IMG/VR virus record: IMGVR_UViG_3300025640_000003 | Span: 1-55,283 of that record | Source: a virus | Taxonomy: Duplodnaviria > Caudoviricetes | DNA length: 55,283 nt | Direction: 5' to 3' (one strand) | Part shown: positions 1 to 55,283 of the stretch, in pieces | Layout: each line of letters starts with the position of its first letter | Position numbering within the stretch: the first letter of the stretch is position 1 | Program-made: the position numbers and the translations under genes | Notes under the pieces: model-generated | Seen by the model: only the letters and a program-made list of their open reading frames with translations | The model's database searches: none | What the model was told of the DNA's origin: nothing

Positions 1-74
1 GCCTATCGTATGGGGCTGGAAGATGCGGCTACTGTCATGGACCACCGCGCATATGGTTGCAGAATTACTGTAGG
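1..74. repeat. 74-bp direct repeat of the contig end (circular assembly overlap)
   Basis: 1-74 is identical to 55210-55283, and an ORF continues in frame across the junction. Confidence 0.95.
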
Positions 75-180
75 GATGGACCCACAAGGGCAGTGTGAGG
101 GTGGGGCAGAGGACATCCGCGCCATCCTCACACCCACAGACCTTGTGGAACGGGCAATGAAGGAGATGGACAATGAATGA
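1..180 (+). CDS. 3' part of a hypothetical protein spanning the circular junction (starts at 55096, 97 aa)
   Basis: Frame from ATG 55096 continues through the repeat to TGA 178-180. Confidence 0.6.
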   Translation, partial: AYRMGLEDAATVMDHRAYGCRITVGMDPQGQCEGGAEDIRAILTPTDLVERAMKEMDNE

Positions 181-505
181 ATATACACCTGCCAGTTGGG
201 TAGTAATTAAGATCGACGGAGATGACCCCCATTATCGTGTACTTGGTGGTTGGTCAGGCGGTTATTTGACAGGAGACTCTTGGAGACTTAATAGCGGTAT
301 CGTCAAGGCAGAATTTGATGGAGACTATTGGTGTTTCTATGGGTCTAGTGGTAGTTGCTACAAGTGTTACGTTGATAACTATGGTCTTAAAATGTCTAAT
401 GCACCTGTATACAACCAACTAAAAGAGAAATACGGTGATGACATAACACTATTAAAAGACCAAGAGTGGGTGCAAAAAGACTGGGACTGGTTGATAGATG
501 AATGA
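173..505 (+). CDS. Hypothetical phage protein
   Basis: 110-aa ORF with AAGGAG RBS; contains VLGGWSGGYLTGDSWRLNSGI, a motif typical of small phage proteins. Confidence 0.8.
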   Translation: MNEYTPASWVVIKIDGDDPHYRVLGGWSGGYLTGDSWRLNSGIVKAEFDGDYWCFYGSSGSCYKCYVDNYGLKMSNAPVYNQLKEKYGDDITLLKDQEWVQKDWDWLIDE

Positions 506-659
506 AGAACTAAAACAAAAGCTTAGAGACATGAGTACATTAAGTGACTCTAGGACACCTAAGGATGCACTTAAGTATATTGAGTCTCTAGAAAGTGAAC
601 TATTTGAACTTAAGAACGCACCGATACAATTTTTACTAGATCATGGAAAGGGAGAATGA
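498..659 (+). CDS. Small hypothetical protein (53 aa, not in ORF track)
   Basis: ATG 498 to TGA 657-659; fills the gap and overlaps both neighbours. Confidence 0.55.
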   Translation: MNEELKQKLRDMSTLSDSRTPKDALKYIESLESELFELKNAPIQFLLDHGKGE

Positions 660-1063
660 TGACTGACTACACAACAACAAAAAACGTGGCTGAGAGTGTC
701 ACAAAAAACTATTCGGAATTGTTGAAAGGATTGAGCGTGGACACGGAAGCAGCTTGGAAGAAACTGTTTGAAGCCTCACTGGAGGAGACAGACAATGTAC
801 GCAGTAGACTGATTAGCCTTGTGGATTCCCTTGTAAAAACTGTGCTTGGAGAAGACTATGATGAGTATGTAACCTCTCTTGTCGTCAAAGAGCTTAAATG
901 GTCTATAGAAAACTTTGAAGAGGGTAATGACCGTTGGGAGACACCTGATAACAGTGCTCATGATCTTGCCTCAATGTACCGTGCACTTGCATACCACATG
1001 GTTCCATCAGAATACAAAGAGTATGTTCAACAGCGTCGAGAGGTGAAGAACAATGAAGTTTAG
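656..1063 (+). CDS. Hypothetical protein
   Basis: 135-aa ORF with GGGAG RBS. Confidence 0.75.
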   Translation: MMTDYTTTKNVAESVTKNYSELLKGLSVDTEAAWKKLFEASLEETDNVRSRLISLVDSLVKTVLGEDYDEYVTSLVVKELKWSIENFEEGNDRWETPDNSAHDLASMYRALAYHMVPSEYKEYVQQRREVKNNEV

Positions 1064-1217
1064 TGAGAATAGGGTGGATGGTTTTAAGGTTGAATTTGAA
1101 GTACCTAGTTGCTACACAAGCGAAGAGGTCCTAGAAGAGTTTAAGAACTTCCTACGTGCGTGTGGCTATGTAATAGAGTATGATGATGTCTCACCTAAAG
1201 AGGAGTTCTATGAGTAG
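1053..1217 (+). CDS. Small hypothetical protein (54 aa, not in ORF track)
   Basis: GAGGTG RBS; ATG 1053 to TAG 1215-1217. Confidence 0.6.
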   Translation: MKFSENRVDGFKVEFEVPSCYTSEEVLEEFKNFLRACGYVIEYDDVSPKEEFYE

Positions 1218-2778
1218 TAACCCACACCAACCTTGTCCATATGAAAGCTGTGGCTCAAGTGACGCATTTAACTGGGATGATGGTGGCTTCGGTTTCTGTC
1301 ATGCCTGTAGTCAGTCCTATCCCCAGAAGGGTATGGGTAACACATTTGATTGGGTAGAAGATACATACCCTCTGCCAAAAAGGATAAACCCTATGACTGT
1401 AGAAATTGGAGGCTTTACGTATGACGGTATCCGTTCCATCTCACCTGACGTGTGTAAACTTTACGGTATTCAACTCCAAAAAGATACTGATGGTAATCCT
1501 GTACGGTATGCCTTTAAGTACCCTAGCAACGTAAAGTATCGTGGGTACGACGAAAAGAAGTTCTGGTCTAAGGACAAAGGTTCCTTGCTTGATCTGTTTG
1601 GTCCAGAGTTTAATGCAGGCACAAGTAAGCGTATCTACCTGACTGAGGGGGAGTTTGATGCAGCCTCTTTGTATGAAGTTCTTGGTCAGTCTTACCCCGT
1701 TAAGGGTATCCCCGGTGCAGGTATCGGTGAGAAGTTTATTAAGGCTAACCACGCATACCTAAACTCTTTCAGTGAGATCGTATACGCTGGGGAGTTAGAT
1801 CAAGCAGGTAAGGGTGCTGCTGAGAAGCTCTTCGAGGTATTCCCAGAGAAGTTCTACTTTGTACCTATGACCAAACACAAGGACGCTAACGAGTTCCTTA
1901 TGGCTGGTGATAGTGCAGACCTTAAGTGGGCAGCAGTTAAACCTCAGCGATACTCACCGGATAACTTCTTTTGTTCTGACCAAGACGTAGAGGATGCTAT
2001 CCGTAAGGAGAACCCATACGAGTATGTACCCACAGGTCTTTCAGGTTGGGATGACAAACTACGGGGTCTGGTTAAAGGTGGCATTACTTTCATTAAAGCT
2101 AAGCGTGGACTAGGTAAGACAGAGCTTATTCGTTTCTTTGAGACAGCCATGCTTAAGGATGAGACATGTCGTATTGCTTTACTTCACGCAGAGGAGATGA
2201 AGTCTACAACCTATCGCGCTATGGCATCTTACGAGTTGGGTATTAACGTACGTACAAAGGATGATGCTAAGGCTAATGGTATCCCTGAGGATAAAGTTGT
2301 GGAGGCAGCTAAGAGGGCTACAAAGGGGGAGCGTACAATTATCTTTGAGATGCGTTCTCACGATGATCCTATGAAAATCCTTGAGTATATCCGACTAGCG
2401 GCCACTGTGTATGGTGCAGACTTTATCTTTATCGACCACATCCAACGACTTGCTTATCTCTCTCAGAGTGGTGTTGATGGTGCTACATCTATGCTCACTG
2501 CCCTAGGTTCACGTTCAGCCCAGCTTGCAAAAGAGTTGAACATTGGTGTCGTATTTATCAGTCAAACAAATGACGACGGGCGGACAAAATATGCATCAGC
2601 ACTTGAGGAGGAGGCAATCATCTGTGTTAAGCTTGAACGTGATCTTGAGTCAGAGGATGAGGTAGAGCAAAACACTACAGAGTTCGTGATCGACAAGAAC
2701 CGTCCATTCTCAAAGCTTGGCAGTGCTGGTACCGTCTACTACGATCCTGATACAACTCTATTGACGGAGTCTACCTAA
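1210..2778 (+). CDS. T7 gp4-like DNA primase/helicase
   Basis: Zn finger CPYESC...CHAC, TOPRIM LTEGEFDA, Walker A AKRGLGKT, Walker B IFIDH, KNRP; GAGGAG RBS before ATG 1210. Confidence 0.93.
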   Translation: MSSNPHQPCPYESCGSSDAFNWDDGGFGFCHACSQSYPQKGMGNTFDWVEDTYPLPKRINPMTVEIGGFTYDGIRSISPDVCKLYGIQLQKDTDGNPVRYAFKYPSNVKYRGYDEKKFWSKDKGSLLDLFGPEFNAGTSKRIYLTEGEFDAASLYEVLGQSYPVKGIPGAGIGEKFIKANHAYLNSFSEIVYAGELDQAGKGAAEKLFEVFPEKFYFVPMTKHKDANEFLMAGDSADLKWAAVKPQRYSPDNFFCSDQDVEDAIRKENPYEYVPTGLSGWDDKLRGLVKGGITFIKAKRGLGKTELIRFFETAMLKDETCRIALLHAEEMKSTTYRAMASYELGINVRTKDDAKANGIPEDKVVEAAKRATKGERTIIFEMRSHDDPMKILEYIRLAATVYGADFIFIDHIQRLAYLSQSGVDGATSMLTALGSRSAQLAKELNIGVVFISQTNDDGRTKYASALEEEAIICVKLERDLESEDEVEQNTTEFVIDKNRPFSKLGSAGTVYYDPDTTLLTEST

Positions 2779-2813
2779 TGACTTAACATTAACTTTTTAC
2801 AAGAGGAGATACA

Positions 2814-4700
2814 ATGACAGCCTACATCTTTGACCTTGAGTCTGACGGTCTTCTCGACACTGTCACAAAGATACACTGTGTGTCTTATACTGAACCTAAC
2901 GGCAAAGAGGTAAAGACTGCTACTACCAAAGAGGGCATAAAAGAGTTTCTTGATAAAGCCACAACACTCATAGGCCACAATATTATTCGCTATGATGTCG
3001 TAGTCCTTGAGAAGATACTTGGGGTTAAGATCAAGCACAAGCTCTATGACACATTACCAATGTCTTGGGTATTCAACCCCAGTAGAGCTAAGCATGGCCT
3101 TGATTCATTCTTTCCTGACTATGGTATTGAGAAACCTAAGATCACGGACTGGGAGAACCTTACCCTACCTGAGTATGTCAACCGCTGTGAAGAAGATGTT
3201 AAGATTAACCAAGCTTTGTGGTTAGACCTTACTAAACGTGCTAACTTTATCTACAAAGACAAGAAAGAGTTGGACAGGTTCTTACAGTATCTTACTTTCA
3301 AGATGAAGTGTGCAGCAAAACAAGAGGAGCTAAAATGGAAAATCGATAAAGACCTTGTCACAAAGTGTGTTGAGACCCTACGACAACAACAAGAAGAGAA
3401 GATCGAAGAGCTAACCAACGTCATGCCTTTACAAAAAGTTTACGCTAAGAGAGGTAAACCTAAGGTTATGGAGAAGAAGGATGGCTCTATGTCTGCTAAC
3501 GCAGAGAAGTGGTTTGAGTTGTTAGAGTCAGAAGGGTTGCCAAAGGACCACAAAGGCCCTGTGAGTGTCCTTAAAGAGCTTAAGCAGGCTAACCCCAAGT
3601 CCTCTGATCAGGTTAAAGAGTGGTTGTTTAGTCTGGGTTGGGTTCCTTGTACCTTTGACTACAAAAAGAATGAGGATGGAACTGAGCGAACTGTACCTCA
3701 GGTACGTAAAGATGGGGAACTCACTAGATCAGTCAAGCTTCTTATCGATAAAGACCCTGCGGTAGAAGTTCTTGATGGTCTTACTGTTATTCAACACAGG
3801 TTGTCTATCTTTGAGGGTTTGCTTGATGCAGAGGTTGATGGCTATGTTAAGGCAGAGGTTGGGGGTCTTACAAACACCTTTAGGTTCAAACACAATAAGC
3901 CTTTGGTTAATCTCCCCGGTGTTGACAAGCCTTGGGGTAAAGAGATTAGAGGTTCCTTGATAGCCCCTGAGGGTTACGTATTGTGTGGCTCAGACATGGT
4001 CTCTCTTGAGTCAACAACTAAGCGTCACTTTATCTACCCCTATGACCCAGAGTATGTTGCAGAGATGTCACAAGAAGGTTTTGACGAGCACCTAGACCTA
4101 GCGGTTAAAGCGGGACATCTTAGCTCAGAGGACTACGACTTTTATACAAGATCAGATGAGGAGACAGTGAATGATGTAGCTAGGTTTAAGGGTATCAAGA
4201 AGGTACGTAAAAAGTTCAAGCCAGTAAATTACAGCGCAGTGTATGGTGTCAGGGAGCTTAAACTTTCTAGAACCACTGGCATGGGTAAAGCAGAGGCAAG
4301 AGATATGTTAGCTGCATACTGGAGACGCAACTGGGCGGTCAACAAGTTTGCTACTGATAGAGAGGCCGGGGTACGTACAATCGCAGGTCAGATGTGGATA
4401 CAAAACCCAGTGAGTAAGTTCTGGCACCCGCTGAGGTTCAAGAAGGATATCTTTTCTACACTGAATCAAGGTACTGGTGTGTTCTGTTTTGACACTTGGA
4501 TTGCCTTCTATTCTTCTCGTCGTCCGGATATCCTAGGGCAGTTTCATGACGAGACAATTAACCCCGTCAAGATCGGAAAGGAGGAAGATCATGAGGCTAC
4601 ACTTCGTTGGGCTATCGCCATGACAAACAAGAAACTCAAGCTTAACATTGACTTAGACATCGATGTACAATTTGGGTCTAACTATGCACAAATCCATTGA
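2814..4700 (+). CDS. polA: Family A DNA polymerase with 3'-5' exonuclease
   Basis: ExoI FDLESDG, ExoII GHNIIRYD, motif A GSDMVSLE, motif B RKKFKPVNYSAVYG, motif C QFHDE. Confidence 0.95.
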   Translation: MTAYIFDLESDGLLDTVTKIHCVSYTEPNGKEVKTATTKEGIKEFLDKATTLIGHNIIRYDVVVLEKILGVKIKHKLYDTLPMSWVFNPSRAKHGLDSFFPDYGIEKPKITDWENLTLPEYVNRCEEDVKINQALWLDLTKRANFIYKDKKELDRFLQYLTFKMKCAAKQEELKWKIDKDLVTKCVETLRQQQEEKIEELTNVMPLQKVYAKRGKPKVMEKKDGSMSANAEKWFELLESEGLPKDHKGPVSVLKELKQANPKSSDQVKEWLFSLGWVPCTFDYKKNEDGTERTVPQVRKDGELTRSVKLLIDKDPAVEVLDGLTVIQHRLSIFEGLLDAEVDGYVKAEVGGLTNTFRFKHNKPLVNLPGVDKPWGKEIRGSLIAPEGYVLCGSDMVSLESTTKRHFIYPYDPEYVAEMSQEGFDEHLDLAVKAGHLSSEDYDFYTRSDEETVNDVARFKGIKKVRKKFKPVNYSAVYGVRELKLSRTTGMGKAEARDMLAAYWRRNWAVNKFATDREAGVRTIAGQMWIQNPVSKFWHPLRFKKDIFSTLNQGTGVFCFDTWIAFYSSRRPDILGQFHDETINPVKIGKEEDHEATLRWAIAMTNKKLKLNIDLDIDVQFGSNYAQIH

Positions 4701-4726
4701 CACATACAGTCAAAACGTGCGACAAT
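4697..4726 (+). promoter_or_regulatory. Possible sigma70-type promoter
   Basis: TTGACA-N18-GACAAT with a TG extension. Confidence 0.35.
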
Positions 4727-4751
4727 TCAATTATGGTAAGGAGTAAGACAT

Positions 4752-4892
4752 ATGGGTTTCAATAAGAAGACTTGGGACAAAGACTATACTGGATCAAAAG
4801 GTCTACGGCAATTGTCCAGAGAAGATGCAGCACTAAAGGGGTACTCCTCTAAGAAAACTGTAAAGAAGACAAAAGAAAAGGAAAGCAAATAA
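4752..4892 (+). CDS. Small basic hypothetical protein (46 aa)
   Basis: TAAGGAG RBS; ATG 4752; TAA overlaps the next ATG. Confidence 0.6.
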   Translation: MGFNKKTWDKDYTGSKGLRQLSREDAALKGYSSKKTVKKTKEKESK

Positions 4893-5443
4893 TGGCTACT
4901 CGTAAAGTAAAACTGACAGGTCTTGGGTATTGGGCTAAAGTGTTTGAGGATAACCGCGATCTGACAGGCTTTGAGGATGCACTTAAAGATGTTGGTGGGC
5001 AGACCACTATCGACATGGACCTTGATGGGGACATGATGGACAAGCTTCGTGCATCCAAGTCCATGAAGAAAGGTTCAGATAGTCTAGACAATGATGGCCT
5101 GACACGGGTTAAGTTTACTCGTAAGTGGGAAGAGAACTACGGGGGTGGTGCACCTAAGGTGGTTAAGTCAGATGGTTCTGTCTGGGACTTTGATGAAGAC
5201 GGTCCTATCGGTAACGGTTCTGTGGTTGAAGTTATTTTGTCTGTGTACGATACCTCTCGTAAGTCTATCGTAGGTACACGACTTGATAAGGTTAAAGTGC
5301 TTGAGCACGTTAAGTACGAACCTGACGAAGACGACGAGGATGATCGACCTGCACCACCCAAACAAGATCGGCAACCAACATCGGCACCAAAGACAAAAGT
5401 TTTGCCTGTAGATGATCTTGAGGAGGACGAAATTCCTTTTTGA
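4892..5443 (+). CDS. Single-stranded DNA-binding protein (T7 gp2.5-like)
   Basis: YWAKV, IGNGSVVEV, GTRLDKVKVLEHV; acidic tail ending EDEIPF; adjacent to the polymerase. Confidence 0.8.
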   Translation: MATRKVKLTGLGYWAKVFEDNRDLTGFEDALKDVGGQTTIDMDLDGDMMDKLRASKSMKKGSDSLDNDGLTRVKFTRKWEENYGGGAPKVVKSDGSVWDFDEDGPIGNGSVVEVILSVYDTSRKSIVGTRLDKVKVLEHVKYEPDEDDEDDRPAPPKQDRQPTSAPKTKVLPVDDLEEDEIPF

Positions 5444-5506
5444 TGTGAGGCACCAACAGTACCCCTGAGTGATCTTGGGGGTACTCCAACATAAAAAGGA
5501 TGTGAT

Positions 5507-6355
5507 ATGAAGACTCTAGACCAACTAATACCAGACATCTACAAGGTTATCGAAGGTAACGGTGGGTGGGATGCGACAGTAACCAAGTTCTTATCTGAGG
5601 GTATCTCAGAGGTAGCAGAGCAACGGTTCACAGGTGAGCAGAAACCACGCAACTACCTTAGCCTATCATCTCTGGGTACACCATGTAAACGTAAGCTATG
5701 GTACAAGATTAACGAGACAGAAAAGTCTGAGAAACTGACAGCAGAGAGCTTAGGTACTTTCTTTTACGGAGATTTGCTTGAGGTTCTCGTTATTGCTCTT
5801 GCAAAGGCAGCAGGGCATAAAGTTGAGGGTGCTCAAGACAGAGTTGACGTGCATGGCATTAAGGGCCACATGGACTGCATCATCGACGGTGTGGTTGTGG
5901 ATGTTAAGTCTGCTTCTAAGTACAGCTTTGAGAAGTTTAAGAAGCACGAGTTGAAAGAGAATGACCCTTTCGGTTATATCAGCCAGCTTAGTTCCTACCT
6001 TTACGCTTCAAAGAAAGATAAGAGGGTCATCAACAAACACGAGGCCTGCTTTCTTGTCGTCCAAAAAGATCGGTTCAAACTCTGTCTAGACCGCTACGAT
6101 TTCACAGAAGAGCTTAAGAATAAAGGACAAGAGATTGAAGATATCAAAGCTATGGTTGCAGGTCCGATCCCAGTTGATAGGATTCCTCCTGTACCTCAAT
6201 CTAAGACTTCACCTAATACTAAACTCGACATCCAGTGTCAATACTGTGAGTTTCGTAAACACTGCTATCCAGAGACCAGAACTTTTATATATTCTTCCGG
6301 ACCTTTGCACCTTGTTGACGTGAAGAAAACCCCTAATGTACCGGAGGTAACATGA
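5507..6355 (+). CDS. PD-(D/E)XK exonuclease (Cas4/RecB-like)
   Basis: GHMDCIIDGVVVDVKS, QLSSY, and cysteines CKR...CQYCEFRKHC. Confidence 0.85.
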   Translation: MKTLDQLIPDIYKVIEGNGGWDATVTKFLSEGISEVAEQRFTGEQKPRNYLSLSSLGTPCKRKLWYKINETEKSEKLTAESLGTFFYGDLLEVLVIALAKAAGHKVEGAQDRVDVHGIKGHMDCIIDGVVVDVKSASKYSFEKFKKHELKENDPFGYISQLSSYLYASKKDKRVINKHEACFLVVQKDRFKLCLDRYDFTEELKNKGQEIEDIKAMVAGPIPVDRIPPVPQSKTSPNTKLDIQCQYCEFRKHCYPETRTFIYSSGPLHLVDVKKTPNVPEVT

Positions 6356-6525
6356 CTTATCTTGCTACTTGGATGTACCTGTTGGGTATGTACCTTACTT
6401 ACGAAGCGCCTTTAGATGCAGATGAAGCCTACCCAGAGTTAAGTTTCGCTGATTACCTAGCTCTGTTGTTCTGGCCCATCTCTCTACCAATCATCTTTAT
6501 CTACGCTTTTTTGTTCTATGAGTAG
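6352..6525 (+). CDS. Small membrane protein (57 aa, not in ORF track)
   Basis: GGAGG RBS; two hydrophobic stretches including LFWP. Confidence 0.6.
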   Translation: MTYLATWMYLLGMYLTYEAPLDADEAYPELSFADYLALLFWPISLPIIFIYAFLFYE

Positions 6526-6865
6526 GGCAAGGGCAGCTAAGCAGAAGGGTAGACTAGGGCAGCAGGAAATACGTGATGCTATCCTTGAGAAGTTCCCAGA
6601 GCTTGAACCTGATGATGTGAAGTCTACAACAATGGGTGACGGTGGGGAAGACATTCAACTTTCTCCAGCAGCACGTAAACTTCTACCAATCACCATTGAG
6701 GTTAAGCGTAGGAAGTCCGGGATGAAAACTGCTTACGATTATATTAACCAAGCTAAGGCCCACAAGAAGGGTGAGCCAGTTGTATTTTTTCGTGCAGATA
6801 GACAAGAGTGGATAACCATGATAAGCTTGGACCATTACTTAGACCTTATTAGGAGACCTAAATGA
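6518..6865 (+). CDS. Holliday-junction-resolvase-like PD-(D/E)XK nuclease
   Basis: KQKGR..Q, GEDIQL, IEVKRR, EPVVFFRADR. Confidence 0.75.
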   Translation: MSRARAAKQKGRLGQQEIRDAILEKFPELEPDDVKSTTMGDGGEDIQLSPAARKLLPITIEVKRRKSGMKTAYDYINQAKAHKKGEPVVFFRADRQEWITMISLDHYLDLIRRPK

Positions 6866-7122
6866 ATTTTCTTAAGAAGCTTTTCAGAAAGAAACCTCCA
6901 GAGCTACCACCACTAAAACTCTGGGGTATCATAGAGGGACCATTTCACCGGGATGAAGTTGAAGGTGCATATGACGAAGAGTTAGAGTGGATGCTACTCA
7001 TGAAGGTTTCAGTCGGAGATGAGGTAAAAGATTCAGAAGTCTGGTTTGAAACCTATGAAGAAGTCTACAAGATCAAGAAGTACTTTGATAAAAATATTGA
7101 GCCTATGGAGGTTAAGAGATGA
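6862..7122 (+). CDS. Hypothetical protein
   Basis: 86-aa ORF with AGGAG RBS, coupled to neighbours. Confidence 0.75.
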   Translation: MNFLKKLFRKKPPELPPLKLWGIIEGPFHRDEVEGAYDEELEWMLLMKVSVGDEVKDSEVWFETYEEVYKIKKYFDKNIEPMEVKR

Positions 7123-7436
7123 AAGAGCAAGAACTAATCGATGAGATCATGGACTGGTTTGATTTCGGTAAAGTAGCTAAGGTTATGGAAACACTGGAGT
7201 GGAAGTGGGCTAATCTTGATATTGGTTTTTATATACCAGTTGAGTCTGAGATTAGAAATATTGCACGTAAAAATTTGACTAAAGCAGTTAAGTATGGAAA
7301 AGGTCAGGGTAGACGCTATGTGATATCTACAGGGGGATTTACTTACACGTACGACCCTCAAGACAGTGAGCTTACTTTAGATTTTAATGTTTGTAGCCAC
7401 AGTGCATTCCCAAGACAGGATAACCTTTTTCAATGA
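7119..7436 (+). CDS. Hypothetical protein
   Basis: 105-aa ORF with GGAGG RBS. Confidence 0.75.
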   Translation: MKEQELIDEIMDWFDFGKVAKVMETLEWKWANLDIGFYIPVESEIRNIARKNLTKAVKYGKGQGRRYVISTGGFTYTYDPQDSELTLDFNVCSHSAFPRQDNLFQ

Positions 7437-8212
7437 CACGCACAACAGTAGTATTTTCATGCGCTCACACATCACCTGAGGTAAATAATAAAAGGTTTGA
7501 CTGGCTTGGTTCCTTTCTCTTTGACCTAAAACCTGACATGGTGATCGACCTTGGTGACGGTGCCGACATGAAGAGCCTCAATAGCTTTGACGAGCGATAC
7601 CCTAAAGAGATTGTAAACAATAACTATGCTCGGGATATCAACCACTACAATGAGGCACAAGATCGTCTAAGACTTAAGTTCCGTAAGAACAAAAAGAAGA
7701 GACCTTACTGGGTTGGTATGGAAGGTAACCATGAAAATAGAATCAAAAAAGCTATTGCACATAACCCACGAATCGAGGGAAAAGAGTACGGGGTATCCTT
7801 CGGCCATCTTCAAACAGACCACTGGTTCGACGACTACCACGAGTACCACAATTCTGCCCCCGCCATCTCTGATTATGATGGTGTATCTTATGCTCATTAC
7901 TTTGGTTCTGGTAACTACGGGACAGCTGTTTCTGGTGTTCACCATGCTTACTCCCTCCTCCAACTACGTAATCACAGCTCTACTTGTGGTCACAGCCATA
8001 AACGTGATGTTTACTTTAAAGACAGCGCACACCCTGTACCGATTATTGGCTTGGTCGCGGGCTGCTTCAAAGGCGGAGAAGAATCATGGGCGGGGCAGGC
8101 CAACCACGATTGGGCCCACGGGGTAGTTGTTAAACGTAACGTAAGTCAAGGACAGTATGATTTTGAGTGGGTTAGCATGAAAGCACTTGAGGACGCGTAT
8201 GGAAACGGGTAG
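7433..8212 (+). CDS. Calcineurin-like metallophosphoesterase
   Basis: CAH (DxH variant), DLGDGAD, GNHE, GHSH. Confidence 0.85.
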   Translation: MTRTTVVFSCAHTSPEVNNKRFDWLGSFLFDLKPDMVIDLGDGADMKSLNSFDERYPKEIVNNNYARDINHYNEAQDRLRLKFRKNKKKRPYWVGMEGNHENRIKKAIAHNPRIEGKEYGVSFGHLQTDHWFDDYHEYHNSAPAISDYDGVSYAHYFGSGNYGTAVSGVHHAYSLLQLRNHSSTCGHSHKRDVYFKDSAHPVPIIGLVAGCFKGGEESWAGQANHDWAHGVVVKRNVSQGQYDFEWVSMKALEDAYGNG

Positions 8213-8645
8213 AAAGTGTAACAGGTGCCTTATAGAAAAGTCTTGGGACTCTTTTGCTGTTAACAGTTGTGGCCTAAACGGAAGAAAAAGCATTTGCAAA
8301 GTTTGCTCTAATAAAGCTGAGACAGAAAGAAATAAAAAAGGGAGGGAAGAAAACCCTGAAAAGTTCTACCTAGCAAGAAGGGAGAAGATGCTTAAATTTA
8401 ACTACGGCCTTACATTCAAAGACTACGACGACATGTTAAAATCTCAAAATAGTTGCTGTGCTATATGTGAGACAGGTAGTAATAGGGTTGGTGATTACTT
8501 CTTTGTAGACCACTGTCACACCAATGGACACAACCGAGGTTTACTTTGTTATCACTGTAATACCCTTTTAGGTATGTGCTTTGATGACATTGAGATACTT
8601 AAAGCAGCTATTAAATATCTAGAAAAAGATAAGGATAAGAGTTAG
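8199..8645 (+). CDS. Endonuclease VII-family (putative homing) endonuclease
   Basis: YGLT..YDDML..Q..CAIC, VDHCH, RGLLCYHCNTLLG; N-terminal Zn ribbon. Confidence 0.88.
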   Translation: METGRKCNRCLIEKSWDSFAVNSCGLNGRKSICKVCSNKAETERNKKGREENPEKFYLARREKMLKFNYGLTFKDYDDMLKSQNSCCAICETGSNRVGDYFFVDHCHTNGHNRGLLCYHCNTLLGMCFDDIEILKAAIKYLEKDKDKS

Positions 8646-8646
8646 A

Positions 8647-8823
8647 ATGGATGAACCCAGAGAAATTACTTCCGCATATCTTAATGAGTTTATCGATCTT
8701 ATAAAGTCTGGTTCAAGAGTTATATATGTGCAAGACAAGCAGTACCTAGCTGTTGAACACCCCACCAGAGGTTACCTTGTCTTAGAGATCAAAGATAAAG
8801 TTATTGACTCGGTTCCAAAATAA
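8647..8823 (+). CDS. Small hypothetical protein (58 aa)
   Basis: ATG 8647 to TAA 8821-8823. Confidence 0.5.
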   Translation: MDEPREITSAYLNEFIDLIKSGSRVIYVQDKQYLAVEHPTRGYLVLEIKDKVIDSVPK

Positions 8824-8833
8824 CGTATAACTA
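8804..8833 (+). promoter_or_regulatory. Promoter TTGACT-N16-TATAACTA
   Basis: Same motif and spacing at four other loci. Confidence 0.7.
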
Positions 8834-8844
8834 GGGGTTTTCAA

Positions 8845-9012
8845 ATGGAAGAATATGAAGTAAACTTAGTAATCAAGGTTGACCCAGAGTCTAACTTTTT
8901 CGAGTCAGATAAAGAGGTTAACGTACAGATTATGCTAGAGCTTATCAAGAATGTCCTTTACGATGTGGACGACATTAAGGTAAGTTATATTGAGGTTGAG
9001 AGGAGAGATTGA
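8845..9012 (+). CDS. Small acidic hypothetical protein (55 aa)
   Basis: AGGGG RBS; TGA overlaps the next ATG. Confidence 0.6.
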   Translation: MEEYEVNLVIKVDPESNFFESDKEVNVQIMLELIKNVLYDVDDIKVSYIEVERRD

Positions 9013-9407
9013 TGACAGAACAACTAGACATGTGGGACTACTTCGAGCCTCAGACAAAGACTACTATGGACATGGTGAGAGAGTTCGCCAAAATTACAGG
9101 TCAAGAGCCTAACCCTAAGATGTCCTCTAAGCTAATTGTAGAGGAGTTCAATGAGTGGTTTGCAGAAGCTTTTGACCTGAGGCCTACTGGATATGCAAGT
9201 GAACTTAAAGAGCTTTCTGATCTGCTTTACGTAGTCTATGGCTATGCTAATGCAAAAGGTTGGAACCTAGACGAAGCTGTACGTAGGGTTCACGAGAACA
9301 ATGTAGGTCGGTGCATTCAACCTGATGGTAGTATCAAACGCAGAGAAGACGGTAAGATTGAGAAGAACAAAGACTACCCAAAGGTTCAGCTAGAGGATTT
9401 GGTATGA
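9012..9407 (+). CDS. MazG-like / PRA-PH-like nucleotide pyrophosphohydrolase
   Basis: LIVEEFNE, KELSDLLYVVYG, RVHENN, REDGKIEK. Confidence 0.85.
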   Translation: MTEQLDMWDYFEPQTKTTMDMVREFAKITGQEPNPKMSSKLIVEEFNEWFAEAFDLRPTGYASELKELSDLLYVVYGYANAKGWNLDEAVRRVHENNVGRCIQPDGSIKRREDGKIEKNKDYPKVQLEDLV

Positions 9408-9610
9408 GTTGGGTGGATGTGTATACTGTAGAGGAGACTGGTGATAGTACCTACGGAATCTTTAATGAGACAACTATTACAGGCCATGTTGTGTTTGAAC
9501 TACCAAGTTTTGATGCAGTTAACTTCTATAAAGATGTTATGAACGAAGTATACAACCAAGTGAAAAAAGATGTAGAAAGTGGCTACCTTAAAGTAAAGGA
9601 AAACAAATGA
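9404..9610 (+). CDS. Hypothetical protein
   Basis: 68-aa ORF coupled at both ends. Confidence 0.7.
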   Translation: MSWVDVYTVEETGDSTYGIFNETTITGHVVFELPSFDAVNFYKDVMNEVYNQVKKDVESGYLKVKENK

Positions 9611-11508
9611 GCAATCAACTACCTACAGAATTTCAAGAATTTATTGCACTGTCGCGCTATGCACGATGGTTGCCAGAGGAAAAACGTCGGGAAACTTGGG
9701 GAGAGACTGTAAGTCGCTACATTAATAATGTTATCCCAGACGGTACAGACCACCCAACGACGCACAACATTGAACAGGCTATCCTTTCACTTGAGGTGAT
9801 GCCTTCTATGCGCTCTATGATGACAGCAGGTCCAGCAGCGGAACGTGACAACACCTGTATGTACAACTGTAGCTACCTACCTGTCGATGACCCTAAATCC
9901 TTTGACGAAGCTATGTTTATCCTACTGTGTGGCACAGGTGTTGGCTTTAGTGTAGAGCGTCAATACATCTCTAAGCTTCCCGATGTTCCAGAGACTCTGT
10001 TCGACAGTGAAACAACCGTAGTAGTGAAGGACAGCAAAGAGGGTTGGGCTAAGGCTTACCGTCAGGTACTGTCCTTGCTGTGGGCTGGTGAAATTCCTAA
10101 GTGGGATGTCTCTAAGGTTCGTCCTGCAGGTGCTAAGCTTAAGACCTTTGGTGGTCGTGCATCAGGCCCAGCGCCTTTGATTGACCTGTTTAACTTTACC
10201 ATTGCTAAGTTCAAAGGTGCGGCTGGACGTAAGCTCTCCTCTATCGAATGCCACGATATTATGTGTAAGATTGGTGAGGTTGTTGTCGTAGGCGGTGTTC
10301 GTCGTTCTGCTATGATTTCTCTGTCTAACTTGAGTGATGACCGTATGCGCCATGCTAAGAGCGGTCAGTGGTGGGAGACACAAGGTCAGCGAGGTCTTGC
10401 TAACAACAGTGTGTGTTATACAGAAAAGCCTGAGGTAGAGACATTCCTTCGTGAGTGGACAGCTCTGGTAGAAAGTAAGTCCGGGGAACGTGGGGTATTC
10501 AACCGTACAGCATCAAAGAAGCAAGCTGAGAAGTACGGACGACGAGACCCTAATTTTGAGTTTGGCACGAATCCCTGCAGTGAGATTATCCTCCGCCCGT
10601 ATCAATTTTGCAATCTGTCGGAGGTGGTCGTACGCGCAACAGATACACTGAAAGACCTAGAACGTAAGGTCGAGTTGGCTACCATCTTAGGTACTGTCCA
10701 AAGCATGTATACAAATTTCCCCTACCTCCGCAAGATTTGGCAGAAGAATACAGAAGAAGAGCGGTTGCTTGGGGTGTCACTTACAGGCATCATGGATAAC
10801 CCTTTGATGACATCAAAAAATAATGGACTGGAGAAAACACTTGAGCATCTTAGACAAATTGCTGTTTCTACTAACGTGGAGTGGGCTGAGCGCCTTGGCA
10901 TCCCTGCTAGTGTTAGTATTACCTGTGTCAAACCTAGTGGTACTGTTTCTCAGCTTGTGGACAGTGCATCTGGTATTCATACTCGCCATTCTCCCTACTA
11001 TATTCGAACTGTTCGTGGGGACAGCAAAGACCCACTGACACAGCTCATGATCGACCAAGGGGTCCCTAACGAACCTTGTATTATGAAGCCAGATCAAACC
11101 ACCGTCTTTAGCTTCCCTATCAAGTCACCTGATGTGTGTGTCACACGGGACGATATGACAGCCGTAGAGCAGCTTGAGACATGGTTGATGTACCAACGTC
11201 ACTGGTGTGAACATAAGCCCTCTGTGACCGTCTCTGTGAAGGATGAAGAGTGGTTTGAGGTGGGTGCCTTTGTGTACAAACATTTTGATGAGATGTCAGG
11301 TGTTAGCTTCTTGCCACATGATGGAGGTAGCTATCAGCAGGCACCCTACCAAGAAGTTGATAAAGAGGGGTACGAAGAACTACTGGGACGTATGCCTACC
11401 TCTATTGATTGGTCTAAGTTGTCTGAATATGAGGAGGAAGATAACACTTCTGGTATGCAGACGATGGCTTGCAGTTCTGGTATCTGTGAGATCGTTGACC
11501 TAACCTAA
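9607..11508 (+). CDS. nrdJ: Class II (adenosylcobalamin-dependent) ribonucleotide reductase
   Basis: YNC, TNPCSEI, TCVKPSGTVS, C-terminal CSSGIC; no nrdB-like partner nearby. Confidence 0.92.
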   Translation: MSNQLPTEFQEFIALSRYARWLPEEKRRETWGETVSRYINNVIPDGTDHPTTHNIEQAILSLEVMPSMRSMMTAGPAAERDNTCMYNCSYLPVDDPKSFDEAMFILLCGTGVGFSVERQYISKLPDVPETLFDSETTVVVKDSKEGWAKAYRQVLSLLWAGEIPKWDVSKVRPAGAKLKTFGGRASGPAPLIDLFNFTIAKFKGAAGRKLSSIECHDIMCKIGEVVVVGGVRRSAMISLSNLSDDRMRHAKSGQWWETQGQRGLANNSVCYTEKPEVETFLREWTALVESKSGERGVFNRTASKKQAEKYGRRDPNFEFGTNPCSEIILRPYQFCNLSEVVVRATDTLKDLERKVELATILGTVQSMYTNFPYLRKIWQKNTEEERLLGVSLTGIMDNPLMTSKNNGLEKTLEHLRQIAVSTNVEWAERLGIPASVSITCVKPSGTVSQLVDSASGIHTRHSPYYIRTVRGDSKDPLTQLMIDQGVPNEPCIMKPDQTTVFSFPIKSPDVCVTRDDMTAVEQLETWLMYQRHWCEHKPSVTVSVKDEEWFEVGAFVYKHFDEMSGVSFLPHDGGSYQQAPYQEVDKEGYEELLGRMPTSIDWSKLSEYEEEDNTSGMQTMACSSGICEIVDLT

Positions 11509-11567
11509 CACCTAAGTATGCACCTAAGCATGTGCTAAAACTGCTTAATAATACAGGAGAGAGTAGA

Positions 11568-12092
11568 GTGAAAAACATTTGGGTAATCTCTGACACACAC
11601 TTCGGGCACCAGAATATCCTAAACTTTAAGGATAAAGAAGGTAATCCTGTACGTAACTTCAACGACGTTCTTGAGATGAATGAGACTATGGTTGATCGTT
11701 GGAACAGAGTAGTAAAACCCGGAGACAAAGTCTATCATTTGGGGGACGTTTTCTTTGGTTCAAAAGAAGATTTTAAAAAACTGTGGCCTAGGCTTAATGG
11801 CTCTAAGAGGCTTGTCGTTGGAAACCATGATGACATTAAATTTCTATCCTCAGGTGGGTTCTTCAAAAAGGTTATGATGTGGAGAGTTTTTACTGAGTTT
11901 GGGCTTTTACTGACCCACACACCACAACACCCATCTGCTTTTACAAGTAACAGAAAAGGCTTAATCAACGTGCACGGACATATCCACCAGAACCCTTCAC
12001 CAGAAGGTCCTTACAAATGTGTCTGTGTAGAGCAGACTGACTACACCCCAGTGAACATTGAAGACTTAGGAGCTTATCGTGGCACCAAGTAA
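11568..12092 (+). CDS. Metallophosphoesterase
   Basis: SDTHFGH, HLGD, GNHD, HGHIH; GTG start after AGGAG. Confidence 0.9.
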   Translation: MKNIWVISDTHFGHQNILNFKDKEGNPVRNFNDVLEMNETMVDRWNRVVKPGDKVYHLGDVFFGSKEDFKKLWPRLNGSKRLVVGNHDDIKFLSSGGFFKKVMMWRVFTEFGLLLTHTPQHPSAFTSNRKGLINVHGHIHQNPSPEGPYKCVCVEQTDYTPVNIEDLGAYRGTK

Positions 12093-12768
12093 AACAAAGC
12101 GTAACACAAACTACAAAGGAGCATCAGCTAAGCCTACATCAGGTATCGTACCTAAGACAGATAAACAGAAAGAACTTATTGATGCTATCAACCAAAGCAG
12201 TCAGGTTATAGTTCTTGGTTTTGCTGGCACAGGTAAGACGTATGTAACTGCTACAATGGCTGCTGATCTTTATACGACAAAGAAGATAGATAAGATTGTC
12301 ATCACAAGGCCTATGGTCTCTGTAGGTAAAGACATTGGTATCCTCCCCGGTGATCTTGGTGAGAAGGTAGCTCCTTGGGCTTTACCAGTTCTTGATGTGT
12401 TAGAGAAACATTGGGGTAAGGGGATGCTTGAGACAGCCATTAAGAATGGTAACGTAGAGATGGCACCTCTGTCTATGATGCGTGGTCGTTCCTTTGAGAG
12501 TGCTTTTGTCATTGCTGATGAAGCTCAAAATATTACTCTTGCAGAACTAAAAATGCTCTTGACTCGTATCGGTGAAGGGTCTACAATCGTCCTTAATGGA
12601 GATGTTATGCAGTCTGACCTCAAGAGTGGGGATGGTCTGAGTAAAGTCTCTCACCTAGCAAAGAAACACCTACTACCTATCCCTATTATTGAATTTGGAC
12701 TAGAGGACATTGTGAGGTCTGATATCTGTAAACAATGGGTTAAGGTATTCTACGAGGAGAAAGTATGA
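12079..12768 (+). CDS. phoH: PhoH-family ATPase
   Basis: GFAGTGKT, ITRP, MRGRSF, DEAQN, LTRIGE, DIVRS. Confidence 0.95.
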   Translation: MAPSKTKRNTNYKGASAKPTSGIVPKTDKQKELIDAINQSSQVIVLGFAGTGKTYVTATMAADLYTTKKIDKIVITRPMVSVGKDIGILPGDLGEKVAPWALPVLDVLEKHWGKGMLETAIKNGNVEMAPLSMMRGRSFESAFVIADEAQNITLAELKMLLTRIGEGSTIVLNGDVMQSDLKSGDGLSKVSHLAKKHLLPIPIIEFGLEDIVRSDICKQWVKVFYEEKV

Positions 12769-12998
12769 CAGACAATGTTAATAGCCCACCTCACTACAAC
12801 TCTACTGGTATTGAATGTATCGACTACATCCATCAAGTACTTGGCGATGAGGGCTTTGTAGCTTACTGCCGAGGGAATATGATTAAGTACAACCACAGAG
12901 CATTTCATAAAGGGAAGGCGATAGAAGATTTAAAGAAAGCAGAATGGTACAACAACAGAGCTAACCAAGTGTTGAGCAAATTGAATGAGTCTGTATGA
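12765..12998 (+). CDS. DUF3310 / T7 gp1.7-like protein
   Basis: VNSPPHY..GIECID, GNMIKY, EDLKKAEWY. Confidence 0.85.
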   Translation: MTDNVNSPPHYNSTGIECIDYIHQVLGDEGFVAYCRGNMIKYNHRAFHKGKAIEDLKKAEWYNNRANQVLSKLNESV

Positions 12999-13167
12999 TG
13001 ACATAGACCCTTTTATGGTGTGCATGAGCGCACTGGCACTTGGTTTAATCTCTGGACTTGACGAAGAGAGTTTCTGGATTGCTTGTAATATCGCAGATAA
13101 TCCCGCCTCTTTTGACACAGCGATACTTGCAGCATGTAGACTTAAAGAGCTAGTGGAGGAGCACTAA
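12985..13167 (+). CDS. Hypothetical protein
   Basis: 60-aa ORF coupled to neighbours. Confidence 0.6.
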   Translation: MSLYDDIDPFMVCMSALALGLISGLDEESFWIACNIADNPASFDTAILAACRLKELVEEH

Positions 13168-13391
13168 TGGCAACACAAAGAAAATCCAACAAAAAGATAA
13201 CTCTCGAAGAGGAGGCAAAGACCTTCAAACAAAAAAGAAATCCCCCATCTAAACCAAAACCTATGACTTCTAGGGTGTATCTAACAGGGCAAGCTCTGTC
13301 AGGACTCCTAGCAAGAACACAAGGTCCGGTTCGGATGGAGGATATAAAAAGAGAGGCAGAAGCATGGGCTGACTTCATGCTTAAGGACTAA
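13167..13391 (+). CDS. Hypothetical protein
   Basis: 74-aa ORF with GGAGGAG RBS. Confidence 0.75.
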   Translation: MATQRKSNKKITLEEEAKTFKQKRNPPSKPKPMTSRVYLTGQALSGLLARTQGPVRMEDIKREAEAWADFMLKD

Positions 13392-13396
13392 CTTAT

Positions 13397-13421
13397 GGGC
13401 TACCTTCGGGTGGCCCTTTTT
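13397..13421 (+). terminator. Intrinsic terminator where the two genome arms converge
   Basis: GGGCTACC-TTCG-GGTGGCCC followed by TTTTT. Confidence 0.85.
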
Positions 13422-13423
13422 AT

Positions 13424-16400
13424 TTAATCTAGAGAGATAGGCCCCCTAAAGATATCGTCGTAGTTGTCTAGCAAGTATTGAATTTTCTGGAGTCTCTCAT
13501 GTGCATCATCTTGCTCAAGGATAGTCTCCAAAGGTTCTTCACCAATAAACTCAATAATCTTAGACACTTCCCTACGATTTCTACCAGACAGTACACGGAA
13601 CAACTCAAGTGATCTAGGTACAGCACCACCCTTCATCTGCTCCAGAACGTCTGCAGAAACCTTAGAGCCAATAAAAGATATCACATCTTCTTTCTCTTGT
13701 TGACCCAGCTCAAAGTATCCGGGATTAGCTCTAAGGTAGTTGTTAGCATACATCTCAAACAAAGGTGCAGCCATAGCATCCATTGTGTTCTTGACCTCTG
13801 GTGGCCCCGAGAAAGTTACAGCATTCCAACTAGACACACCAGCCGAGTTTAGCATCCTTTCATACAGTACAGGCTCACTGAGGCCCCTAACACCGAGTAT
13901 CTGTTTACCAGCGTCTGTACCACTAAGTCTGCCTCTTGTAGCTGTAGCACGTACTGGAAGCTCCTCAGAGACCCCTGTCAAGTTGTCTATGTAACGCAAA
14001 GCACTATACAGGTTGCCCGGACCTTGCCGTAGATCGGGGTTCATATTACTGTCAGTAAAGAGGCCATACAGTTGGTCAACAGGTTCTAGTGGTCTTGTAA
14101 CACCCTGAAAAACTCTAGCAGGAAAAGCAGAAAGAATCTCTCCCAACTCTCTTAAGTCGCCATTTGTAAGTGCAGAAGCAGCTGTTTGTACAGAGCGGGT
14201 GACATCGTCAACATCTCTAACAATCTGACCGCCAAGCTGTACACCCACCTGTGCCCAAACATCTCTAGGGATTCTATCCAAGAAACCTGTAATTTCTTCT
14301 GGGTCTGTCATAGTGACCAAGTCAGTCAAGGGACGACCATCAAGACCGTGAGCAATAGCTTGAGAGATAACCTGAATACCAGCATTAAAACCGTCGTACT
14401 GAGTGTCTTCAATACTACCATCATTTTTAACATTTTGGTTGTAGGTATAACCCTGATCTACTTTATCTTTAGCACCAAGAGTACTACCAACACCATGATA
14501 AGCCATAGCGATAGCACCCCAACCAACGACAGCCTTACCTATAGCTTCTGCACCTTCCTCTGTAACAAAGTCTAACTCTTGGCCTGCCATCTTCCTAGCA
14601 AGAAAACGTAGTGCATTGACACCAGTAAGGTCACCAACAACAGCAAGGTTAGTGTTCATAAAGTTACCAAAAGGTAGCATATAACCAGAGATAGGGTTGT
14701 TACTGATCCTAGAGACACCCTTAGCCAAACCCCTCATCACACTCTTACCGGGCAGAGTACTCCAGTTGATAGAGGCAGTCTCCTTCATAGTCCTAAAGAG
14801 GGCTTTATCTAGCACTGCAGTTTTAAACCTATCACTGGACATCTCTAAGGCAGCATCAGGTCTCTTAAAGAACTCGTTTGGAAGCACCCCATACTCTCTT
14901 ATAAGAGCTTGATCTACGTTGTTACCAAAAGCCCACAACTTAGTGATCTCATCTTGAAGGATACCACCTGTCATTGTCTGAGCAGCTTTTGTGACACTGT
15001 CAGCGCCTTTGTACAGTTTATTAGCTTCATCTAAGTTGTACAGCTCTAGGGCATCTCTTGCCCCACCTTCACCTGCAATCTCCCTAAACAACTCAGCCTT
15101 TGTCTCTAGGTTTTCATCAAGTATTTTGATAGCGTAGTTGTACTCTAGGTCTGGTGAAAAGACAGAAGTTCCCCTACGAAGTGCACCAAGTGCAGAACCA
15201 TAGGACCTGTTCATGAACTTCTCAGCCTGAGCAGCATCCCCCTTAAGGAATTTATAGTAGCTACCTTGGCTCAAGTTAATAGCAGCAACAGCAAAGTCAG
15301 CCGCAGTGTTGTAAACTGTAGAAAGACCAAAGCCCTTAATGTTTGTACCTGTAGTAGACAGAGAAGAGGTCAAGAGTCTCTTGTACAACGACAAGCCAAA
15401 CTGTGCTCTTGCAGGGGCTGCAGCATCTTCTGCGGCTTCATTGGTTAGCTGACTTGCGGCGTCTTTTGCATTCTTAGACAGATTACTAAGTCTAGAGTTA
15501 ATCCAGTTGGCCTGACCTGCAGTGGTCGCATTGTGGATAAAGTGAGCAGACAAACCTTCAGAGGTCTTAGTAACACCTAGATCAACCCCAGCACCTTTCT
15601 CAAAACTGGTAATAATCTTAGCAGCTTGTTCGTCCGACAAAAACTTAAGCGCTTGACCGAAAGAACCTGCAACACCAAACTCCTCTTTCATAGAAGGTGT
15701 GATACGAAAACCAGCATCTTTAAGAGTTTGGAAGTAACCAGTCTTTGCACCCTTATCAGCGCCAAACCAAAGGTGTCTGTAAAAAGCATTCTGAGCAAAT
15801 AGGTTGTTACTCATTTCATCTGCAAATTCAAGACCAGATTTAGCCTTTTTCTTAGCATCAGCCCACGACAACCAGTTCTTAGACGTACCTACGACATCTC
15901 CAAACTGCTCGTCAACGTAGTCTACAATAAGATTACGCTTAACAAGTCTCTGGTTCTGTCTTAAAGCATCTGGACCACTCAATCGAATAACGTCCATATT
16001 AAGGTCAGTACCCTCAAAGTACTTACTAGTATTTCTAAGTGCTTTTACACCTGTCGCACCAACTTGTAGTGCAGGGATAACCATACCACCAACAGCGGCT
16101 AGAGCAGTCTGAGCACGACTATACTCTTCTTGCGCACCTGTCTCTATAAGCTGAGTCTGGTACAAAGCGTCAACACCCATAGAGATAACAGCATCAGGTG
16201 CAGCATAAGGGGCTACACGTACAGCAGCACCTACAGTAGCTCTTGCAGCAGTATTAGTTACACCCTTGTTAATAGCCTGAGTGTAACCTGCAATAAGTGT
16301 TGATCTAAGTGCAGTTGTAGCAGCTTTAGTACCACCAGCAGAGAGGGCTTTACCAATACCAAACGACAAAAGGGTGCTTGGGTCCCAGATAGCAGCTTTA

Positions 16401-17050
16401 GTGTAGTCTAGAAAGGCATCCCCAGCCTCAGCCCAAGAACCCTCACCAGTAAAGGCGTTATCCATAGAATCGAAGAGAAGATACCCAGCACCTAACTTAG
16501 CTTTTGTTGTGTCGTCAGCATTAAGGCCATACACAACTTCATTAGCAGATGTTACAGATTGACCCCCAGCAAAAGACCGTTGCCAGTTCTGCCAGATTTC
16601 AAAAACCTTCTCATTCTCCATGCTGCGATAATCACGACCAGAAAGACCCCCTACATTACCTCCAGCTATACCAGCAGCAGCACTACCCACACCACTTGCA
16701 AGCGTAGCAGGTTTATACCTTGACTCTAGACTTGAACGTACAATCTCCATAAGTCTTGGATCAGAGACAATATCTTCTTTAACCAAACTGTCTTGATAAT
16801 CTTCTAAGATAGTGTAAAGATTGGGGTCACCAAACTCAGTGCCTGTTGTAGGTGGCGTAAAAGTATCAAGCTCTCGTATAGACACACTAGGGCTTCCAAG
16901 GTTTGGTTCTGCAAATACATCAAGCTCCCCCAAGGAAACTCTTGAGGGGGGTGCAAGTTCTGGGGCCTGAGGTTCAATACCTAAACCTTCAAACTGGTCT
17001 AGTTGGCTAAGAGAGACTGTCTGCCTTTGAAGTACTTCATCTTCTTCCAA
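13424..17050 (-). CDS. Large internal virion (ejection) protein
   Basis: 1208 aa, last gene of the structural operon; TTG start 8 nt after GGAG; function assigned by position. Confidence 0.7.
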   Translation of the reverse strand: MEEDEVLQRQTVSLSQLDQFEGLGIEPQAPELAPPSRVSLGELDVFAEPNLGSPSVSIRELDTFTPPTTGTEFGDPNLYTILEDYQDSLVKEDIVSDPRLMEIVRSSLESRYKPATLASGVGSAAAGIAGGNVGGLSGRDYRSMENEKVFEIWQNWQRSFAGGQSVTSANEVVYGLNADDTTKAKLGAGYLLFDSMDNAFTGEGSWAEAGDAFLDYTKAAIWDPSTLLSFGIGKALSAGGTKAATTALRSTLIAGYTQAINKGVTNTAARATVGAAVRVAPYAAPDAVISMGVDALYQTQLIETGAQEEYSRAQTALAAVGGMVIPALQVGATGVKALRNTSKYFEGTDLNMDVIRLSGPDALRQNQRLVKRNLIVDYVDEQFGDVVGTSKNWLSWADAKKKAKSGLEFADEMSNNLFAQNAFYRHLWFGADKGAKTGYFQTLKDAGFRITPSMKEEFGVAGSFGQALKFLSDEQAAKIITSFEKGAGVDLGVTKTSEGLSAHFIHNATTAGQANWINSRLSNLSKNAKDAASQLTNEAAEDAAAPARAQFGLSLYKRLLTSSLSTTGTNIKGFGLSTVYNTAADFAVAAINLSQGSYYKFLKGDAAQAEKFMNRSYGSALGALRRGTSVFSPDLEYNYAIKILDENLETKAELFREIAGEGGARDALELYNLDEANKLYKGADSVTKAAQTMTGGILQDEITKLWAFGNNVDQALIREYGVLPNEFFKRPDAALEMSSDRFKTAVLDKALFRTMKETASINWSTLPGKSVMRGLAKGVSRISNNPISGYMLPFGNFMNTNLAVVGDLTGVNALRFLARKMAGQELDFVTEEGAEAIGKAVVGWGAIAMAYHGVGSTLGAKDKVDQGYTYNQNVKNDGSIEDTQYDGFNAGIQVISQAIAHGLDGRPLTDLVTMTDPEEITGFLDRIPRDVWAQVGVQLGGQIVRDVDDVTRSVQTAASALTNGDLRELGEILSAFPARVFQGVTRPLEPVDQLYGLFTDSNMNPDLRQGPGNLYSALRYIDNLTGVSEELPVRATATRGRLSGTDAGKQILGVRGLSEPVLYERMLNSAGVSSWNAVTFSGPPEVKNTMDAMAAPLFEMYANNYLRANPGYFELGQQEKEDVISFIGSKVSADVLEQMKGGAVPRSLELFRVLSGRNRREVSKIIEFIGEEPLETILEQDDAHERLQKIQYLLDNYDDIFRGPISLD

Positions 17051-17053
17051 AGC

Positions 17054-18157
17054 CTATTCTCCGCTGATTTGAATTTCATTAAAAGACTGTGTCTGAGGGT
17101 TGTACACCTGCCAAACATCACCCTCACTTACAAGACCTAGCTGTTTAAGTATCGCAAGTTCTTCCATAGAGTTAGCACGTTTAGGTGCTGCAGGTTTAAT
17201 TTCCTCAAACACCGGACTTAGGATTGCACCCTCAAATCTTGGCTGAGACTCAAACATCCGTTGAAAAAACTCATTCCCATAAAGGTCTACAAGACCATAG
17301 GGGTTGCCACCCTCAGCAGATTTTTGAGCCTCAGAGATTTGAAGCTGACGACCTAGAACCCAATTTTTAGCAGCTTGAACCCTTGCAAGTCTTTCAGGGT
17401 CTCTGGTGTTTTCTTCTGCAGCCCTGATCTGGTTAAGTGCAGAGTTGAGGTTTCTACTTTCAATAGAAGCTCTTTGAGTTACATCATTTAAAGCACGTTC
17501 TTCAAGCTCGTTGATTTCCTTGATCTCAGGTGGCTGTACAAAAGTAGCAGGGGGGATGTAAGTACTTCCGGGAGTTATTTGATTACGTTGCAGCATTTCT
17601 CTTTGGAGTGGGTCAAGAGCTTCGCCTACGTACTCTTCGATCATTGTGAAATCAAAAGGCTCTTGGCGTGATGGTGTAATAACCATAGTGTCTACAATGC
17701 TTGCCACCTGACTTTGTGGAAACTCTAGACCTTGCTCTTGAAAGCTCGCTCTCTGAGAAGTTAGGGTATCAACCAGAGAACTAAGACCTTGAGTCCCAGC
17801 TACAGCTACCTCTTGAATAGCTTCATCACTTAACCCAAAGCTTGTTTTAAGTACTTGTGCGTAGTGTTCAATTGAGTCCTCTCCAGAGTCACCAGCAGCA
17901 CCCCCACGAGGGCTACCACCATACTCCATCCCAAACTGGAAAGCTAATTCTCTACGACGTTCTAAAAGCTCTCGTTCATACTGATCCCGTTGAGCCTGAC
18001 GGTTCGCTTCACTCTCTTCCCGACGGAAGGTAAAGTCTTCTTCTCGTTCTTCTTTACGAAGCCTTACAGCCTCTTCACGTTCAGTCTTAGCGTCTTTTCT
18101 AGCCTGTACATCTTGATATCCAGCAAGGATACCTCTCCACATACCTGTCTGAGCCAT
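17054..18157 (-). CDS. Putative internal virion protein
   Basis: 367 aa with a coiled-coil-like N-terminus; assigned by position. Confidence 0.65.
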   Translation of the reverse strand: MAQTGMWRGILAGYQDVQARKDAKTEREEAVRLRKEEREEDFTFRREESEANRQAQRDQYERELLERRRELAFQFGMEYGGSPRGGAAGDSGEDSIEHYAQVLKTSFGLSDEAIQEVAVAGTQGLSSLVDTLTSQRASFQEQGLEFPQSQVASIVDTMVITPSRQEPFDFTMIEEYVGEALDPLQREMLQRNQITPGSTYIPPATFVQPPEIKEINELEERALNDVTQRASIESRNLNSALNQIRAAEENTRDPERLARVQAAKNWVLGRQLQISEAQKSAEGGNPYGLVDLYGNEFFQRMFESQPRFEGAILSPVFEEIKPAAPKRANSMEELAILKQLGLVSEGDVWQVYNPQTQSFNEIQISGE

Positions 18158-18675
18158 TATGCATTCCTCCGAGCCATAAGGCCTCTAGGTTTCATGTCCA
18201 TCTCTTCCATCACTGGCTCTTCGTCCATAGGCATTGGAGCATCTTCTACAGCCTCAGCAGACTTCTTAGGTTCAGCTTTAATCTTGGCTAGAGCTTTTTT
18301 GGCACGAGTAGAGTTAAGAGCATAATCAAGCTTACGATCTTCTTCGTCCCTCTCAAAACCTTCTTTGTACTCGACACCAATCATATCAGCAGTGGTTTTA
18401 ATGTATTCGTGTACAGCAGGGGCAATAATCATACTGACATCAACAGAGTGGATACCGTCTACAACAGCCTTACGAAGAACACCCTCAGTGATAGTACGGA
18501 TATCAAGACCTTCCTCCATAAGGAGTACAGCAGCCTTCATACGACGCTCATCAGTCAACCTATCTGTATGATAGATCAATGCATCCTCAGGGTCATTCAA
18601 CTCTGGGGGACGTTCATAAGCTGCGTTTTTAGGTTCACGAGTCAGGGACTCTCCGGGGATAGGTGCATTAAACAT
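18157..18675 (-). CDS. Conserved virion-associated protein
   Basis: MFNAPIPGESLT..PKN..YERPP N-terminus; coupled to neighbours. Confidence 0.7.
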   Translation of the reverse strand: MFNAPIPGESLTREPKNAAYERPPELNDPEDALIYHTDRLTDERRMKAAVLLMEEGLDIRTITEGVLRKAVVDGIHSVDVSMIIAPAVHEYIKTTADMIGVEYKEGFERDEEDRKLDYALNSTRAKKALAKIKAEPKKSAEAVEDAPMPMDEEPVMEEMDMKPRGLMARRNA

Positions 18676-19370
18676 TAAAAATTACCTTCTAAGTATCCAG
18701 AGGACCTTCTAATACGACTTCCTAGGTTTGGTTTACCCGGACGAAGAAATTTCTCAGATACGATTGTTGCTGCATCGGTGACATTAGCAGCGTTTCTAAG
18801 TGGATCAAGGACAGAACCTTCAGAGGTGTTTTCTAGCTCATGCCTTAGATAACCATAATTAGCTTCGTAAGAGTCTAGAGGTAGGTTGTTCTCTTCTGCC
18901 CAAGCTTCAAAGGCCCTACGTCTTGGACCAGTCCACTGAGCAAAGCCATAACCACCTCTTGAACCGGGTACGACAGGCTCAATCTCTTGCATGAACTTAA
19001 AGCCACCTGTCTCGTGATCTAGGTTACCTACAAAACCAGCTGCCTGCTCTCTTGTAAGGCCAAAGTCTCTCATCAGGTCTTGGGTCAATCTTTTACCTGT
19101 GTCTGAAGACATATCACCCCGAGAAGTAGGCCTCATCTCACCTTCTGGTAGTGTAAAAGAAGTCTCTGACATAGCCCTAGTGTCAACACCCTCATCAATG
19201 GTAACTGAGTCTTGATACCGTTGGATATGCTCAAGCATTGAGGTGGCTGCATTGTAAGGTCTTTGCGCTGCTTCCATACGTGCTTTACGCATTAAGCCTG
19301 AGGTTTTTTGAATTGGGGCAACTTGAACTTGAGTGTTCAGGCTTTCCCTAATGTCTGGCATACTGTACAT
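18675..19370 (-). CDS. Virion-associated lysozyme (phage tail lysozyme family)
   Basis: GLTREQAAGFVGNLDHETG, GYGFAQWTGPRR, FLRPG. Confidence 0.85.
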   Translation of the reverse strand: MYSMPDIRESLNTQVQVAPIQKTSGLMRKARMEAAQRPYNAATSMLEHIQRYQDSVTIDEGVDTRAMSETSFTLPEGEMRPTSRGDMSSDTGKRLTQDLMRDFGLTREQAAGFVGNLDHETGGFKFMQEIEPVVPGSRGGYGFAQWTGPRRRAFEAWAEENNLPLDSYEANYGYLRHELENTSEGSVLDPLRNAANVTDAATIVSEKFLRPGKPNLGSRIRRSSGYLEGNF

Positions 19371-19391
19371 TGTTATTAATCCTAGAAAAAG

Positions 19392-20942
19392 TTAGCCCAT
19401 AAGAACAGTTGCAGCGAGTTGGAACTTAGCAGCGGTATCTGCAGCCTTATCAGATTTAGCAAGTGCATCAGCCTCTTTATCTGCCAATAACAAACTAAGA
19501 GCACGATTAGCCTCACCTTCAGATACAGTCAAAGCAGCACTCATGATGTCACGTTCTCTTTGCCAAATCTGATCAATAGTTGTTTGTGTCATCCCGTTAG
19601 CAACCTTAGCTGCGGTCATGTTAGCTTCGTTCTGTGCAGCAGTATCAAGTGTAGCAATATTCTGTCGCCACTGAGCATTAGCCTGAGCGATGACAAGAGA
19701 GTTACTTGCGTTAAACTGATCTCTTAGGTTCTTTAGTTGAGTGTTGAACTTCTCTGCAGCATTAGTCTCACCAGCATTAAACTGACGAATAGCATTAACC
19801 TGCTCAGCGTTATACCTAGATACTGTAGTTTTTAACTCTGAAAAGAATTGATTGGTTTGGTTTTCACTAGCAGCATTAAACTGTTTTGCAGCATTCTCAG
19901 CAGCTTGATCAGACAGAAGAGCATTTGCACGTGTTTGTGTCTTAAAGATCAAAGTCTGTTGTTCGTTGTTGAGGTTCTGCATCTCAAACTGTGCGACAGT
20001 AGCAGCATCCCGTTCAGCAATGCTTATAGCAGACTCCATAGCGGCCTGTACAACAGCTTGACCAGCCATAGAGGAGGCACCTAGCCCACGAGCCTGCATG
20101 ACGCTCATAGCCCGTCTCATAGCTCCTGAGGCCCAAGGTGGTGTCCCATCCTTCTCGAAGTCATCCATAAGGATTTCAAGTTGACCTTTAACAGTCCCCT
20201 CTGCAGACACCTCACCCTTAGCTGCTTCAAGGTTGTCTAGTTCTTCTTTAGCCTTGTCAGAAATAAGAGTTGCATCAATAACAGCAGCGTCAGTCTCTTT
20301 AGGTTCTTCTACCTTAGCAACTTCTTCTACTTTTGTTACCTGAGCATCAGGACGGTCTTGAACCTGACCAGTACCTTCTTGAAGGAGGGTCTCTGGGGTC
20401 TCTGGAATCTTGGCAACCTCAGCCTGCGTGACGACAGACATAGGATCAGTGATAGAAGACTCCATAAGCTCTTTAGTTACAGGTTCAACAAACTGTTGTG
20501 CAAGAGTGTTCTTACGGTTAAGTTCTTCAAGTGCTTTCTGAGTTGTCTCTACCTGAGTCTTTAGTGCCTCATCTTCTGGAGCAGCTTCAAGTGCTTTCTG
20601 AGCTTCACTAAGGTCAACCGTAGTTGTTTTAATTTGATCTTGAGTTTGAGAGACAAAAGCATTAGGGTCAGCCTTAATCTGTTCGGCAAGAGTAGTAGGT
20701 TGGTCTGGAGTAGTTGTAGCTGTAGTCTCTACGGTACCACCCTCAGCCATAGCTTGAGTTTGCATAGGCTTACCTGCCAATCTCTGTTGAGCAATTTGAG
20801 TATATTCACCCATCTTACTAGCAGCAGAAGGAGAGGCAGCAAGGAATTTATCCATAGACGCCTTATCCAATGGACCCTTGTAACCTTGCTTGACTAGCAG
20901 CATGTATTGTTGTTGAGGAGTAAACCCTGCAAACTTCTTCAT
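19392..20942 (-). CDS. Internal virion protein
   Basis: 516 aa, Q/N/A-rich with QFNA repeats. Confidence 0.7.
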   Translation of the reverse strand: MKKFAGFTPQQQYMLLVKQGYKGPLDKASMDKFLAASPSAASKMGEYTQIAQQRLAGKPMQTQAMAEGGTVETTATTTPDQPTTLAEQIKADPNAFVSQTQDQIKTTTVDLSEAQKALEAAPEDEALKTQVETTQKALEELNRKNTLAQQFVEPVTKELMESSITDPMSVVTQAEVAKIPETPETLLQEGTGQVQDRPDAQVTKVEEVAKVEEPKETDAAVIDATLISDKAKEELDNLEAAKGEVSAEGTVKGQLEILMDDFEKDGTPPWASGAMRRAMSVMQARGLGASSMAGQAVVQAAMESAISIAERDAATVAQFEMQNLNNEQQTLIFKTQTRANALLSDQAAENAAKQFNAASENQTNQFFSELKTTVSRYNAEQVNAIRQFNAGETNAAEKFNTQLKNLRDQFNASNSLVIAQANAQWRQNIATLDTAAQNEANMTAAKVANGMTQTTIDQIWQRERDIMSAALTVSEGEANRALSLLLADKEADALAKSDKAADTAAKFQLAATVLMG

Positions 20943-20954
20943 CTGTTCTTATCC

Positions 20955-21305
20955 TTAAGGCTTAGTAGGCCAGTTGATATCTGTAGGGAACCCATCTTGG
21001 TCTGGCACATCACGCAAAGCCTGCCGATAGGTGGCCCATGCCGCTTGGTCTACAGGTGCGTCTGCTACTTGTGTCCAGTCGGACTGTGTGAGCAGGGTGT
21101 TGCGCTTGGTGCGGGCTTCGGCTGCTAGTAGGTCAGCCTCGCTTGGTGGTGCGGGAGGTTGGTACGCAACGACTTCACCAAACTCACCGGATAGTGCGCG
21201 GGCATGATCTGTCGTATCTGGGTCAAGGTAAACAGAAGAACCGTCAGGCCGATCAACAACAATACCGCCAATTTCGTTCATTACTTTAGGGCTTAGATAC
21301 GTCAT
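20955..21305 (-). CDS. Tail fibre assembly chaperone
   Basis: RTKRNTLLTQSDWTQ..D...W..YRQALRD.P....FP....WP.KP. Confidence 0.85.
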   Translation of the reverse strand: MTYLSPKVMNEIGGIVVDRPDGSSVYLDPDTTDHARALSGEFGEVVAYQPPAPPSEADLLAAEARTKRNTLLTQSDWTQVADAPVDQAAWATYRQALRDVPDQDGFPTDINWPTKP

Positions 21306-22699
21306 ACTGAAACGTCCTCAATTCCAATGGTGAATAAGGGCCAGATTGGGTCTCCCGTAGTTTGGAAACGTATTAGCTGCACTTGGCTTTGATTGATGTT
21401 ATCATCAGAGTGCCTGTGCTGAATTGCAATGTCGTCACCAATAGAAACAGAAATATCAAGACTTCTACTCACAAAAGAAGTTGATGAAGTTGACCAACTT
21501 TGCGCCAGAACGTCATTTTTGTATACCTCAACAATAGACGAACCAGTAAATCCGCCACGGGATTGCTCAAGTGTCAACCTAACCGATCCGCTCTGGAAAA
21601 TACCAACTTTTACTAGCTGGGCAAATGTGTCTTCTTCCCTAGATGATAAGCTATCCTTGCTTAACTTCACATCAGTGCCAGCCGCTATAGTTCCAAGAGC
21701 CGCAAACCCTATTGTCTGTGAATCAAACCCCTGCGCCAACCTCTGACCTGACACTAAACCGAACACCGTGGACGTGTCGTCTTCTGCTTGGACTTGAGTC
21801 AACTCATTGTCTGGAGCCTTAGCATCAAGCTGGGTTTGAATGTTTGAAGTTACACCGTCTGTGTAGTTTAGTTCAGTTACGGTAGCAGTAATCCCATCAA
21901 GGGTATTTAACTCAGCAGCAGTGGCAGTAAGACCTAGGTTAGTCAGAGCACTAGCAGCAGTAGAAGCACCTGTACCACCATCAGCAACAGCAAGGTCAGT
22001 GATACCTGTGATAGAACCACCAGTAATAGACACAGAGTCAGAGTCTTGAGTAGCAATAGAGCCAAGTCCAAGAGTAGCTCTTGCAGTAGTTGCATCAGCG
22101 TCATCAACCAAAGTAGCACCGTAGGTACTGATAGTCGTGTTAGCAGGAAGACTAAGAGTCTTAATGTCAGCGTCTACTTCACTGTCCATCAAAGCACCAG
22201 CAGCAGTTACGTTAGCTGTGTCAGTCACATCTGCTAGGGCTTCAATACCAGCAAGCTTTGTTTCCTCTGCTGTCGTGTAACTTGCAGTGGTGTTATCAAG
22301 GATTGTTGACCAAGCTTGTACATCAGAACCAATAGCGACACCTAGTGCAGTACGTGCAGCAGAGTCACTGGTAGCCCCTGTACCACCCTGAGCAATAGGT
22401 AAGGCATTGGTTAGTACAAGGTCGTCTAGGTAGCCTGTAGACCACCTCAGTGTCGTTGTACCAAGCTCATAGGCAGAGTCTGTCTTAGGTGCAATAGAAC
22501 CAGAACCCACAACAACATCCTGAGCGGGGCCTACGACAGTAATAGGTGCACCTTCAGCTGTAGACCCATCATGGGTATGACCAGTAGAAGCACTAAAGGC
22601 CCCTGCAACAGCATCAAATTCATTATCTAGGTCATCTGCATCCACAACAGAACCGTTGGCAATGTTATTGGAGACATCTTGACGTACGTATCCAGCCAT
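21302..22699 (-). CDS. Tail fibre protein
   Basis: GHTHDG, repeated GGTGA..A.AR..LG segments, ELNxxDG repeats; directly upstream of the chaperone. Confidence 0.8.
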   Translation of the reverse strand: MAGYVRQDVSNNIANGSVVDADDLDNEFDAVAGAFSASTGHTHDGSTAEGAPITVVGPAQDVVVGSGSIAPKTDSAYELGTTTLRWSTGYLDDLVLTNALPIAQGGTGATSDSAARTALGVAIGSDVQAWSTILDNTTASYTTAEETKLAGIEALADVTDTANVTAAGALMDSEVDADIKTLSLPANTTISTYGATLVDDADATTARATLGLGSIATQDSDSVSITGGSITGITDLAVADGGTGASTAASALTNLGLTATAAELNTLDGITATVTELNYTDGVTSNIQTQLDAKAPDNELTQVQAEDDTSTVFGLVSGQRLAQGFDSQTIGFAALGTIAAGTDVKLSKDSLSSREEDTFAQLVKVGIFQSGSVRLTLEQSRGGFTGSSIVEVYKNDVLAQSWSTSSTSFVSRSLDISVSIGDDIAIQHRHSDDNINQSQVQLIRFQTTGDPIWPLFTIGIEDVSV

Positions 22700-22703
22700 C
22701 TAA

Positions 22704-24242
22704 TTACTTTCTCTCGTTAGTTCTAAACTCTAAAACAGCAGTGTCTAAGCTGAAAGAGGGGTTAGTTGTTTTATCTTCAATACGGAAAGAGACAGTCTTA
22801 CCACTACCGATTACATTTGTGTTGTAGACATTGTCCAAAGGAGCACCATACACAGCTGTACCATAAAGGGTGTTAGGGGCACCGTAGATAAAGACACCTG
22901 CACTGGTACTTCCAAGACTAATTGTGTTAGCCAGACCCCCTGTGTAGTTGTCCACCTTAAACAAGTCAAAGTCTAGGTTTAGGTCAACAGCAAAGGTACC
23001 TGCAGTCTCAACATACAAAGACATCTTGTAGAATGTTTTACGTACTTGAGGGTCGTTGATTGGCATGAAAGGAGACTTATAAATCGCCTCAATAATACTG
23101 CCATCTCTACTACTGCCTGTCTCTGCTCTATAGACATAACCATCATCATTAGCAAAGACTGTAAGCTCTTGACCGGGGACATAACGACCGTCAGACACAT
23201 AGACCTTAAAACCACTTGTGGTAGCCCAGTTAATCTGAGAAGCACCTTGGTCAGAAAACTTAGTGCCAATAATACCCTTAGCTACGTCAGTGCCAACAGA
23301 AGGGCTGTAAGCAAACACCCTGTACTGAGCTTTCTCTCTTAACACATAACTAGAAAAAGTCTGAGTGCTGTTAATAAAAGCTAGGGCATCTTTATTAATT
23401 GGAGCAGAAGCAACCTCAAGACCAAAGTCACCAATCCGTTCAGTTGCACTAAGAAGTCTAAGACCATCAGCGGCCATGAACATAACATCACCACCAACCT
23501 CTTGAATAGTCTCACCGTGTAGGCAACCAATATCTTCTGCAATAGGTACAAGCTGGAAGTCTGCAACACTGCTACCAACAAGTCTTTGGATTTTATTACG
23601 ACTAAAAATAATCAGCTGATCTCTAAAGACAATAAGACCTGTGATAGTATGTCCTACATTAACTACTCCAGCACCATTAGCAGGGGTAAAGTCAGTTTCA
23701 TCGTAAGGGGCAGAGAAGTGTAGGTTAGCTCCATTAGCTAGGAAGATAGCCTTCTTGTAAGAAGACACATGAGCAGAACCAGTGAGATCAGAGGGCAGTG
23801 TTGGGAATGTGAGAGTGTTTGTCGTGTCATTAAGTACAGCAGGAGAGTTAACCCCATCTACAAAGACAATCTTATGGTTTCCATCAAAGTTAAAGTCTAC
23901 CGCCTTAATGCGACCACCAAGCAAAGCTGCTGAACCCAAGGAAGACCAAGTGGCACCAGAGTTAATAAAGTACTCCGATACGTTACTGGCATTCTCTCTT
24001 ACTGCAACTACCTCACCTGCATTAACGACCTTAACACCAAGCATAGGTCCTGAACCAGCTACTTGACCTGCAATATACTTTTCATACCCGAGTACTTTTT
24101 TATAACCACCCTCTTTAGATGGCTCAAAGTTCTGAAGAAAAGTTGCTGATCCCACCATATTGGTACCCTGCTGGAGAGGGTTCATGTTAGAGATAAGACC
24201 ACCTCTAAACTCAACAGGAAAGGTTTGCCATTGTGAAGGCAT
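22704..24242 (-). CDS. Tail nozzle / stabilisation protein
   Basis: FRGGL N-terminus, beta-rich, IGC..GETIQEVGGD; position in the tail module. Confidence 0.7.
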   Translation of the reverse strand: MPSQWQTFPVEFRGGLISNMNPLQQGTNMVGSATFLQNFEPSKEGGYKKVLGYEKYIAGQVAGSGPMLGVKVVNAGEVVAVRENASNVSEYFINSGATWSSLGSAALLGGRIKAVDFNFDGNHKIVFVDGVNSPAVLNDTTNTLTFPTLPSDLTGSAHVSSYKKAIFLANGANLHFSAPYDETDFTPANGAGVVNVGHTITGLIVFRDQLIIFSRNKIQRLVGSSVADFQLVPIAEDIGCLHGETIQEVGGDVMFMAADGLRLLSATERIGDFGLEVASAPINKDALAFINSTQTFSSYVLREKAQYRVFAYSPSVGTDVAKGIIGTKFSDQGASQINWATTSGFKVYVSDGRYVPGQELTVFANDDGYVYRAETGSSRDGSIIEAIYKSPFMPINDPQVRKTFYKMSLYVETAGTFAVDLNLDFDLFKVDNYTGGLANTISLGSTSAGVFIYGAPNTLYGTAVYGAPLDNVYNTNVIGSGKTVSFRIEDKTTNPSFSLDTAVLEFRTNERK

Positions 24243-24934
24243 TAAAAGGACCTTACAGTAGAACGAAGATATTCATAACGGTTTACGTAGATGCTTCTGA
24301 GAGACTTGAGACCCTCTTTAAACTTCATATTGCTAAGTTGAGCACTTTCATTGTCCCCACGGAATGCATGAGCATGTACCATAGCACCGTCAATGATAAC
24401 ATAACGAAACTCTTCTGGGACACTTGGCACATCTGAGTGGAGTTCTAGTGGTTGTGGGTTAGTATAATACTCAAAAGCAATCGTGTAGGCTTTGTCTGGA
24501 GAAGGCACAACACCATACTCTAGAGAAGGGGTACGAAATACATACTCAGGGATAGTGTTGATTCCCTCGCTGTTATTGTACTCGTAGTCTAAATACTTGT
24601 CAAGATACTCTTCATAAGAAATAAGCTTTAGTCTTTTTGTGTCGTTACCAAGAGTATCATCACGTTTGATCCTAAAGGAGTCCATGTCCAAGGTTTTAGT
24701 GTCGCTTTGGATATCATACCGGACTTGACCTACAACAGCAGTATCTTCTTGGGTAACGTGGTTAAAGGGCCACTCAAAGTGCTCTTGGTTAACATCCCTA
24801 AGAGAAGAGTTAACTGCATCCTTAGCGGTGGCATAAAAGCCTACAGAGGTAGCAAAATTAGCTTGAGTTAGTTCCACCTCATTGAGGCGACGGTTAACGT
24901 CATTCACTAGACCTAAAAAGTTGTAATCAGCCAT
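24242..24934 (-). CDS. Head-tail adaptor (tail tubular protein A-like)
   Basis: LVNDVNRRLNE, EWPF, PSPDKAY, PEEFRYVI. Confidence 0.75.
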   Translation of the reverse strand: MADYNFLGLVNDVNRRLNEVELTQANFATSVGFYATAKDAVNSSLRDVNQEHFEWPFNHVTQEDTAVVGQVRYDIQSDTKTLDMDSFRIKRDDTLGNDTKRLKLISYEEYLDKYLDYEYNNSEGINTIPEYVFRTPSLEYGVVPSPDKAYTIAFEYYTNPQPLELHSDVPSVPEEFRYVIIDGAMVHAHAFRGDNESAQLSNMKFKEGLKSLRSIYVNRYEYLRSTVRSF

Positions 24935-24943
24935 CTCTACCTC

Positions 24944-24978
24944 AAATAAAAAGAGACTACCCCCGTAAGGATAGCCTC
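24944..24978 (-). terminator. Intrinsic terminator after the capsid-associated gene
   Basis: Minus strand GAGGCTATCC...GGTAGTCTC followed by TTTTTATTT. Confidence 0.75.
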
Positions 24979-24990
24979 AGAGTTTCTAGC

Positions 24991-25398
24991 TTAAGCCAGT
25001 GTGTCGCGGTCTACTTCGGCAGGGCCACGAGTTGCTTGATTTACGTCTACGACAATAGCCCAAACACGAGCAGTTGAACCCGCAGTTGTACCACTGATAA
25101 CCGTAACAGCGTCAATGGTGTCAGCAGCAGTAATACCCAGAGTCTGTGAACCAAAGGCAAAGTCACCTGCAGCACCATCATCTACACTAGTAGCAGCCAT
25201 GAATGTAGTTGTGTCATCAGCAACAGCAACAGTGAAAGTAGTAACGTCTTCTACCGCGTCGATCAGTTCAACACCAGCAGCAAGGACAAGAGTACCAGCA
25301 CCAACAGCAGGGCCTTCGACCGTACCAGATGCAGTACCCAGATTGATCGTCTTTTCAACCATATAGGCTTTAGACGTCAGGGAAGTTGAGAGAGCCAT
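24991..25398 (-). CDS. Putative capsid decoration / minor head protein
   Basis: 135 aa, A/T/V-rich, directly after the major capsid gene. Confidence 0.6.
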   Translation of the reverse strand: MALSTSLTSKAYMVEKTINLGTASGTVEGPAVGAGTLVLAAGVELIDAVEDVTTFTVAVADDTTTFMAATSVDDGAAGDFAFGSQTLGITAADTIDAVTVISGTTAGSTARVWAIVVDVNQATRGPAEVDRDTLA

Positions 25399-25432
25399 AT
25401 TAAGATTCCTTCCTATGAGTTATGGCAGCTTA

Positions 25433-25454
25433 GGGTACCCCCGAAGGGATACCC
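25433..25454 (-). terminator. UUCG-loop hairpin after the capsid gene (terminator or stabiliser)
   Basis: GGGTATCCC-TTCG-GGGGTACCC, without a strong U tract. Confidence 0.5.
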
Positions 25455-25470
25455 AATGTAAACCTACTTA

Positions 25471-26544
25471 TCAGGCAAGGTTATATTTAGCTGTTACGAG
25501 AGCTTCTGGACGCAGAATCTTACGACCGTACAGGTGCATACCACGTACAATGTCAGCAAAGGAGTCTGGGTCACGGTAAGTCTCGGTCTTGTTGATTTGC
25601 TCAGCGGTTGCAACAGCAGAATCATGACCACCAACAATAACACCGAAGTTAGCGTTCTGGTTAGCCGTACCAGTTGTAGCAGCGCCAGTACCAACTTGTG
25701 GAGTGTTGTTGGATACGTATACCCGGAAACCATTCCAGTTGTTGATGACCAGACCATTACGAAGGGCACCGGAATCACCGTAGTCAGAGTTCAAGAAGCG
25801 CGAGTCTTCATCCTGCAAAACTTCCATCATGACTGGGTCAATGACAATCCAGCGACCTGCTTTATCAACGTTCTGTTGGTCCAAAAGACGGCCCATACGG
25901 TTGATCAGCATGACTGGAGAGACATAAGCTGTTGGAAGAGCAGTAGCACCGGGCAAACGTGCAGCAACAGGGATCGAGTGGTTCCCAGCAGAAGCAGTTG
26001 TGATGTTACCGAAGTCACCCTTTTTAAGCTTCATGGAACCCAAGAGTTCGTCAGAGCCAGCGGTGTCTACAGCTTTAGTGCCATTGACTTGGTCGTTAAC
26101 TGTGTCAGCGTTTGCATGAAGAGCAGTCTGCTTGTAGCCCGACAGGTAACCCAGAACTTCTTGGTCGTACTGATCAGCCAGACGGTAGGCAGCACGGTTA
26201 GTTGCGAGGTCCATGAAGTTTACATGCGAGTGCTTCTCTTCGATGTCATCTACCTTAAATGCAAAGTAGTTAGACTTGTCAATAACCAGCGAGAAATCTT
26301 CATCGTCGAGGTCTTGAGCGTTAACCTGAGTACCACGAGCATAAGGGCTTACTGTGATTTCTGGCTCTTTGATGATCTTTACAGAGTCACCTTGGGCAGA
26401 GATTTCACCGAAGTAATCAGAGTTAGTAATGTCACCAGCAATAGTGGACTTACGGAATGCGAGTTGAACTTTCTTGGAATAAATTACCGAAGAGAAGTTA
26501 CCGTTTGGCAGGTTGTTGTGGCCTGCAGCGGATTGGAAAGCCAT
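25471..26544 (-). CDS. Major capsid protein
   Basis: 357 aa; NSDYFGEI..QGDSVKI, FAFKVDDIE, GRWIVIDP, DIVRGMHLYGRKILRPE; strong AGGAGG RBS and biased codons. Confidence 0.92.
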   Translation of the reverse strand: MAFQSAAGHNNLPNGNFSSVIYSKKVQLAFRKSTIAGDITNSDYFGEISAQGDSVKIIKEPEITVSPYARGTQVNAQDLDDEDFSLVIDKSNYFAFKVDDIEEKHSHVNFMDLATNRAAYRLADQYDQEVLGYLSGYKQTALHANADTVNDQVNGTKAVDTAGSDELLGSMKLKKGDFGNITTASAGNHSIPVAARLPGATALPTAYVSPVMLINRMGRLLDQQNVDKAGRWIVIDPVMMEVLQDEDSRFLNSDYGDSGALRNGLVINNWNGFRVYVSNNTPQVGTGAATTGTANQNANFGVIVGGHDSAVATAEQINKTETYRDPDSFADIVRGMHLYGRKILRPEALVTAKYNLA

Positions 26545-26760
26545 GAGAAATCCTCCTGTGATATGTTTTGGCTTTATAATGAGCTAAACATGGTTCAAAG
26601 AGGCTAAACGTCTTTAGGGTGCAAAAGTATCTCAGGTCGGCCAACCTTTGAAACCTTGGGCCTATGCGCTCAGGTAGTTCTTATCTTGTTTAAGCTTTGG
26701 GGGGTTTTAGTCTTTAACCCCGAGGTAGTACTATAATAGCAGGCTCGGGGTTATTGACGT

Positions 26761-26790
26761 TAGTTATATGTAAAACAGTTTAACTGTCAA
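26761..26790 (-). promoter_or_regulatory. Promoter TTGACA-N16-TATAACTA for the capsid operon
   Basis: Recurrent motif. Confidence 0.75.
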
Positions 26791-26793
26791 GGA

Positions 26794-27684
26794 CTATCTT
26801 GCACCACCAGTAACATCATAGATAAAGTTACCAGTACGTTGTGCTTCTAAGATAGCCTCCATATTCTTTTCAAACTCTTTGTCAGACATCTTACTTACTT
26901 GAGACTCACGGAACTTCTTAGAGTTCTCATCTGGGTCAATAGCAGAAGGTGCCCCACGTGGAGTTGCTTTTGCAGCTGCCTTAACTTTTTCTTTCTTAGC
27001 AGAAGGTGTAAGGCCATTATCTACTTTGTACAAATCGAGTACTCGGATGACAGAAGCAGGATCGTCAGAGTTTTCGTACAGGGCATCTTGGACCCACTTA
27101 GGTTGTTCATCTACCCAACCGTGGAATGTGTCTGAGTCTTTCAGTTCATCAAAATCACTGTGAGCTTTACGGATGACATTCTCTGCTTTAACTCGGTCAG
27201 CTTCAAACTTCGCCTCATCCAGTTCTTGAAAGCGTTGGTCAGCCTTCTCAAACATCTCTTTAGCTTTCTTTGTCGCAATAGTCTCTACGATAGAAGCTAC
27301 ATCGGGGTACTTAGCTGCCCAATCTTTAAGGTCTTCATCAGACTTTGGTGGGGCTACATTAGGGTCTTTGTCTTCAAGAGCATTAAGTTTATCGTTCCAC
27401 TCTTTCTCTTTCTTTTGCATATGACGACGGAGATCACCATAACGCTTCTTAAAAGACTTCTCTTCTGCAGAGGTGGGTTCAGGTTCTTCTGGAGTTTCTA
27501 CTTCTTCTGTAGGGGCCTCCTCTTGAACCTGTTCTTGAACCTCTTCCTCTTCTTCTGGTTTCTCTTCTACTTCTCCACGCATTTGTGCTTCAAGTTCAGC
27601 AAGTTCTTTTTCTTCCTGTTCCATCTTAGCTTGTTTACGTGCATGGTTATAACCACGGTCTACGAAAGTTTTATTGTCAGCCAT
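26794..27684 (-). CDS. Capsid scaffolding protein
   Basis: Acidic coiled coil, FKKRYGDLRRH; upstream of the capsid gene. Confidence 0.8.
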   Translation of the reverse strand: MADNKTFVDRGYNHARKQAKMEQEEKELAELEAQMRGEVEEKPEEEEEVQEQVQEEAPTEEVETPEEPEPTSAEEKSFKKRYGDLRRHMQKKEKEWNDKLNALEDKDPNVAPPKSDEDLKDWAAKYPDVASIVETIATKKAKEMFEKADQRFQELDEAKFEADRVKAENVIRKAHSDFDELKDSDTFHGWVDEQPKWVQDALYENSDDPASVIRVLDLYKVDNGLTPSAKKEKVKAAAKATPRGAPSAIDPDENSKKFRESQVSKMSDKEFEKNMEAILEAQRTGNFIYDVTGGAR

Positions 27685-27753
27685 TTTATTTTCCTTATGT
27701 TGGGGCCAGCATTATGCTGAGTAGCCTTATTGGTTGCTTTATTACAACAGTTA

Positions 27754-30700
27754 TTATTTTGTCTTTTTCTTTTTAGGTTTTTGTACAAGTCCACCAGTAG
27801 CTCGTCCAGTGCCACTATAAGCAGCGGTTGTACCTAAACTACTTGCAGCCCTATCTGCTCTTTCTCTAGCCTCTTTAGCCTTTTCTGCAGATGACTGTCT
27901 CTCTTCTGTAACATCTCTACCAGTCCAAGGACGAGCAGTTGGTCTTACACTTGGAGCACTTGGTGCTGCAGACCCTGTAGTTACACGAGAAGAGTAGGTG
28001 CTGTCGTCATCGCTGTTACTTCTTTGAGTGTAGTTAACCCCACCAGAAGTTACCTGACGCTCACTGCCACTAGAACTGCCTGTAGGGATAGCTTGTACCG
28101 TCTGAGGTGTCATAGCGGCGCTTCTAGCGTAGTTTTCCCCAGTAGCAAAACCAAGAGCTTGACCAATAGTGTTAAGGATTTTGCCAGCCCCACTAAGGTT
28201 ATCAAGCTCTCTATCCAACTCTTCTCTAAGTTTTTTGTAGTCTTCAGTGCCTTCAAGGTTTTGATCCTCAGCAACACGTAAAGCTGCTCTTGCCCTAGCA
28301 ACATTTTCAAGCTCAAAACCACCTCCAACACCAGCACCAAGTACCATTCCCGGAGCACCTGCAACAACGGAACCTGCACCACCTAGGCGTTTAGCATTAA
28401 GGGTTTCATCACCTCTGATAGATTCCATACCAAAGCTAAGTGGATTTTCCTGTAGCTTTTGTTGGTCCTCTTCACTGAGCTTAAATCCACCAAAGCCCTC
28501 TCCATCTTCGCCACCTTGTGCAGTAACAGAAGGGGTACGAGGGCCTCTATCACGATCCCTGTCACCAGAAGTTTGTGTTGGTTCTTCCTGAGCCATAGAT
28601 GCACGGTTCTCTGGAGTCGCCTCTACAAAACCTTCTGGGATAGGTGTGATAGGCTGTCCGTTGACAAAGAGAATGCTTCTAATCTCACCAGCAGCATTAG
28701 TATAGACCTTTGAAATTGTGCCACCTGTTGCTTGTCCTTGGTTCGTACCAAAAGAGAAACCGGGTTGATATTGTTGAGGATTAAAAGTAGAAGCTACAGA
28801 ACCCCCCTCAGCCATCTCAACAGGTGTATCTTCTACAGTCTGGAGTTCTTCATCTTTAAAAGGTAGATCGTCTTTCATAGGAGAGGGTTCACCGCCAATA
28901 CGACCATCAGCTTCCATCTTCTCTAGGCCAGCTTTAGCCTTATTCCGGAGTTTCTCAAAGTACTCTACACCAAAGAAACGAACAACATCGGCAGGTACAA
29001 CATACTCACCTGAGGAAAGTTTAGCATCTACATCATCTCGTACTTCCTCAGCAAGAGAACCTGCAGGGATTTCATTACCACTCACTGGGTCACGGTTCAT
29101 ACCATCATCCTTAATGCCACCCTCGGCCCTCATTGTTTTCATTTCTTCATCCACTGCTAATCCACCTTTATTGTAATTACTAGGCTCACCCCATTGATAG
29201 GGTCTAGGCATCCTTGGGTCCTCTGTAGACTCTGGAGAAGTTTTTAATCTCTCCTCAAGAGTCATAGACATTCTGTCCGCAGCATTCCTTGCCTCTACCT
29301 CACCTCTTTTTCTTTCATAGGTGCGAAAGAGTACTGAGGTATCAGGTGAACCTCCGGGAGGGGGTAGGTCAGGGAGACTTGGCGCTGGTGTTGGTATAAA
29401 GTACTCTAGAATGTCAGAGCTACCCCCCGGTTTAAAAACTACAGGGTTTACATTTAGTGTCTCTTCTAAAATGTCCGCATCTTGGTCACCTGCAAGCGAG
29501 TTAGCCTTTTTTAAAAGACCAGAAACACGTCCAGAAAGGTAGTCAAAATGATCTGGGTTAGCTGAGTCCAGAGTTTCTAAAATGTTTTCAACTTCCTCTA
29601 CATCAGAAATCAGGTTTAGCTGTACTGGAAGTTCAGAATCTCTACCCCGCAACCTTCTAGAGACCCTTTGCAACATCCGAGGTTCCCTAAGCAAAAAGTC
29701 GTTTCTTGCAGCAAAAGATTCGTAAAAACTTTTTAGTCTTTGGAGAGGCTCAACTAAGTTTTCATTTTTTCTGTAGTTAGCTAAGTCTTGGTTATACTCC
29801 GCCCAAGCTTGAGTGTTTTCTGGGGAGTCTATTTCCCCTCTAGCAAAAGCCAACACATCTCTGTTTTCCGGAGAAGTGCCTTGTGCAAAACCCTCTCTTG
29901 CTTGTATAAGATGTTGAATTTCGTGTATTAAGGTTTTTTTAAACTCTTCTGGAGGTTTTTGCAAAAAGTCAGAGTTTAAAGCTATAACATTGTTACTGTA
30001 GGCAGAGCCACGGTGGCTAGGGTCAAAAGAAGAGTTAAAAACTATTGGAGTATTTTGGATATCTGGATATTGATAAAACAATTCATCTGCTACCATAACA
30101 TCCCCAAGGGTGCTTATGTTTGAGTTAGTTGGGATTTTAGGGGTAGCTCTAGGGTTAAATTGAACTATAGTAACATTGGAAGGTACGACAGATATATTAG
30201 AGTCATCCATTTCAAAACGATATTTACCATCAGCACCCGTAGACTCAGGCGCTTTACGACCACTCTGAGTGTATCCGGGGTCAGTAGCGCCAAGACCTCC
30301 AAAGATGTTTACTCTGGTTGGATCATACTCTGGCATAGCATCAAGCACATCACCAGTGGCCATACGGACTCCAGTGGAAGCTTGACTTGCAGTAGGTAGA
30401 GGTACACCAGCGTTTACACCAAAGACGTTACCTGCAAATGCCTCAGGAACAGAGCTTACATCACGAGTAAAACGTCTTTCTTGATTTCTATCCATCCCCG
30501 GAACAAGCTCAGAAGCAAGCCCCACGGAGTATTTCCAAGCAGCGTCAGAAGCCTCAAGACCTGCAAGACCCATATCGGCTGCATAACCAAGGCCTGTTGT
30601 AAAGGTGTTCAGGACTCCACTATCTGCTTCTGGAAATGCACCTGCAGCACCTTCTTCTGTGCCACGAACTTGAAAACGACGTTTAGCTTCCTCCCAAGCA

Positions 30701-30867
30701 TCTTTAGCTGCCCACTCCGCAGTGTCACCAAAACGGTTTTCTTGTACTGGAGCCTCTTCTCCGGGGATGTCATAAGGCATTGGGAGCATTTGGTCCGCAG
30801 CCCGTTGATTAGCCTCCTCCATTTGTGCTCGTGTCATACCAAAAGCTTCTAAGGTGTTCTCAGCCAT
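27754..30867 (-). CDS. Multidomain virion protein with an HExxH zincin-like (LPD23-type) region
   Basis: GADGKYRFEMDDS, LIHEIQHLIQAREGFAQG, GEVEAR; then DDVDAKLSSGEYVVPADVV. Confidence 0.7.
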   Translation of the reverse strand: MAENTLEAFGMTRAQMEEANQRAADQMLPMPYDIPGEEAPVQENRFGDTAEWAAKDAWEEAKRRFQVRGTEEGAAGAFPEADSGVLNTFTTGLGYAADMGLAGLEASDAAWKYSVGLASELVPGMDRNQERRFTRDVSSVPEAFAGNVFGVNAGVPLPTASQASTGVRMATGDVLDAMPEYDPTRVNIFGGLGATDPGYTQSGRKAPESTGADGKYRFEMDDSNISVVPSNVTIVQFNPRATPKIPTNSNISTLGDVMVADELFYQYPDIQNTPIVFNSSFDPSHRGSAYSNNVIALNSDFLQKPPEEFKKTLIHEIQHLIQAREGFAQGTSPENRDVLAFARGEIDSPENTQAWAEYNQDLANYRKNENLVEPLQRLKSFYESFAARNDFLLREPRMLQRVSRRLRGRDSELPVQLNLISDVEEVENILETLDSANPDHFDYLSGRVSGLLKKANSLAGDQDADILEETLNVNPVVFKPGGSSDILEYFIPTPAPSLPDLPPPGGSPDTSVLFRTYERKRGEVEARNAADRMSMTLEERLKTSPESTEDPRMPRPYQWGEPSNYNKGGLAVDEEMKTMRAEGGIKDDGMNRDPVSGNEIPAGSLAEEVRDDVDAKLSSGEYVVPADVVRFFGVEYFEKLRNKAKAGLEKMEADGRIGGEPSPMKDDLPFKDEELQTVEDTPVEMAEGGSVASTFNPQQYQPGFSFGTNQGQATGGTISKVYTNAAGEIRSILFVNGQPITPIPEGFVEATPENRASMAQEEPTQTSGDRDRDRGPRTPSVTAQGGEDGEGFGGFKLSEEDQQKLQENPLSFGMESIRGDETLNAKRLGGAGSVVAGAPGMVLGAGVGGGFELENVARARAALRVAEDQNLEGTEDYKKLREELDRELDNLSGAGKILNTIGQALGFATGENYARSAAMTPQTVQAIPTGSSSGSERQVTSGGVNYTQRSNSDDDSTYSSRVTTGSAAPSAPSVRPTARPWTGRDVTEERQSSAEKAKEARERADRAASSLGTTAAYSGTGRATGGLVQKPKKKKTK

Positions 30868-31054
30868 TAACTTTATCCCTTAGTCTTTTTAGTGCGTGAA
30901 GAGCATGAAGCTCCCCTTGGGTTCTGTAGATGTCATAAGGTTCTACAGTCTGCTCTAGGCGTTTATGCTTATCTTTAATCCGTTCGTCCAGTTCCCCTAG
31001 GAATGCTCCCCAAAGCTCTGGGTTATTCACGAACATCTTTAGCTTGCTACTCAC
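30860..31054 (-). CDS. Small conserved protein after the portal
   Basis: 64 aa, IYRTQGEL.AL..L..LRD. Confidence 0.75.
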   Translation of the reverse strand: MSSKLKMFVNNPELWGAFLGELDERIKDKHKRLEQTVEPYDIYRTQGELHALHALKRLRDKVNG

Positions 31055-33156
31055 TGCATACCTCCGGTGTTACCAGAGAAGCCTTGTTCACCCGGTGTAG
31101 GAGCCGTACCAGTGCCTATCTGACCCCCTCCGCTACCTTGGGTATCCTGAACCTGTACACCCGCTGGAGCACCCCCTGTAGCGCCTGCCTGAGGTACTGC
31201 TGGAGCACCTTCTTGAGGCATCTCAGGTTGAGGGTTTGCAGCTTGGAACTGTTTAAGGATTTCAGCCTGAACTGCAGCCTTCTGCATAGAGTTGGTTACT
31301 TTGTCTGGGTCAAGGTCCATACTCTTGGCAATCTCACGGATGATATAATCCATCTTAGCAAAAGGAGCGAGGACTGGGTTTTGTACCACACCAAGGAATT
31401 GCATAAGCCGCTGACTGCGAACTTCATTAGCCATCAAGCTTTCTGTGCCCTCAGCCTTAACCTCCAAGTCACCTTTAATTTCTTCGTCGTAGTCAAACTG
31501 CATATTGAAAGCAAAGAAGGCACGACCCAAAGGAGCTAGGAGATAGTCGTCAATGTTTTTAACTACAGTACGAATAGAGCCGTTAGCAGCGGACATCAGC
31601 ATAGAGATACCGGAAGCTGTACGACCTACACCAGAGACACCTGTTTGACCGTGAGCAAAGGAGGGGAACCCTGTGGATTCATCTGCAAGCACTCTGGCTT
31701 TGTCAAACATTTGCATATTTTCGTTAGACACGTTAGGGAACTTAGTCCCGAAGATAGCCTGACCCGGAGCACCACCTTGACGTCTAAAGACTTTGCCGGG
31801 GTAAACAGAAAGGTCTTGACCCGGAGTAAGGTTAGTTTCATCTACTTCCAAGATCAAGTTACCTGACAAAGCAGCGTTATCAACAGCCATACGCATAAAG
31901 CCATTCATAAGCAGTTGAGTGTCAGCCATGTTTTCTGCAATACCGATACCAAACATAGAGTAAGGATTAACTTCGTAAGGTACAACGTAGTAAGGAACAA
32001 TCTTAGGTGTAAAAGGGTTCATAACCAAGCGAAGTACTTGTCCGTTACAAATCCAGATGTTTACAGACAGCTCATCTTCTTTACTGAGGTTTTTAGGGAT
32101 ATCAATGTCATGGTCTTCAAGAACACTCTTATCTACGTTACCCCAAAACTCAAGAACCTCAAACCTTTCAGTGGCCACCTCTTGGTTGTCGTCTTCCATG
32201 ACCTGCTCCCACCACTCTTTCTGGAAATCTTCTCCCATAGAGACAGCAGTATCGATAGCATTATCACGAAAGAAAGGCCTACGCTTAAGCGCTCGAAGTT
32301 GAGACTTAGACATCTTATGGCGTTCAATTACGTATTCTGCTTCTTCCATATTATTGGCGTCTGGATCAGGGTAGAAGTTCCAAAGAGAGACAGAAGTAAT
32401 TTGAGGTATAGTCTTAACCTTAGGTGCGTAGTCACCCTCATCATTCCAGTTAGGGTATTCCTTGTCTACAGCAAAAGGACCTTTCATGATTCCTGTACCA
32501 AACAATGCACATTCAAAGGCTGCTGTACGTAGGTGTTTTTTACCCTTAGACTCTTCAATCTGATCGTGGATTTTCTTTTCCATCTTCTTGGCAGAGATCA
32601 TAGCAGGCTCAAAAGTAACCTGAGTTGGACCTGTACCGGGACCTGCTTTAAGGTCTTTCTCTACGGGCTGTAGAGCTACTTTAAGTCCACCAAGACGCTC
32701 TTTAAGGTCTTGCATTGTCTCCCCCGGAAGGAGAGTGGGCATTGCACCTTCAGCTTCTTTAACCTTTGGGTTAGTCTCTAGGTGTACACTTTCTTCCACC
32801 CCATCTGGCAGGGTAGTAGGGTTTACACTAAGGGGGAACTTGTTGTTCCCAAAGAGAACCTCAATGATTTGACCATAAGCAGCAAGAACTTTTGTCTTAG
32901 TTACTTTTACAAAAACTTGAGACTTTTCAGTGTCTGTAAACTGCACATCAGGGCCATAGATACCACGATAGTTACGGTAAGACTCTAGCCAACGACGCTC
33001 TTCTGTCTCCCTAGCTGTCTCTGCCTTATTAAACCGCTCTTTTACATAAGCTTCAATACGGCCAACCTTGGGGTCAACCAATTGCTCTTCTTTGGCATCT
33101 TCAACAGCTTCCATCTCGAAACCGTCTTCACCATTGAAATCTTCTTCTTCCATCAA
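31051..33156 (-). CDS. Portal protein
   Basis: 701 aa after the terminase; FGTGIMKG, NFYPDP, PYEVNPYSMFGIG, RTASGISML. Confidence 0.9.
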   Translation of the reverse strand: MMEEEDFNGEDGFEMEAVEDAKEEQLVDPKVGRIEAYVKERFNKAETARETEERRWLESYRNYRGIYGPDVQFTDTEKSQVFVKVTKTKVLAAYGQIIEVLFGNNKFPLSVNPTTLPDGVEESVHLETNPKVKEAEGAMPTLLPGETMQDLKERLGGLKVALQPVEKDLKAGPGTGPTQVTFEPAMISAKKMEKKIHDQIEESKGKKHLRTAAFECALFGTGIMKGPFAVDKEYPNWNDEGDYAPKVKTIPQITSVSLWNFYPDPDANNMEEAEYVIERHKMSKSQLRALKRRPFFRDNAIDTAVSMGEDFQKEWWEQVMEDDNQEVATERFEVLEFWGNVDKSVLEDHDIDIPKNLSKEDELSVNIWICNGQVLRLVMNPFTPKIVPYYVVPYEVNPYSMFGIGIAENMADTQLLMNGFMRMAVDNAALSGNLILEVDETNLTPGQDLSVYPGKVFRRQGGAPGQAIFGTKFPNVSNENMQMFDKARVLADESTGFPSFAHGQTGVSGVGRTASGISMLMSAANGSIRTVVKNIDDYLLAPLGRAFFAFNMQFDYDEEIKGDLEVKAEGTESLMANEVRSQRLMQFLGVVQNPVLAPFAKMDYIIREIAKSMDLDPDKVTNSMQKAAVQAEILKQFQAANPQPEMPQEGAPAVPQAGATGGAPAGVQVQDTQGSGGGQIGTGTAPTPGEQGFSGNTGGMQ

Positions 33157-35739
33157 TTAGTATCCCATAATTTTGTCAGCGGGCTGAAACTTACTATTTT
33201 GTCCTGTAGGGTCGTAGTCAAAAAGATTACTCTTAGGACGACTCATTAGGCCATATCTAAGGGCGTCATAAAGGTGATCTTCTGATTTTGTGTCTACGTC
33301 TTCAGGGTTGTTTTTATCGAGAGGTAGGGCAGGTAGTTGAGAGATAAGGTTACGACAAGTATTAAAGATCACCATCCTAGGTTCTTCTGTGTACTCATCT
33401 ACCTGAAGTCTCCTGTGTACTTCGTTCTTACCAGCAACACGAGAGCCTCTAGAGCGATCCGCAGGTCTCCAACGACAACCACGCATGATCATCTGTTCTG
33501 CCAGTGAAGGTCCTGTATCACCTCGATTGTGCCACAGAGAAGAGTCAAGAACACCGTAGCGCATTTTTTCCCCTGACTCTACTTCAAGGATCATGTCAGC
33601 TAAGTCTACTGCCGTAACCCTGTGAGTATACATCTCCCTGTATACAACCAATTGTTCTGTATGGGGTACAACAGCAAACCAAAGCACACCAGAATGAGAA
33701 CCGTAACCGTAGTCAGCAGCTCTAAACTTTGTCCAGCTAGAGGGGATGTCAAAAGGTTCTACTGTATGTATTGCAGAACTAAACTCAGAAAAGGCAGCAC
33801 CCTCAGATACGCTCCAGTCACCTTCAAGCAGTTGCCTACGTTGGTGTTCTGGGAGAGAAAGAAGGTTTGCCTCATACATCCCGTCATCAGAAAGGTGCGG
33901 GTTATCAAAGAGGGTAGCAGGAATAAACCTACGCTTAAAGAGTGGCTCACCTGCACGACTATGTCCTTTAGGCCAGCAGATAGTTTCCCCTGAGTCAATA
34001 TCGGTAGCCCAGAAAGATTCATTATAAGGTGCAGGGTCTACGAAAGTTTTTTTAACCCACGAGTGCCCACTACCGCCGGGGTTAGATGTAGCTCTTTGAT
34101 AAAGGTCTAGACCAGAACCTTTAGCAGTACGTAGACGAGACCTCATATAGTTCCAAGCAAAAGGTGTAGGCCATTGAGTCAGTTCGTCAAAACCAATCCA
34201 ACAGTTCTTATTGACAAGCCCAGACTCTGTGATATAATTATTAGATAAGTTTACAGTTAAATCATACACACTAGAAAGGGGTTCAGACAATGGCTCAACA
34301 CGAACAATGCATAATTCCAAAGGAACTTTTAATTCGCGCTGCTCTTCAGTATAGGGGTGGGTATACTTCTCAACGAGGTAACGGTTACATTCGGGAGTAC
34401 AACCCATTTCATCCAAACGGGGATCGTAGGGGCCTTGTACTTCAGCATCGACTTGTGATGGAGAGACATCTTGATCGGATACTGGACTCGAAAGAAGTGG
34501 TTCATCACATTGACAACTGCAAGAGTAATAACAACCTTGAGAACCTTCAACTTTTTGCATCCCAATCTGAACATTTGAAACATCACCACAAGACTGATGG
34601 GAACACAAAGAGGTATGACCCTCATTTTGTAGAAAAAGTCCGTCAAGCTGCAGAGGACCCAGAGGTCTCTTTAAAGTCTCTGTATGCAAGCCCTCAGACT
34701 GTCCTTGATGTTTGCAAGCTGCACGACATTGAGTGGAAGCATGGCCTTCACTTGACTGAAGAGGAGGTACGAAACGCACTGCAGGGTAGAACAACCCGAG
34801 AGGCTGCTGAGATTCTTGGATGTCATCCTCAGACACTCTACAACCGTTTTGACCATCTTCTTGAGAAAAGAAAGGCTCCGGGTTTTCTTGATTCTCAGAT
34901 TGAAGCTGTTTATAAGAAAGCCACTGAAGAGGGTATCTGTGAAACTGCGAGATACTTTGAGACAAATCGGATAACTGTTGGTAAGGCTTTGAAGAAAGCA
35001 AACCTATGGGATGACTATCAGGCTGTATCTGCTCAGATAAAAGGTGGCCGTCAGAGGAAAAAACAGAGACCTTAACACACTTCTTTTTTAGTTTTTCAGA
35101 TTTCCATAAGATTTGTTGAGGGCCTTCAAGTGTCTGTACAGACTCCCCCACTTGGAGGTCTTCAATCTTTTTTAGGTTGTTGTCACCAACTCGTACTTTA
35201 GTACCTTCAGCTACACAAAAAGCCTGACCTTGGTAACGAGAAACATCATCGTCCCTATCTAGGTAAGATAACCAGAGAGTTGCACCAGAAGGAGCCACCC
35301 AAGTTTTGTCTCTTTCAAGAAATTTAATACCCGGAATAGCTTTAGGGTAAAGTTGTTTGCTTACTGAGATAAGCTCTCTAAGTTCTTCTGTAGACCTGCG
35401 AACAAGCAACATTTTAGCTAGAGGATTATTAAAGTAACGCACTGGGTCAGCCAACATTGCGTAGCTTTTACCACCGCCAGCTGCTCCGCCATAGAGGACT
35501 TCTTGCTCACTTGAACTTAGAAAGTCTGTTTGAGGTCCGGGGTTAGGTTGGAAAATAACTTCTTGAGCTTTCTCCACACTAATTGGCACCGGGAGTGACT
35601 CAGCTGGAGTCTTTAGGCTCTCTGACTTTTCTACCACCGAGTCTGGCTTCTTCGAGCTTTTTGGCTTTTTCGAGGGCTTCTTTGTACCTTTCGGCAAGGA
35701 ACCTTTGATTTGAAGCTTCTGTCTGACGTCGTTCTTCAA
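33157..35739 (-). CDS. terL: Terminase large subunit, intein-containing (exact start uncertain)
   Basis: Walker A YGGAAGGGKS, Walker B WIGFDE, ATSNPGG, nuclease ADYG and EDHLYDALRY. Confidence 0.95.
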   Translation of the reverse strand: MKNDVRQKLQIKGSLPKGTKKPSKKPKSSKKPDSVVEKSESLKTPAESLPVPISVEKAQEVIFQPNPGPQTDFLSSSEQEVLYGGAAGGGKSYAMLADPVRYFNNPLAKMLLVRRSTEELRELISVSKQLYPKAIPGIKFLERDKTWVAPSGATLWLSYLDRDDDVSRYQGQAFCVAEGTKVRVGDNNLKKIEDLQVGESVQTLEGPQQILWKSEKLKKKCVKVSVFSSDGHLLSEQIQPDSHPIGLLSSKPYQQLSDLSQSISQFHRYPLQWLSYKQLQSENQENPEPFFSQEDGQNGCRVSEDDIQESQQPLGLFYPAVRFVPPLQSSEGHASTQCRAACKHQGQSEGLHTETLKRPLGPLQLDGLFLQNEGHTSLCSHQSCGDVSNVQIGMQKVEGSQGCYYSCSCQCDEPLLSSPVSDQDVSPSQVDAEVQGPYDPRLDEMGCTPECNRYLVEKYTHPYTEEQRELKVPLELCIVRVEPLSEPLSSVYDLTVNLSNNYITESGLVNKNCWIGFDELTQWPTPFAWNYMRSRLRTAKGSGLDLYQRATSNPGGSGHSWVKKTFVDPAPYNESFWATDIDSGETICWPKGHSRAGEPLFKRRFIPATLFDNPHLSDDGMYEANLLSLPEHQRRQLLEGDWSVSEGAAFSEFSSAIHTVEPFDIPSSWTKFRAADYGYGSHSGVLWFAVVPHTEQLVVYREMYTHRVTAVDLADMILEVESGEKMRYGVLDSSLWHNRGDTGPSLAEQMIMRGCRWRPADRSRGSRVAGKNEVHRRLQVDEYTEEPRMVIFNTCRNLISQLPALPLDKNNPEDVDTKSEDHLYDALRYGLMSRPKSNLFDYDPTGQNSKFQPADKIMGY
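34211..34240 (+). promoter_or_regulatory. Promoter for the nested HNH gene
   Basis: TTGACA 34211-34216, 16-nt spacer ending TGA, TATAAT 34233-34238. Confidence 0.8.
34290..35075 (+). CDS. HNH endonuclease with C-terminal HTH-like repeats, antisense and wholly inside the intein
   Basis: GYIREYNPFHP...QHRLVMERHLDR.L...EVVHHIDNCKSNNNLENLQL....EH...H; EAAEILGCHPQTLY; RBS GAAAGGGG 8 nt before the ATG. Confidence 0.9.
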   Translation: MAQHEQCIIPKELLIRAALQYRGGYTSQRGNGYIREYNPFHPNGDRRGLVLQHRLVMERHLDRILDSKEVVHHIDNCKSNNNLENLQLFASQSEHLKHHHKTDGNTKRYDPHFVEKVRQAAEDPEVSLKSLYASPQTVLDVCKLHDIEWKHGLHLTEEEVRNALQGRTTREAAEILGCHPQTLYNRFDHLLEKRKAPGFLDSQIEAVYKKATEEGICETARYFETNRITVGKALKKANLWDDYQAVSAQIKGGRQRKKQRP

Positions 35740-36010
35740 GCTTAACCCTATTTCTCAATCCCACGTAAGAGATACTTCTACCACTTTCATGACTTAGCCA
35801 ATCTGCCACTGCCCTAAGACTGTACTTCTTTAAGTGAGTTTTAGCTTGTTCAAGTAAGTCTAGCTCTTCTTTAATAGGTAAAAGTATATCAGGGTCATCA
35901 GGGTCTTGTTTATAACCAAAAGGGATTACCCTACCTACACGTACTACAGGGTGGTAAATGTAGTCCCCATCTAGGTTCTCAGGCTTAGGCAGTTTCCAGT
36001 CTTTTTTCAT
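35600..36010 (-). CDS. Conserved hypothetical DNA-binding protein upstream of terL
   Basis: IPFGY...SLRAVADWLS..SGRSISYVGL; ATG 36010. Confidence 0.75.
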   Translation of the reverse strand: MKKDWKLPKPENLDGDYIYHPVVRVGRVIPFGYKQDPDDPDILLPIKEELDLLEQAKTHLKKYSLRAVADWLSHESGRSISYVGLRNRVKLEERRQTEASNQRFLAERYKEALEKAKKLEEARLGGRKVREPKDSS

Positions 36011-36016
36011 ACACCT

Positions 36017-36045
36017 TTTATACCTTAAAACAAAACTTGTGTCAA
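36017..36045 (-). promoter_or_regulatory. Promoter TTGACA-N17-TATAAA (transcript possibly leaderless)
   Basis: The -10 box ends 6 nt before ATG 36010. Confidence 0.55.
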
Positions 36046-36404
36046 GAGTCCTGAGACTTTTTTTCTGGTAAAATAAACAAAGGGCTTTGAGTGCTAACTT
36101 CAACTTTGTCTGTAGCCTTAAAACCAGCACGATCAAGGAAGTCTTTAGCTACTGCCATCTTCTCTTTGTTGCCGAGGTCTGTAGGGTTATCCATAATGTC
36201 CATCATAGCCCAAACAGCTTTAGGTCCATTCTCAGAGATAAAGTTACGAGTACGGATACTAATTTCTTCACGCAGAGGCTCAACAACCTGAGAAGTAGCT
36301 ACAGTGTCTGCGTAACCTGCCATCTTCTTTGCTTGGACAAAGCTACCTTTAGCAGGCCCAAACAGTGCCTCAAGAAACATAGTCTGTTTTTCTGTAAGTG
36401 CCAT
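36042..36404 (-). CDS. Putative terminase small subunit
   Basis: LTEKQTMFL...A..MAGY, AKDFLDRAGF, LFILP. Confidence 0.65.
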   Translation of the reverse strand: MALTEKQTMFLEALFGPAKGSFVQAKKMAGYADTVATSQVVEPLREEISIRTRNFISENGPKAVWAMMDIMDNPTDLGNKEKMAVAKDFLDRAGFKATDKVEVSTQSPLFILPEKKSQDS

Positions 36405-36661
36405 TACCTATATTTCCCTGTCTTCTTAGCAATCTTTTTTGGTTGAGAGGAAAACTGCTTACCTGCTTTAGTGTCTTTACGTTTTTTAGCAGAGGTGGCT
36501 TTATACTCAGCTTTTGTCAGTGCCTCTCGTGCTTTCTTAGGGAGATACCTTTCCCCTGTAGCTTTAGAGCCTTGAGTAGAAGGTTTACCTGACTTAGTTC
36601 CCCACTGTTCTTTGTGCCATTTGTCGAGAGACTTTTGAGGTGCTTTCTTAGCCATTACCAT
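36404..36661 (-). CDS. Small basic protein (DUF5872-like)
   Basis: QKSLDKW.KEQWGTKSGKPS...GERYLP. Confidence 0.7.
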   Translation of the reverse strand: MVMAKKAPQKSLDKWHKEQWGTKSGKPSTQGSKATGERYLPKKAREALTKAEYKATSAKKRKDTKAGKQFSSQPKKIAKKTGKYR

Positions 36662-37094
36662 AATACCCTTTAGTTTTTAAATACTTTTTAGCTCTGCCCA
36701 AAACTTTTGGGTCGTCTTTCAGTAAACCTAAAGCTCTGTTACAAGTCTTACAGAGGATACCTCTAACCTCACCTGTGGAGTGGTTATGATCAATTGCAGA
36801 GTCTTCTGCCTTAATAGGGTCTTCACAAATAGGGCAGGTACCATCTTGATCTTCGTACAAAGACCAAAAGTTTTCAACAGAAATGTTATGTCGGTTACAA
36901 CGTTTTTTAAGTGTCCAAGGGTCTTTAGCCCTATACTGACGAACTTTATCTGGATTGTTCTTGACCCAAGACTTATGGTCTTTTTTGCGACAATTATTAC
37001 ACCAACTATTTAAGAGGTGTTTTTGAGAGCCTCCCCGTGACCTATAACAACTTAAGTCTCTGACCTCTTTACACTTTGTGCAGGTTTTAGTCAC
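36648..37094 (-). CDS. Endonuclease VII-family (putative homing) endonuclease
   Basis: QDGTCPIC, IDHNHSTGEVRGILCKTCNRALG; N-terminal Zn ribbon. Confidence 0.88.
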   Translation of the reverse strand: MTKTCTKCKEVRDLSCYRSRGGSQKHLLNSWCNNCRKKDHKSWVKNNPDKVRQYRAKDPWTLKKRCNRHNISVENFWSLYEDQDGTCPICEDPIKAEDSAIDHNHSTGEVRGILCKTCNRALGLLKDDPKVLGRAKKYLKTKGYYGNG

Positions 37095-37263
37095 GGTACT
37101 TACCGCCTTTAGCTTTATACTCTTTAGCTAGCATCGCAGCTTTTCTGGCCGACCACTGCCCAGCTTTACCACCCTTACTGCCTGCCTTAATCTTATTGAA
37201 AAGATTCTTACGCATTGTAGGCTTAGTGTAGTTGCCAGCTTCGTTTACTTTTGATTTTGTCAT
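37087..37263 (-). CDS. Small basic protein (58 aa, DUF5872-like; not in ORF track)
   Basis: NYTKPTMRK....IKAGSKGGKAGQWSARKA.MLAKEYK..GG.Y. Confidence 0.8.
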   Translation of the reverse strand: MTKSKVNEAGNYTKPTMRKNLFNKIKAGSKGGKAGQWSARKAAMLAKEYKAKGGKYRD

Positions 37264-37266
37264 TTT

Positions 37267-37611
37267 TTACCCTACCGGAATAAACATTTCTTCTGCAGTG
37301 CAAAGGGCATCAACATCAACTGTAGAACCTGTACAAGTGAAGACTAATTGATCTCCGGGTTCAAGTACAATGTAACCATCAGACAGTTGCAAAGACTCTC
37401 CAGTCGAAAAGTTTTTACCAGCTACAATATAAAAGTAAGAGTCAGACTCAGCCTTATAGATTTCAAAAGTAATAGTTACGTTACCATTAACATTAACAAT
37501 ATAGACCAGAGGAATCTTTGCACGGCAGTTGGGAGGGCAAGTATAAAAGGTAGTACGAGTTGCACTAACCTCACACTTAACAATAGGTGTCCTTGCCCTC
37601 ACTTCTTTCAT
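37267..37611 (-). CDS. Hypothetical structural protein
   Basis: 114 aa, beta-rich; FYTCP, IVLEPGD. Confidence 0.7.
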   Translation of the reverse strand: MKEVRARTPIVKCEVSATRTTFYTCPPNCRAKIPLVYIVNVNGNVTITFEIYKAESDSYFYIVAGKNFSTGESLQLSDGYIVLEPGDQLVFTCTGSTVDVDALCTAEEMFIPVG

Positions 37612-38246
37612 TTCTTAGTGCCTTTTTGAGTAGGTTTCATGGATGCACCACAGTTAGCTTTAACCATGCCGCCTTTAGCGTAGCCACGAGCAGCAGAACC
37701 ACCGGGACGAGTACGACGAGAGGTTGTAGTGTTACCAGAAGTACCCTCAAGCATTTTTCGAGCCGCGCCACGGTTATTTGGCAAGCCCAGCTCTCTGCGT
37801 TGTGCAGGTGACATTCTTGCCCAATCTTCAAGAGTTACATCTTTTAGATTTCTAGGTGTTGCAGGGCTATTGTTAGGCCGTGAAGTTGGACCTGAAGAAG
37901 ACCTTGAAGTCCGACTTGCACCGGGTGCGTTACGAGGGCGTGAAGTTGGGCCTGAAGAAGTTGTTGAAGTTCTACTTGCACCCGGTGCGTTACGAGGGCG
38001 TGAAGTTGGGCCCTTACGAGAGTTATTCTCATCTTCACCGCGTTGAATAGCACGTTGGGCACGAGTTACAACTTCATCCCGAGCACGAGGTCTTTCAGAG
38101 GTTCTAGGTGCCTGACGAGTCCCTGTCTCTTCTTTGTAGTTAGTTGAATAGGAGTTACCCTTCCAAGTAAAAGTTTTACCTTTACCTTTTTCTTTTCGAG
38201 CAGCAGCAAATGCCTTACCAAAGCTCATATCGTCATATCCAGCCAT
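37608..38246 (-). CDS. Basic low-complexity protein
   Basis: SFGKAFAAARK...FTWKG.SYST; R/S/P-rich repeats; C-terminal YAKGG. Confidence 0.75.
   Translation of the reverse strand: MAGYDDMSFGKAFAAARKEKGKGKTFTWKGNSYSTNYKEETGTRQAPRTSERPRARDEVVTRAQRAIQRGEDENNSRKGPTSRPRNAPGASRTSTTSSGPTSRPRNAPGASRTSRSSSGPTSRPNNSPATPRNLKDVTLEDWARMSPAQRRELGLPNNRGAARKMLEGTSGNTTTSRRTRPGGSAARGYAKGGMVKANCGASMKPTQKGTKK
37879..38012. repeat. 60-bp in-frame tandem repeat (about 2.2 copies)
   Basis: CGTGAAGTTGG at 37879, 37939 and 37999; encodes GPTSRPRNAPGASRTS. Confidence 0.85.
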
Positions 38247-38257
38247 TATTCAGTTCC

Positions 38258-38647
38258 TTATAGCCATACCCGTGCAGGGTTGTTAGGTGTTACACCGTGT
38301 GTTTCGTTTAGCGCCTCAACAGTGTCCCGCATAGCGTCACCAATCAGCCTGATGTTCACATGCCAACCGTCCAGCGGGGCTTGTTCGGGGTACTCGTTGC
38401 CATCGTCGTCGGTCAGCATGTTGCCTGTGGGCCGATAGATCACACCTACCACGTCAATGGCGTAGTCAGCGGTGTGCGGCACAAGGTACGGGTTGCCTTC
38501 AACCTGTGTGCTTTCCTCGCCAGTCTCAGGGTCAACGATGGTCGTGTAGTCCTGCTTGTAGAAAGCACTCAGCGCCGTTGGCATGTCAGCCTCAGACGCC
38601 AGCTTCAGGAAGAAGTCGTTGCGGGGTGCTGTGGGTTCTTCGGTCAT
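38258..38647 (-). CDS. Hypothetical protein associated with the fibre/spike gene
   Basis: IDVVGVIYRPTG...GWHVNIR...P.RVW. Confidence 0.75.
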   Translation of the reverse strand: MTEEPTAPRNDFFLKLASEADMPTALSAFYKQDYTTIVDPETGEESTQVEGNPYLVPHTADYAIDVVGVIYRPTGNMLTDDDGNEYPEQAPLDGWHVNIRLIGDAMRDTVEALNETHGVTPNNPARVWL

Positions 38648-40269
38648 GCGCTTGCCTCCGCAATCCCAACATCGCCCAAATCCTCAGCCCATACACGCAG
38701 CTTGCCAATATTCCCCATGAAGGTAGGGGCAATGTCAAAGTCCGTAGTGGATAGGTCAGGCAGGGCTGTGGGTGTTGTGTTGGTTGTCAGGGATGTTCCG
38801 TCAACCGCTCCGTTGATGAAGGTAGAGCCGTGGCGGGATGCGATGTTGAACGGGACGTTTTGGCCGGGGGAGTATGCGGCACCGCTTACGCTGTCCGCAG
38901 TTGTACCATCTCTCTGCCAGAAAAACATTCTACCAATGTTTGACCCGTTAGTGGCCAACTGCTGCTGTATATATTCCCCGCCATTCACCCAGTCTACGAA
39001 TTTTATTTCGGCACCAAGATCGTTATCACTATACGTCATCGCACCATCCATCTGGATGCTTACGGCGGTTGTGTACGCAGGCATATCAGCAGCGGCGACA
39101 TCAAGTGTTTCGGCTGCACGGGTGACTTCCCCAGATGCGGCAAGGTTCGGGATATACGATGAAGGTGTAGACCCAACCTCAAGCTGGGCGTCGGTCACTG
39201 TTCCTGATACCGTAAGTGTCAGGCTTGCCGCCGTTGGTGTGAACGTCAAAGACACACGGTTTTCTTCACCCGTACCTGTGCCGACAAGAGGTCCAGATGT
39301 GGACGCACCTGAAAGCGTAACTGTTCCAGTTCCAGTGAAATGCAGCGTATGCGGTACGGCTGTCACGGTCTTGCTTTGCGTCACAAGAGCATTGGTTGTG
39401 TGCAGCAGTTGTGTCCGCGCTTCACTCTCAAGCAGCAAGCCTTTGTTCACCCACTCATCGCCGTTGTAGACGTGGTTGCCTACACGGGGGAGGTAACGTG
39501 CGCTGTCAGTCGTAGGAACGTAGCTGTTGCCCGTCGCAGGGTTATCCACCATGCCACCAAGGTCAGAGCGGTAGAGGTGTGGATTTCTAACATCAATTGC
39601 GCCATCACCAACTGTTACACGAAAGCGCCCATCATCCAACGTAACACCCGACACAGATATCAAATACCATCCGTCACCCATAGCTGTAGAAGTAACCGGG
39701 AGACCTGCTGCGTCCCCGTATGCCGAAATGACCGTTCCATCAGTCATATCAATCATAGTGTTCGTTCTTAAGGCTGTTCCGAAAGTATCAAAACCAATGT
39801 TGTTTGTTGTTGAGGGTCTTGCCTCTACTTCAAGTGTTCCGGTAGCCCCCGTTATTGTTGGGATACCGCCATAACGGTGCAAAAATGCACCGTTAAATAC
39901 ATCATCATCGCCCGTGATAGTGTAAGTCCCATCGCCGTTGTCAACGTAACCGTTCAGATTGGTTGTGGACCAGCCGTCAGCTACAGTGATTGAGGCGCTT
40001 TGAACCAGCAAATTATGCGGTGCCCACTTCAGCACCCCATCGCTATCCACCATCGTGGCGTTACCAGCACGGCTAAAGTTCAGCGCATCGTCAAACGTAG
40101 AGGCAGACCCACCAGTGCGGTAGTAATCCTCGATGAAGTCAAGAACGAGGGGTGGCTCAAGGCTGTTGATTGCGTATACTGAAAGTGCCCCAATAGCCTT
40201 TGGGAGTACTGCGAAGCCGGAGATACCTCTACTGAAGTTATCCCAAAGATATATTGAGTTTGTCATCAA
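38644..40269 (-). CDS. Head spike/fibre-like protein with beta-sandwich domains
   Basis: FSRAGNAT.VD.DG, NLL..S, GLLLESEART, QLEVG..PSSYIP...VTRAAE. Confidence 0.7.
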   Translation of the reverse strand: MMTNSIYLWDNFSRGISGFAVLPKAIGALSVYAINSLEPPLVLDFIEDYYRTGGSASTFDDALNFSRAGNATMVDSDGVLKWAPHNLLVQSASITVADGWSTTNLNGYVDNGDGTYTITGDDDVFNGAFLHRYGGIPTITGATGTLEVEARPSTTNNIGFDTFGTALRTNTMIDMTDGTVISAYGDAAGLPVTSTAMGDGWYLISVSGVTLDDGRFRVTVGDGAIDVRNPHLYRSDLGGMVDNPATGNSYVPTTDSARYLPRVGNHVYNGDEWVNKGLLLESEARTQLLHTTNALVTQSKTVTAVPHTLHFTGTGTVTLSGASTSGPLVGTGTGEENRVSLTFTPTAASLTLTVSGTVTDAQLEVGSTPSSYIPNLAASGEVTRAAETLDVAAADMPAYTTAVSIQMDGAMTYSDNDLGAEIKFVDWVNGGEYIQQQLATNGSNIGRMFFWQRDGTTADSVSGAAYSPGQNVPFNIASRHGSTFINGAVDGTSLTTNTTPTALPDLSTTDFDIAPTFMGNIGKLRVWAEDLGDVGIAEASA

Positions 40270-40509
40270 TTATACGCCTACAGAAAAGACAGCGCCAGCA
40301 CCCTGAGGGAAAGATACACTTACAGTCTTATCTGTGCCAATGACAGCAACAGACCCAACAGGTACAGCAATACCATCAGCAAGGTCAAGGCTCCCAGTGG
40401 CTACAGTTGTAAGGTACATGACGGTACCACCACGGTTTTGAAAAGCTGTATCTTCTGTCGTAGTTGCAACTTCAGTCCAAACAGCTGCTGGTACGTTTGT
40501 GATAGCCAT
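40270..40509 (-). CDS. Small structural hypothetical protein
   Basis: 79 aa with AAGGA RBS. Confidence 0.7.
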   Translation of the reverse strand: MAITNVPAAVWTEVATTTEDTAFQNRGGTVMYLTTVATGSLDLADGIAVPVGSVAVIGTDKTVSVSFPQGAGAVFSVGV

Positions 40510-40700
40510 TGTTTAGTTCCTTTAATTTTAAATAGTTTGTTAAGAGACCTTGATGGTTACTTCAACTACAGTAGAGCTAGAGATGGCAGGAGATTGAGGG
40601 TAAGTGTATATTGCCACCTAATTCACCACTTCTTCCCATTTAGGGTCAATTTTCATGTTAATTTACCATTTTTCACGATTAGTGTAACGCTTTGTTCTTG

Positions 40701-40994
40701 CTACCACTTACTTTTATTGGACCAATACGCAGCACTCATCTTACCTTTAGCGATGTTTTTACTGTGTCTGGCTTTAAAACTTGCACGTTTCTTTTTCATC
40801 TTGTCTGATTCACCAGCTTTAGGTTTACCAGCAGTCTTTGCACCTTGCTCTCCAAAGCGGATCGTCTTAATCTTTCCATTTTCTTTAGCGACAACAATGT
40901 GAGACTTCTTAGGGTGATTAGGTGTACGCTTTGGCTTATTGTAACCACTCACACCAGCACGGGCTAGACGAGGGTCTTTCTTGGATTCAGCCAT
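40701..40994 (-). CDS. Small basic conserved phage protein
   Basis: GYNKPKRTP.HPKKSH.V, IRFGEQG, SFKARH, AAYWS..KW. Confidence 0.8.
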   Translation of the reverse strand: MAESKKDPRLARAGVSGYNKPKRTPNHPKKSHIVVAKENGKIKTIRFGEQGAKTAGKPKAGESDKMKKKRASFKARHSKNIAKGKMSAAYWSNKSKW

Positions 40995-41257
40995 TACTTT
41001 TTACCTGCTTTGGAGTTTCTGGGGAAAGACCTGTTAATCTTCTTACTGACAACTCTTAGGTTCTTTTTAGAGTTGTCCTTAGGGTTTCCATTCTTATGGT
41101 CAACGTCTTTTCCGTCACCCTTACGGACTTTACCAGCAGCTTCCATCTTTCGCCTAGCAGCCTTACGAGCATCATTACGCTTGCGCTGGGCAGGGGTGCC
41201 TTGGTAGTTCTTATACTCTTTTTTTAAATCACGTGGCACTGAACCAACCTCTAACAT
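40994..41257 (-). CDS. Minimal basic HNH-like protein
   Basis: GDGKDVDHKNGNPKDNSKKNLRV....NR. Confidence 0.7.
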   Translation of the reverse strand: MLEVGSVPRDLKKEYKNYQGTPAQRKRNDARKAARRKMEAAGKVRKGDGKDVDHKNGNPKDNSKKNLRVVSKKINRSFPRNSKAGKK

Positions 41258-41645
41258 TTCTACCTATTTCACTAGGACTTGGAAACAACCAACCGACGAC
41301 AAGAAGTAGGATAACCCATACAGGTACTTCATTTACAACCACAGTCTGGACTTCAGTGGCATTAACTTTGTTAGTCTGACCTTGAGAGGTATTAACCTTT
41401 TCCGCTGTCGTAGTCTGAGTCCCGAAGTCCTGCACGGTCGATGTGCCAATGGTCTGGTTGTTCTGTTGACCTAGTTGGGTGTTCGCTGCTACGTTGGTTC
41501 CGCCCCCGGGAAGAAGTGAAAGTGGGGACATTCCGCATCCCGTTGTTGTTAGAATAAACATCAAGGCCAAAGGCCAAACCAACAAACGAGAAAATAGGCC
41601 AAACCAAGACCTCAACCATGCTAACATCATCTGTGTATACAACAT
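41229..41645 (-). CDS. Putative unimolecular spanin (start uncertain)
   Basis: Hydrophobic signal ending TTG|C, polar linker, C-terminal TM VWVILLLVVGWLFPSP; inside the lysis cassette. Confidence 0.65.
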   Translation of the reverse strand: MLYTQMMLAWLRSWFGLFSRLLVWPLALMFILTTTGCGMSPLSLLPGGGTNVAANTQLGQQNNQTIGTSTVQDFGTQTTTAEKVNTSQGQTNKVNATEVQTVVVNEVPVWVILLLVVGWLFPSPSEIGRNVRGWFSAT

Positions 41646-41706
41646 AGCTAAGTCCTAACAAGAGTAAAGCAGCGGTCTCTCTTTTAAAGGTTTTAGGCTT
41701 ACTCAT
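41392..41706 (-). CDS. Putative holin
   Basis: Two hydrophobic segments; lysis-cassette position. Confidence 0.5.
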   Translation of the reverse strand: MSKPKTFKRETAALLLLGLSYVVYTDDVSMVEVLVWPIFSFVGLAFGLDVYSNNNGMRNVPTFTSSRGRNQRSSEHPTRSTEQPDHWHIDRAGLRDSDYDSGKG

Positions 41707-41975
41707 CTACTTGTCTGTGCTCTAACAAGGTTTTCTATCATACTACGAATGGCTTGAATATTCTCATCCATACGAGCTGCAGAAACTGCCTGACTTTGAA
41801 CTGCTGTCTCAAGTGATTGAATACGTGTCTCGTGTCTTACCAGCTCTTTTGAGTTAGCTTCTACAGACCCATTAAGTCCGGAGATAAACCAAACAAGAGC
41901 GACAGTCTGCATTAAAATAGCAAAAATAAAACTAATAGGGACAGACTTACTTAGGTGCCAAGGTTCGTTACTCAT
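41703..41975 (-). CDS. Membrane-anchored coiled-coil lysis-cassette protein
   Basis: WHLSKSVP, one TM segment and a coiled coil. Confidence 0.65.
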   Translation of the reverse strand: MSNEPWHLSKSVPISFIFAILMQTVALVWFISGLNGSVEANSKELVRHETRIQSLETAVQSQAVSAARMDENIQAIRSMIENLVRAQTSR

Positions 41976-42370
41976 TTAGGGTACTTCTCTAAGTTTAATT
42001 GGAAGTCTTCTGAAGCGCCTTTAGCTACGTTAAGTACCCCGGCTAATAGTTGAAGATTTTTAGTATCGTGTTCCCCACCCTTAGAAAGTGGTTTTATGTG
42101 ATCCACGTGCATTTCTACACCAGTAATCTTTGATAGTTTTTGTGCCAAGTTGTACATACATATGACTCCCTCCCTATCATAATTATCATACTCTGCTTTT
42201 TTAACCTTTAACTCTTTGTTCCCTGAGAGTTTACTGTGGTACCTAGCAAGATTAGTTTTTGCTTGGCAGGGTTTGCAATCAGACTGCACTCCAGATTTTG
42301 CCGTAGAGTTTTTGTAAAAATCTGTTTCTTCTTTTAGTTCTTTACAGAGCCTGCATCTAATCATAACCAT
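41972..42370 (-). CDS. HNH endonuclease
   Basis: MHVDHIKPLSKGGEHDTKNLQLL....N..K; N-terminal Zn ribbon. Confidence 0.88.
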   Translation of the reverse strand: MVMIRCRLCKELKEETDFYKNSTAKSGVQSDCKPCQAKTNLARYHSKLSGNKELKVKKAEYDNYDREGVICMYNLAQKLSKITGVEMHVDHIKPLSKGGEHDTKNLQLLAGVLNVAKGASEDFQLNLEKYPK

Positions 42371-42800
42371 AACCCCTTGGAAGCTCTAGGTGTGGAGCAT
42401 CTGGAAAGTTCCCAGTGTAGTCTTGGTTGATAGAGTAAGCACTACCCTGAGAGGTACGCAAGTCGTTAATACGCCAGTTGCCACCCCATCTTAAAGGGAC
42501 ACCAAGTTCTTTGCAAGCAACAATCATAGCATCAGCAATAGGGTAAAAGTAATCCCAGTCCCAAGAAACAGGATAAGGAACTAGATCAACAGCATGGCCA
42601 GTAAGGTGCCTAGAGTTCATTGTGGTGCTCTTACCTTTAGCCACCAACTCTCTTTGTCGATCTACTGTACGAAGTCCTTCAATGACAGAGAAGTCTTGAT
42701 CAGTGACCTGAATAGCACGTCTCACAACAGCCACCAAGTCAGGGTGAACCCCTTCAAGTTTGCTTAAGCTTCTGTTCCCAAGGTTGAACATTCTTCCCAA
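42357..42800 (-). CDS. Endolysin, M15-family peptidase
   Basis: LEGVHPDL, EGLRTVDRQ, SRHLTGHAVD, WGGNW, DAPHLE. Confidence 0.9.
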   Translation of the reverse strand: MGRMFNLGNRSLSKLEGVHPDLVAVVRRAIQVTDQDFSVIEGLRTVDRQRELVAKGKSTTMNSRHLTGHAVDLVPYPVSWDWDYFYPIADAMIVACKELGVPLRWGGNWRINDLRTSQGSAYSINQDYTGNFPDAPHLELPRGYGYD

Positions 42801-43033
42801 TCTCTTGTCGTATTTGGTTCAAAGACATCAGAAGCCCTAAGGTGCCCTTCAAGGAACATAGCCCTCTCTACATGGTCCAGAGAGTATTTCACCCCAGTGT
42901 CTTGGTAGATAGCTTCTCTAACATAAAAAACATCAGAACGAGGTATGTGAATACGCCTAAGTGCCCTGTCGTTACCTGAGGCTAGGGCCTTGTAGAACTC
43001 TTCGATCACATCGTCACTGATGTAGTATTTCAT
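42764..43033 (-). CDS. Conserved hypothetical protein, first gene of the leftward operon
   Basis: 89 aa directly after the promoter. Confidence 0.75.
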   Translation of the reverse strand: MKYYISDDVIEEFYKALASGNDRALRRIHIPRSDVFYVREAIYQDTGVKYSLDHVERAMFLEGHLRASDVFEPNTTRDWEECSTLGTEA

Positions 43034-43043
43034 ATTGTTGTCC

Positions 43044-43073
43044 TAGTTATATCTTTAGGCTCCTTGATGTCAA
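43044..43073 (-). promoter_or_regulatory. Promoter TTGACA-N16-TATAACTA for the lysis/structural arm
   Basis: Recurrent motif. Confidence 0.75.
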
Positions 43074-44738
43074 GGTAAACCTTGTTAAGGGGACGACAAA
43101 AAATAATTTTACCTCCTCCTCTTGAAAAATTTGTTCTTAGTCCTAAATAAATACATTATGGTATACATAGAGTGCACTCTATGGTACATAATGGTTATAC
43201 TTTAAGAATTATAACTCTATAAAAGAAATAATAATATACTTAAGTAATACCTTAAGGTTACTTAAAGGTACATTAAGTACCTACACGATGAGATACATAA
43301 TGGACATCCTCAAGGACTGACTAACGAAGTTCATCGTAGTAGTTACTTAAGCAGGACTACGTCCTATTTTAATACTTATGCCCGCCCCTGTCAAGAGCTG
43401 ATGGGGGTTTTTTATTTTATTTATAGTTTTTATAGACCTGAATCAATTCTACAGTTAGTAACACCTCCCTAAACCTACCTGTATCCTCTCAGAGGCGCTG
43501 TAAGGGGGTCTAGAAGCTCATCTTAGTGTATTGGTAGGTAAGGGTAGCCTACAGCCCCTAGAGGCTCTCTAAGGCCCCTCACAGCTTCTTAAACAAAGAC
43601 AGTCCCCAAAACGAGTGATCAGTGTGGTTTCCTTATAGGGACGTGTCCCTTTAAGCATCTGCCCCTTGTTTATCTTAAGTAGTTAACACCTTTAAAAACC
43701 TCCCCGCTGTCAAGAGTGGTATATAACGTACGGTACCACCCCCCCTGTCCCATGCACCCCCTTAGTTATATGGGAAATATAGCTTTGATCCTTGGCTGTC
43801 GTCAAAACGTAGGGGAATCTCTATGCTATCCCGTTGATATCATTAGGTTTAATATAGAATAGATCATTCAGATGTCCAAAAAGAGGTTCACCGATTGAAC
43901 AAATATGAACACCATTCACAAAAGTAGGTAAGTTATGCATACCTATCCCATACCTTAGGAAAACAGTAAGGATTATACCTGATCAAAACACTAGGGAATC
44001 CATTTTGTTTTGTATATAGATCACACACGACGCGCGCGGGTTCTTATACTCAAAAAAGGGACAACACATTCCAAAACATAAATATCAAAAACATTATTCA
44101 ATAAAAACAAACACTTAGATAATCCTATTAGATAACCTATTGAAAACATTAGAAAACTTTTCTATTGCAATCGGATTCGTTATCGGGCTAAAACTTATTC
44201 ATCGAAAGCGACAAGGCAACGAAGCACAAGGTTAAGACCTAGCACGATGCCAGCGTCCTTAAGACAAGTCCGGTGAAAGGCCCGACAAGTTTATTGTTGA
44301 CAAGGGTTTGCGAGTGTGCAAGTCTGAATGTGTAGAGAGTTACTTGGTTACGGTATAGGCTAAATTTGTGTCATACAGGGGCGTTTGTTCACCTGTAAAC
44401 GGATAAAGCTTGCCACGCTGTTTATCATCGTTGTTTAGTCTGCATGGATAGGTGTAAGCCGATCATTCCCTAAGCGCAGAGTTTATGGTCCCTAACCAAT
44501 GGGATGCTGGCTCTACCGTTATGTCCTTAGTGTGAGGATGCAGACTTATCTGTAGCACTACACCCGCTCTACCATTGTGTCCTATATACCACACTTGGGT
44601 GTCTAAAATAAAAGTTTACTGAGCCTAGGTAGACGGGCTATGCGAAATTGAGATGCCCTAGATGTGTGGATGTGATGCACCTATAGCACACGTGTGTGTG
44701 TTATAATGTCTCACATTATCAAAGCAAGGGTGAATGAT
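43074..44738. other. 1.7-kb non-coding divergence region (candidate physical genome ends / origin / early promoters)
   Basis: No ORF of 60 aa or more until 44694; AT-rich palindromes, inverted repeats and several TTGACA boxes; transcription diverges here. Confidence 0.6.
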
Positions 44739-45272
44739 ATGACTAAAACCGTAGAACGTGATCTGGTGGCCTCATGGATGGGGTCTGTGCGTGGGTCTGA
44801 GTATGGCTTTCTGAAAGCCGTGGTGTATGCCTTGGAACAATTCGAACACAAGAATAATAAGCCGTTGACTGCAATGGTGGCTATCTGTAATGGTAAGCAA
44901 TTCACAGGGTATAAGATTGTGGATGGTGATCGTCTGCCCTATGCTGCACCCTTGAAGCGGATACTTGCACAAGCGTTGTCGGGGTGTGAGTTGCGTCTTA
45001 AAGATGGTAAGGCCAAGTGGAAAGTGTCTGACAATGGTGGTGTGAACCGTGATATTCTTGATGGCTTGCGTGTTCTTGTGTCCAATGACAAGTCGTGTTC
45101 TGTGCGGTCTACTGCCTTTAAAGAAATGTTCCCTGTGGTCAAGAAAGCACCCACTAAGCCTGTGGTAGAGCTTGCCCAATCACGTGCTGCATCCTTACGT
45201 AAGTGGTGTGCTGAGAATGGTTTTGACCGTAAGACTATGGCTGCTATGTTGCTGAATGAGCCAAGCCACTAA
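44739..45272 (+). CDS. Early hypothetical protein
   Basis: AAGGGTG RBS before ATG 44739. Confidence 0.75.
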   Translation: MTKTVERDLVASWMGSVRGSEYGFLKAVVYALEQFEHKNNKPLTAMVAICNGKQFTGYKIVDGDRLPYAAPLKRILAQALSGCELRLKDGKAKWKVSDNGGVNRDILDGLRVLVSNDKSCSVRSTAFKEMFPVVKKAPTKPVVELAQSRAASLRKWCAENGFDRKTMAAMLLNEPSH

Positions 45273-45293
45273 ACACGAGTGAGGATTAGAACT

Positions 45294-45494
45294 ATGTGGA
45301 AGCAAGAGTATGTAGAACGTGCGGTGTCTATCTCGTGTATGGAATGGGATAGCTTGGAACGTGGTAAGGCGTGGGATGACCTACAAGATGATATCCTTGG
45401 CAAGTTGTCTTTGGAGGAGTGTGCCGCTTTAGATCAATACTGTGAGTCTGTGCCGTCTATTGGTGCAATGATGATTCGCTTAATTATGCCGTGA
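45294..45494 (+). CDS. Early hypothetical protein
   Basis: GAGGA RBS; ATG 45294. Confidence 0.65.
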   Translation: MWKQEYVERAVSISCMEWDSLERGKAWDDLQDDILGKLSLEECAALDQYCESVPSIGAMMIRLIMP

Positions 45495-45506
45495 AAGGAT
45501 GAAACT

Positions 45507-45602
45507 ATGTGGAAAGAAATCTTAACTGACCTTGTGTGTGTCTTGTGTATTGCCATTATTACATGGGGCTTTCTTGTCATCGGATATGGGATGGGGTTGT
45601 GA
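45507..45602 (+). CDS. 31-aa membrane peptide (not in ORF track)
   Basis: MWKEILTDLVCVLCIAIITWGFLVIGYGMGL; AAGGA RBS; TGATG coupling to the next gene. Confidence 0.55.
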   Translation: MWKEILTDLVCVLCIAIITWGFLVIGYGMGL

Positions 45603-45856
45603 TGAAAACGTATACGATTGAGAAACGTGATAGGATTCTTGTACCTACCTCTGGGTCACAACGCAGGTGTTACAATGGGTGCTTTCCGTCCAGCGATTGG
45701 GAACACGGTTGGTCTGCTTGGGACTGGCTCAACTTGAATGTGCCTGAAGATGCAGTAACGGCTAAACTTACATTCTGGAGAGAGTTGACAGAATACTCTT
45801 TGTCTGTAGGCGGTAAAACTGTCTCTGAGTATCGTGCCGTAGAAAATGAAAGTTAG
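45602..45856 (+). CDS. Early hypothetical protein
   Basis: QRRCYNGCF...W..W; coupled start. Confidence 0.7.
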   Translation: MKTYTIEKRDRILVPTSGSQRRCYNGCFPSSDWEHGWSAWDWLNLNVPEDAVTAKLTFWRELTEYSLSVGGKTVSEYRAVENES

Positions 45857-45900
45857 TACTATGGACATGATCGAATATGAAGCACAAGGAGATGTGTAAG

Positions 45901-46431
45901 ATGATTGTTTCAGGTTATAAGATTGAGCCTAATGCTCACCTTAGGGGTGCTGAACTTAGGTATGCTCACCTTAGGGGTGCTGAACTTAGGTATGCTAACC
46001 TTAGGGGTGCTAACCTTAGGGATGCTAACCTTAGGGATGCTGACATTAGGGATGCTGACCTTAGGTATGCTGACCTTAGGGATGCTGACCTTAGGTATGC
46101 TGACCTTAGGGGTGCTAGACTCCCACACTTTCAAATTTGCCCTCAGGAGGGTTCTTTCTGTGGGTATAAGAAAACCACCTTAGGTGTCGTAAGATTACTT
46201 ATCCCAAAAGGTGCAAAAAGGACTAACAGTCTTGTGGGTCGTAAGTGTAGGGCCTCTGAGGTTTTTGTGTTGGATGGGGAAGGTTTAGGGGGTACAGGCA
46301 CTCACTACTCTGGTATTACCTATGACAGAGGATTTATACTCTGTAAAACCTATGATGGGGACATTCGTGTGGAGTGTACCCAAGGTATCCACTTCTTTAT
46401 GACCCGTGAAGAAGCCGAAGAGTGGTCTTAA
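45901..46431 (+). CDS. Pentapeptide-repeat protein with a C-terminal DUF5758-like domain
   Basis: 12 A(D/N/H/E)LRx repeats; GRKCRAS, ECTQGIHFFMTREEA. Confidence 0.88.
   Translation: MIVSGYKIEPNAHLRGAELRYAHLRGAELRYANLRGANLRDANLRDADIRDADLRYADLRDADLRYADLRGARLPHFQICPQEGSFCGYKKTTLGVVRLLIPKGAKRTNSLVGRKCRASEVFVLDGEGLGGTGTHYSGITYDRGFILCKTYDGDIRVECTQGIHFFMTREEAEEWS
45934..46113. repeat. 15-bp tandem repeat, 12 copies (coding)
   Basis: GCT(G/A/C)A(C/A)CTTAGG(GA/TA/GG)T units. Confidence 0.9.
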
Positions 46432-46457
46432 CTTAGAGAAGCACAAGGAGATGTGTA

Positions 46458-46868
46458 ATGCAGTTCGTAATTTTTTCAATCGACAATGTGGATAACCTTC
46501 ACACCCTGTCAAAGTTCCTACGTCATATGGATACTATGCGGGCTATGGGTAAACTCAAAGGTTCCTTCCGCCCAATGGTGGGTAGCTACAAGGGTGTGTT
46601 GGAGTATGCCTTTGGGTGTCGTAAAGAGGACTTTGACGCTCATGTGCAGGGCTTTGGGTTCATCGACAATCAAGAGAGTGTGTTGGAGTTGACTGTCACT
46701 AATAACGGTCGTACTGCACCACGTACACTAGCCAAGTTGGTGTATTCTAGCGGTGATGTGGTGTCCTTGGGTAACTTCAAGGAGGTGACAAAGGGTGTGG
46801 CTATGGGTCTGGATGCTTGGACCTATGACCCTAAAGTTGATGTGTATTTTGCAGCGGAAGGAGAATAG
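46458..46868 (+). CDS. Hypothetical protein, possibly T3-like SAM-lyase-related
   Basis: GSYKG..E, NQESVL, DAWTYDP; family assignment tentative. Confidence 0.5.
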   Translation: MQFVIFSIDNVDNLHTLSKFLRHMDTMRAMGKLKGSFRPMVGSYKGVLEYAFGCRKEDFDAHVQGFGFIDNQESVLELTVTNNGRTAPRTLAKLVYSSGDVVSLGNFKEVTKGVAMGLDAWTYDPKVDVYFAAEGE

Positions 46869-46870
46869 TT

Positions 46871-47308
46871 ATGATCACTTATGAGCTTTTGGAGTCTCGT
46901 GGTGCTTGTGAGGGCCAAGTCAAGTTGTTTCGTGATACATTCCCAGAGGGTGTGGAGGTTTCAGTCGATCTTTGTGTAAAGTATGCAAGTAGGTTTGATT
47001 TTAACTGGGCTGGGTATGAATTACTGAAAGATACTGAGGCTTATAGGGATGCTAGGGCACCCTTGTGGAAGGCTTATGAGGATGCTAAGGCACCCTTGTG
47101 GAAGGCTTATGAGGATGCTAAGGCACCCTTGTGGAAGGCTTATGAGGATGCTGAGGCACCCTTGTGGAAGGCTTATGAGGATGCTGAGGCACCCTTGTGG
47201 AAGGCTTATGAGGATGCTAGGGCACCCTTGTTGAAGGCTTATAGGGAGGGTCTTGCAAAGGTTTTTGCTGAAATGTATCTAGAGGAGAATAGTTATGATC
47301 AAGTATGA
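46871..47308 (+). CDS. Protein with 11-aa helical repeats
   Basis: L..RGAC..QV.LF...FP.G N-terminus; AYEDAKAPLWK x6. Confidence 0.8.
   Translation: MITYELLESRGACEGQVKLFRDTFPEGVEVSVDLCVKYASRFDFNWAGYELLKDTEAYRDARAPLWKAYEDAKAPLWKAYEDAKAPLWKAYEDAEAPLWKAYEDAEAPLWKAYEDARAPLLKAYREGLAKVFAEMYLEENSYDQV
47039..47247. repeat. 33-bp tandem repeat, 6 copies plus a partial (coding)
   Basis: GCTTATGAGGATGCTAAGGCACCCTTGTGGAAG units with few substitutions. Confidence 0.92.
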
Positions 47309-47489
47309 GGTGCACGACTATGCGGGGGTGTGGAACGTCTTTGAGGATTATATGGAAGCTCTCGTGTGTGCTAACCAAATGTTCAATCGGGCCATGAAGT
47401 ATGGTGGTGATGAGTACATCAAGGTTATTGAAGTAACCAGAACAGAAAAAGATTGGGAGTCCGATGTGGATTCCCTCATGAACCAATAG
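47295..47489 (+). CDS. Hypothetical protein
   Basis: 64 aa with GAGGAG RBS. Confidence 0.7.
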   Translation: MIKYEVHDYAGVWNVFEDYMEALVCANQMFNRAMKYGGDEYIKVIEVTRTEKDWESDVDSLMNQ

Positions 47490-47499
47490 GAGATATACA

Positions 47500-47727
47500 A
47501 TGTTTGCAATCGTAGCCACTAAGCCCCTCAATGACAACACCAAGGGGTTCCGTTTCAATATCTTAGGTACCAAGGGTCTCACCCGTAAGCGTAAGGCTAT
47601 CAGTCGTGGGTATAAGATTGAGGTTGGTAAATGTATGACCGCCTATCACCTTGGCAAGCGTACCATCTATATCGAAAAAGATGAGAATACTGTAACAAAG
47701 CGCGTATTGCGCCACTTCGCGGGGTAA
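47500..47727 (+). CDS. Small basic hypothetical protein
   Basis: 75 aa with AGGAG RBS. Confidence 0.75.
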   Translation: MFAIVATKPLNDNTKGFRFNILGTKGLTRKRKAISRGYKIEVGKCMTAYHLGKRTIYIEKDENTVTKRVLRHFAG

Positions 47728-47731
47728 GTTC

Positions 47732-48343
47732 ATGTACCAGAGAGATTGCATAGAGATTAGTGAGTATGCTGAGGAGAGTCCCGACAACTTTTATGATGTG
47801 TTAGAGTTTGTGTTGTGTACCATCAACATGCCACTATCACGTGTAATCGATCAACGGGTCTCAATCAAGAAGGATGGCCTAAATAGTAAGTGGTTGAGTA
47901 AGGTCAAGGCCAGTGGTGTATACTATGGACAACAGAATAAGTCTGAATTGTTCGATACTACCTTTTCAATCAAGGCAAAACATGGTACCAAACTTGCTGG
48001 GAGTTACCGTGCGGTGGATAACTTAATGCAGATACCATCTATCGGTGTCGTAAAGGCTGGGTTCATTGCACAGATGTGTGGCTTTAATGTCGCATGTCTT
48101 GACCGTCATAACGTCCGGGAGTTTGGTATCAAGGAAAACATCTTGACTATCTCAAAGACACTCAACCCTGACCTCAAGCTTAAGAAGTGTAAGACCTACA
48201 CCCAACTGTGTCAACGTAAAGGTACAGAGTTCTGGTGGGACTTCTGGTGCAACTTCGTGGCTGAACGTGGCGGGATGAACAAAAGCCTACCGACTGGTGA
48301 TGCAGTCAGTGCATACCATGTAAAAGCAATCAAGGAGATTTAA
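47732..48343 (+). CDS. Helix-hairpin-helix DNA glycosylase-like protein
   Basis: LMQIPSIGVVKAGF.......VACLDRH. Confidence 0.55.
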   Translation: MYQRDCIEISEYAEESPDNFYDVLEFVLCTINMPLSRVIDQRVSIKKDGLNSKWLSKVKASGVYYGQQNKSELFDTTFSIKAKHGTKLAGSYRAVDNLMQIPSIGVVKAGFIAQMCGFNVACLDRHNVREFGIKENILTISKTLNPDLKLKKCKTYTQLCQRKGTEFWWDFWCNFVAERGGMNKSLPTGDAVSAYHVKAIKEI

Positions 48344-48344
48344 T

Positions 48345-48521
48345 ATGACTGAACCAACGCAACTTGAGAACCTGCCAATGCTGGTGGATGACATTAAAGC
48401 TACGACAAAGAAACTTAACAGTCTTATTGGTCGTGTCTCAAAGGACCACGGTGTGGAGTTTTCTAACTCTGCTGATAGTAAGAGTGGTCATATCTCTATC
48501 GTTATGAGGAAGAAACTATGA
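48345..48521 (+). CDS. Small hypothetical protein (58 aa)
   Basis: AAGGAG RBS; ATGA overlap with the next gene. Confidence 0.6.
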   Translation: MTEPTQLENLPMLVDDIKATTKKLNSLIGRVSKDHGVEFSNSADSKSGHISIVMRKKL

Positions 48522-48766
48522 ATAAGCCTAAGATCGGTGATGTGAAAGTAACCCCAGTCTACTACAAAACCACAGGGTTCGTGGAGGTGCCTGAGGGTGA
48601 ACAAGACCTCTACAGTGTAAGTATCTACAAGGTTGCTAGAGGTTATGGGGAGGGTTGGTTCCCCTTATACGACTTTCAATCAGGTGTCCCAGCGGATGTT
48701 TACGGTTATATGTATAGGGACAAGAAAGTTGCTTTGATGGCAGCTTCATGTATGGAGTTACAGTAG
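48518..48766 (+). CDS. Hypothetical protein
   Basis: 82 aa with GAGGA RBS. Confidence 0.65.
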   Translation: MNKPKIGDVKVTPVYYKTTGFVEVPEGEQDLYSVSIYKVARGYGEGWFPLYDFQSGVPADVYGYMYRDKKVALMAASCMELQ

Positions 48767-48896
48767 TGGACTTTGCAGAATACATAGAGTACATCAACAG
48801 TCTAACAGCACAGTGTATCCTTGATGTAGAATTTTGGGATGAAGTAGGCTCACACCTTGAGGGTTGCTGGGATACAATAGAAAGGAACAAAGACCA

Positions 48897-50948
48897 ATGA
48901 TTAGTAATAAAACACAACGAGAAGTTGCATCTAACTCCGCAAACACAAAAGAGTTTAGCATCCAGAACTCCTCGAAGATGTTTCAAATGATCATCTCTGG
49001 GTTGTACTCAGATAAACCACAAAGTATCACTCGTGAAATCTGGGCCAATGCTTTCGATGCACACTGCATGGTGGGTACACCTGATAAGCCCTTTGAGATC
49101 ACCTTCCCATCTTCACTAACACCAACCTTTACTTGTCGTGACTTCGGGCCGGGTATCCACCATGATGACATGGAAGGTTTCTATACTGTTCTGGGTCACT
49201 CCACCAAAGAGGACACCAATGATGCAGTGGGTAAGTGGGGTGTGGGCCGTATGTCCCCTATGAGCTACACAGACAGCTTCTCAGTGACATCTTACCACAA
49301 AGGTATGGTAGGGTACTACAGCGTACAGCTTGGCCCTGACGGTGCCCCACAGCTTCACACAATGGTACCTCCATCCCCTACTGACAAACCGGATGGTCTT
49401 GAGGTTAGCTTCCCTGTACAACGTAAAGACATTGGGCTGTTTGCAGAAGCAGCTAAACGTGTGTCACTTGGTTTTGATATTAAGCCAGTGGTTCGGGGTC
49501 AACCTGACTTTGTGTGGCCAGAGATTGAGAAGTATTTTGAAGGTGACGGTTGGTATGCCTTTAGAAGCACTTACAAATCACCTCACCGTGGTACCTACGC
49601 TAAGATGGGCTGCGTCCTCTACCCGATTGACGTTGATACCATTAGAGGCTCCCTAACTCACGCCCAGTTAAAACTAATACGTTCTTGTAACTTTGTCATA
49701 GACTTTGATATTGGTGATCTTGAAGTTACAGCATCTCGTGAGGGGTTGTCGTATGGTCGCCTTGACCCCACCACAGACTCTATCAGAAAGAAGTTGGAGT
49801 GTATCTTAGGTAACATCAAAGATGTTGTGGAGGAAGCTATCAAAGAGTCCCCAACTTACTTCGATGCCCTTATCAAGAAGAACCAAACCAACATGTTCCC
49901 TAGTGGTACTATAGGTGACGTGTCTTGGCGTGGTGAGGTCCTGTCCCTACTCTCAGTCCTTACTGACGACATTAAAGCCTACAAGGGTTCCTACAAGAGT
50001 TCCTACGAGTTCCGTCGCCAAAGGTCCAAGGTCGGCTTCACGAGTAGTTTAACTGTTAGCTCTTCAACCCACGGTATCTACATTAGTGTCGTCGGTGGTA
50101 AAGAGCATGATGTACGTTCTGGTGAGCGTATTGCCAGTCACTATCATGGTTCTGGTAGTGGAAAAGACACCCTCTGGTTCAAGGTTGAGAGTCAGACTGA
50201 GGCTACCACCCTGCTGGGGCTTCTTAAGGCTCGTCTGGGTGACACACACACTTACACCCTAGTTAAAGATATACCCGACACAGGGCCTAGGGTTGGTACA
50301 CGTACTAAGACTAAGCTTAAGAGTCATAATATTGGTTCCCGTGGGACTTGGGGTGACTACACAATGGAGAGTGAGGAGTTTGACAAAGGTGGAGTTTACC
50401 TACCTATAATTAACAACAGCCCACTTGAGGGTAAGCACTTATATGGTGTTGTAGCTAAGTACCTAAAGCAAGCTAAGGTTATCACCAGTGACCACTTGAT
50501 TGTTGTACCAAAGACACACTGGAAGAAGTTCGAGGAGGCAACCAACTGGAAACCTTTGTGGGATGTGGCTAATGAGTATAAGATGAAAGGGCTTGCCAAG
50601 AAGAAGTCTTTTGCTATCTCTCAGCTACCACGTAAAGAGAGAGGTTCCGTGGCTCTTGCAGGTCTGTCCGAGCAGAACAGTCTGTTCAAGTCACTAAACT
50701 CTTTGATAACAAGACCAGAGGGCAGGCTCATTGACGGTATGAAAGCAGACGAGATGCACCACCTATTGAGTATTCTTGGTGTTGAACTTCCTAAGTCTTG
50801 CCCAAAAACAAAGGAGTTGATCAGTAAGATACTCACTAAGTACCCACTGCTGGAGTCAGGCCTTTACAGGAATCACATACCAAAACCTTACGTAGACTAT
50901 GTGGCAGGTATTGACCTACTCTCAGCTAAACAAACTATCGCAGCATAA
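48897..50948 (+). CDS. rIIA: rIIA-like protein
   Basis: GHKL ATPase motifs LYSDK...REIWANAFDAH, RDFGPG, G.STK, GKWGVG; LEVTASREGLSY. Confidence 0.9.
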   Translation: MISNKTQREVASNSANTKEFSIQNSSKMFQMIISGLYSDKPQSITREIWANAFDAHCMVGTPDKPFEITFPSSLTPTFTCRDFGPGIHHDDMEGFYTVLGHSTKEDTNDAVGKWGVGRMSPMSYTDSFSVTSYHKGMVGYYSVQLGPDGAPQLHTMVPPSPTDKPDGLEVSFPVQRKDIGLFAEAAKRVSLGFDIKPVVRGQPDFVWPEIEKYFEGDGWYAFRSTYKSPHRGTYAKMGCVLYPIDVDTIRGSLTHAQLKLIRSCNFVIDFDIGDLEVTASREGLSYGRLDPTTDSIRKKLECILGNIKDVVEEAIKESPTYFDALIKKNQTNMFPSGTIGDVSWRGEVLSLLSVLTDDIKAYKGSYKSSYEFRRQRSKVGFTSSLTVSSSTHGIYISVVGGKEHDVRSGERIASHYHGSGSGKDTLWFKVESQTEATTLLGLLKARLGDTHTYTLVKDIPDTGPRVGTRTKTKLKSHNIGSRGTWGDYTMESEEFDKGGVYLPIINNSPLEGKHLYGVVAKYLKQAKVITSDHLIVVPKTHWKKFEEATNWKPLWDVANEYKMKGLAKKKSFAISQLPRKERGSVALAGLSEQNSLFKSLNSLITRPEGRLIDGMKADEMHHLLSILGVELPKSCPKTKELISKILTKYPLLESGLYRNHIPKPYVDYVAGIDLLSAKQTIAA

Positions 50949-50958
50949 GGAGATAAAC

Positions 50959-51753
50959 ATGCGCGTACCTTTTACTTTCTCTAATGACTCAATCTCAGTG
51001 TTCCTGTCCGGAAAGATGTTCACTGTACCAAGTTCTGATGCAAGCTTCGGAGAGCTTAAGGAGTACCTCAAGGAGCCTTCCCATGACCCAGAGTACCTTG
51101 AGGACCTCTTGGACAAACCTAAGATGCTTGCCAAGGCCTCTGCGGGTAAGGTTGTGGTCACTGATGGTCAGGTCACTTACGCTGGTGAGGTTATCCACAA
51201 CTCCCTCACTGACAAACTCTTGAACCTACTGTCTGAGGGTTTTGATGTAGAGCCTTGGGCAAGGTTCATGGACAACATGATGGAGAACCCGTCGTACAAC
51301 TCACGTACATGCCTCTACAACTTCCTCGACCACTTTCGTACTCCTATCACTGAGGATGGTCACTTCATCGCATTCAAGCGGGTACGTGATAACTATCTTG
51401 ATGTACACTCAGGTACTATGGACAATAGCCCCGGTAAAGTTGTTTCTATGCCTCGCTATAAGGTTGATGACAACCCAAACAATACCTGTTCTTCTGGACT
51501 CCATGCTTGTGCCGACGAGTATCTTAAGGGCTTTGCAACGGGTTCAAACTACCGTACGGTTGCAGTAAAGATCAACCCTAAGGATGTTGTTGCTGTGCCT
51601 GCTGACTATCACTTTAGTAAGATGCGAGTGTGTCAGTACACTGTCCTTGGGGATGTTAAGGAGAAAGAGATCGAGTCTATTCGTGAGTCTGACTATCTGG
51701 ATTATGACGACTACGATTGGGATACAGACTATTTCTCCTCAGACTTCGACTAA
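50959..51753 (+). CDS. rIIB: rIIB-like protein
   Basis: PITEDGHFIAFK.V, MPR..VDDNP..TCSSGLH, INPKDVVAVP.DY..SKMRVC. Confidence 0.92.
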   Translation: MRVPFTFSNDSISVFLSGKMFTVPSSDASFGELKEYLKEPSHDPEYLEDLLDKPKMLAKASAGKVVVTDGQVTYAGEVIHNSLTDKLLNLLSEGFDVEPWARFMDNMMENPSYNSRTCLYNFLDHFRTPITEDGHFIAFKRVRDNYLDVHSGTMDNSPGKVVSMPRYKVDDNPNNTCSSGLHACADEYLKGFATGSNYRTVAVKINPKDVVAVPADYHFSKMRVCQYTVLGDVKEKEIESIRESDYLDYDDYDWDTDYFSSDFD

Positions 51754-51759
51754 ACTTAC

Positions 51760-51790
51760 AAGCCCCATCAGGAATATCTTGGTGGGGCTT
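51760..51790 (+). terminator. Hairpin after rIIB
   Basis: AAGCCCCATCAGGA...TCTTGGTGGGGCTT; weak U tract. Confidence 0.5.
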
Positions 51791-51813
51791 AACTTATAAC
51801 AAGGTGTTATGAC

Positions 51814-52038
51814 ATGGAAACTTACCTTACGACGATCAAGAACAGCGACGGGTATCTGGTCGAAGAAATTTACTCTGACTCATTCAACAAGGCGGTCTTT
51901 GAGGCTGGTGAAGCTGCCAGTGCTGGGGACAGGGTTACTATCTATGAGGGGGAGGAAGATGCATTAGGTTCGATATGTAACCCATTGATTATGATGGACT
52001 TTACACAAGATGCTTACAAAGATTATGATGGGGGTTGA
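51814..52038 (+). CDS. Hypothetical protein
   Basis: 74 aa with AAGGTG RBS. Confidence 0.65.
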   Translation: METYLTTIKNSDGYLVEEIYSDSFNKAVFEAGEAASAGDRVTIYEGEEDALGSICNPLIMMDFTQDAYKDYDGG

Positions 52039-52063
52039 CAGGTTTTAGAGCTTAGAGTACTCT
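52035..52063 (+). promoter_or_regulatory. Possible promoter TTGACA-N17-TACTCT upstream of the recombinase
   Basis: Sigma70-like boxes. Confidence 0.5.
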
Positions 52064-52229
52064 CTCTTACATAATGTAATACTTAATGAATACTTAAGGT
52101 TATTACTTATCTATCTTTTAAAGATAGAAATCCTAAAGGAACATTAAGTATTACTTAAGGAGCACCTAAAGATGGTTGATGACCCTACAGATGATTGGTC
52201 AAAAGACTTAGATAAATTGCCTAAGGAGC

Positions 52230-53330
52230 ATGACAGGGATGAGGTACCTAAAAAGAGTTAAGACAAGTAAAGGTTCTTTTGAGTATAAGTTCAACCCACC
52301 TAGGTCAGCTATCAAGGCTGGTGTCGTCAAGGCAAGGACATTCAAAGATGGACGACAAGCAAGGTATGAAGTTCCACGTCTCATAGAAAAAGTAGATGCT
52401 TGGAAAAGGGGAGAGTTAGTTGCCGATAACATTGGACCTAAGAGTAGGTTAGTAGATATCTTCAATCACTATCTGAACACAGAACACTTCAAATCTTTGT
52501 CGTCTAATTCTCAAATTGCTTATGAGATAAATATCAAAAATCTCTTAAAGACAAAAACTAAACAAGGTAAGACTTTCGGTGATACTTGCTTGCATAACCT
52601 TACTGCTGTCTTTTGTTCTCATATCTATAATTCTTGGGTAAAGGACAACGGAGTTCCAACAGCAAACAAATGGGCCACACTGTTCGGTGTTCTTATGAGC
52701 TACGCCATGTCCCTAGACCTGATAACAAATAACCCAATGTCCAAGGTTAAGAAGCTTAAACACAAACCAAGGTCAGAGGTATGGTCTGAGGGACAAGTAG
52801 AGAAGTTCGTGGAGACAGCCTTCACAGAGTTCCGTTGGAGATCGATAGGCATCCTTGCACTTCTCTGCTATGAGTGGGCACAGAGACCTACAGACATAGC
52901 TAACCTCAAGTGGGACGCTGTAGACCTCCAGAGAGGCTCTGTAACGATCACACAGAGCAAGAGAGGGGCCACGGTGTACCTACCCCTAGCAAAGCACCTC
53001 AAGGCCCTCCTAGAGGCTCAGAATGAGGACTTAGGTTTCCAGCCATTAGTTGTACCTGATACACACAGACCTTCGGGTGGCTATGGACCGTTAACCGCAC
53101 AAAGAATGTCAGTACTTGTGAGGCAGGTTAAGGAGACATCTGGCACACCCGAAAACTTAAGGATTGGAGACTTAAGAAAATCTGCAATAACGGAGATGGT
53201 ATCTTCTGGGGTTGATACTTCTGCGATCATGTCTGTAACAGGGCATAAAAATATACAGTCTCTTAATCCCTACTTGAAAAACACAATAGAGGCAGCTACA
53301 TCTGCTTTAGAGAAAAGGAAGAAACTGTAG
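52230..53330 (+). CDS. Tyrosine recombinase/integrase-family protein
   Basis: QRPTDI.NLKW, QSKRG, DLRKSAITEM, TGHKN....PY. Confidence 0.9.
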   Translation: MTGMRYLKRVKTSKGSFEYKFNPPRSAIKAGVVKARTFKDGRQARYEVPRLIEKVDAWKRGELVADNIGPKSRLVDIFNHYLNTEHFKSLSSNSQIAYEINIKNLLKTKTKQGKTFGDTCLHNLTAVFCSHIYNSWVKDNGVPTANKWATLFGVLMSYAMSLDLITNNPMSKVKKLKHKPRSEVWSEGQVEKFVETAFTEFRWRSIGILALLCYEWAQRPTDIANLKWDAVDLQRGSVTITQSKRGATVYLPLAKHLKALLEAQNEDLGFQPLVVPDTHRPSGGYGPLTAQRMSVLVRQVKETSGTPENLRIGDLRKSAITEMVSSGVDTSAIMSVTGHKNIQSLNPYLKNTIEAATSALEKRKKL

Positions 53331-53340
53331 TACATAAATA

Positions 53341-53378
53341 CAACACAAGGTGATCTCTAAGAAGGTTGCCTTGTGTTG
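53341..53378. other. Inverted repeat between the recombinase and the tRNA locus
   Basis: CAACACAAGG...CCTTGTGTTG (10-bp perfect arms). Confidence 0.6.
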
Positions 53379-53408
53379 GTACGACACGTAAGATACAATT
53401 CACTTATT

Positions 53409-53435
53409 GGCTCCATAGCTCAACTGGATAGAGCA
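53409..53435 (+). pseudogene. 5' fragment of the interrupted tRNA-Arg(UCU)
   Basis: GGCTCCA TA GCTC AACTGGATA GAGC A = acceptor 5' strand plus D-arm. Confidence 0.85.
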
Positions 53436-53770
53436 TGTTCAATCGAATGACAATTAGCACAAAGGAGGTCACACTTATCAAGTTCTACTACAATCTTATC
53501 CCAAGACCTCAGTCTGAGCTTGTTCCACATAACATCCTTAGTGGTTGGGTCCATGTGGTGAAACTGTAGTGCTGCGTAATGATCATCATAACCACAACGA
53601 TTGCACTTACCCCCTTTGTAGTTGATGGCGTCTTTCTTCTTTTGTATCCATCTATCTACACAGTATCGGTTGAAGCAACTCTTGCAGGATGATGCTCCTT
53701 TCTTTCTATCAGCTTGTTTATAAAAATCAGATAAAGGTTTTTCTTTGTGACAAGTAGTACAAGTTTTCAT
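53420..53770 (-). CDS. HNH endonuclease inside the interrupted tRNA
   Basis: KGGKCNRCGY....ALQFHH.DP..K...ELDKCDLLCANCH..EH; N-terminal Zn ribbon; ATG 53770. Confidence 0.9.
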   Translation of the reverse strand: MKTCTTCHKEKPLSDFYKQADRKKGASSCKSCFNRYCVDRWIQKKKDAINYKGGKCNRCGYDDHYAALQFHHMDPTTKDVMWNKLRLRSWDKIVVELDKCDLLCANCHSIEHALSS

Positions 53771-53786
53771 GTTTATTCTTTCATTA

Positions 53787-53874
53787 GGTTTCCGTCCCCA
53801 CAACAGTCTTCTAAACTGTTCACGTTAAAAAGGTGGGAAGGAGTGGAGAGGTTCGATTCCTCCGGGAACCTCCA
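53787..53874 (+). ncRNA. Atypical tRNA-like RNA, anticodon UCU, no D-arm
   Basis: GGTTTCCG/CGGGAACC acceptor plus TCCA; AACAGT-CTTCTAA-ACTGTT arm; GAGG-TTCGATT-CCTC T-arm. Confidence 0.75.
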
Positions 53875-53904
53875 TAGTTATACGCAGGTTGGATAGAAAG
53901 TCAA
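53875..53904 (-). promoter_or_regulatory. Promoter TTGACT-N16-TATAACTA directed at the HNH gene
   Basis: Recurrent phage motif inside the insert. Confidence 0.7.
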
Positions 53905-53925
53905 AGTCTAATACAAATATGGACT

Positions 53926-53970
53926 CTTCTAATCAGCAGGTTCGAGGTTCGAGTCCTCGTGGAGTCACCA
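53926..53970 (+). pseudogene. 3' fragment of the interrupted tRNA-Arg(UCU)
   Basis: CT TCT AA TCAGC AGGTT CGAGG TTCGAGT CCTCG TGGAGTC ACCA. Confidence 0.85.
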
Positions 53971-53986
53971 AATCAAGAGGTACTAA

Positions 53987-54652
53987 ATGACACAAATTCA
54001 AGCAACACTGATCGACCACATGGGTAGCGACTTATCGACAGTTAACGCAGCACGGGTTAGCTTTGGTAAGACAAGTCAGTGGGAGTTCAGTGAAGACCCA
54101 GATGATACAGGAACCCTATCAGAGCGTGACACTAAACTAATTAGGTACCTTGCCAAGCATAACCACCTGTCGCCTTTTGGTCATGCCTTTGCTTCGTTCC
54201 ATGTTAAAGCACCTCTATTCGTACACGCTCAACTTGTAAAACACAAATTCTTAAGGGTCAACACAATCAGTCGCCGTTACGTTGACGATAGCGTAGTACT
54301 TTATACACCTGACACATGGCGTGGACGTAGTGAAGACAAGAAACAAGGTTCTTCGGATGACATGGATTGGGAGCATACACCTTATTGCTACGAGACCTCT
54401 CTAAACAACTATAAGTTCTTGTTGGACACTGGTGTGGCTCCTGAGATGGCTAGGATGGTACTACCTCAAGCACTCATGACCGAGTTTTATTGGAGTGGTA
54501 GCCTTGATGCTTTTGCTGCCATGTGTGTACTACGTTGTGCCCCTGACACTCAATATGAGTCACGTGTTGTTGCTGACCAGATCAGTGAAGTGATGGGTAG
54601 GCTTTTTCCTGTTTCGTGGGAAGCTTTAATGAAAGGACAAACAAATGACTGA
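53987..54652 (+). CDS. thyX: Flavin-dependent thymidylate synthase
   Basis: VNAARVSF, HLSPF, QLVKH....NTISRRY, GVAPEMARMVLPQ, LRC...TQYE. Confidence 0.93.
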   Translation: MTQIQATLIDHMGSDLSTVNAARVSFGKTSQWEFSEDPDDTGTLSERDTKLIRYLAKHNHLSPFGHAFASFHVKAPLFVHAQLVKHKFLRVNTISRRYVDDSVVLYTPDTWRGRSEDKKQGSSDDMDWEHTPYCYETSLNNYKFLLDTGVAPEMARMVLPQALMTEFYWSGSLDAFAAMCVLRCAPDTQYESRVVADQISEVMGRLFPVSWEALMKGQTND

Positions 54653-54705
54653 CCTGATAGAGAGATTGCGCGAACTGGAAACCCATCTTGCTAAGGACGA
54701 CAGAT

Positions 54706-54852
54706 ATGTTTAGGCATTTCAAAACACTGAAAGAAGCTAAGGCGCACATCGCGGCAAACCCGCATCGCGACCTTGTTTATAAAAAGCACAAAGGCAAGCG
54801 GCCTAAGCCTTATCAGGTCGGTTCACGCCTGTCTTTCTTGCACTTCACATAA
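54706..54852 (+). CDS. Small basic hypothetical protein (48 aa)
   Basis: TAAGGA RBS; MFRHFKTLKEAKAHI... Confidence 0.5.
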   Translation: MFRHFKTLKEAKAHIAANPHRDLVYKKHKGKRPKPYQVGSRLSFLHFT

Positions 54853-54865
54853 GGACGCCAAAGAT

Positions 54866-55024
54866 ATGCACTGGATGGACAAAGCCGTAGAAGAACTTGA
54901 GACAGACCTTGAAAACGGCCTGATCAGTCAAGAAGAATTTCGCGCCCAAATGCGCGACCTGCAAGCCGAGCTGCGCGAGGCTCAATTTGAAGCCGCGCAA
55001 GAAGCCCACGACAACTACTATTAA
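54866..55024 (+). CDS. Small acidic protein
   Basis: TAAGGA RBS; ELETDLENGLISQEEF. Confidence 0.6.
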   Translation: MHWMDKAVEELETDLENGLISQEEFRAQMRDLQAELREAQFEAAQEAHDNYY

Positions 55025-55095
55025 AGGACCGTCTAGTAACCATCTGGCAGGCTTGGTGCCTGACGTCTGCCAACCAAACCGCAATGGAGAGTGAT

Positions 55096-55283
55096 ATGAA
55101 CACCAGAACCGACATTCTGAAAGAGGCCGACGAACTCATCAACGGCGAGCGGCAGTCAAATGCAATCCTTACCGATGAACTAGAAACCTACCACGCCGCC
55201 CTACCCCGCGCCTATCGTATGGGGCTGGAAGATGCGGCTACTGTCATGGACCACCGCGCATATGGTTGCAGAATTACTGTAGG
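55096..55283 (+). CDS. 5' part of the junction-spanning hypothetical protein
   Basis: GGAGA RBS; ATG 55096; open to the window end and in frame with 1-180. Confidence 0.6.
   Translation, partial: MNTRTDILKEADELINGERQSNAILTDELETYHAALPRAYRMGLEDAATVMDHRAYGCRITV
55210..55283. repeat. Copy of bases 1-74
   Basis: Exact match. Confidence 0.95.

What the first reader, a model, noticed from the sequence alone, without database searches (positions are those of the whole stretch)
34204..35217. Terminase intein whose homing endonuclease is encoded on the opposite strand
Seen: TerL is interrupted at YQGQAF|C...N|CWIGFDE by a 338-aa intein. In the intein frame the central part is Q/S/C/P-rich with no recognisable endonuclease motif. 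The opposite strand holds a complete 261-aa HNH ORF (34290-35075) with HTH-like repeats. Both frames stay stop-free over all 786 nt; at roughly 3/64 per codon about a dozen stops would be expected by chance, implying selection to keep TerL translatable. The overlap includes splicing residues: the block B His codon (35011-35013) lies inside the HNH gene. Established: intein endonucleases are normally in-frame domains of the same polypeptide. Inference: this is a bidirectionally coded selfish element in which protein splicing removes the antisense by-product while the nuclease is expressed separately. I do not know of a described precedent, but could not search.
Basis: partly seen in the sequence, partly recalled or inferred. 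Interest (0 to 1): 0.93.

Follow-up and report, generated by a model that had tools for sequence, protein, structure and literature searches.

The report
Terminase intein with antisense HNH gene
A marine phage's DNA-packaging gene carries a self-splicing protein insert whose homing nuclease is encoded on the opposite DNA strand; this layout is known but rare, and here it proves to be the normal state of a large, undescribed family in uncultured phages.

Summary
TerL (33157-35739, minus, 860 aa) carries a 338-aa intein (34204-35217) just before Walker B. A 261-aa HNH_3 plus HTH gene (34290-35075, plus) lies antisense inside it. The TerL frame has no stop across the HNH gene; resampling expects 12-22 (0 of 5000 resamples reach 0).

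This is not a one-off. Of 160 environmental loci encoding relatives of the HNH, 138 show the same nesting, always in the same antisense phase: 102 unique inteins, 26,487 HNH codons, no TerL-frame stop. Free-standing relatives have 3.2% stops per codon in that phase.

Substitutions follow the intein frame at both intein ends and the HNH frame in the middle. AlphaFold2 gives a confident Hint fold with a disordered middle loop. A perfect sigma-70 consensus promoter for the HNH lies antisense in splicing blocks F/G, and is conserved in a 63%-identical relative.

The window's TerL nests among 60 intein-less alleles. HNH-less mini-inteins and a decayed copy also exist.

Its "no precedent" is wrong: antisense LAGLIDADG and VSR-like endonuclease inteins are described. 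I found no report of an antisense HNH type, this family's size, or the embedded promoter.

The parts
33157..35739 (-). terL, a single 860-aa ORF: N-extein, intein, C-extein
   Evidence: One search lists the ORF. PHROG terminase large subunit, 4.1e-47. Walker A is GGAAGGGKS and Walker B is WIGFDE, read directly from the sequence. Portal lies downstream (31051-33156) and endonuclease VII upstream.
35218..35739 (-). N-extein (TerL residues 1-174, ending ...YQGQAF)
   Evidence: Matches intein-less TerL of Roseobacter CRP phages and phage HMO-2011 as a separate piece.
34204..35217 (-). Intein, 338 aa: Cys1 (35215-35217) to Asn338 (34204-34206), with penultimate Lys
   Evidence: AF2 Hint fold. Top PDB fold matches are inteins.
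34873..35217 (-). Hint N-lobe (intein residues 1-115), including block B His69 at 35011-35013
   Evidence: Mean pLDDT is 88-98 per 10-residue block over residues 1-110. C1, G32 and H69 are invariant in 102 inteins.
34378..34770 (-). Read-through loop (intein residues about 150-280), the antisense translation of the HNH core
   Evidence: Mean pLDDT is 39-50 per 10-residue block over residues 161-270 (residues 151-160 = 69, 271-280 = 65). No Pfam or PHROG hit. Substitutions concentrate at the intein frame's second codon position. Low intein-frame conservation.
34204..34377 (-). Hint C-lobe (intein residues 281-338), including blocks F (DLTV..NYI) and G (GLVNKN)
   Evidence: pLDDT 96-98. The third-to-second codon position substitution ratio is 2.1-6.9. 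Terminal Asn in 103 of 108.
34201..34203 (-). +1 extein Cys, the nucleophile for transesterification
   Evidence: +1 is S, T or C in 107 of 108 rows. Of 78 intein-less relatives, 76 have Asn here.
33157..34203 (-). C-extein (CWIGFDE... to the stop)
34290..35075 (+). HNH homing-endonuclease gene, 261 aa. HNH core about residues 49-100 (34434-34589); three HTH-like modules about residues 111-250 (34620-35039)
   Evidence: Pfam HNH_3 above cut-off, plus HTH hits. PHROG HNH. AF2 mean pLDDT 86. H73, N81, N85 and H95 each conserved in 101 of 102 relatives. 62% identity to the L001 copy with no gaps.
34211..34238 (+). Sigma-70-type promoter for the HNH: TTGACA (34211-34216), 16 nt, TG (34230-34231), TATAAT (34233-34238). 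It lies antisense to the codons of L334-V335-N336 and N327-Y328-I329.
   Evidence: 12 of 12 matches. The same 12 of 12 match sits at the same offset, 79 nt before the ATG, in L001. Family-wide enrichment. Codon mapping. Function not tested.
34276..34281 (+). Shine-Dalgarno-like AAGGGG, 8 nt before the HNH ATG
   Evidence: Read from the sequence. An SD-like word is present in 32 of 102 relatives against 9.7% of control windows.

Best explanation
The 1014-bp insert is a composite mobile element: a class-1 intein with a complete homing-endonuclease cassette (promoter, ribosome-binding site, HNH-HTH gene) nested inside it on the opposite strand.

Proposed mechanism, all steps inferred:
1. The late terL message (minus strand) is translated straight through the element, because all 338 codons are kept stop-free.
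2. The Hint domain folds from its N-lobe (residues 1 to about 115, plus a strand at 143-149) and its C-lobe (about 280-338). The roughly 130 residues between are the meaningless antisense reading of the HNH core and loop out as a disordered tether.
3. Cys1, His69, Asn338 and Cys+1 excise the intein. The exteins join into a 522-aa TerL with an intact Walker B.
4. Separately, host RNA polymerase starts at a consensus sigma-70 promoter written antisense in the codons of splicing blocks F and G. It transcribes the plus strand, giving a 261-aa I-HmuI-like HNH endonuclease with three HTH modules.
5. In a mixed infection this enzyme nicks or cuts intein-less terL near YQGQAF-N-WIGFDE. Repair from the intein-bearing allele copies the whole unit, together with the Asn-to-Cys change at +1.

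What is shown: the ORFs, the domain assignments, family-wide stop avoidance, frame-specific selection, conserved splicing and catalytic residues, the promoter motif and its conservation, the predicted folds, and the patchy distribution.
For: (1) Architecture and domains are established.

(2) Stop avoidance holds in the window and L001: 0 stops against a mean of 11.9 and 13.7 in synonymous resamples, 0 of 5000 reaching 0. That antisense phase carries 8.3% stops per codon elsewhere in the window.

(3) The family shows the same thing.
- 138 of 160 loci encoding HNH relatives have a stop-free antisense frame over the whole HNH ORF, always in the same phase and inside long TerL ORFs.
- 104 of 104 extracted inteins share that phase.
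- 102 unique inteins cover 26,487 HNH codons with 0 TerL-frame stops. The 22 non-nested relatives have 133 stops in 4190 codons.

(4) An independent search seeded on an intein block F pattern gave 71 loci, of which 67 carry the antisense HNH.

(5) Splicing residues are conserved: C1 in 107 of 107, block B His in 108 of 108, terminal Asn in 103 of 108 (Gln in 4), and +1 Ser/Thr/Cys in 107 of 108.

(6) Frame-specific selection is seen in 239 pairs from 36 sequences. The ratio of substitutions at the intein's third to its second codon position is 6.5 and 2.4 in the first two thirteenths of the intein. It is 0.14-0.47 in the middle and 2.1 and 6.9 at the end. The window against L001 shows the same: 83, 61 and 112 differences at HNH codon positions 1, 2 and 3.

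(7) HNH residues H73, N81, N85 and H95 are each conserved in 101 of 102.

(8) AF2 of the intein gives mean pLDDT 88-98 per 10-residue block for residues 1-110 and 96-98 for 281-338, with residues 185-251 below 50. The top 10 PDB fold hits are all inteins (PI-SceI, gp41-1, Prp8).

(9) The promoter matches 12 of 12 with an extended -10 in the window. L001 has it at the identical offset despite 63.5% nucleotide identity. At least 10 of 12 matches occur in 36 of 100 family members against 0.4% of 2000 control windows. Codon choice adds to this: 49% observed against 20% in synonymous resamples.

(10) Mobility. The window's extein nests among 60 intein-less alleles (SH-aLRT 100 and 95), with the other intein-bearing alleles outside. 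Mini-inteins of 147-184 aa without the HNH exist, and one 185-aa intein keeps only the HTH remnant.

(11) Misassembly is excluded.
Against: - There is no expression, splicing or cleavage data. No RNA run was available.
- The window's intein does not reach any Pfam Hint or intein cut-off (best 14.7 bits).
- Two textbook residues are missing. The penultimate residue is Lys, not His (His in only 4 of 108). Block B reads PxxH, not TxxH.
- A Cys-rich 130-residue disordered loop could hinder folding.
- The promoter is only a consensus match. About 20% of synonymous resamples of the intein tail also reach 10 of 12, so part of the signal comes from the amino-acid motifs themselves. L161 has no such site, and 64 of 100 members score below 10 of 12.
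- The HNH model's best PDB match (I-HmuI) is not significant (E 0.2).
- Window-to-L001 divergence is about the same for HNH (62% aa) and exteins (about 63%, my arithmetic), so that pair alone does not show transfer.
- The tree is the quick version; the careful search did not finish.
- The sequences in the pair and promoter counts are related, so the counts are not independent events.
Confidence: 0.8

Rival explanations
1. Nested parasitism. The HNH gene is an independent free-standing homing endonuclease gene that uses the intein as a safe harbour. It targets HNH-less mini-intein alleles rather than intein-less terL, so intein and nuclease do not move as one unit.
For: HNH-less mini-inteins of the same family and site exist: L285, L286, L295 (184 aa) and L304 (147 aa). 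The cassette, promoter included, lies wholly inside the intein. The preprint I read proposes that such architectures arise by invasion of an intein by a free-standing endonuclease.
Against: Of the 80 closest TerL loci kept, 78 lack the intein entirely, 2 have the full unit, and none has a mini-intein. The window's allele sits among intein-less alleles, which fits gain of the whole unit. In the intein-seeded search, 67 of 71 loci carry both parts. The mini-inteins are equally well explained as decay products, with L284 as an intermediate.
Confidence: 0.1
2. The HNH is a packaging accessory, like the HNH proteins that assist terminases of HK97-like cos phages, and not a homing enzyme. Its position inside terL only ensures co-inheritance.
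For: HNH genes next to terminase genes are common and some are needed for cos cleavage (abstract of PMC3592412 as listed). The host gene is always TerL.
Against: 78 of 80 close relatives package DNA without it. It is the HNH_3 type with three HTH modules, a homing-endonuclease layout. It occurs only inside inteins at ATPase motifs. Decayed copies persist in otherwise intact TerL.
Confidence: 0.05
3. The plus-strand ORF is a silent relic or a chance ORF. Only TerL translation matters.
For: No direct expression data. The promoter is only a motif match.
Against: The HNH frame carries the coding signature: most changes fall at its third codon position. Identity is 62% with no gaps over 258 residues at 63.5% nucleotide identity. 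Catalytic residues are conserved in 101 of 102. 184 cluster representatives match at E<=1e-30. The promoter and SD are conserved.
Confidence: 0.03
4. The insert is removed at the RNA level (a group I or II intron), or the locus is a misassembly or a dead terL.
For: Phage genes often carry group I introns with HNH genes.
Against: Rfam at E<=1 finds no intron model in 33800-35600. The insert is in frame, stop-free and bounded by Hint motifs with a confident Hint fold. Contigs from four runs support the junctions. The exteins are conserved.
Confidence: 0.02

Closest known systems
Non-canonical actinobacteriophage inteins with an anti-sense LAGLIDADG or VSR-like homing endonuclease (Gosselin, Arsenault and Gogarten, bioRxiv 10.1101/2025.01.02.630785; sections 8 and 15 and passages read). 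That paper cites earlier anti-sense LAGLIDADG cases in Ssp DnaX and a Chloroflexus SpoVR-like protein; I did not see the originals.
   Same: A contiguous, stop-free intein, several of them in TerL. The endonuclease is a separate ORF on the opposite strand between the splicing blocks. The in-frame middle has no recognisable fold. Origin by invasion of an intein by a free-standing endonuclease, and continued transfer, are both inferred.
   Different: The nuclease here is an HNH_3 with three HTH modules. That paper lists HNH only as an in-frame domain. The hosts here are uncultured marine, freshwater and soil phages, not actinophages. The family is large (102 unique inteins here) and has one fixed phase. 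The HNH overlaps block B and the pre-F region. A promoter embedded in blocks F/G is not described in the parts I read.
[quoted passage not shown] 1997, as cited in the preprint and in PMC5050341; original not seen)
   Same: An HNH nuclease associated with an intein.
   Different: In those the HNH is part of the intein polypeptide. Here it is a separate protein from the other strand. No long protein containing this HNH family was found (weak evidence; the top 150 representatives are all under 425 aa).
Fractured genes: split inteins separated by a free-standing endonuclease gene (Dassa et al. 2009, PMC2677866; passages read)
   Same: An endonuclease gene with its own expression signals sits at the endonuclease-insertion point of an intein in a phage gene, including one terminase. 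It is proposed there as an intermediate in intein evolution.
   Different: In those cases the host gene is broken into two ORFs and the nucleases are GIY-YIG or Vsr-like. Here the host ORF is continuous because every stop in the antisense phase has been purged.
ShiLan insertion: a hidden out-of-frame HNH inside a phage methylase gene (Arsenault et al. 2025, PMC11855218; abstract read)
   Same: An HNH gene overlaps a host-gene reading frame that stays stop-free through the insert.
   Different: ShiLan lies on the same strand in another frame and has no splicing domain. Here it is antisense and flanked by a Hint domain.
I-HmuI, the phage HNH nicking homing endonuclease (PDB 1u3e)
   Same: It is the best PDB fold match to the HNH model. 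The layout is modular: HNH core followed by helical DNA-binding modules.
   Different: The match is weak (E 0.2, probability 0.85, TM 0.24/0.34). There is no sequence-level PDB match. I-HmuI is intron-encoded on the sense strand (recalled).
Mycobacteriophage TerL inteins at the P-loop and Walker B (Kelley et al. 2016, PMC5050341; passages read)
   Same: The same host protein and the same kind of insertion points, at ATPase motifs.
   Different: The parts of that paper I read describe no antisense nuclease in those inteins. The inteins here have penultimate Lys and three neighbouring insertion registers before Walker B.

Membership tests
Intein (Hint-domain protein-splicing element, class 1) | N-terminal Cys/Ser nucleophile at residue 1 | tested here: met
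   Cys1 in the window. Cys in 107 of 107 non-gap rows. Invariant in 102 inteins.
Intein (Hint-domain protein-splicing element, class 1) | Block B TxxH motif | tested here: inconclusive
   The His is invariant (108 of 108; H69). The Thr position is Pro in the window and in 79 rows.
Intein (Hint-domain protein-splicing element, class 1) | C-terminal Asn followed by a Cys/Ser/Thr +1 extein residue | tested here: met
   N338|C in the window. Asn in 103 of 108 (Gln in 4). +1 is S, T or C in 107 of 108.
Intein (Hint-domain protein-splicing element, class 1) | Penultimate His (common, not universal; that inteins without it can splice is recalled knowledge) | tested here: not met
   Lys in the window and in 70 rows. 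His in only 4 rows.
Intein (Hint-domain protein-splicing element, class 1) | Hint fold | tested here: met
   The AF2 model has mean pLDDT 88-98 per 10-residue block for residues 1-110 and 96-98 for 281-338. The top 10 Foldseek PDB hits are inteins, E 2e-4 to 8e-4.
Intein (Hint-domain protein-splicing element, class 1) | Pfam Hint or intein model above its gathering score | tested here: not met
   The window's intein scores 13.8-14.7 bits against cut-offs of 27-36. Relatives at the P-loop site do pass: L213 44.6, L240 48.8, L227 59.4 bits against 35.8.
Intein (Hint-domain protein-splicing element, class 1) | Protein-splicing activity | not testable with these tools
   Needs a precursor expression assay.
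HNH endonuclease (Pfam HNH_3) | Profile match above the curated cut-off | tested here: met
   31 bits against 24.8, E 1.9e-7. PHROG HNH families down to 6.7e-18.
HNH endonuclease (Pfam HNH_3) | Catalytic His...Asn...His residues | tested here: met
   H73, N81, N85 and H95 are each conserved in 101 of 102 antisense ORFs. They are invariant in A2. Assigning these residues to catalytic roles is by analogy (recalled).
Homing endonuclease (functional class) | Site-specific cleavage of the element-free allele | not testable with these tools
   The candidate site is the YQGQAF-N-WIGFDE coding DNA of intein-less alleles.
Homing endonuclease (functional class) | Sporadic distribution among close alleles, with stages of the homing cycle present | tested here: met
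   The window nests among 60 intein-less alleles (quick tree). Mini-inteins and a decayed copy exist.
Non-canonical intein with an anti-sense homing endonuclease (Gosselin et al. 2025) | A continuous intein frame, with the endonuclease ORF on the opposite strand inside the intein | tested here: met
Non-canonical intein with an anti-sense homing endonuclease (Gosselin et al. 2025) | Endonuclease of the described types (LAGLIDADG or VSR-like) | tested here: not met
   HNH_3. This makes it a new variant of that kind.
Fractured gene / split intein (Dassa et al. 2009) | Host gene split into two ORFs around the endonuclease gene | tested here: not met
   A single 860-aa ORF. 138 of 160 loci are continuous.
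Group I/II intron with an HNH ORF | Intron RNA structure | tested here: not met
   No intron family at E<=1 in 33800-35600.

The most novel reading that the evidence does not exclude
The antisense layout is an evolved, stable design and not a transient accident, and it is the dominant state of a large TerL intein family. The intein's most conserved C-terminal splicing motifs (block F N/H-Y-I and block G L-V/I-N) double as the -10 and -35 boxes of the nuclease's promoter. The 1-kb unit therefore carries its own host-polymerase-driven expression wherever it lands. That uncouples nuclease synthesis (early, host sigma-70) from late TerL synthesis. The price is a purged, stop-free, disordered read-through loop in the intein. 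Convergent transcription could also delay TerL expression.
Probability: 0.4. Interest if true: 0.75.

Novelty: new variant of a known kind. Interest (0 to 1): 0.64.

Why it matters
Inteins with a nuclease on the opposite strand have been treated as very rare curiosities. The preprint I read expects them to decay quickly, because nothing protects an antisense ORF.

Here the arrangement persists across more than 100 distinct inteins in very divergent terminases (about 30% identity) from marine, freshwater and soil viromes. The phase is fixed. Two kinds of selection are cleanly separable on the same DNA: amino-acid selection on one strand, and pure stop-avoidance on the other.

This gives:
- a natural system for studying how far antisense overlapping coding can go. 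About 65-100 codons encode parts of two predicted folded domains in the phase where each frame's wobble base is the other's second base;
- direct support for the idea that inteins acquire nucleases by invasion of free-standing genes;
- natural evidence that a Hint domain can splice around a long unstructured insert;
- if the promoter is real, an example of regulatory signals written inside catalytic protein motifs.

It also matters for annotation. Gene callers will report either TerL or the HNH and may treat the other as spurious.

Tried and rejected
- **Group I/II intron:** rejected. Rfam at E<=1 gave only a chance sbrA hit (E 0.6).
- **Misassembly:** rejected.
- **Chance open frame:** rejected.
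- **Real domain in the intein-frame middle:** no Pfam or PHROG hit and low pLDDT. Intein-frame identity between the window and L001 (42.8%) is no higher than in the two non-coding antisense frames (44.6%, 54.1%).
- **Single-protein pattern scan of IMG/VR with the HNH:** found nothing. The alignment-based scans did.
- **Phage isolate records:** no full-length HNH relative. 92 records matched, with at most 33% coverage among the 30 records listed.
- **In-frame fused forms of this HNH:** none found among longer proteins (the tool calls this weak evidence).
- **PDB sequence search with the HNH profile:** no hit.
- **HNH fold search:** only a non-significant I-HmuI match.
- **Expression:** no RNA holder was listed for this stretch, so nothing can be said from reads.
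- **Tree:** the careful search did not finish in 288 s. I report the quick tree only.
- **Original papers:** Gorbalenya 1998 could not be found in the library. I cite it only through the preprint.
- **Literature searches for an antisense HNH intein:** searches found none. The library lacks most subscription journals. Supplements are closed, and the preprint's Supplemental Table 1 and figures, which I could not see, may list nuclease types beyond those named in its text.
- **Rows dropped:** two near-duplicate host ORFs (L146, L152) were left out of A3 by hand. 7 of 111 A3 rows cut by contig ends were skipped when extracting inteins. L214 (140 aa) and one exact duplicate were left out of A4. Inteins with fewer than 20 free tail codons were left out, leaving 77 of 102.

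Full report
**What is in the window**

One search lists one 860-aa ORF on the minus strand (33157..35739). PHROGs identifies it as a terminase large subunit (4.1e-47). Portal lies directly downstream and an endonuclease VII gene upstream.

The nearest cultured relatives are the Roseobacter CRP phages and Puniceispirillum phage HMO-2011. They match the gene in two pieces that leave out 34204-35217.

The left-out part begins with Cys after YQGQAF and ends with Asn before CWIGFDE. It is 338 codons long. The plus strand holds a 261-aa ORF at 34290-35075. This ORF passes the Pfam HNH_3 cut-off, carries HTH matches, and matches PHROG HNH families. In the intein frame only the two ends give weak Hint hits, and the middle matches nothing.

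**Is the double open frame more than chance?**

The two frames are related so that first codon positions face each other, and each frame's third position faces the other's second. In the other 49 ORFs of the window this antisense phase is the richest in stops: 8.3% per codon, with a longest open run of 98 codons against 266 here.

If the HNH protein is kept and its codons redrawn from the phage's usage, the TerL frame gets 11.9 stops on average and never fewer than 4. None of 5000 resamples reaches 0. Shuffling residue order or codon order gives 15.7 and 17.4.

Contigs of three marine metagenome runs cover 33900-35500 without a single difference, though these may be source samples. A fourth run has pieces across both junctions. 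The locus is not an assembly artefact.

**A second copy, then a family**

I scanned IMG/VR with TerL and kept the best 80 of 595 relatives. Of these, 78 are intein-less and two nearly identical contigs (L001, L002) carry an 877-aa TerL. That TerL has a 338-aa insert at the same site and a 271-aa HNH ORF on the other strand.

- The two inteins are 63.5% identical in DNA, with no indel.
- The two HNH proteins are 62% identical, with no gap.
- The L001 copy is again free of stops in the TerL frame, against 13.7 expected.

A protein search found 46 relatives of the HNH, about 38 of them full length. With their alignment (A2) I scanned IMG/VR and the metagenome collection (the best 80 of 136 and of 127 were kept).

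- Of the 160 loci, 138 have a stop-free antisense frame across the whole HNH ORF. It is always in the same phase and always inside a long ORF.
- The 22 exceptions are almost all matches to the HNH core only, that is, ordinary free-standing HNH genes. They carry 133 stops in 4190 codons in that phase.
- The 102 unique nested copies carry none in 26,487 codons.

The host ORFs align as TerL, with Walker A, the intein, then Walker B. Pfam confirms Terminase_6N and intein domains in representatives.

A search seeded on the intein side (a block F pattern) gave 71 loci, and 67 of them carry the antisense HNH. An exhaustive profile search counts 184 cluster representatives at E<=1e-30. No cultured phage record has a full-length relative.

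**Which frame is selected where**

Between the window and L001, differences at HNH codon positions 1, 2 and 3 number 83, 61 and 112 of 258. That is the normal coding signature for the HNH frame, and it means the intein frame takes most of its changes at its second position.

I also compared 239 equal-length pairs (36 sequences, 70-97% identical). Dividing the intein into thirteenths, the ratio of changes at the intein's third position to its second is:
- 6.5 and 2.4 in the first two thirteenths;
- 0.67 in the third;
- 0.14-0.47 in the fourth to eleventh;
- 2.1 and 6.9 in the last two.

The two ends are therefore selected as intein and the middle as HNH. The third and twelfth segments change little at any position, as expected where both frames matter.

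Column conservation shows the same division of labour. The less conserved N- and C-termini of the HNH lie opposite the conserved Hint blocks, and the conserved HNH core and HTH lie opposite the unconserved intein middle.

Intein-frame identity in the overlap (42.8%) is no better than in the two non-coding antisense frames. What is selected there is only the absence of stops.

**Are both products plausible?**

Splicing residues are conserved: Cys1 in 107 of 107, block B His in 108 of 108, terminal Asn in 103 of 108 (Gln in 4), and a +1 Ser/Thr/Cys in 107 of 108.

AlphaFold2 with 102 sequences gives high confidence (block means 88-98) for residues 1-110, a confident strand at 143-149 and block means of 96-98 for 281-338, with residues 185-251 below 50. 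The best PDB fold matches are all inteins.

Departures from the textbook intein are a penultimate Lys, PxxH in block B, and sub-threshold Pfam scores for the window's own copy.

The HNH model has mean pLDDT 86. It shows the beta-beta-alpha core followed by three helical modules, and its catalytic His/Asn/His positions are conserved in 101 of 102. Its best PDB match is the homing nickase I-HmuI, but the match is not significant.

**Expression signals**

On the plus strand, 79 nt before the HNH ATG, sits TTGACA-16 nt-TGnTATAAT. This matches all 12 consensus positions and has an extended -10. L001 has the same perfect site at the same offset. L162 has a 9 of 12 site there and L161 has none.

The -35 is the antisense of the block G codons L-V-N. 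The -10 is the antisense of the block F codons N-Y-I.

Across the family, 36 of 100 upstream windows reach 10 of 12, against 0.4% of 2000 control windows. With the intein tail's amino acids held fixed and its codons redrawn, 20% reach 10 of 12, against 49% observed. In 18 of 77 inteins, at most 5% of resamples equal the observed score. So part of the signal comes from the protein motifs and part from codon choice.

A Shine-Dalgarno-like AAGGGG lies 8 nt before the ATG. SD-like words occur in 32 of 102 relatives against 9.7% of controls. These are motif matches, not shown function.

**Mobility**

In 76 of 78 intein-less relatives the site reads YQGQAF-N-WIGFDE. The intein-bearing alleles have Cys where these have Asn, so the element brings its own +1 nucleophile.

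On a quick ML tree of exteins, the window is sister to the intein-less L003-L005 (SH-aLRT 100). It lies inside a clade of 23 in which the other 22 lack the intein (95). The other intein-bearing alleles of this TerL type (L082, L161, L162) lie outside the 60 intein-less ones.

One gain in the window's lineage explains this more simply than five or more losses. The tree is the quick version, and its long branches are flagged.

The family also occupies three neighbouring registers before Walker B and, in four loci, the P-loop. Mini-inteins of 147-184 aa without any HNH exist, and one 185-aa intein retains only the HTH half of the nuclease on its antisense strand. These look like stages of the usual homing cycle.

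**What is known**

The preprint by Gosselin, Arsenault and Gogarten (sections 8 and 15 read) describes actinophage inteins with anti-sense LAGLIDADG or VSR-like nucleases and an out-of-frame endonuclease VII type, several of them in TerL. It cites anti-sense LAGLIDADG cases from 1998 and 2002, and it lists HNH only as an in-frame domain.

- Dassa et al. 2009 describe split inteins around free-standing nuclease genes.
- Arsenault et al. 2025 describe an out-of-frame HNH in a methylase without any splicing domain.
- Kelley et al. 2016 place mycobacteriophage TerL inteins at the P-loop and Walker B.

Seven literature searches found no antisense HNH intein, no account of this family, and no promoter inside splicing blocks. 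Supplements and most subscription journals were out of reach.

**Verdict**

The kind is known, so this is a new variant. Its added value is the nuclease type, the size and age of the family, the fixed phase, the clean two-frame selection pattern and the candidate embedded promoter.

Noticed in passing
L213, L227, L240, L225 (intein coordinates): A second group of inteins with an antisense HNH-core ORF in the same phase. They sit in the Walker A P-loop (GRG|C...HN|SGKT), have a canonical penultimate His, and pass the Pfam Intein_splicing cut-off. The antisense layout therefore occurs at two ATPase motifs.
   Followed up: partly
Family-wide: Before Walker B the intein occupies three registers within the same 10-residue stretch...F|C-WIGFDE...QF|C-GFDE and ...LL|C-FDE. 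The +1 residue is C, S or T in roughly equal numbers. This suggests site sliding or repeated retargeting.
   Followed up: no
L284 2501-3055 (intein); 2676-2960 minus strand: A 185-aa intein whose antisense strand keeps only a 94-aa ORF with the HTH half of the nuclease. The HNH core is deleted, and the TerL frame stays open. It is an apparent decay intermediate.
   Followed up: yes
L285, L286, L295 (184 aa) and L304 (147 aa): Mini-inteins of the same family and site with no antisense HNH hit.
   Followed up: partly
L197 42-716 (+) and 542-970 (-): A full-length HNH relative lies antisense against a TerL N-part that runs YQGAAYQ and then has no Hint N-lobe. There is one stop in the usual phase. 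It may be a broken or intein-less insertion of the nuclease gene. The contig is only 1392 nt.
   Followed up: partly
L195 (1784-aa ORF), L089 (1459 aa), L207 (1194 aa): TerL ORFs with several inteins. These combine canonical in-frame LAGLIDADG inteins with the antisense-HNH intein in the same gene.
   Followed up: no
window 36648-37094 (-): A free-standing endonuclease VII family gene (Pfam Endonuclease_7, 9.6e-23) lies about 900 nt upstream of terL (35739 to 36648), with other ORFs between them. It is a second nuclease in the packaging module.
   Followed up: partly
window 35600-36136 (-) and 35739: The listed TTG start of terL (35739) overlaps the upstream 178-aa ORF by 140 nt. That ORF has no Pfam hit and may be the small terminase. 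The true terL start may lie further downstream.
   Followed up: no
window 25534-26607 (+): A 357-aa plus-strand ORF sits inside the long minus-strand structural block. It has no Pfam hit.
   Followed up: partly
window 35011-35022 / HNH residues 239-242: The block B His-Pro codons of the intein are the reverse complement of the Trp-Asp codons near the HNH C-terminus. This is a small stretch where residues of both proteins are fixed by the same bases (my reading). The Trp is not conserved family-wide.
   Followed up: partly

Follow-up and report, generated by a model that had tools for sequence, protein, structure and literature searches.

A phage tRNA-Arg(UCU) gene cut in two by an HNH endonuclease gene and a tRNA-like RNA with the same anticodon raises the question of whether the broken gene is ever mended and, if it is not, what reads its codons. 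This arrangement was analyzed in a 55,283-nt stretch of viral DNA (Caudoviricetes; IMG/VR record IMGVR_UViG_3300025640_000003), referred to here as the window. The two tRNA pieces lie on the plus strand at 53409-53435 and 53926-53970, in agreement with the original prediction of a split tRNA-Arg(UCU). The 5' remnant corresponds to positions 1 to 26 (5' strand of the acceptor stem, TA, the full D-arm, and A26). Four intact phage tRNA-Arg(tct) genes, on viral contigs L045 to L048, begin with the same letters as nt 1 to 26 of this remnant. The 3' remnant, which was likewise aligned to intact tRNA-Arg(tct) genes, corresponds to positions 32 to 76 plus CCA and comprises CTTCTAA, the 3' anticodon-stem strand, an AGGTT variable loop, the T arm, and the 3' side of the acceptor stem, followed by A73 and CCA. 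The acceptor strands of the remnants, described earlier as complementary, pair at seven of seven positions (one G-U), and the gap between the remnants measures 490 bp (53436-53925), as had been reported. ARAGORN called no tRNA in the whole window, and AGA and AGG make up 254 of the 625 Arg codons in its 29 long open reading frames (ORFs).

The 5' strand of the anticodon stem is missing from the split gene and had been predicted to read GCTGA. A Logan contig from another metagenome (run X6) links 53435 to 53926 through exactly these five letters; the contig is short, with 28 nt on its shorter side, and could represent a host gene or that of another phage. Joining the remnants would leave out positions 27 to 31, which are GCTGA in this intact allele, so the earlier expectation that excision would not restore the stem holds. 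Misassembly, which had been named beforehand as a possible explanation of the split, is unlikely because an independent Logan contig of 4002 nt spans 52600-54107 with no differences, with the reservation that its run is possibly the source sample. Of the 24 runs listed as containing the sequence, none is an RNA run.

The minus-strand HNH gene expected within the 490 bp was recovered at 53420-53770 and encodes 116 aa in the ORF listing, with the start placed at ATG 53770 rather than TTG 53803 by comparison with homologues. Its product ends in SIEHALSS, and the stop codon (53420-53422) lies inside the antisense D-stem; read in antisense, the tRNA D-arm supplies the last four codons and the stop. 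The translation contains a CxxC ... HH ... N ... CxxCH pattern and matches phrog_2255, "HNH endonuclease" (E 7e-36), while Pfam returned just a weak Stc1 zinc-finger match and a PDB sequence search nothing meaningful (best E, 0.61). The ORF runs opposite to the gene that it interrupts and lies neither within a self-splicing intron nor within an intein. Going by sequence features, it is probably a free-standing homing endonuclease that would cut intact tRNA-Arg genes.

The RNA previously noted beside the HNH gene, 88 nt long and carrying the same CTTCTAA anticodon loop as the split tRNA, was located on the plus strand at 53787-53874 (101.6 bits with our model R1). This cargo RNA has several features of a tRNA: an acceptor stem (53787-94 with 53863-70), an anticodon stem (53803-07 with 53815-19) closing a 7-nt loop with U33 (53808-14; anticodon TCT, 53810-12), a variable stem (53821-23 with 53843-45), a T stem (53848-51 with 53859-62) in a T arm with TTCGA, and a 3' CCA (53872-74). 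The D-arm of the canonical cloverleaf is absent, with 8 nt between the acceptor and anticodon stems, and a pseudoknot helix is formed by 53797-801 with 53833-37. In Rfam, the sole match was a subthreshold one to tRNA-Sec (RF01852; 31.5 bits versus a cutoff of 47), and no match to RF00005 was reported. A tRNA-Sec identity was rejected, as the score is below the gathering threshold and the anticodon is UCU, not UCA. The promoter that had also been proposed for the insert was not recovered, as a simple promoter/terminator scan of 53250-54050 found neither element and no sigma-70 site.

The split architecture recurs with the same junctions in five genomes: the window, the uncultured phages L005 and L134, and the Escherichia coli kuraviruses Ptacy1479 and Bas92. 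The latter four share the order 5' remnant, antisense HNH gene with its stop in the D-arm region, UCU tRNA, GGATAGAA, and 3' remnant with CCA, and their HNH proteins, in the equivalent position, are 57 to 71% identical to that of the window. The flanking genes are not the same in the window, L005, L134, and the kuraviruses. The acceptor strands of the remnants vary across loci, yet they pair at seven of seven positions within the window, L005, L134, and Bas92 and at six of seven in Ptacy1479. The original prediction had asked whether HNH homologues consistently accompany an RNA of matching anticodon. The inner gene reads UCU in all five split loci; it is a canonical tRNA-Arg in three of them (L005, Ptacy1479, and Bas92) and the unusual RNA in two (the window and L134). 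Of 28 viral HNH loci, 22 have no ARAGORN tRNA within 3 kb (6 of 28 do). HNH homologues were also found alongside ordinary tRNAs. Of 79 metagenome HNH loci, 60 were covered by ARAGORN, and 26 of these have a tRNA within 1.5 kb; the other 19 (L194 to L212) were scanned with model R1 only. A scan for split tRNAs gave further matches in L198 to L200 and L162; the plus-strand matches in L005 and L133 and one of two candidates in L134 look like chance.

Intact alleles, which had been predicted to exist in relatives, are present in the kuraviruses WFI101126 and phiEco32, each with one intact tRNA-Arg at the same locus and with the same flanks. The site is therefore polymorphic among kuraviruses, filled in Bas92 and Ptacy1479 (57%-identical HNH homologue) and empty in WFI101126 and phiEco32. 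For the window, the corresponding evidence is indirect and consists of the intact allele on the X6 contig and an HNH-deleted sibling on a contig from run X5; its own lineage yielded no empty site. The X5 contig derives from a near-identical strain (1 to 7 differences per piece) and lacks 53423-53749, with the HNH gene, and 53877-53961, with most of the right remnant, while it retains 53750-53876, including the cargo RNA.

The right end of the cassette (53875-53925, plus strand) aligns as a degenerate second copy of the target from position 18 onward. It contains GGATAGAA at 53891-98, followed by a decayed anticodon-arm-like stretch, and a direct repeat, TGGATAGA, occurs at 53425-32 and 53890-97. 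A 9-nt target stretch (positions 18 to 26) is found on both sides of the cassette. In L005, L134, Ptacy1479, and Bas92, the GGATAGAA motif likewise lies 14 to 15 nt ahead of the anticodon loop. In a three-way alignment, 21 nt of the window's right end are absent from L134 and L005. In each of the five split loci, the right copy is scrambled at positions 24 to 31, and neither this scrambling nor the 9-nt duplication is predicted by simple break repair. A pattern scan for the right end matched only the L005 contig and L213, the latter a chance match in an intergenic site between structural genes.

At least 22 distinct phage sequences make up the family of the cargo RNA. Its members share an acceptor stem of 8 bp, a T stem of 4 bp, and a pseudoknot in the place of the D-stem, the D-arm being absent. 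As MAFFT misplaced the short strands of the variable stem, a model-guided alignment (A6) was used. Across its 22 sequences, 99.8% of the cells are paired and compensatory changes occur at 17 of 25 pairs, with covariation in all helices. A6 was fitted to the modelled helices, and the pseudoknot helix (columns 11-15 and 47-51) was not among the modelled pairs; its covariation is therefore an independent result. The eighth acceptor pair (columns 8 and 77) also covaries (GC in 17, AU in 4, and UA in 1), and the T stem has four pairs. With the anticodon left unspecified in the scan, 28 UCU and 2 CCU anticodons were recovered, all of them Arg. None of six genomes or regions that hold a family RNA has a canonical tRNA-Arg(UCU), and five of the six have no canonical tRNA-Arg at all among 8 to 25 other tRNAs. 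The family occurs in T4-like Acinetobacter phages, Avunavirus, Vibrio phages of 112 to 117 kb, and IMG/VR viral records of 40 to 235 kb, of which those of 40 to 65 kb may be prophages or temperate phages. Covarying helices, Arg-only anticodons, and the lack of a canonical tRNA-Arg(UCU) alongside suggest that the family RNA behaves like a real tRNA-Arg. Neither a pseudoknotted tRNA-Arg nor a split-tRNA cassette was found in literature searches that had subscription journals and supplementary files outside their coverage, and absence is unproven.

The best reading of these observations, to which we assign a probability of about 0.78, is that a nonsplicing HNH cassette breaks the phage tRNA-Arg(UCU) gene for good and supplies a replacement tRNA. 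In this reading, an HNH gene, head to head with a tRNA(UCU) gene, entered the phage's own copy of tRNA-Arg(UCU) as one cassette of ~0.5 kb, after position 26 and ahead of the anticodon loop. As there is no intron ribozyme, the broken tRNA would be beyond restoration, and the reading of AGA and AGG would pass to the cassette-borne tRNA. In the window, this would be a noncanonical tRNA-Arg with a long variable arm, whose loop forms a pseudoknot with the D-region strand in place of a D-arm. The HNH enzyme may cut intact tRNA-Arg genes near the conserved junction of D-arm and anticodon stem, and break repair that starts from the short tRNA flanks would spread the cassette; a differing D-region would let the cargo genes escape cutting. 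The cargo RNA itself would be charged with arginine and used in translation. A nonsplicing insertion with a substitute of the same anticodon had been put forward in the original prediction, and it is supported by the recurrence of the split, the filled and empty kuraviruses, the GCTGA-joined allele, and the X5 variant. The share of AGA and AGG among the window's Arg codons, in a window with no other tRNA, points to a need for such a substitute.

A self-splicing intron (group I or other) that carries an antisense HNH gene and allows the tRNA to be restored at the RNA level would be an obvious alternative, as the insertion is near the anticodon arm, the usual site of tRNA introns, and group I introns do occur in tRNA genes beside HNH homologues in L141 (85.6 bits), L147 (74.5 bits), and L158 (37.2 bits; E 4e-8). 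These three loci served as positive controls for RF00028, which gave no match in the window (53200-54200, E ≤ 10) or in L134 and L005 (E ≤ 0.01), in line with the earlier statement that no group I core is visible. Moreover, the insert minus the HNH gene and cargo RNA amounts to ~67 nt, too few for a ribozyme core, the joined pieces would still be short of a 5' anticodon-stem strand, and the X5 variant has kept the cargo RNA with most of the right remnant deleted. The intron reading is thus largely refuted, and we consider it very improbable. It is also unlikely, though clearly less so, that the pieces are by-products of an integrase, in which case the 3' piece would be the phage's attP core, matched to a tRNA-Arg(UCU) of the host, and the HNH gene and RNA would merely lie nearby. 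A tyrosine integrase gene (52230-53330, plus strand; Pfam Phage_integrase, E 4e-19; phrog_1 integrase, E 1e-37) ends about 78 to 80 bp before the 5' remnant and lies ~600 bp from the 3' fragment, and the 3' piece begins in the anticodon loop, as attP cores in tRNA genes typically do. Lone, attP-like 3' tRNA fragments that begin in the anticodon loop were found in the relatives L075, L091, and L128, and in L096 a tRNA-Arg(tct) adjoins a homologous integrase on its upstream side. However, the same split is present in L005, where tblastn showed no integrase homologue in the 5.6 kb covered, and in lytic kuraviruses with clear empty sites; an attP neither needs nor explains the 5' remnant, and most of the 3' piece is deleted in X5. 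An exact search with 41 nt of the 3' piece (53926-53966) gave no matches in 185,579 species genomes, among which the host may be unrepresented. The gene order int-thyX (ThyX, flavin-dependent thymidylate synthase; 53987-54652, plus strand; Pfam Thy1, E 4e-42) was found by tblastn in 24 related loci, and most thyX relatives have no tRNA between the two genes. Given the nearby integrase and the relatives with attP-like fragments, part of the local history may be integrase driven. The attP reading can coexist with that of a nonsplicing replacement cassette, and the 3' remnant may still serve as an attP.

The role of the inner RNA is a separate matter, as it could be, instead of a working tRNA, a cofactor of the HNH enzyme or a decoy or inhibitor directed at an anticodon nuclease of the host. 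All seven loop letters are invariant in the UCU members (21 of 21 distinct sequences), the highly unusual core of the RNA makes its charging by ArgRS uncertain, and phage tRNAs have been described as countering tRNA-cutting defenses (PMC10264068, PMC13096335). Nevertheless, we regard such a role as improbable. The acceptor and T helices (8 + 4) add up to the 12 bp described for elongator tRNAs (PMC5389517), CCA is encoded, the family includes both UCU and CCU versions, which stand in tandem in L037, and genomes with the family RNA have no canonical tRNA-Arg(UCU). The same slot is filled by an ordinary tRNA-Arg(UCU) in three of the five split loci. The variant in which the RNA acts as a cofactor or guide of the nuclease, raised in the original prediction, is unsupported: a tblastn search of the retrieved flanks of 28 other family loci, which did not extend to the cultured-phage loci L001 to L003, gave no HNH homologue.

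Homing endonucleases in conserved genes are thought to persist inside self-splicing introns or inteins, or beside their target. The split tRNA-Arg locus would represent a third route, as far as can be judged from sequence, in which the target is broken for good and a working spare is carried. Natural filled, empty, and decayed alleles of this arrangement exist, and Bas92, from the BASEL collection, is a cultured E. coli phage with the cassette. In "collaborative homing," a free-standing endonuclease acts together with a group I intron, and interruption of the target protects the genome that encodes the enzyme. The window resembles this in that the endonuclease is encoded outside an intervening sequence, that its genome would likewise be protected by the interrupted target, and that homologues of its HNH gene lie beside the intron-bearing tRNA genes of L141, L147, and L158. 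It differs in lacking a ribozyme: the target is left broken, and function would come from a second gene instead of from splicing. T4 SegB is likewise a free-standing phage endonuclease encoded among tRNA genes; it is a GIY-YIG enzyme of the T4 tRNA gene cluster that recognizes conserved tRNA-gene sequence, and neighboring tRNA genes are cotransferred on homing (PMC2330249, PMC13096335). As portrayed in the passages of these papers that concern it, SegB differs from the HNH cassette in its enzyme family, its intergenic location, and its recognition of a T-arm motif, and no split tRNA gene or like-for-like replacement tRNA is described there (PMC2330249, PMC13096335). In fractured genes, a free-standing endonuclease gene splits the conserved phage gene in which it resides; those described are protein genes mended by split inteins, whereas in the window an RNA gene is broken and would be replaced, not mended (Dassa et al. 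2009, PMC2677866). In tRNA-dependent lysogeny, as described by Guerrero-Bustamante and Hatfull (2024, PMC10865867), an integrase disrupts a host tRNA gene upon integration, whereas in the window the disrupted tRNA gene is the phage's own and the disrupting element is an HNH cassette.

The fold of the cargo RNA also has partial precedents. It resembles 8/4 tRNAs and allo-tRNAs in its 8-bp acceptor stem and 4-bp T stem (12 bp in total) and in its long variable arm (Mukai et al. 2017, PMC5389517), and mitochondrial tRNA-Ser(AGY/UCU) in having no D-arm (PMC7609411). In contrast, the phage 8/4 tRNAs described in the former account are Ser and His tRNAs, the D-arm is named there as one of the parts of a tRNA, and the word "pseudoknot" occurs nowhere in its text, supplementary figures aside, so that a pseudoknot of D-region and variable loop goes unmentioned there (PMC5389517). 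In the proposed fold, the D-stem would be rebuilt from the 5' D-region strand and the variable-arm loop, with an A-rich strand placed across that helix. A broader reading, which we hold tentatively and at somewhat less than even odds, is that several phage groups use this so far undescribed AGR-reading tRNA-Arg fold (8/4, without a D-arm and with a pseudoknotted D-stem) as a working elongator that escapes something aimed at ordinary tRNA-Arg, the HNH cassette being a third way for a homing endonuclease to inhabit an essential gene, by replacing it and not by splicing. The threat escaped could act on DNA, as tRNA-gene-specific homing endonucleases such as the window's HNH enzyme would, or on RNA, as host tRNA-cutting defenses would. 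If the RNA is charged and used, the structural range of bacterial-type elongator tRNAs would be broader, with a bearing on recognition by ArgRS, EF-Tu, and the ribosome, on tRNA engineering, and on the arms race over tRNA-targeting defenses.

The cargo also brings to light a family of tRNA-Arg-like RNAs that are pseudoknotted, have no D-arm, and are missed by standard gene finders. ARAGORN called one of 28 family loci (L215, as a tRNA-Arg(tct) under a 93-nt fold) and left the family RNA uncalled in all others checked. Rfam gathering thresholds exclude the family, and none of the 29 listed phage matches carries a tRNA annotation in GenBank. Because thresholds, ARAGORN, and GenBank annotation all miss the family, the tRNA sets of many large phages are undercounted and seemingly lack tRNA-Arg(UCU).

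The tRNA-Arg(UCU) gene of this complete, 55,283-bp record (GC content of 44.7%; direct terminal repeats according to IMG/VR) is present as two remnants on either side of a 490-bp cassette (53436-53925). The 5' remnant (53409-53435) represents tRNA positions 1 to 26, comprising the acceptor strand, TA, the full D-arm and A26, while the 3' remnant (53926-53970) represents positions 32 to 76 with an encoded CCA. Four intact tRNA-Arg(tct) genes in other viral contigs (L045-L048) begin with the same 26 nt as the 5' remnant, and alignment with six intact genes identified the 5' anticodon-stem strand as the sole missing part. No tRNA gene was called by ARAGORN in the whole 55,283 bp. The minus-strand HNH open reading frame (53420-53770; 116 amino acids, counted from the ATG common to its homologues) matched phrog_2255, "HNH endonuclease" (E value of 7e-36). 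As originally noted, it terminates within the antisense D-arm, which supplies its last four codons and stop.

Logan contigs from four sequencing runs were aligned to positions 52600 to 54900. A 4,002-nt contig from run X1, possibly the source sample, was identical over the entire locus, so that the arrangement does not stem from a single assembler. The split tRNA-Arg is confirmed. In run X6, from another study, a contig connects position 53435 to 53926 via GCTGA, exactly the strand that had been predicted to be missing. This contig is an intact tRNA allele, documented for the gene itself and not for its surroundings (28 nt on the shorter side). Run X5 yielded a 696-nt contig of a near-identical strain, whose three pieces show 1, 3 and 7 differences. 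Two stretches are missing from this contig: 53423-53749, corresponding to the HNH gene minus the first seven codons, and 53877-53961, corresponding to the greater part of the right-hand remnant. It retains 53750-53876, including the inner RNA.

The closest HNH homologues show the same architecture. At L005 (71% identity), a 5' remnant is followed by an opposite-strand HNH gene whose stop falls within the D-stem. A canonical tRNA-Arg(tct), GGATAGAAT and a CCA-bearing 3' remnant come next. L134 (66%) is arranged likewise, but its inner RNA is a member of the same unusual family as that of the window (100.3 bits with R1, the covariance model of this family). Acceptor strands and neighboring genes differ among the window, L005 and L134, and within each locus the acceptor strands pair at 7/7 positions. 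The decayed loop of L134 reads ACCTAA, so its target was possibly a CCU gene. A 57%-identical HNH gene and a canonical tRNA-Arg(tct) occur in the cultured coliphages Ptacy1479 (Kuravirus) and Bas92, where they interrupt the resident tRNA-Arg gene after A26 and the right junction is immediately 5' of CTTCTAA. In their relatives WFI101126 and phiEco32, this locus has a single intact tRNA-Arg, behind the same upstream gene end, and for Bas92 the downstream sequence agrees with these empty sites as well. A published survey describes Arg(TCT) as the single tRNA of kuravirus-like phages (PMC9965538). The shared architecture defines the cassette as an HNH gene plus a tRNA reading UCU, and its target as a tRNA-Arg gene.

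At the right-hand junction, a copy of target positions 18 to 25 (GGATAGAA) lies 14 to 15 nt ahead of the anticodon loop at all five loci, and the left remnant likewise extends to position 25 or 26. With target positions on both sides of the cassette, about 9 nt are duplicated (repeat D6). Positions 24 to 31 of the right copy are never paired with the 3' strand, and the window has 21 nt extra at this junction compared with L134 and L005. The target D-arm TAGCTCAACTGGATAGAGCA was the same in each of the six aligned intact genes, and this invariance would suit a recognition site. The HNH protein would recognize the conserved D-arm of its target and spare the genes of the cargo tRNAs, each of which has a different or missing D-stem.

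A group I intron was not detected in the window (RF00028, E ≤ 10) or in L134 and L005 (E ≤ 0.01). Some HNH homologues do have, at a distance of about 100 nt, a phage or metagenomic tRNA gene with a true group I intron, at L141:888-1121 (minus strand; RF00028, 85.6 bits), L147:1141-1377 (minus strand; 74.5 bits) and, in a tRNA-Lys(UUU) gene, L158:1224-1399 (plus strand; 37.2 bits; E value of 4e-8). Five further tRNA genes directly upstream of HNH homologues (L148, L154, L159, L160 and L171) contain inserts of about 155 to 190 nt; the split-tRNA script placed their 5' parts about 232 to 233 nt ahead of the T arm. These inserts are probably of the same intron type as that of L158. As a 2014 review places the phage group I introns known at that time in protein genes only (PMC3984707), intron-bearing phage tRNA genes may merit attention.

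HNH relatives were found in 438 cultured-phage records by tblastn. ARAGORN called a tRNA within 3 kb at 6 of 28 viral HNH loci from uncultured relatives and within 1.5 kb at 26 of the 60 metagenome loci scanned, with 19 more loci outside that scan. A canonical tRNA-Arg(tct) lies immediately upstream of the HNH gene in L135 (61% identity). In L006 (68%), a different UCU RNA follows the HNH gene on the same strand (29.6 bits with R1). This RNA (3256-3335, plus strand) begins at the HNH stop codon, was not called by ARAGORN and represents a second kind without a D-arm. On a 39-kb viral contig, >25 tRNA genes are densely arrayed around a 44%-identical HNH homologue (L198-L200, about 500 to 3200).

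The cargo RNA of the window (53787-53874, plus strand) has relatives in other phages. BLAST of window positions 53300 to 54000 against cultured phages matched 40 records, and among the 30 matches listed, 29 cover only the 88-nt RNA (82 to 86% identity), in tRNA clusters of Acinetobacter T4-like phages, Escherichia phage Av-05, Vibrio phages and Salmonella phage Arash. These positions were annotated as "none" or "hypothetical protein," never as tRNA. Additional members came from pattern scans of IMG/VR, and the R1 alignment comprises 22 distinct sequences. Of its 550 paired cells, 99.8% are complementary, compared to 72.9% after shuffling and 39 to 49% with partners slid, and compensatory changes occur at 17 of 25 pairs: 7/8 in the acceptor stem (including the eighth pair), 5/5 in the anticodon stem, 3/3 in the variable stem and 2/5 in a pseudoknot helix. 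The latter joins the strand after the acceptor stem to the variable-arm loop, crosses the variable stem and is absent from R1 as modeled pairs; all of its cells are paired, with variants including CCCAC/GTGGG, CCAGC/GCTGG, CCAAC/GTTGG, CCTGC/GCAGG, CCGAC/GTCGG and CCCTC/GAGGG.

Pairing and covariation together indicate a fold that lacks a D-arm and has an acceptor stem of 8 bp and an anticodon stem of 5 bp, the latter closed by an invariant CUUCUAA loop. The variable stem has 3 bp, and its loop contributes, through the pseudoknot, the strand that the absent D-stem would need, preceded by a conserved A-run. A 4-bp T stem with TTCGA, a variable discriminator base and CCA complete the fold. This 8+4 arrangement retains the 12-bp acceptor branch described as recognized by EF-Tu (PMC5389517). 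A scan that fixed neither the anticodon nor the variable positions of the pseudoknot gave 30 matches at 29 loci, 28 with UCU and 2 with CCU, both anticodons for arginine AGR codons. CCU and UCU members stand in tandem on a 115.7-kb viral contig (L037:1449-1536 and 1543-1627), and the second CCU copy is in L236.

According to ARAGORN, genomes holding a cargo-family RNA lack a canonical tRNA-Arg(UCU). No tRNA-Arg of any kind was called in Av-05 (14 tRNAs), Vibrio phage D260 (17), the 172-kb phage G002 (25), Acinetobacter phage Lazarus (8) or the incomplete phage genome G001 (6), and the 18 tRNAs of the L228 region include Arg(cct) and Arg(acg) and no Arg(tct). AGA or AGG accounts for 254 of 625 arginine codons in the 29 long ORFs of the window. 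The fetched flanks of 28 other family loci contained no HNH homologue by tblastn; the RNA thus appears to be an ordinary member of phage tRNA sets, acquired by the cassette by chance.

Overall, the main reading, in which a non-splicing insertion kills a tRNA-Arg gene and brings a substitute with the same anticodon, is supported by its recurrence in L005, L134, Ptacy1479 and Bas92, by the empty sites of WFI101126 and phiEco32, and by the X6 and X5 alleles. Free-standing endonucleases among phage tRNA genes are already known: T4 SegB is reported to recognize a T-arm motif and drag tRNA genes along (PMC2330249), and it is described as frequently adjoining tRNAs (PMC13096335). In reported "fractured genes," an endonuclease gene breaks a gene in two and split inteins mend it (PMC2677866), and for integrases, destruction of a tRNA gene by a mobile element that itself supplies the same isotype has been described (PMC10865867). 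In the literature, supplements aside, we found neither an endonuclease cassette that splits and replaces a tRNA gene without splicing nor a pseudoknotted tRNA-Arg without a D-arm. We regard the cassette as a variation on free-standing homing endonuclease biology, with putative cleavage and homing, and the cargo RNA as a variation on tRNA, with putative aminoacylation.

Other unusual tRNAs were observed in these phages. A tRNA-sized RNA of D260 (L130:3333-3415; record positions 66332-66411), flanked by tRNA-Leu and tRNA-Pro, scored 27.6 bits with the Rfam tRNA model (threshold of 29) and 25.9 bits with R1, was not called by ARAGORN and may be another noncanonical tRNA. CTA-anticodon tRNAs, labeled tRNA-Pyl by ARAGORN, occur in Lazarus (L002:429-503), a related IMG/VR contig (L039:5296-5370) and G002 (L131:13076-13150) and are possible amber suppressors. 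In G002, ARAGORN also called two tRNAs with four-base anticodons (L131:1003-1076 and 3426-3501).

In the window, the split tRNA sits between a tyrosine integrase gene (52230-53330) and thyX (53987-54652). Between the integrase stop and the 5' remnant lies an inverted repeat with two perfect 10-nt arms (53341-53350/53369-53378) and a spacer of 18 nt, possibly a terminator-like hairpin or a site bound by a recombinase. In the relative L096, the order is tRNA-Arg(tct) (1814-1890), integrase (1927-2835) and thyX (2983-3666), and within this phage group a connection between the tRNA-Arg gene and the integration module is possible. Close to int/thyX relatives, L075, L091 and L128 carry lone minus-strand 3' tRNA fragments, which run from within a ...CATAA... 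anticodon loop to CCA and have no 5' partner within 75 nt; in these relatives of the window phage, they resemble attP cores for a tRNA-Met-like gene.

Follow-up and report, generated by a model that had tools for sequence, protein, structure and literature searches.

An 88-base gene on the + strand of a 55,283-bp phage genome (positions 53787–53874) is probably, at roughly 70% in our estimation, a working tRNA-Arg(UCU) of non-canonical, pseudoknotted build with a new core topology. The genome, a complete virus record with terminal repeats, is referred to below as the window. As judged from sequence comparison, the gene is a member of a widespread, unannotated family of phage tRNAs predicted to read the arginine codons AGA and AGG. 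By the same comparison it is not truly D-armless, its putative D-stem being rebuilt in trans as the helix of a pseudoknot.

In the proposed mechanism, an acceptor stem of 8 bp and a T stem of 4 bp would together form the usual 12-bp arm. The five bases preceding the anticodon stem would pair with five in the short extra-arm loop, giving a D-stem in trans that is stacked on the anticodon stem. The motif AAGGA would supply the G18–G19 elbow contact and the A20 read by bacterial ArgRS, beside C35 and U36. We infer that the RNA would be processed from its transcript as other tRNAs are, that the host ArgRS would charge it with arginine and that it would decode AGA, a codon common in the phage, with CCU relatives reading AGG.

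Structure of the gene and its relatives

An earlier note on this DNA had described an 8/4 acceptor/T arm, a 6-bp anticodon stem, a UCU anticodon and a long extra region, and every segment was located in the gene. The 5′ strand of the acceptor stem (53787–53794, 8 nt) pairs with 53863–53870, and the 3′ part of the gene (53863–53874) is completed by a T discriminator (53871) and an encoded CCA (53872–53874). A 2-nt connector, TC (53795–53796), which is variable within the family, leads into segment D5, CCCAC (53797–53801), the 5′ strand of the trans D-stem. These 7 nt (53795–53801) stand in place of a local D-arm, and no cloverleaf D stem-loop is present. The anticodon arm (53802–53820) comprises a 6-bp stem, 53802–53807 with 53815–53820, and the 7-nt loop CTTCTAA, with the anticodon TCT at 53810–53812.

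The extra region between the anticodon and T stems is 27 nt long (53821–53847). It opens with the 5′ strand of the extra (V) stem, CAC (53821–53823), which pairs with 53843–53845. An A-rich loop segment of TAAAA type (53824–53832), of which an RTAAAA-like run is kept in the family, connects the V stem to segment D3, GTGGG (53833–53837). D3, which lies inside the V-stem loop, pairs with D5 (53797–53801) to form the trans D-stem, of which it is the 3′ strand. AAGGA (53838–53842), the proposed D-loop substitute, is followed by the 3′ strand of the V stem and a 2-nt connector (53843–53847), and then by the T arm (53848–53862) with its 4-bp stem and TTCGATT loop. The 8 + 4 bp of the acceptor and T stems give a covarying 12-bp coaxial arm. 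A 7-nt anticodon loop, U33, the purine A37, a TTCRA T-loop and a discriminator followed by CCA are also as in tRNA.

Folding of the gene alone gave a minimum free energy of −29.6 kcal/mol (z = −1.79), which 10 of 200 shuffles equalled and which is thus weakly above chance. This fold is not significant, and the evidence is therefore comparative. Searched with blastn, 37 of 50,697 phage records matched window positions 53793–53866, at ~79–86% identity. By organism name these were Acinetobacter T4-like phages (29 records), Vibrio phages (3), Escherichia phage Av-05 (2), Aeromonas phage AhSzw-1 (2) and Salmonella phage Arash (1). Loci L006–L085 were added from three pattern scans of IMG/VR; L065 and L077 matched the pattern without belonging to the family and were dropped before alignment, and L090 and L093 from later scans were likewise not family members. 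A covariance model of the homologues (R1), one of the checks that the earlier note had proposed, matched exactly 53787–53874 at 95.5 bits. It returned 86 matches at ≥65 bits, the next at 47 bits and then ordinary tRNAs at ≤31 bits.

Excluding the CCA tail, family members are 80–87 nt long. They occur in unrelated phage groups: Straboviridae, Demerecviridae, Vequintavirinae, contigs of 40–60 kb and jumbo contigs. Scanning one genome per bacterial species gave 16 loci, eight of them with family members; at the other eight no covariance-model match exceeded 23 bits. Two of the eight members lie in prophage-like regions of bacterial isolates, Spirabiliibacterium pneumoniae and Vibrio injensis, with phage-type genes around both loci (anti-repressor, exonuclease, DNA methyltransferase and PHROG families). 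The other six are on metagenome-assembled contigs, with tRNA genes nearby in five and arrays of 4–13 such genes in four.

Pairing was counted by script in 51 distinct sequences from two fixed anchors, the 5-nt stretches that immediately precede the anticodon stem and AAGGA. Fixed anchors were used because the MAFFT (A1) and model-made (A2, A3) alignments misregistered the extra loop in about a quarter of rows. The acceptor stem was paired in 406 of 408 cells, with double changes in all 8 pairs. Corresponding values were 287/306 with double changes in 5 of 6 pairs for the anticodon stem, and 201/204 with 3 of 4 for the T stem. The pairing of GTGGG with CCCAC that the earlier note had suspected was borne out across the family: the D5/D3 helix was paired in 243 of 255 cells, with double changes in 5 of 5 pairs and 19 distinct paired combinations. 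Examples are CCAGC/GCTGG, CCCGA/TCGGG, CCAAC/GTTGG, CCTAC/GTAGG, CCGAC/GTCGG and CCCTC/GAGGG. When the 19 combinations were shuffled 10,000 times, the observed pairing was never reached, and sliding the register by 1–3 bases lowered pairing to 29–40%. The V stem, formed by the 3 bases after the anticodon stem with the 3 bases after AAGGA, was paired in 149 of 150 cells in 13 stem versions (50 AAGGA-type sequences), a value reached by 0/10,000 shuffles. As compensatory changes are present in all helices, this is not a chance fold. The earlier note had named a lack of homologues preserving the pairings among the conditions that would refute it, and such relatives exist.

Retrieval shaped some of these numbers. 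Two of the three retrieval scans fixed the loop CTTCTAA, and all scans, including an anticodon-blind one, fixed AAGGA and the T-loop, so that the invariance of those motifs is partly by design. Two IMG/VR scans fixed GTGGG or CCAC; the effect is confined to the most frequent D5/D3 version, whose count it inflates. The third set no constraint on D5/D3, and the covariation of this helix is therefore not a retrieval artefact.

Because the extra stem closes the loop that contains D3, the D5/D3 helix and extra stem form a pseudoknot. One strand runs on from the D5/D3 helix into the anticodon stem, and 5 + 6 pairs are thereby stacked; the corresponding stack of a normal tRNA consists of 4 D-stem pairs, the 26 layer and 5 pairs of the anticodon stem. 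In 32 sequences the anticodon stem begins with A-T and in 11 with A·C, a first pair that resembles 26·44. The label "D-armless" in the earlier note holds for the nested secondary structure and fails beyond it, since D5 and the extra-arm loop covary as a 5-bp helix. The connector is TC in 18 of the 51 sequences, TA in 12, CC in 11 and another sequence in 10. The position of U8 varies, with T in 33, C in 14 and A in 3 of the 50 two-base connectors, and the normal core tertiary pairs therefore cannot all be kept. The anticodon loop CTTCTAA is identical in 49 of the 51, the other two carrying CCU and GUA, and the T-loop is TTCGATT in 35, TTCAATT in 13 and another sequence in three.

AAGGA was found in 50/50 Arg-type members. 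Its last A, which one scan did not demand, was present in 38/38 members there. The motif is placed where the D-loop would follow the 5′ strand of the D-stem, and its GGA may stand for G18-G19-A20. The earlier statement that A20 is absent is accordingly doubtful and unsupported as worded, given AAGGA after the trans D-stem in every Arg-type member. A reading of AAGGA as a Shine–Dalgarno site was rejected: the next base changes along with the covarying stem, and no start codon comes after it.

Genomic context and predicted arginine identity

Bacterial ArgRS determinants are A20 (the main one), C35, U/G36 and a discriminator A/G73 or U73, according to passages of PMC9976931. The family carries C35 with U36 and thus fits the C35 + U/G36 pattern. 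At the discriminator the 51 sequences have A (21), T (18) or G (12) and never C, which also falls within the bacterial arginine range. There is no local D-loop to hold A20; the invariant GGA of AAGGA could occupy that place. Of the 51 sequences, 39 encode the CCA; one clade lacks it, as also occurs among ordinary tRNA genes.

The anticodon-blind scan, with AAGGA and the T-loop fixed, gave 63 loci, 61 of which held family members, for a total of 62 matches. Of these 59 had UCU and three CCU, and since no other anticodon was seen, C35 and U36 are fixed and position 34 varies. The CCU members are L091:2627–2713 (−), L092:1747–1834 (+) and a copy in AhSzw-1, where CCU and UCU copies stand in tandem six bases apart (L005:1400–1487 and 1494–1578).

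The earlier note's remark that the phage uses AGA frequently is roughly right: in a crude set of 42 ORFs from the window (44.7% GC), AGA makes up 24.1% of Arg codons, or 12.1 per 1000 codons, and AGG 18.3%. Far above this average of 42% AGR, 18 of the 21 Arg codons in the integrase gene of the window are AGA or AGG. Both of its catalytic arginines, which we take to be those assigned by the box I and box II motifs within the PF00589 match, are AGA codons. This argues that AGA is read as arginine.

Members were found on the same strand as canonical tRNAs and 1–13 nt from them, inside phage tRNA operons. In phage records the site is intergenic, in or beside tRNA clusters; the L004 member follows a tRNA-Thr, and the L061 member lies one base before a tRNA-Arg(CCT). 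No protein family was a recurrent neighbour, the largest cluster occurring at 6 of 68 loci, all in related phages. As no protein family recurs beside the RNA, it should work with general host machinery.

Canonical tRNAs reading AGR were absent from all five complete genomes considered, in which AGR would be read by family members alone. AhSzw-1 has 34 canonical tRNAs, with ACG as its only canonical Arg anticodon. No canonical tRNA-Arg was present among the 14 canonical tRNAs of Av-05, the 8 of Lazarus or the 17 distinct canonical tRNA genes of Vibrio phage D260 (ARAGORN run on the regions flagged by a whole-record RF00005 search for these three genomes). The window itself has no canonical tRNAs of any kind. 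A partial contig, L018, shows the same gap filling: its 30 canonical tRNAs include no Arg-UCU and no Tyr, and the rewired build is represented there by a UCU member and a GUA member.

The earlier note had offered either a re-engineered decoder or an uncharged decoy for anticodon nucleases or tRNA-sensing defences. The operon context, the restriction to UCU and CCU and the lack of canonical AGR tRNAs favour the decoder, and the note's overall interpretation is partly supported. We consider it unlikely that the RNA is an uncharged tRNA mimic with no part in translation, a decoy or sponge occupying a host nuclease or sensor directed at tRNA-Arg(UCU), or at tRNAs generally, and so shielding host tRNA or stopping the defence. 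Phage tRNAs do counter tRNA-cleaving defences, as passages of PMC10264068, PMC11464382 and PMC13056530 report; a non-canonical build could escape or trap tRNA-binding proteins, and the anticodon loop is nearly invariant. A decoy for an anticodon nuclease, however, needs little beyond the anticodon arm, whereas the 12-bp acceptor/T arm, the T-loop, the discriminator class, the CCA and AAGGA are all conserved here, with covariation. In tRNA-rich phages the RNA also takes the place of canonical AGR tRNAs and does not occur beside them, and the tandem CCU and UCU versions are arranged like isoacceptors.

Detection, annotation and known tRNA types

No tRNA was called for the gene by ARAGORN in any mode, a check that the earlier note had suggested. 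Default settings gave none in the whole 55,283-base window, and relaxed (-ps, -ps80) and mitochondrial (-mt, -mtd) settings gave nothing, or spurious calls within or beside the element. Across the family ARAGORN made a call at 1 of 52 loci. Comparison of the window gene with Rfam gave no match at gathering level, the best sub-threshold match being tRNA-Sec (RF01852) at 31.5 bits against a cut-off of 47. The whole-record RF00005 searches of Av-05, Lazarus and D260 did not list the family element. In none of the 37 GenBank phage records matching the gene was the site annotated as tRNA; the records have either no feature there or a "hypothetical protein".

Among the nearest known systems are the allo-tRNAs and (8/4) phage tRNA-Ser/His of Mukai et al. 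(2017). Passages of that paper (PMC5389517) describe the same 12-bp 8/4 acceptor branch, and also a longer anticodon stem, an extra arm, location in phage tRNA clusters and escape from standard finders. The window gene has the 8/4 branch, one of the two (8/4 or 9/3) that mark allo-tRNAs. Allo-tRNAs differ in having a local tRNA-Sec-like D-stem-loop, many anticodons and Ser identity (same passages), whereas the phage gene has no local D-arm and its Arg-type relatives carry UCU or CCU only. An "E-loop" form of allo-tRNA, with an extra loop between acceptor and D-arm (described in a passage of PMC7609411), is also different from the phage build. The likeness to tRNA-Sec lies in the 8-bp acceptor, the 6-bp anticodon stem and the long extra region. 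However, tRNA-Sec is 8/5, has the anticodon UCA and a 6-bp D-stem with a tetraloop, whereas the phage gene is 8/4 with UCU, has neither D-arm feature, and aligned 5 nt at the model's 16-nt D-arm; together with its sub-threshold score, this places it outside tRNA-Sec.

These shared traits bear on whether the RNA is charged with another amino acid, for example by a SerRS reading the extra arm in the style of allo-tRNAs or tRNA-Sec, with AGA partly recoded. We regard this as highly improbable. The 8/4 arm, the 6-bp anticodon stem, the long extra region and the best Rfam match all point that way, and 8/4 tRNAs have been reported in phages (in passages of PMC5389517). Against it, the anticodon is confined to UCU and CCU, compared with 35 codons for allo-tRNAs (same source, in part), the extra stem is 3–4 bp with its loop taken up by the pseudoknot, and the discriminator is not fixed as G. 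The AGA codons at both motif-assigned catalytic arginines of the integrase, and the AGR bias of that gene, mean that AGA must yield arginine.

Metazoan mitochondrial tRNA-Ser(AGY/AGN), such as Ascaris tRNA-Ser(UCU), likewise has a short connector at the place of the D-arm (PMC7609411, in passages). The UCU anticodon common to the Ascaris RNA and the phage family is a coincidence. Mitochondrial forms lacking a D-arm are truncated and flexible, with short T-arms, and need adapted factors, as described in parts of PMC7609411. The phage RNAs, in contrast, are full-sized (80–87 nt) and encoded in phage genomes, have a normal T-arm and a compensating pseudoknot in which the connector segment pairs with the extra-arm loop, and would have to function with the standard machinery of bacteria. 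Class II tRNAs (Leu, Ser and bacterial Tyr) also place a helical arm between the anticodon and T stems; that arm ends in a small free loop and their D-arm is local, neither of which holds for the phage family. Canonical phage tRNA-Arg(UCU) genes supply AGA decoding. They have the same anticodon loop, operon context and presumed role as the family, and differ in core topology.

The literature searched held no phage or bacterial tRNA lacking a local D-arm or having a pseudoknot between D-stem and extra loop; the supplementary figures of PMC5389517 on phage 8/4 tRNA clusters lay outside that search and might bear on the point. If the preferred reading is true, a natural tRNA family keeps the dimensions of the L-shape by a different strand topology in ordinary bacteria. 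This would change the view of minimal tRNA architecture, contradict a textbook regularity and offer a natural scaffold for orthogonal tRNA design. Through the annotation gap, gene lists for cultured phages that infect E. coli, Salmonella, Acinetobacter, Vibrio and Aeromonas would lack AGR tRNAs, biasing every phage tRNA census and every analysis of codon compensation. Several carriers are cultured phages with laboratory hosts, which makes the question directly testable.

Variants of the build and neighbours in the window

Three variants have the 8-bp acceptor and a covarying 3-bp extra stem without AAGGA. Two of them, L018:3908–3997 (+) and L141:2978–3067 (−), carry a GUA anticodon (Tyr-type) and an A discriminator; the third, L139:1603–1691 (−), has an irregular anticodon loop. 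The L141 and L139 variants came from the scan of bacterial genomes. Their trans D-stems are 5–6 bp, CTCTAC/GTAGAG in L018, CCTGCC/GGCAGG in L141 and CCCGC/GTGGG in L139. Under the fixed anchor the L018 row is one base off register and scores 2/5; by eye it pairs 6/6. As GUA and irregular members exist, the rewired build is not confined to arginine.

These variants allow a broader and tentative proposal. The RNAs might constitute a phage tRNA class (Arg-UCU, Arg-CCU and at least two Tyr-GUA lineages) with a fold not described in the literature searched, fully active with bacterial ArgRS or TyrRS, EF-Tu and ribosomes. Rewiring might then persist because it hides them from host tRNA-directed nucleases that read the normal D-arm or core, or from phage-driven depletion of host tRNAs. 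We hold this to be possible rather than probable.

Other unusual genes were seen in carriers of the family. In Vibrio phage D260, a GCA (Cys-type) tRNA-like gene lies directly upstream of the family member (L002:1412–1484; record 74504–74576), scoring 36.6 bits with RF00005 and receiving no ARAGORN call. CUA-anticodon tRNAs, which ARAGORN labels tRNA-Pyl and which are amber-suppressor-like, were called in two Acinetobacter T4-like phages, Lazarus and Kimel, and in Aeromonas phage AhSzw-1 (L107:1498–1572 (−), L011:5296–5370 (−) and L087:10892–10966 (+)). Member-carrying viral and MAG tRNA arrays also hold four-base anticodons (acca, tatg) and tmRNA genes, at L140:2511–2584 (+), L151:1983–2074 (−), L019:64–455 (+) and L151:1258–1611 (−).

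In the window, the gene lies between a Cys/His-rich ORF and thyX. Farther upstream is the tyrosine recombinase (integrase) gene (52230–53330, +; PF00589, E = 4.4e-19). The ORF (53420–53770, −; 116 aa) appears HNH-like by eye alone and gave no Pfam family at E ≤ 0.001. The flavin-dependent thymidylate synthase gene thyX occupies 53987–54652 (+; PF02511, E = 4e-42). The 3′ part of a canonical tRNA-Arg(UCU), from anticodon loop to ACCA, was read at 53926–53970 (+); it is 52 nt downstream of the non-canonical gene and not part of it. The fragment scored 13.1 bits with R1 and has a weak mascRNA match in Rfam. Other contigs from the same metagenomes match 53926–53958 only, and then have, upstream, the 3′ end of a D-arm and the 5′ strand of an anticodon stem. 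Given the nearby integrase gene, 53926–53970 is probably the core of an attP site through which the phage would integrate into a host tRNA-Arg(UCU) gene.

The fragment's proximity, the integrase gene and the failure of tRNA finders could also suggest that the 88-base gene is a decaying tRNA relic, part of an attachment site, or a structured RNA with a different function (processing signal, primer or regulatory tRNA-like element). This is the least probable of the readings considered. Across the 51 distinct sequences, whose phages are unrelated and include lytic and temperate ones, pairing is under purifying selection; an integrase was not seen near most loci, and both the complete tRNA-like ends and the operon context are in keeping with a tRNA.

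A scan for sigma-70-like promoters or terminators gave no matches in window positions 53300–54100, and among the sequencing runs listed no RNA run contained the region. The Cys/His-rich ORF is divergent from the tRNA gene, and its start is 17 nt from the first tRNA base. At this distance, any promoter of the tRNA would lie inside the Cys/His-rich ORF.
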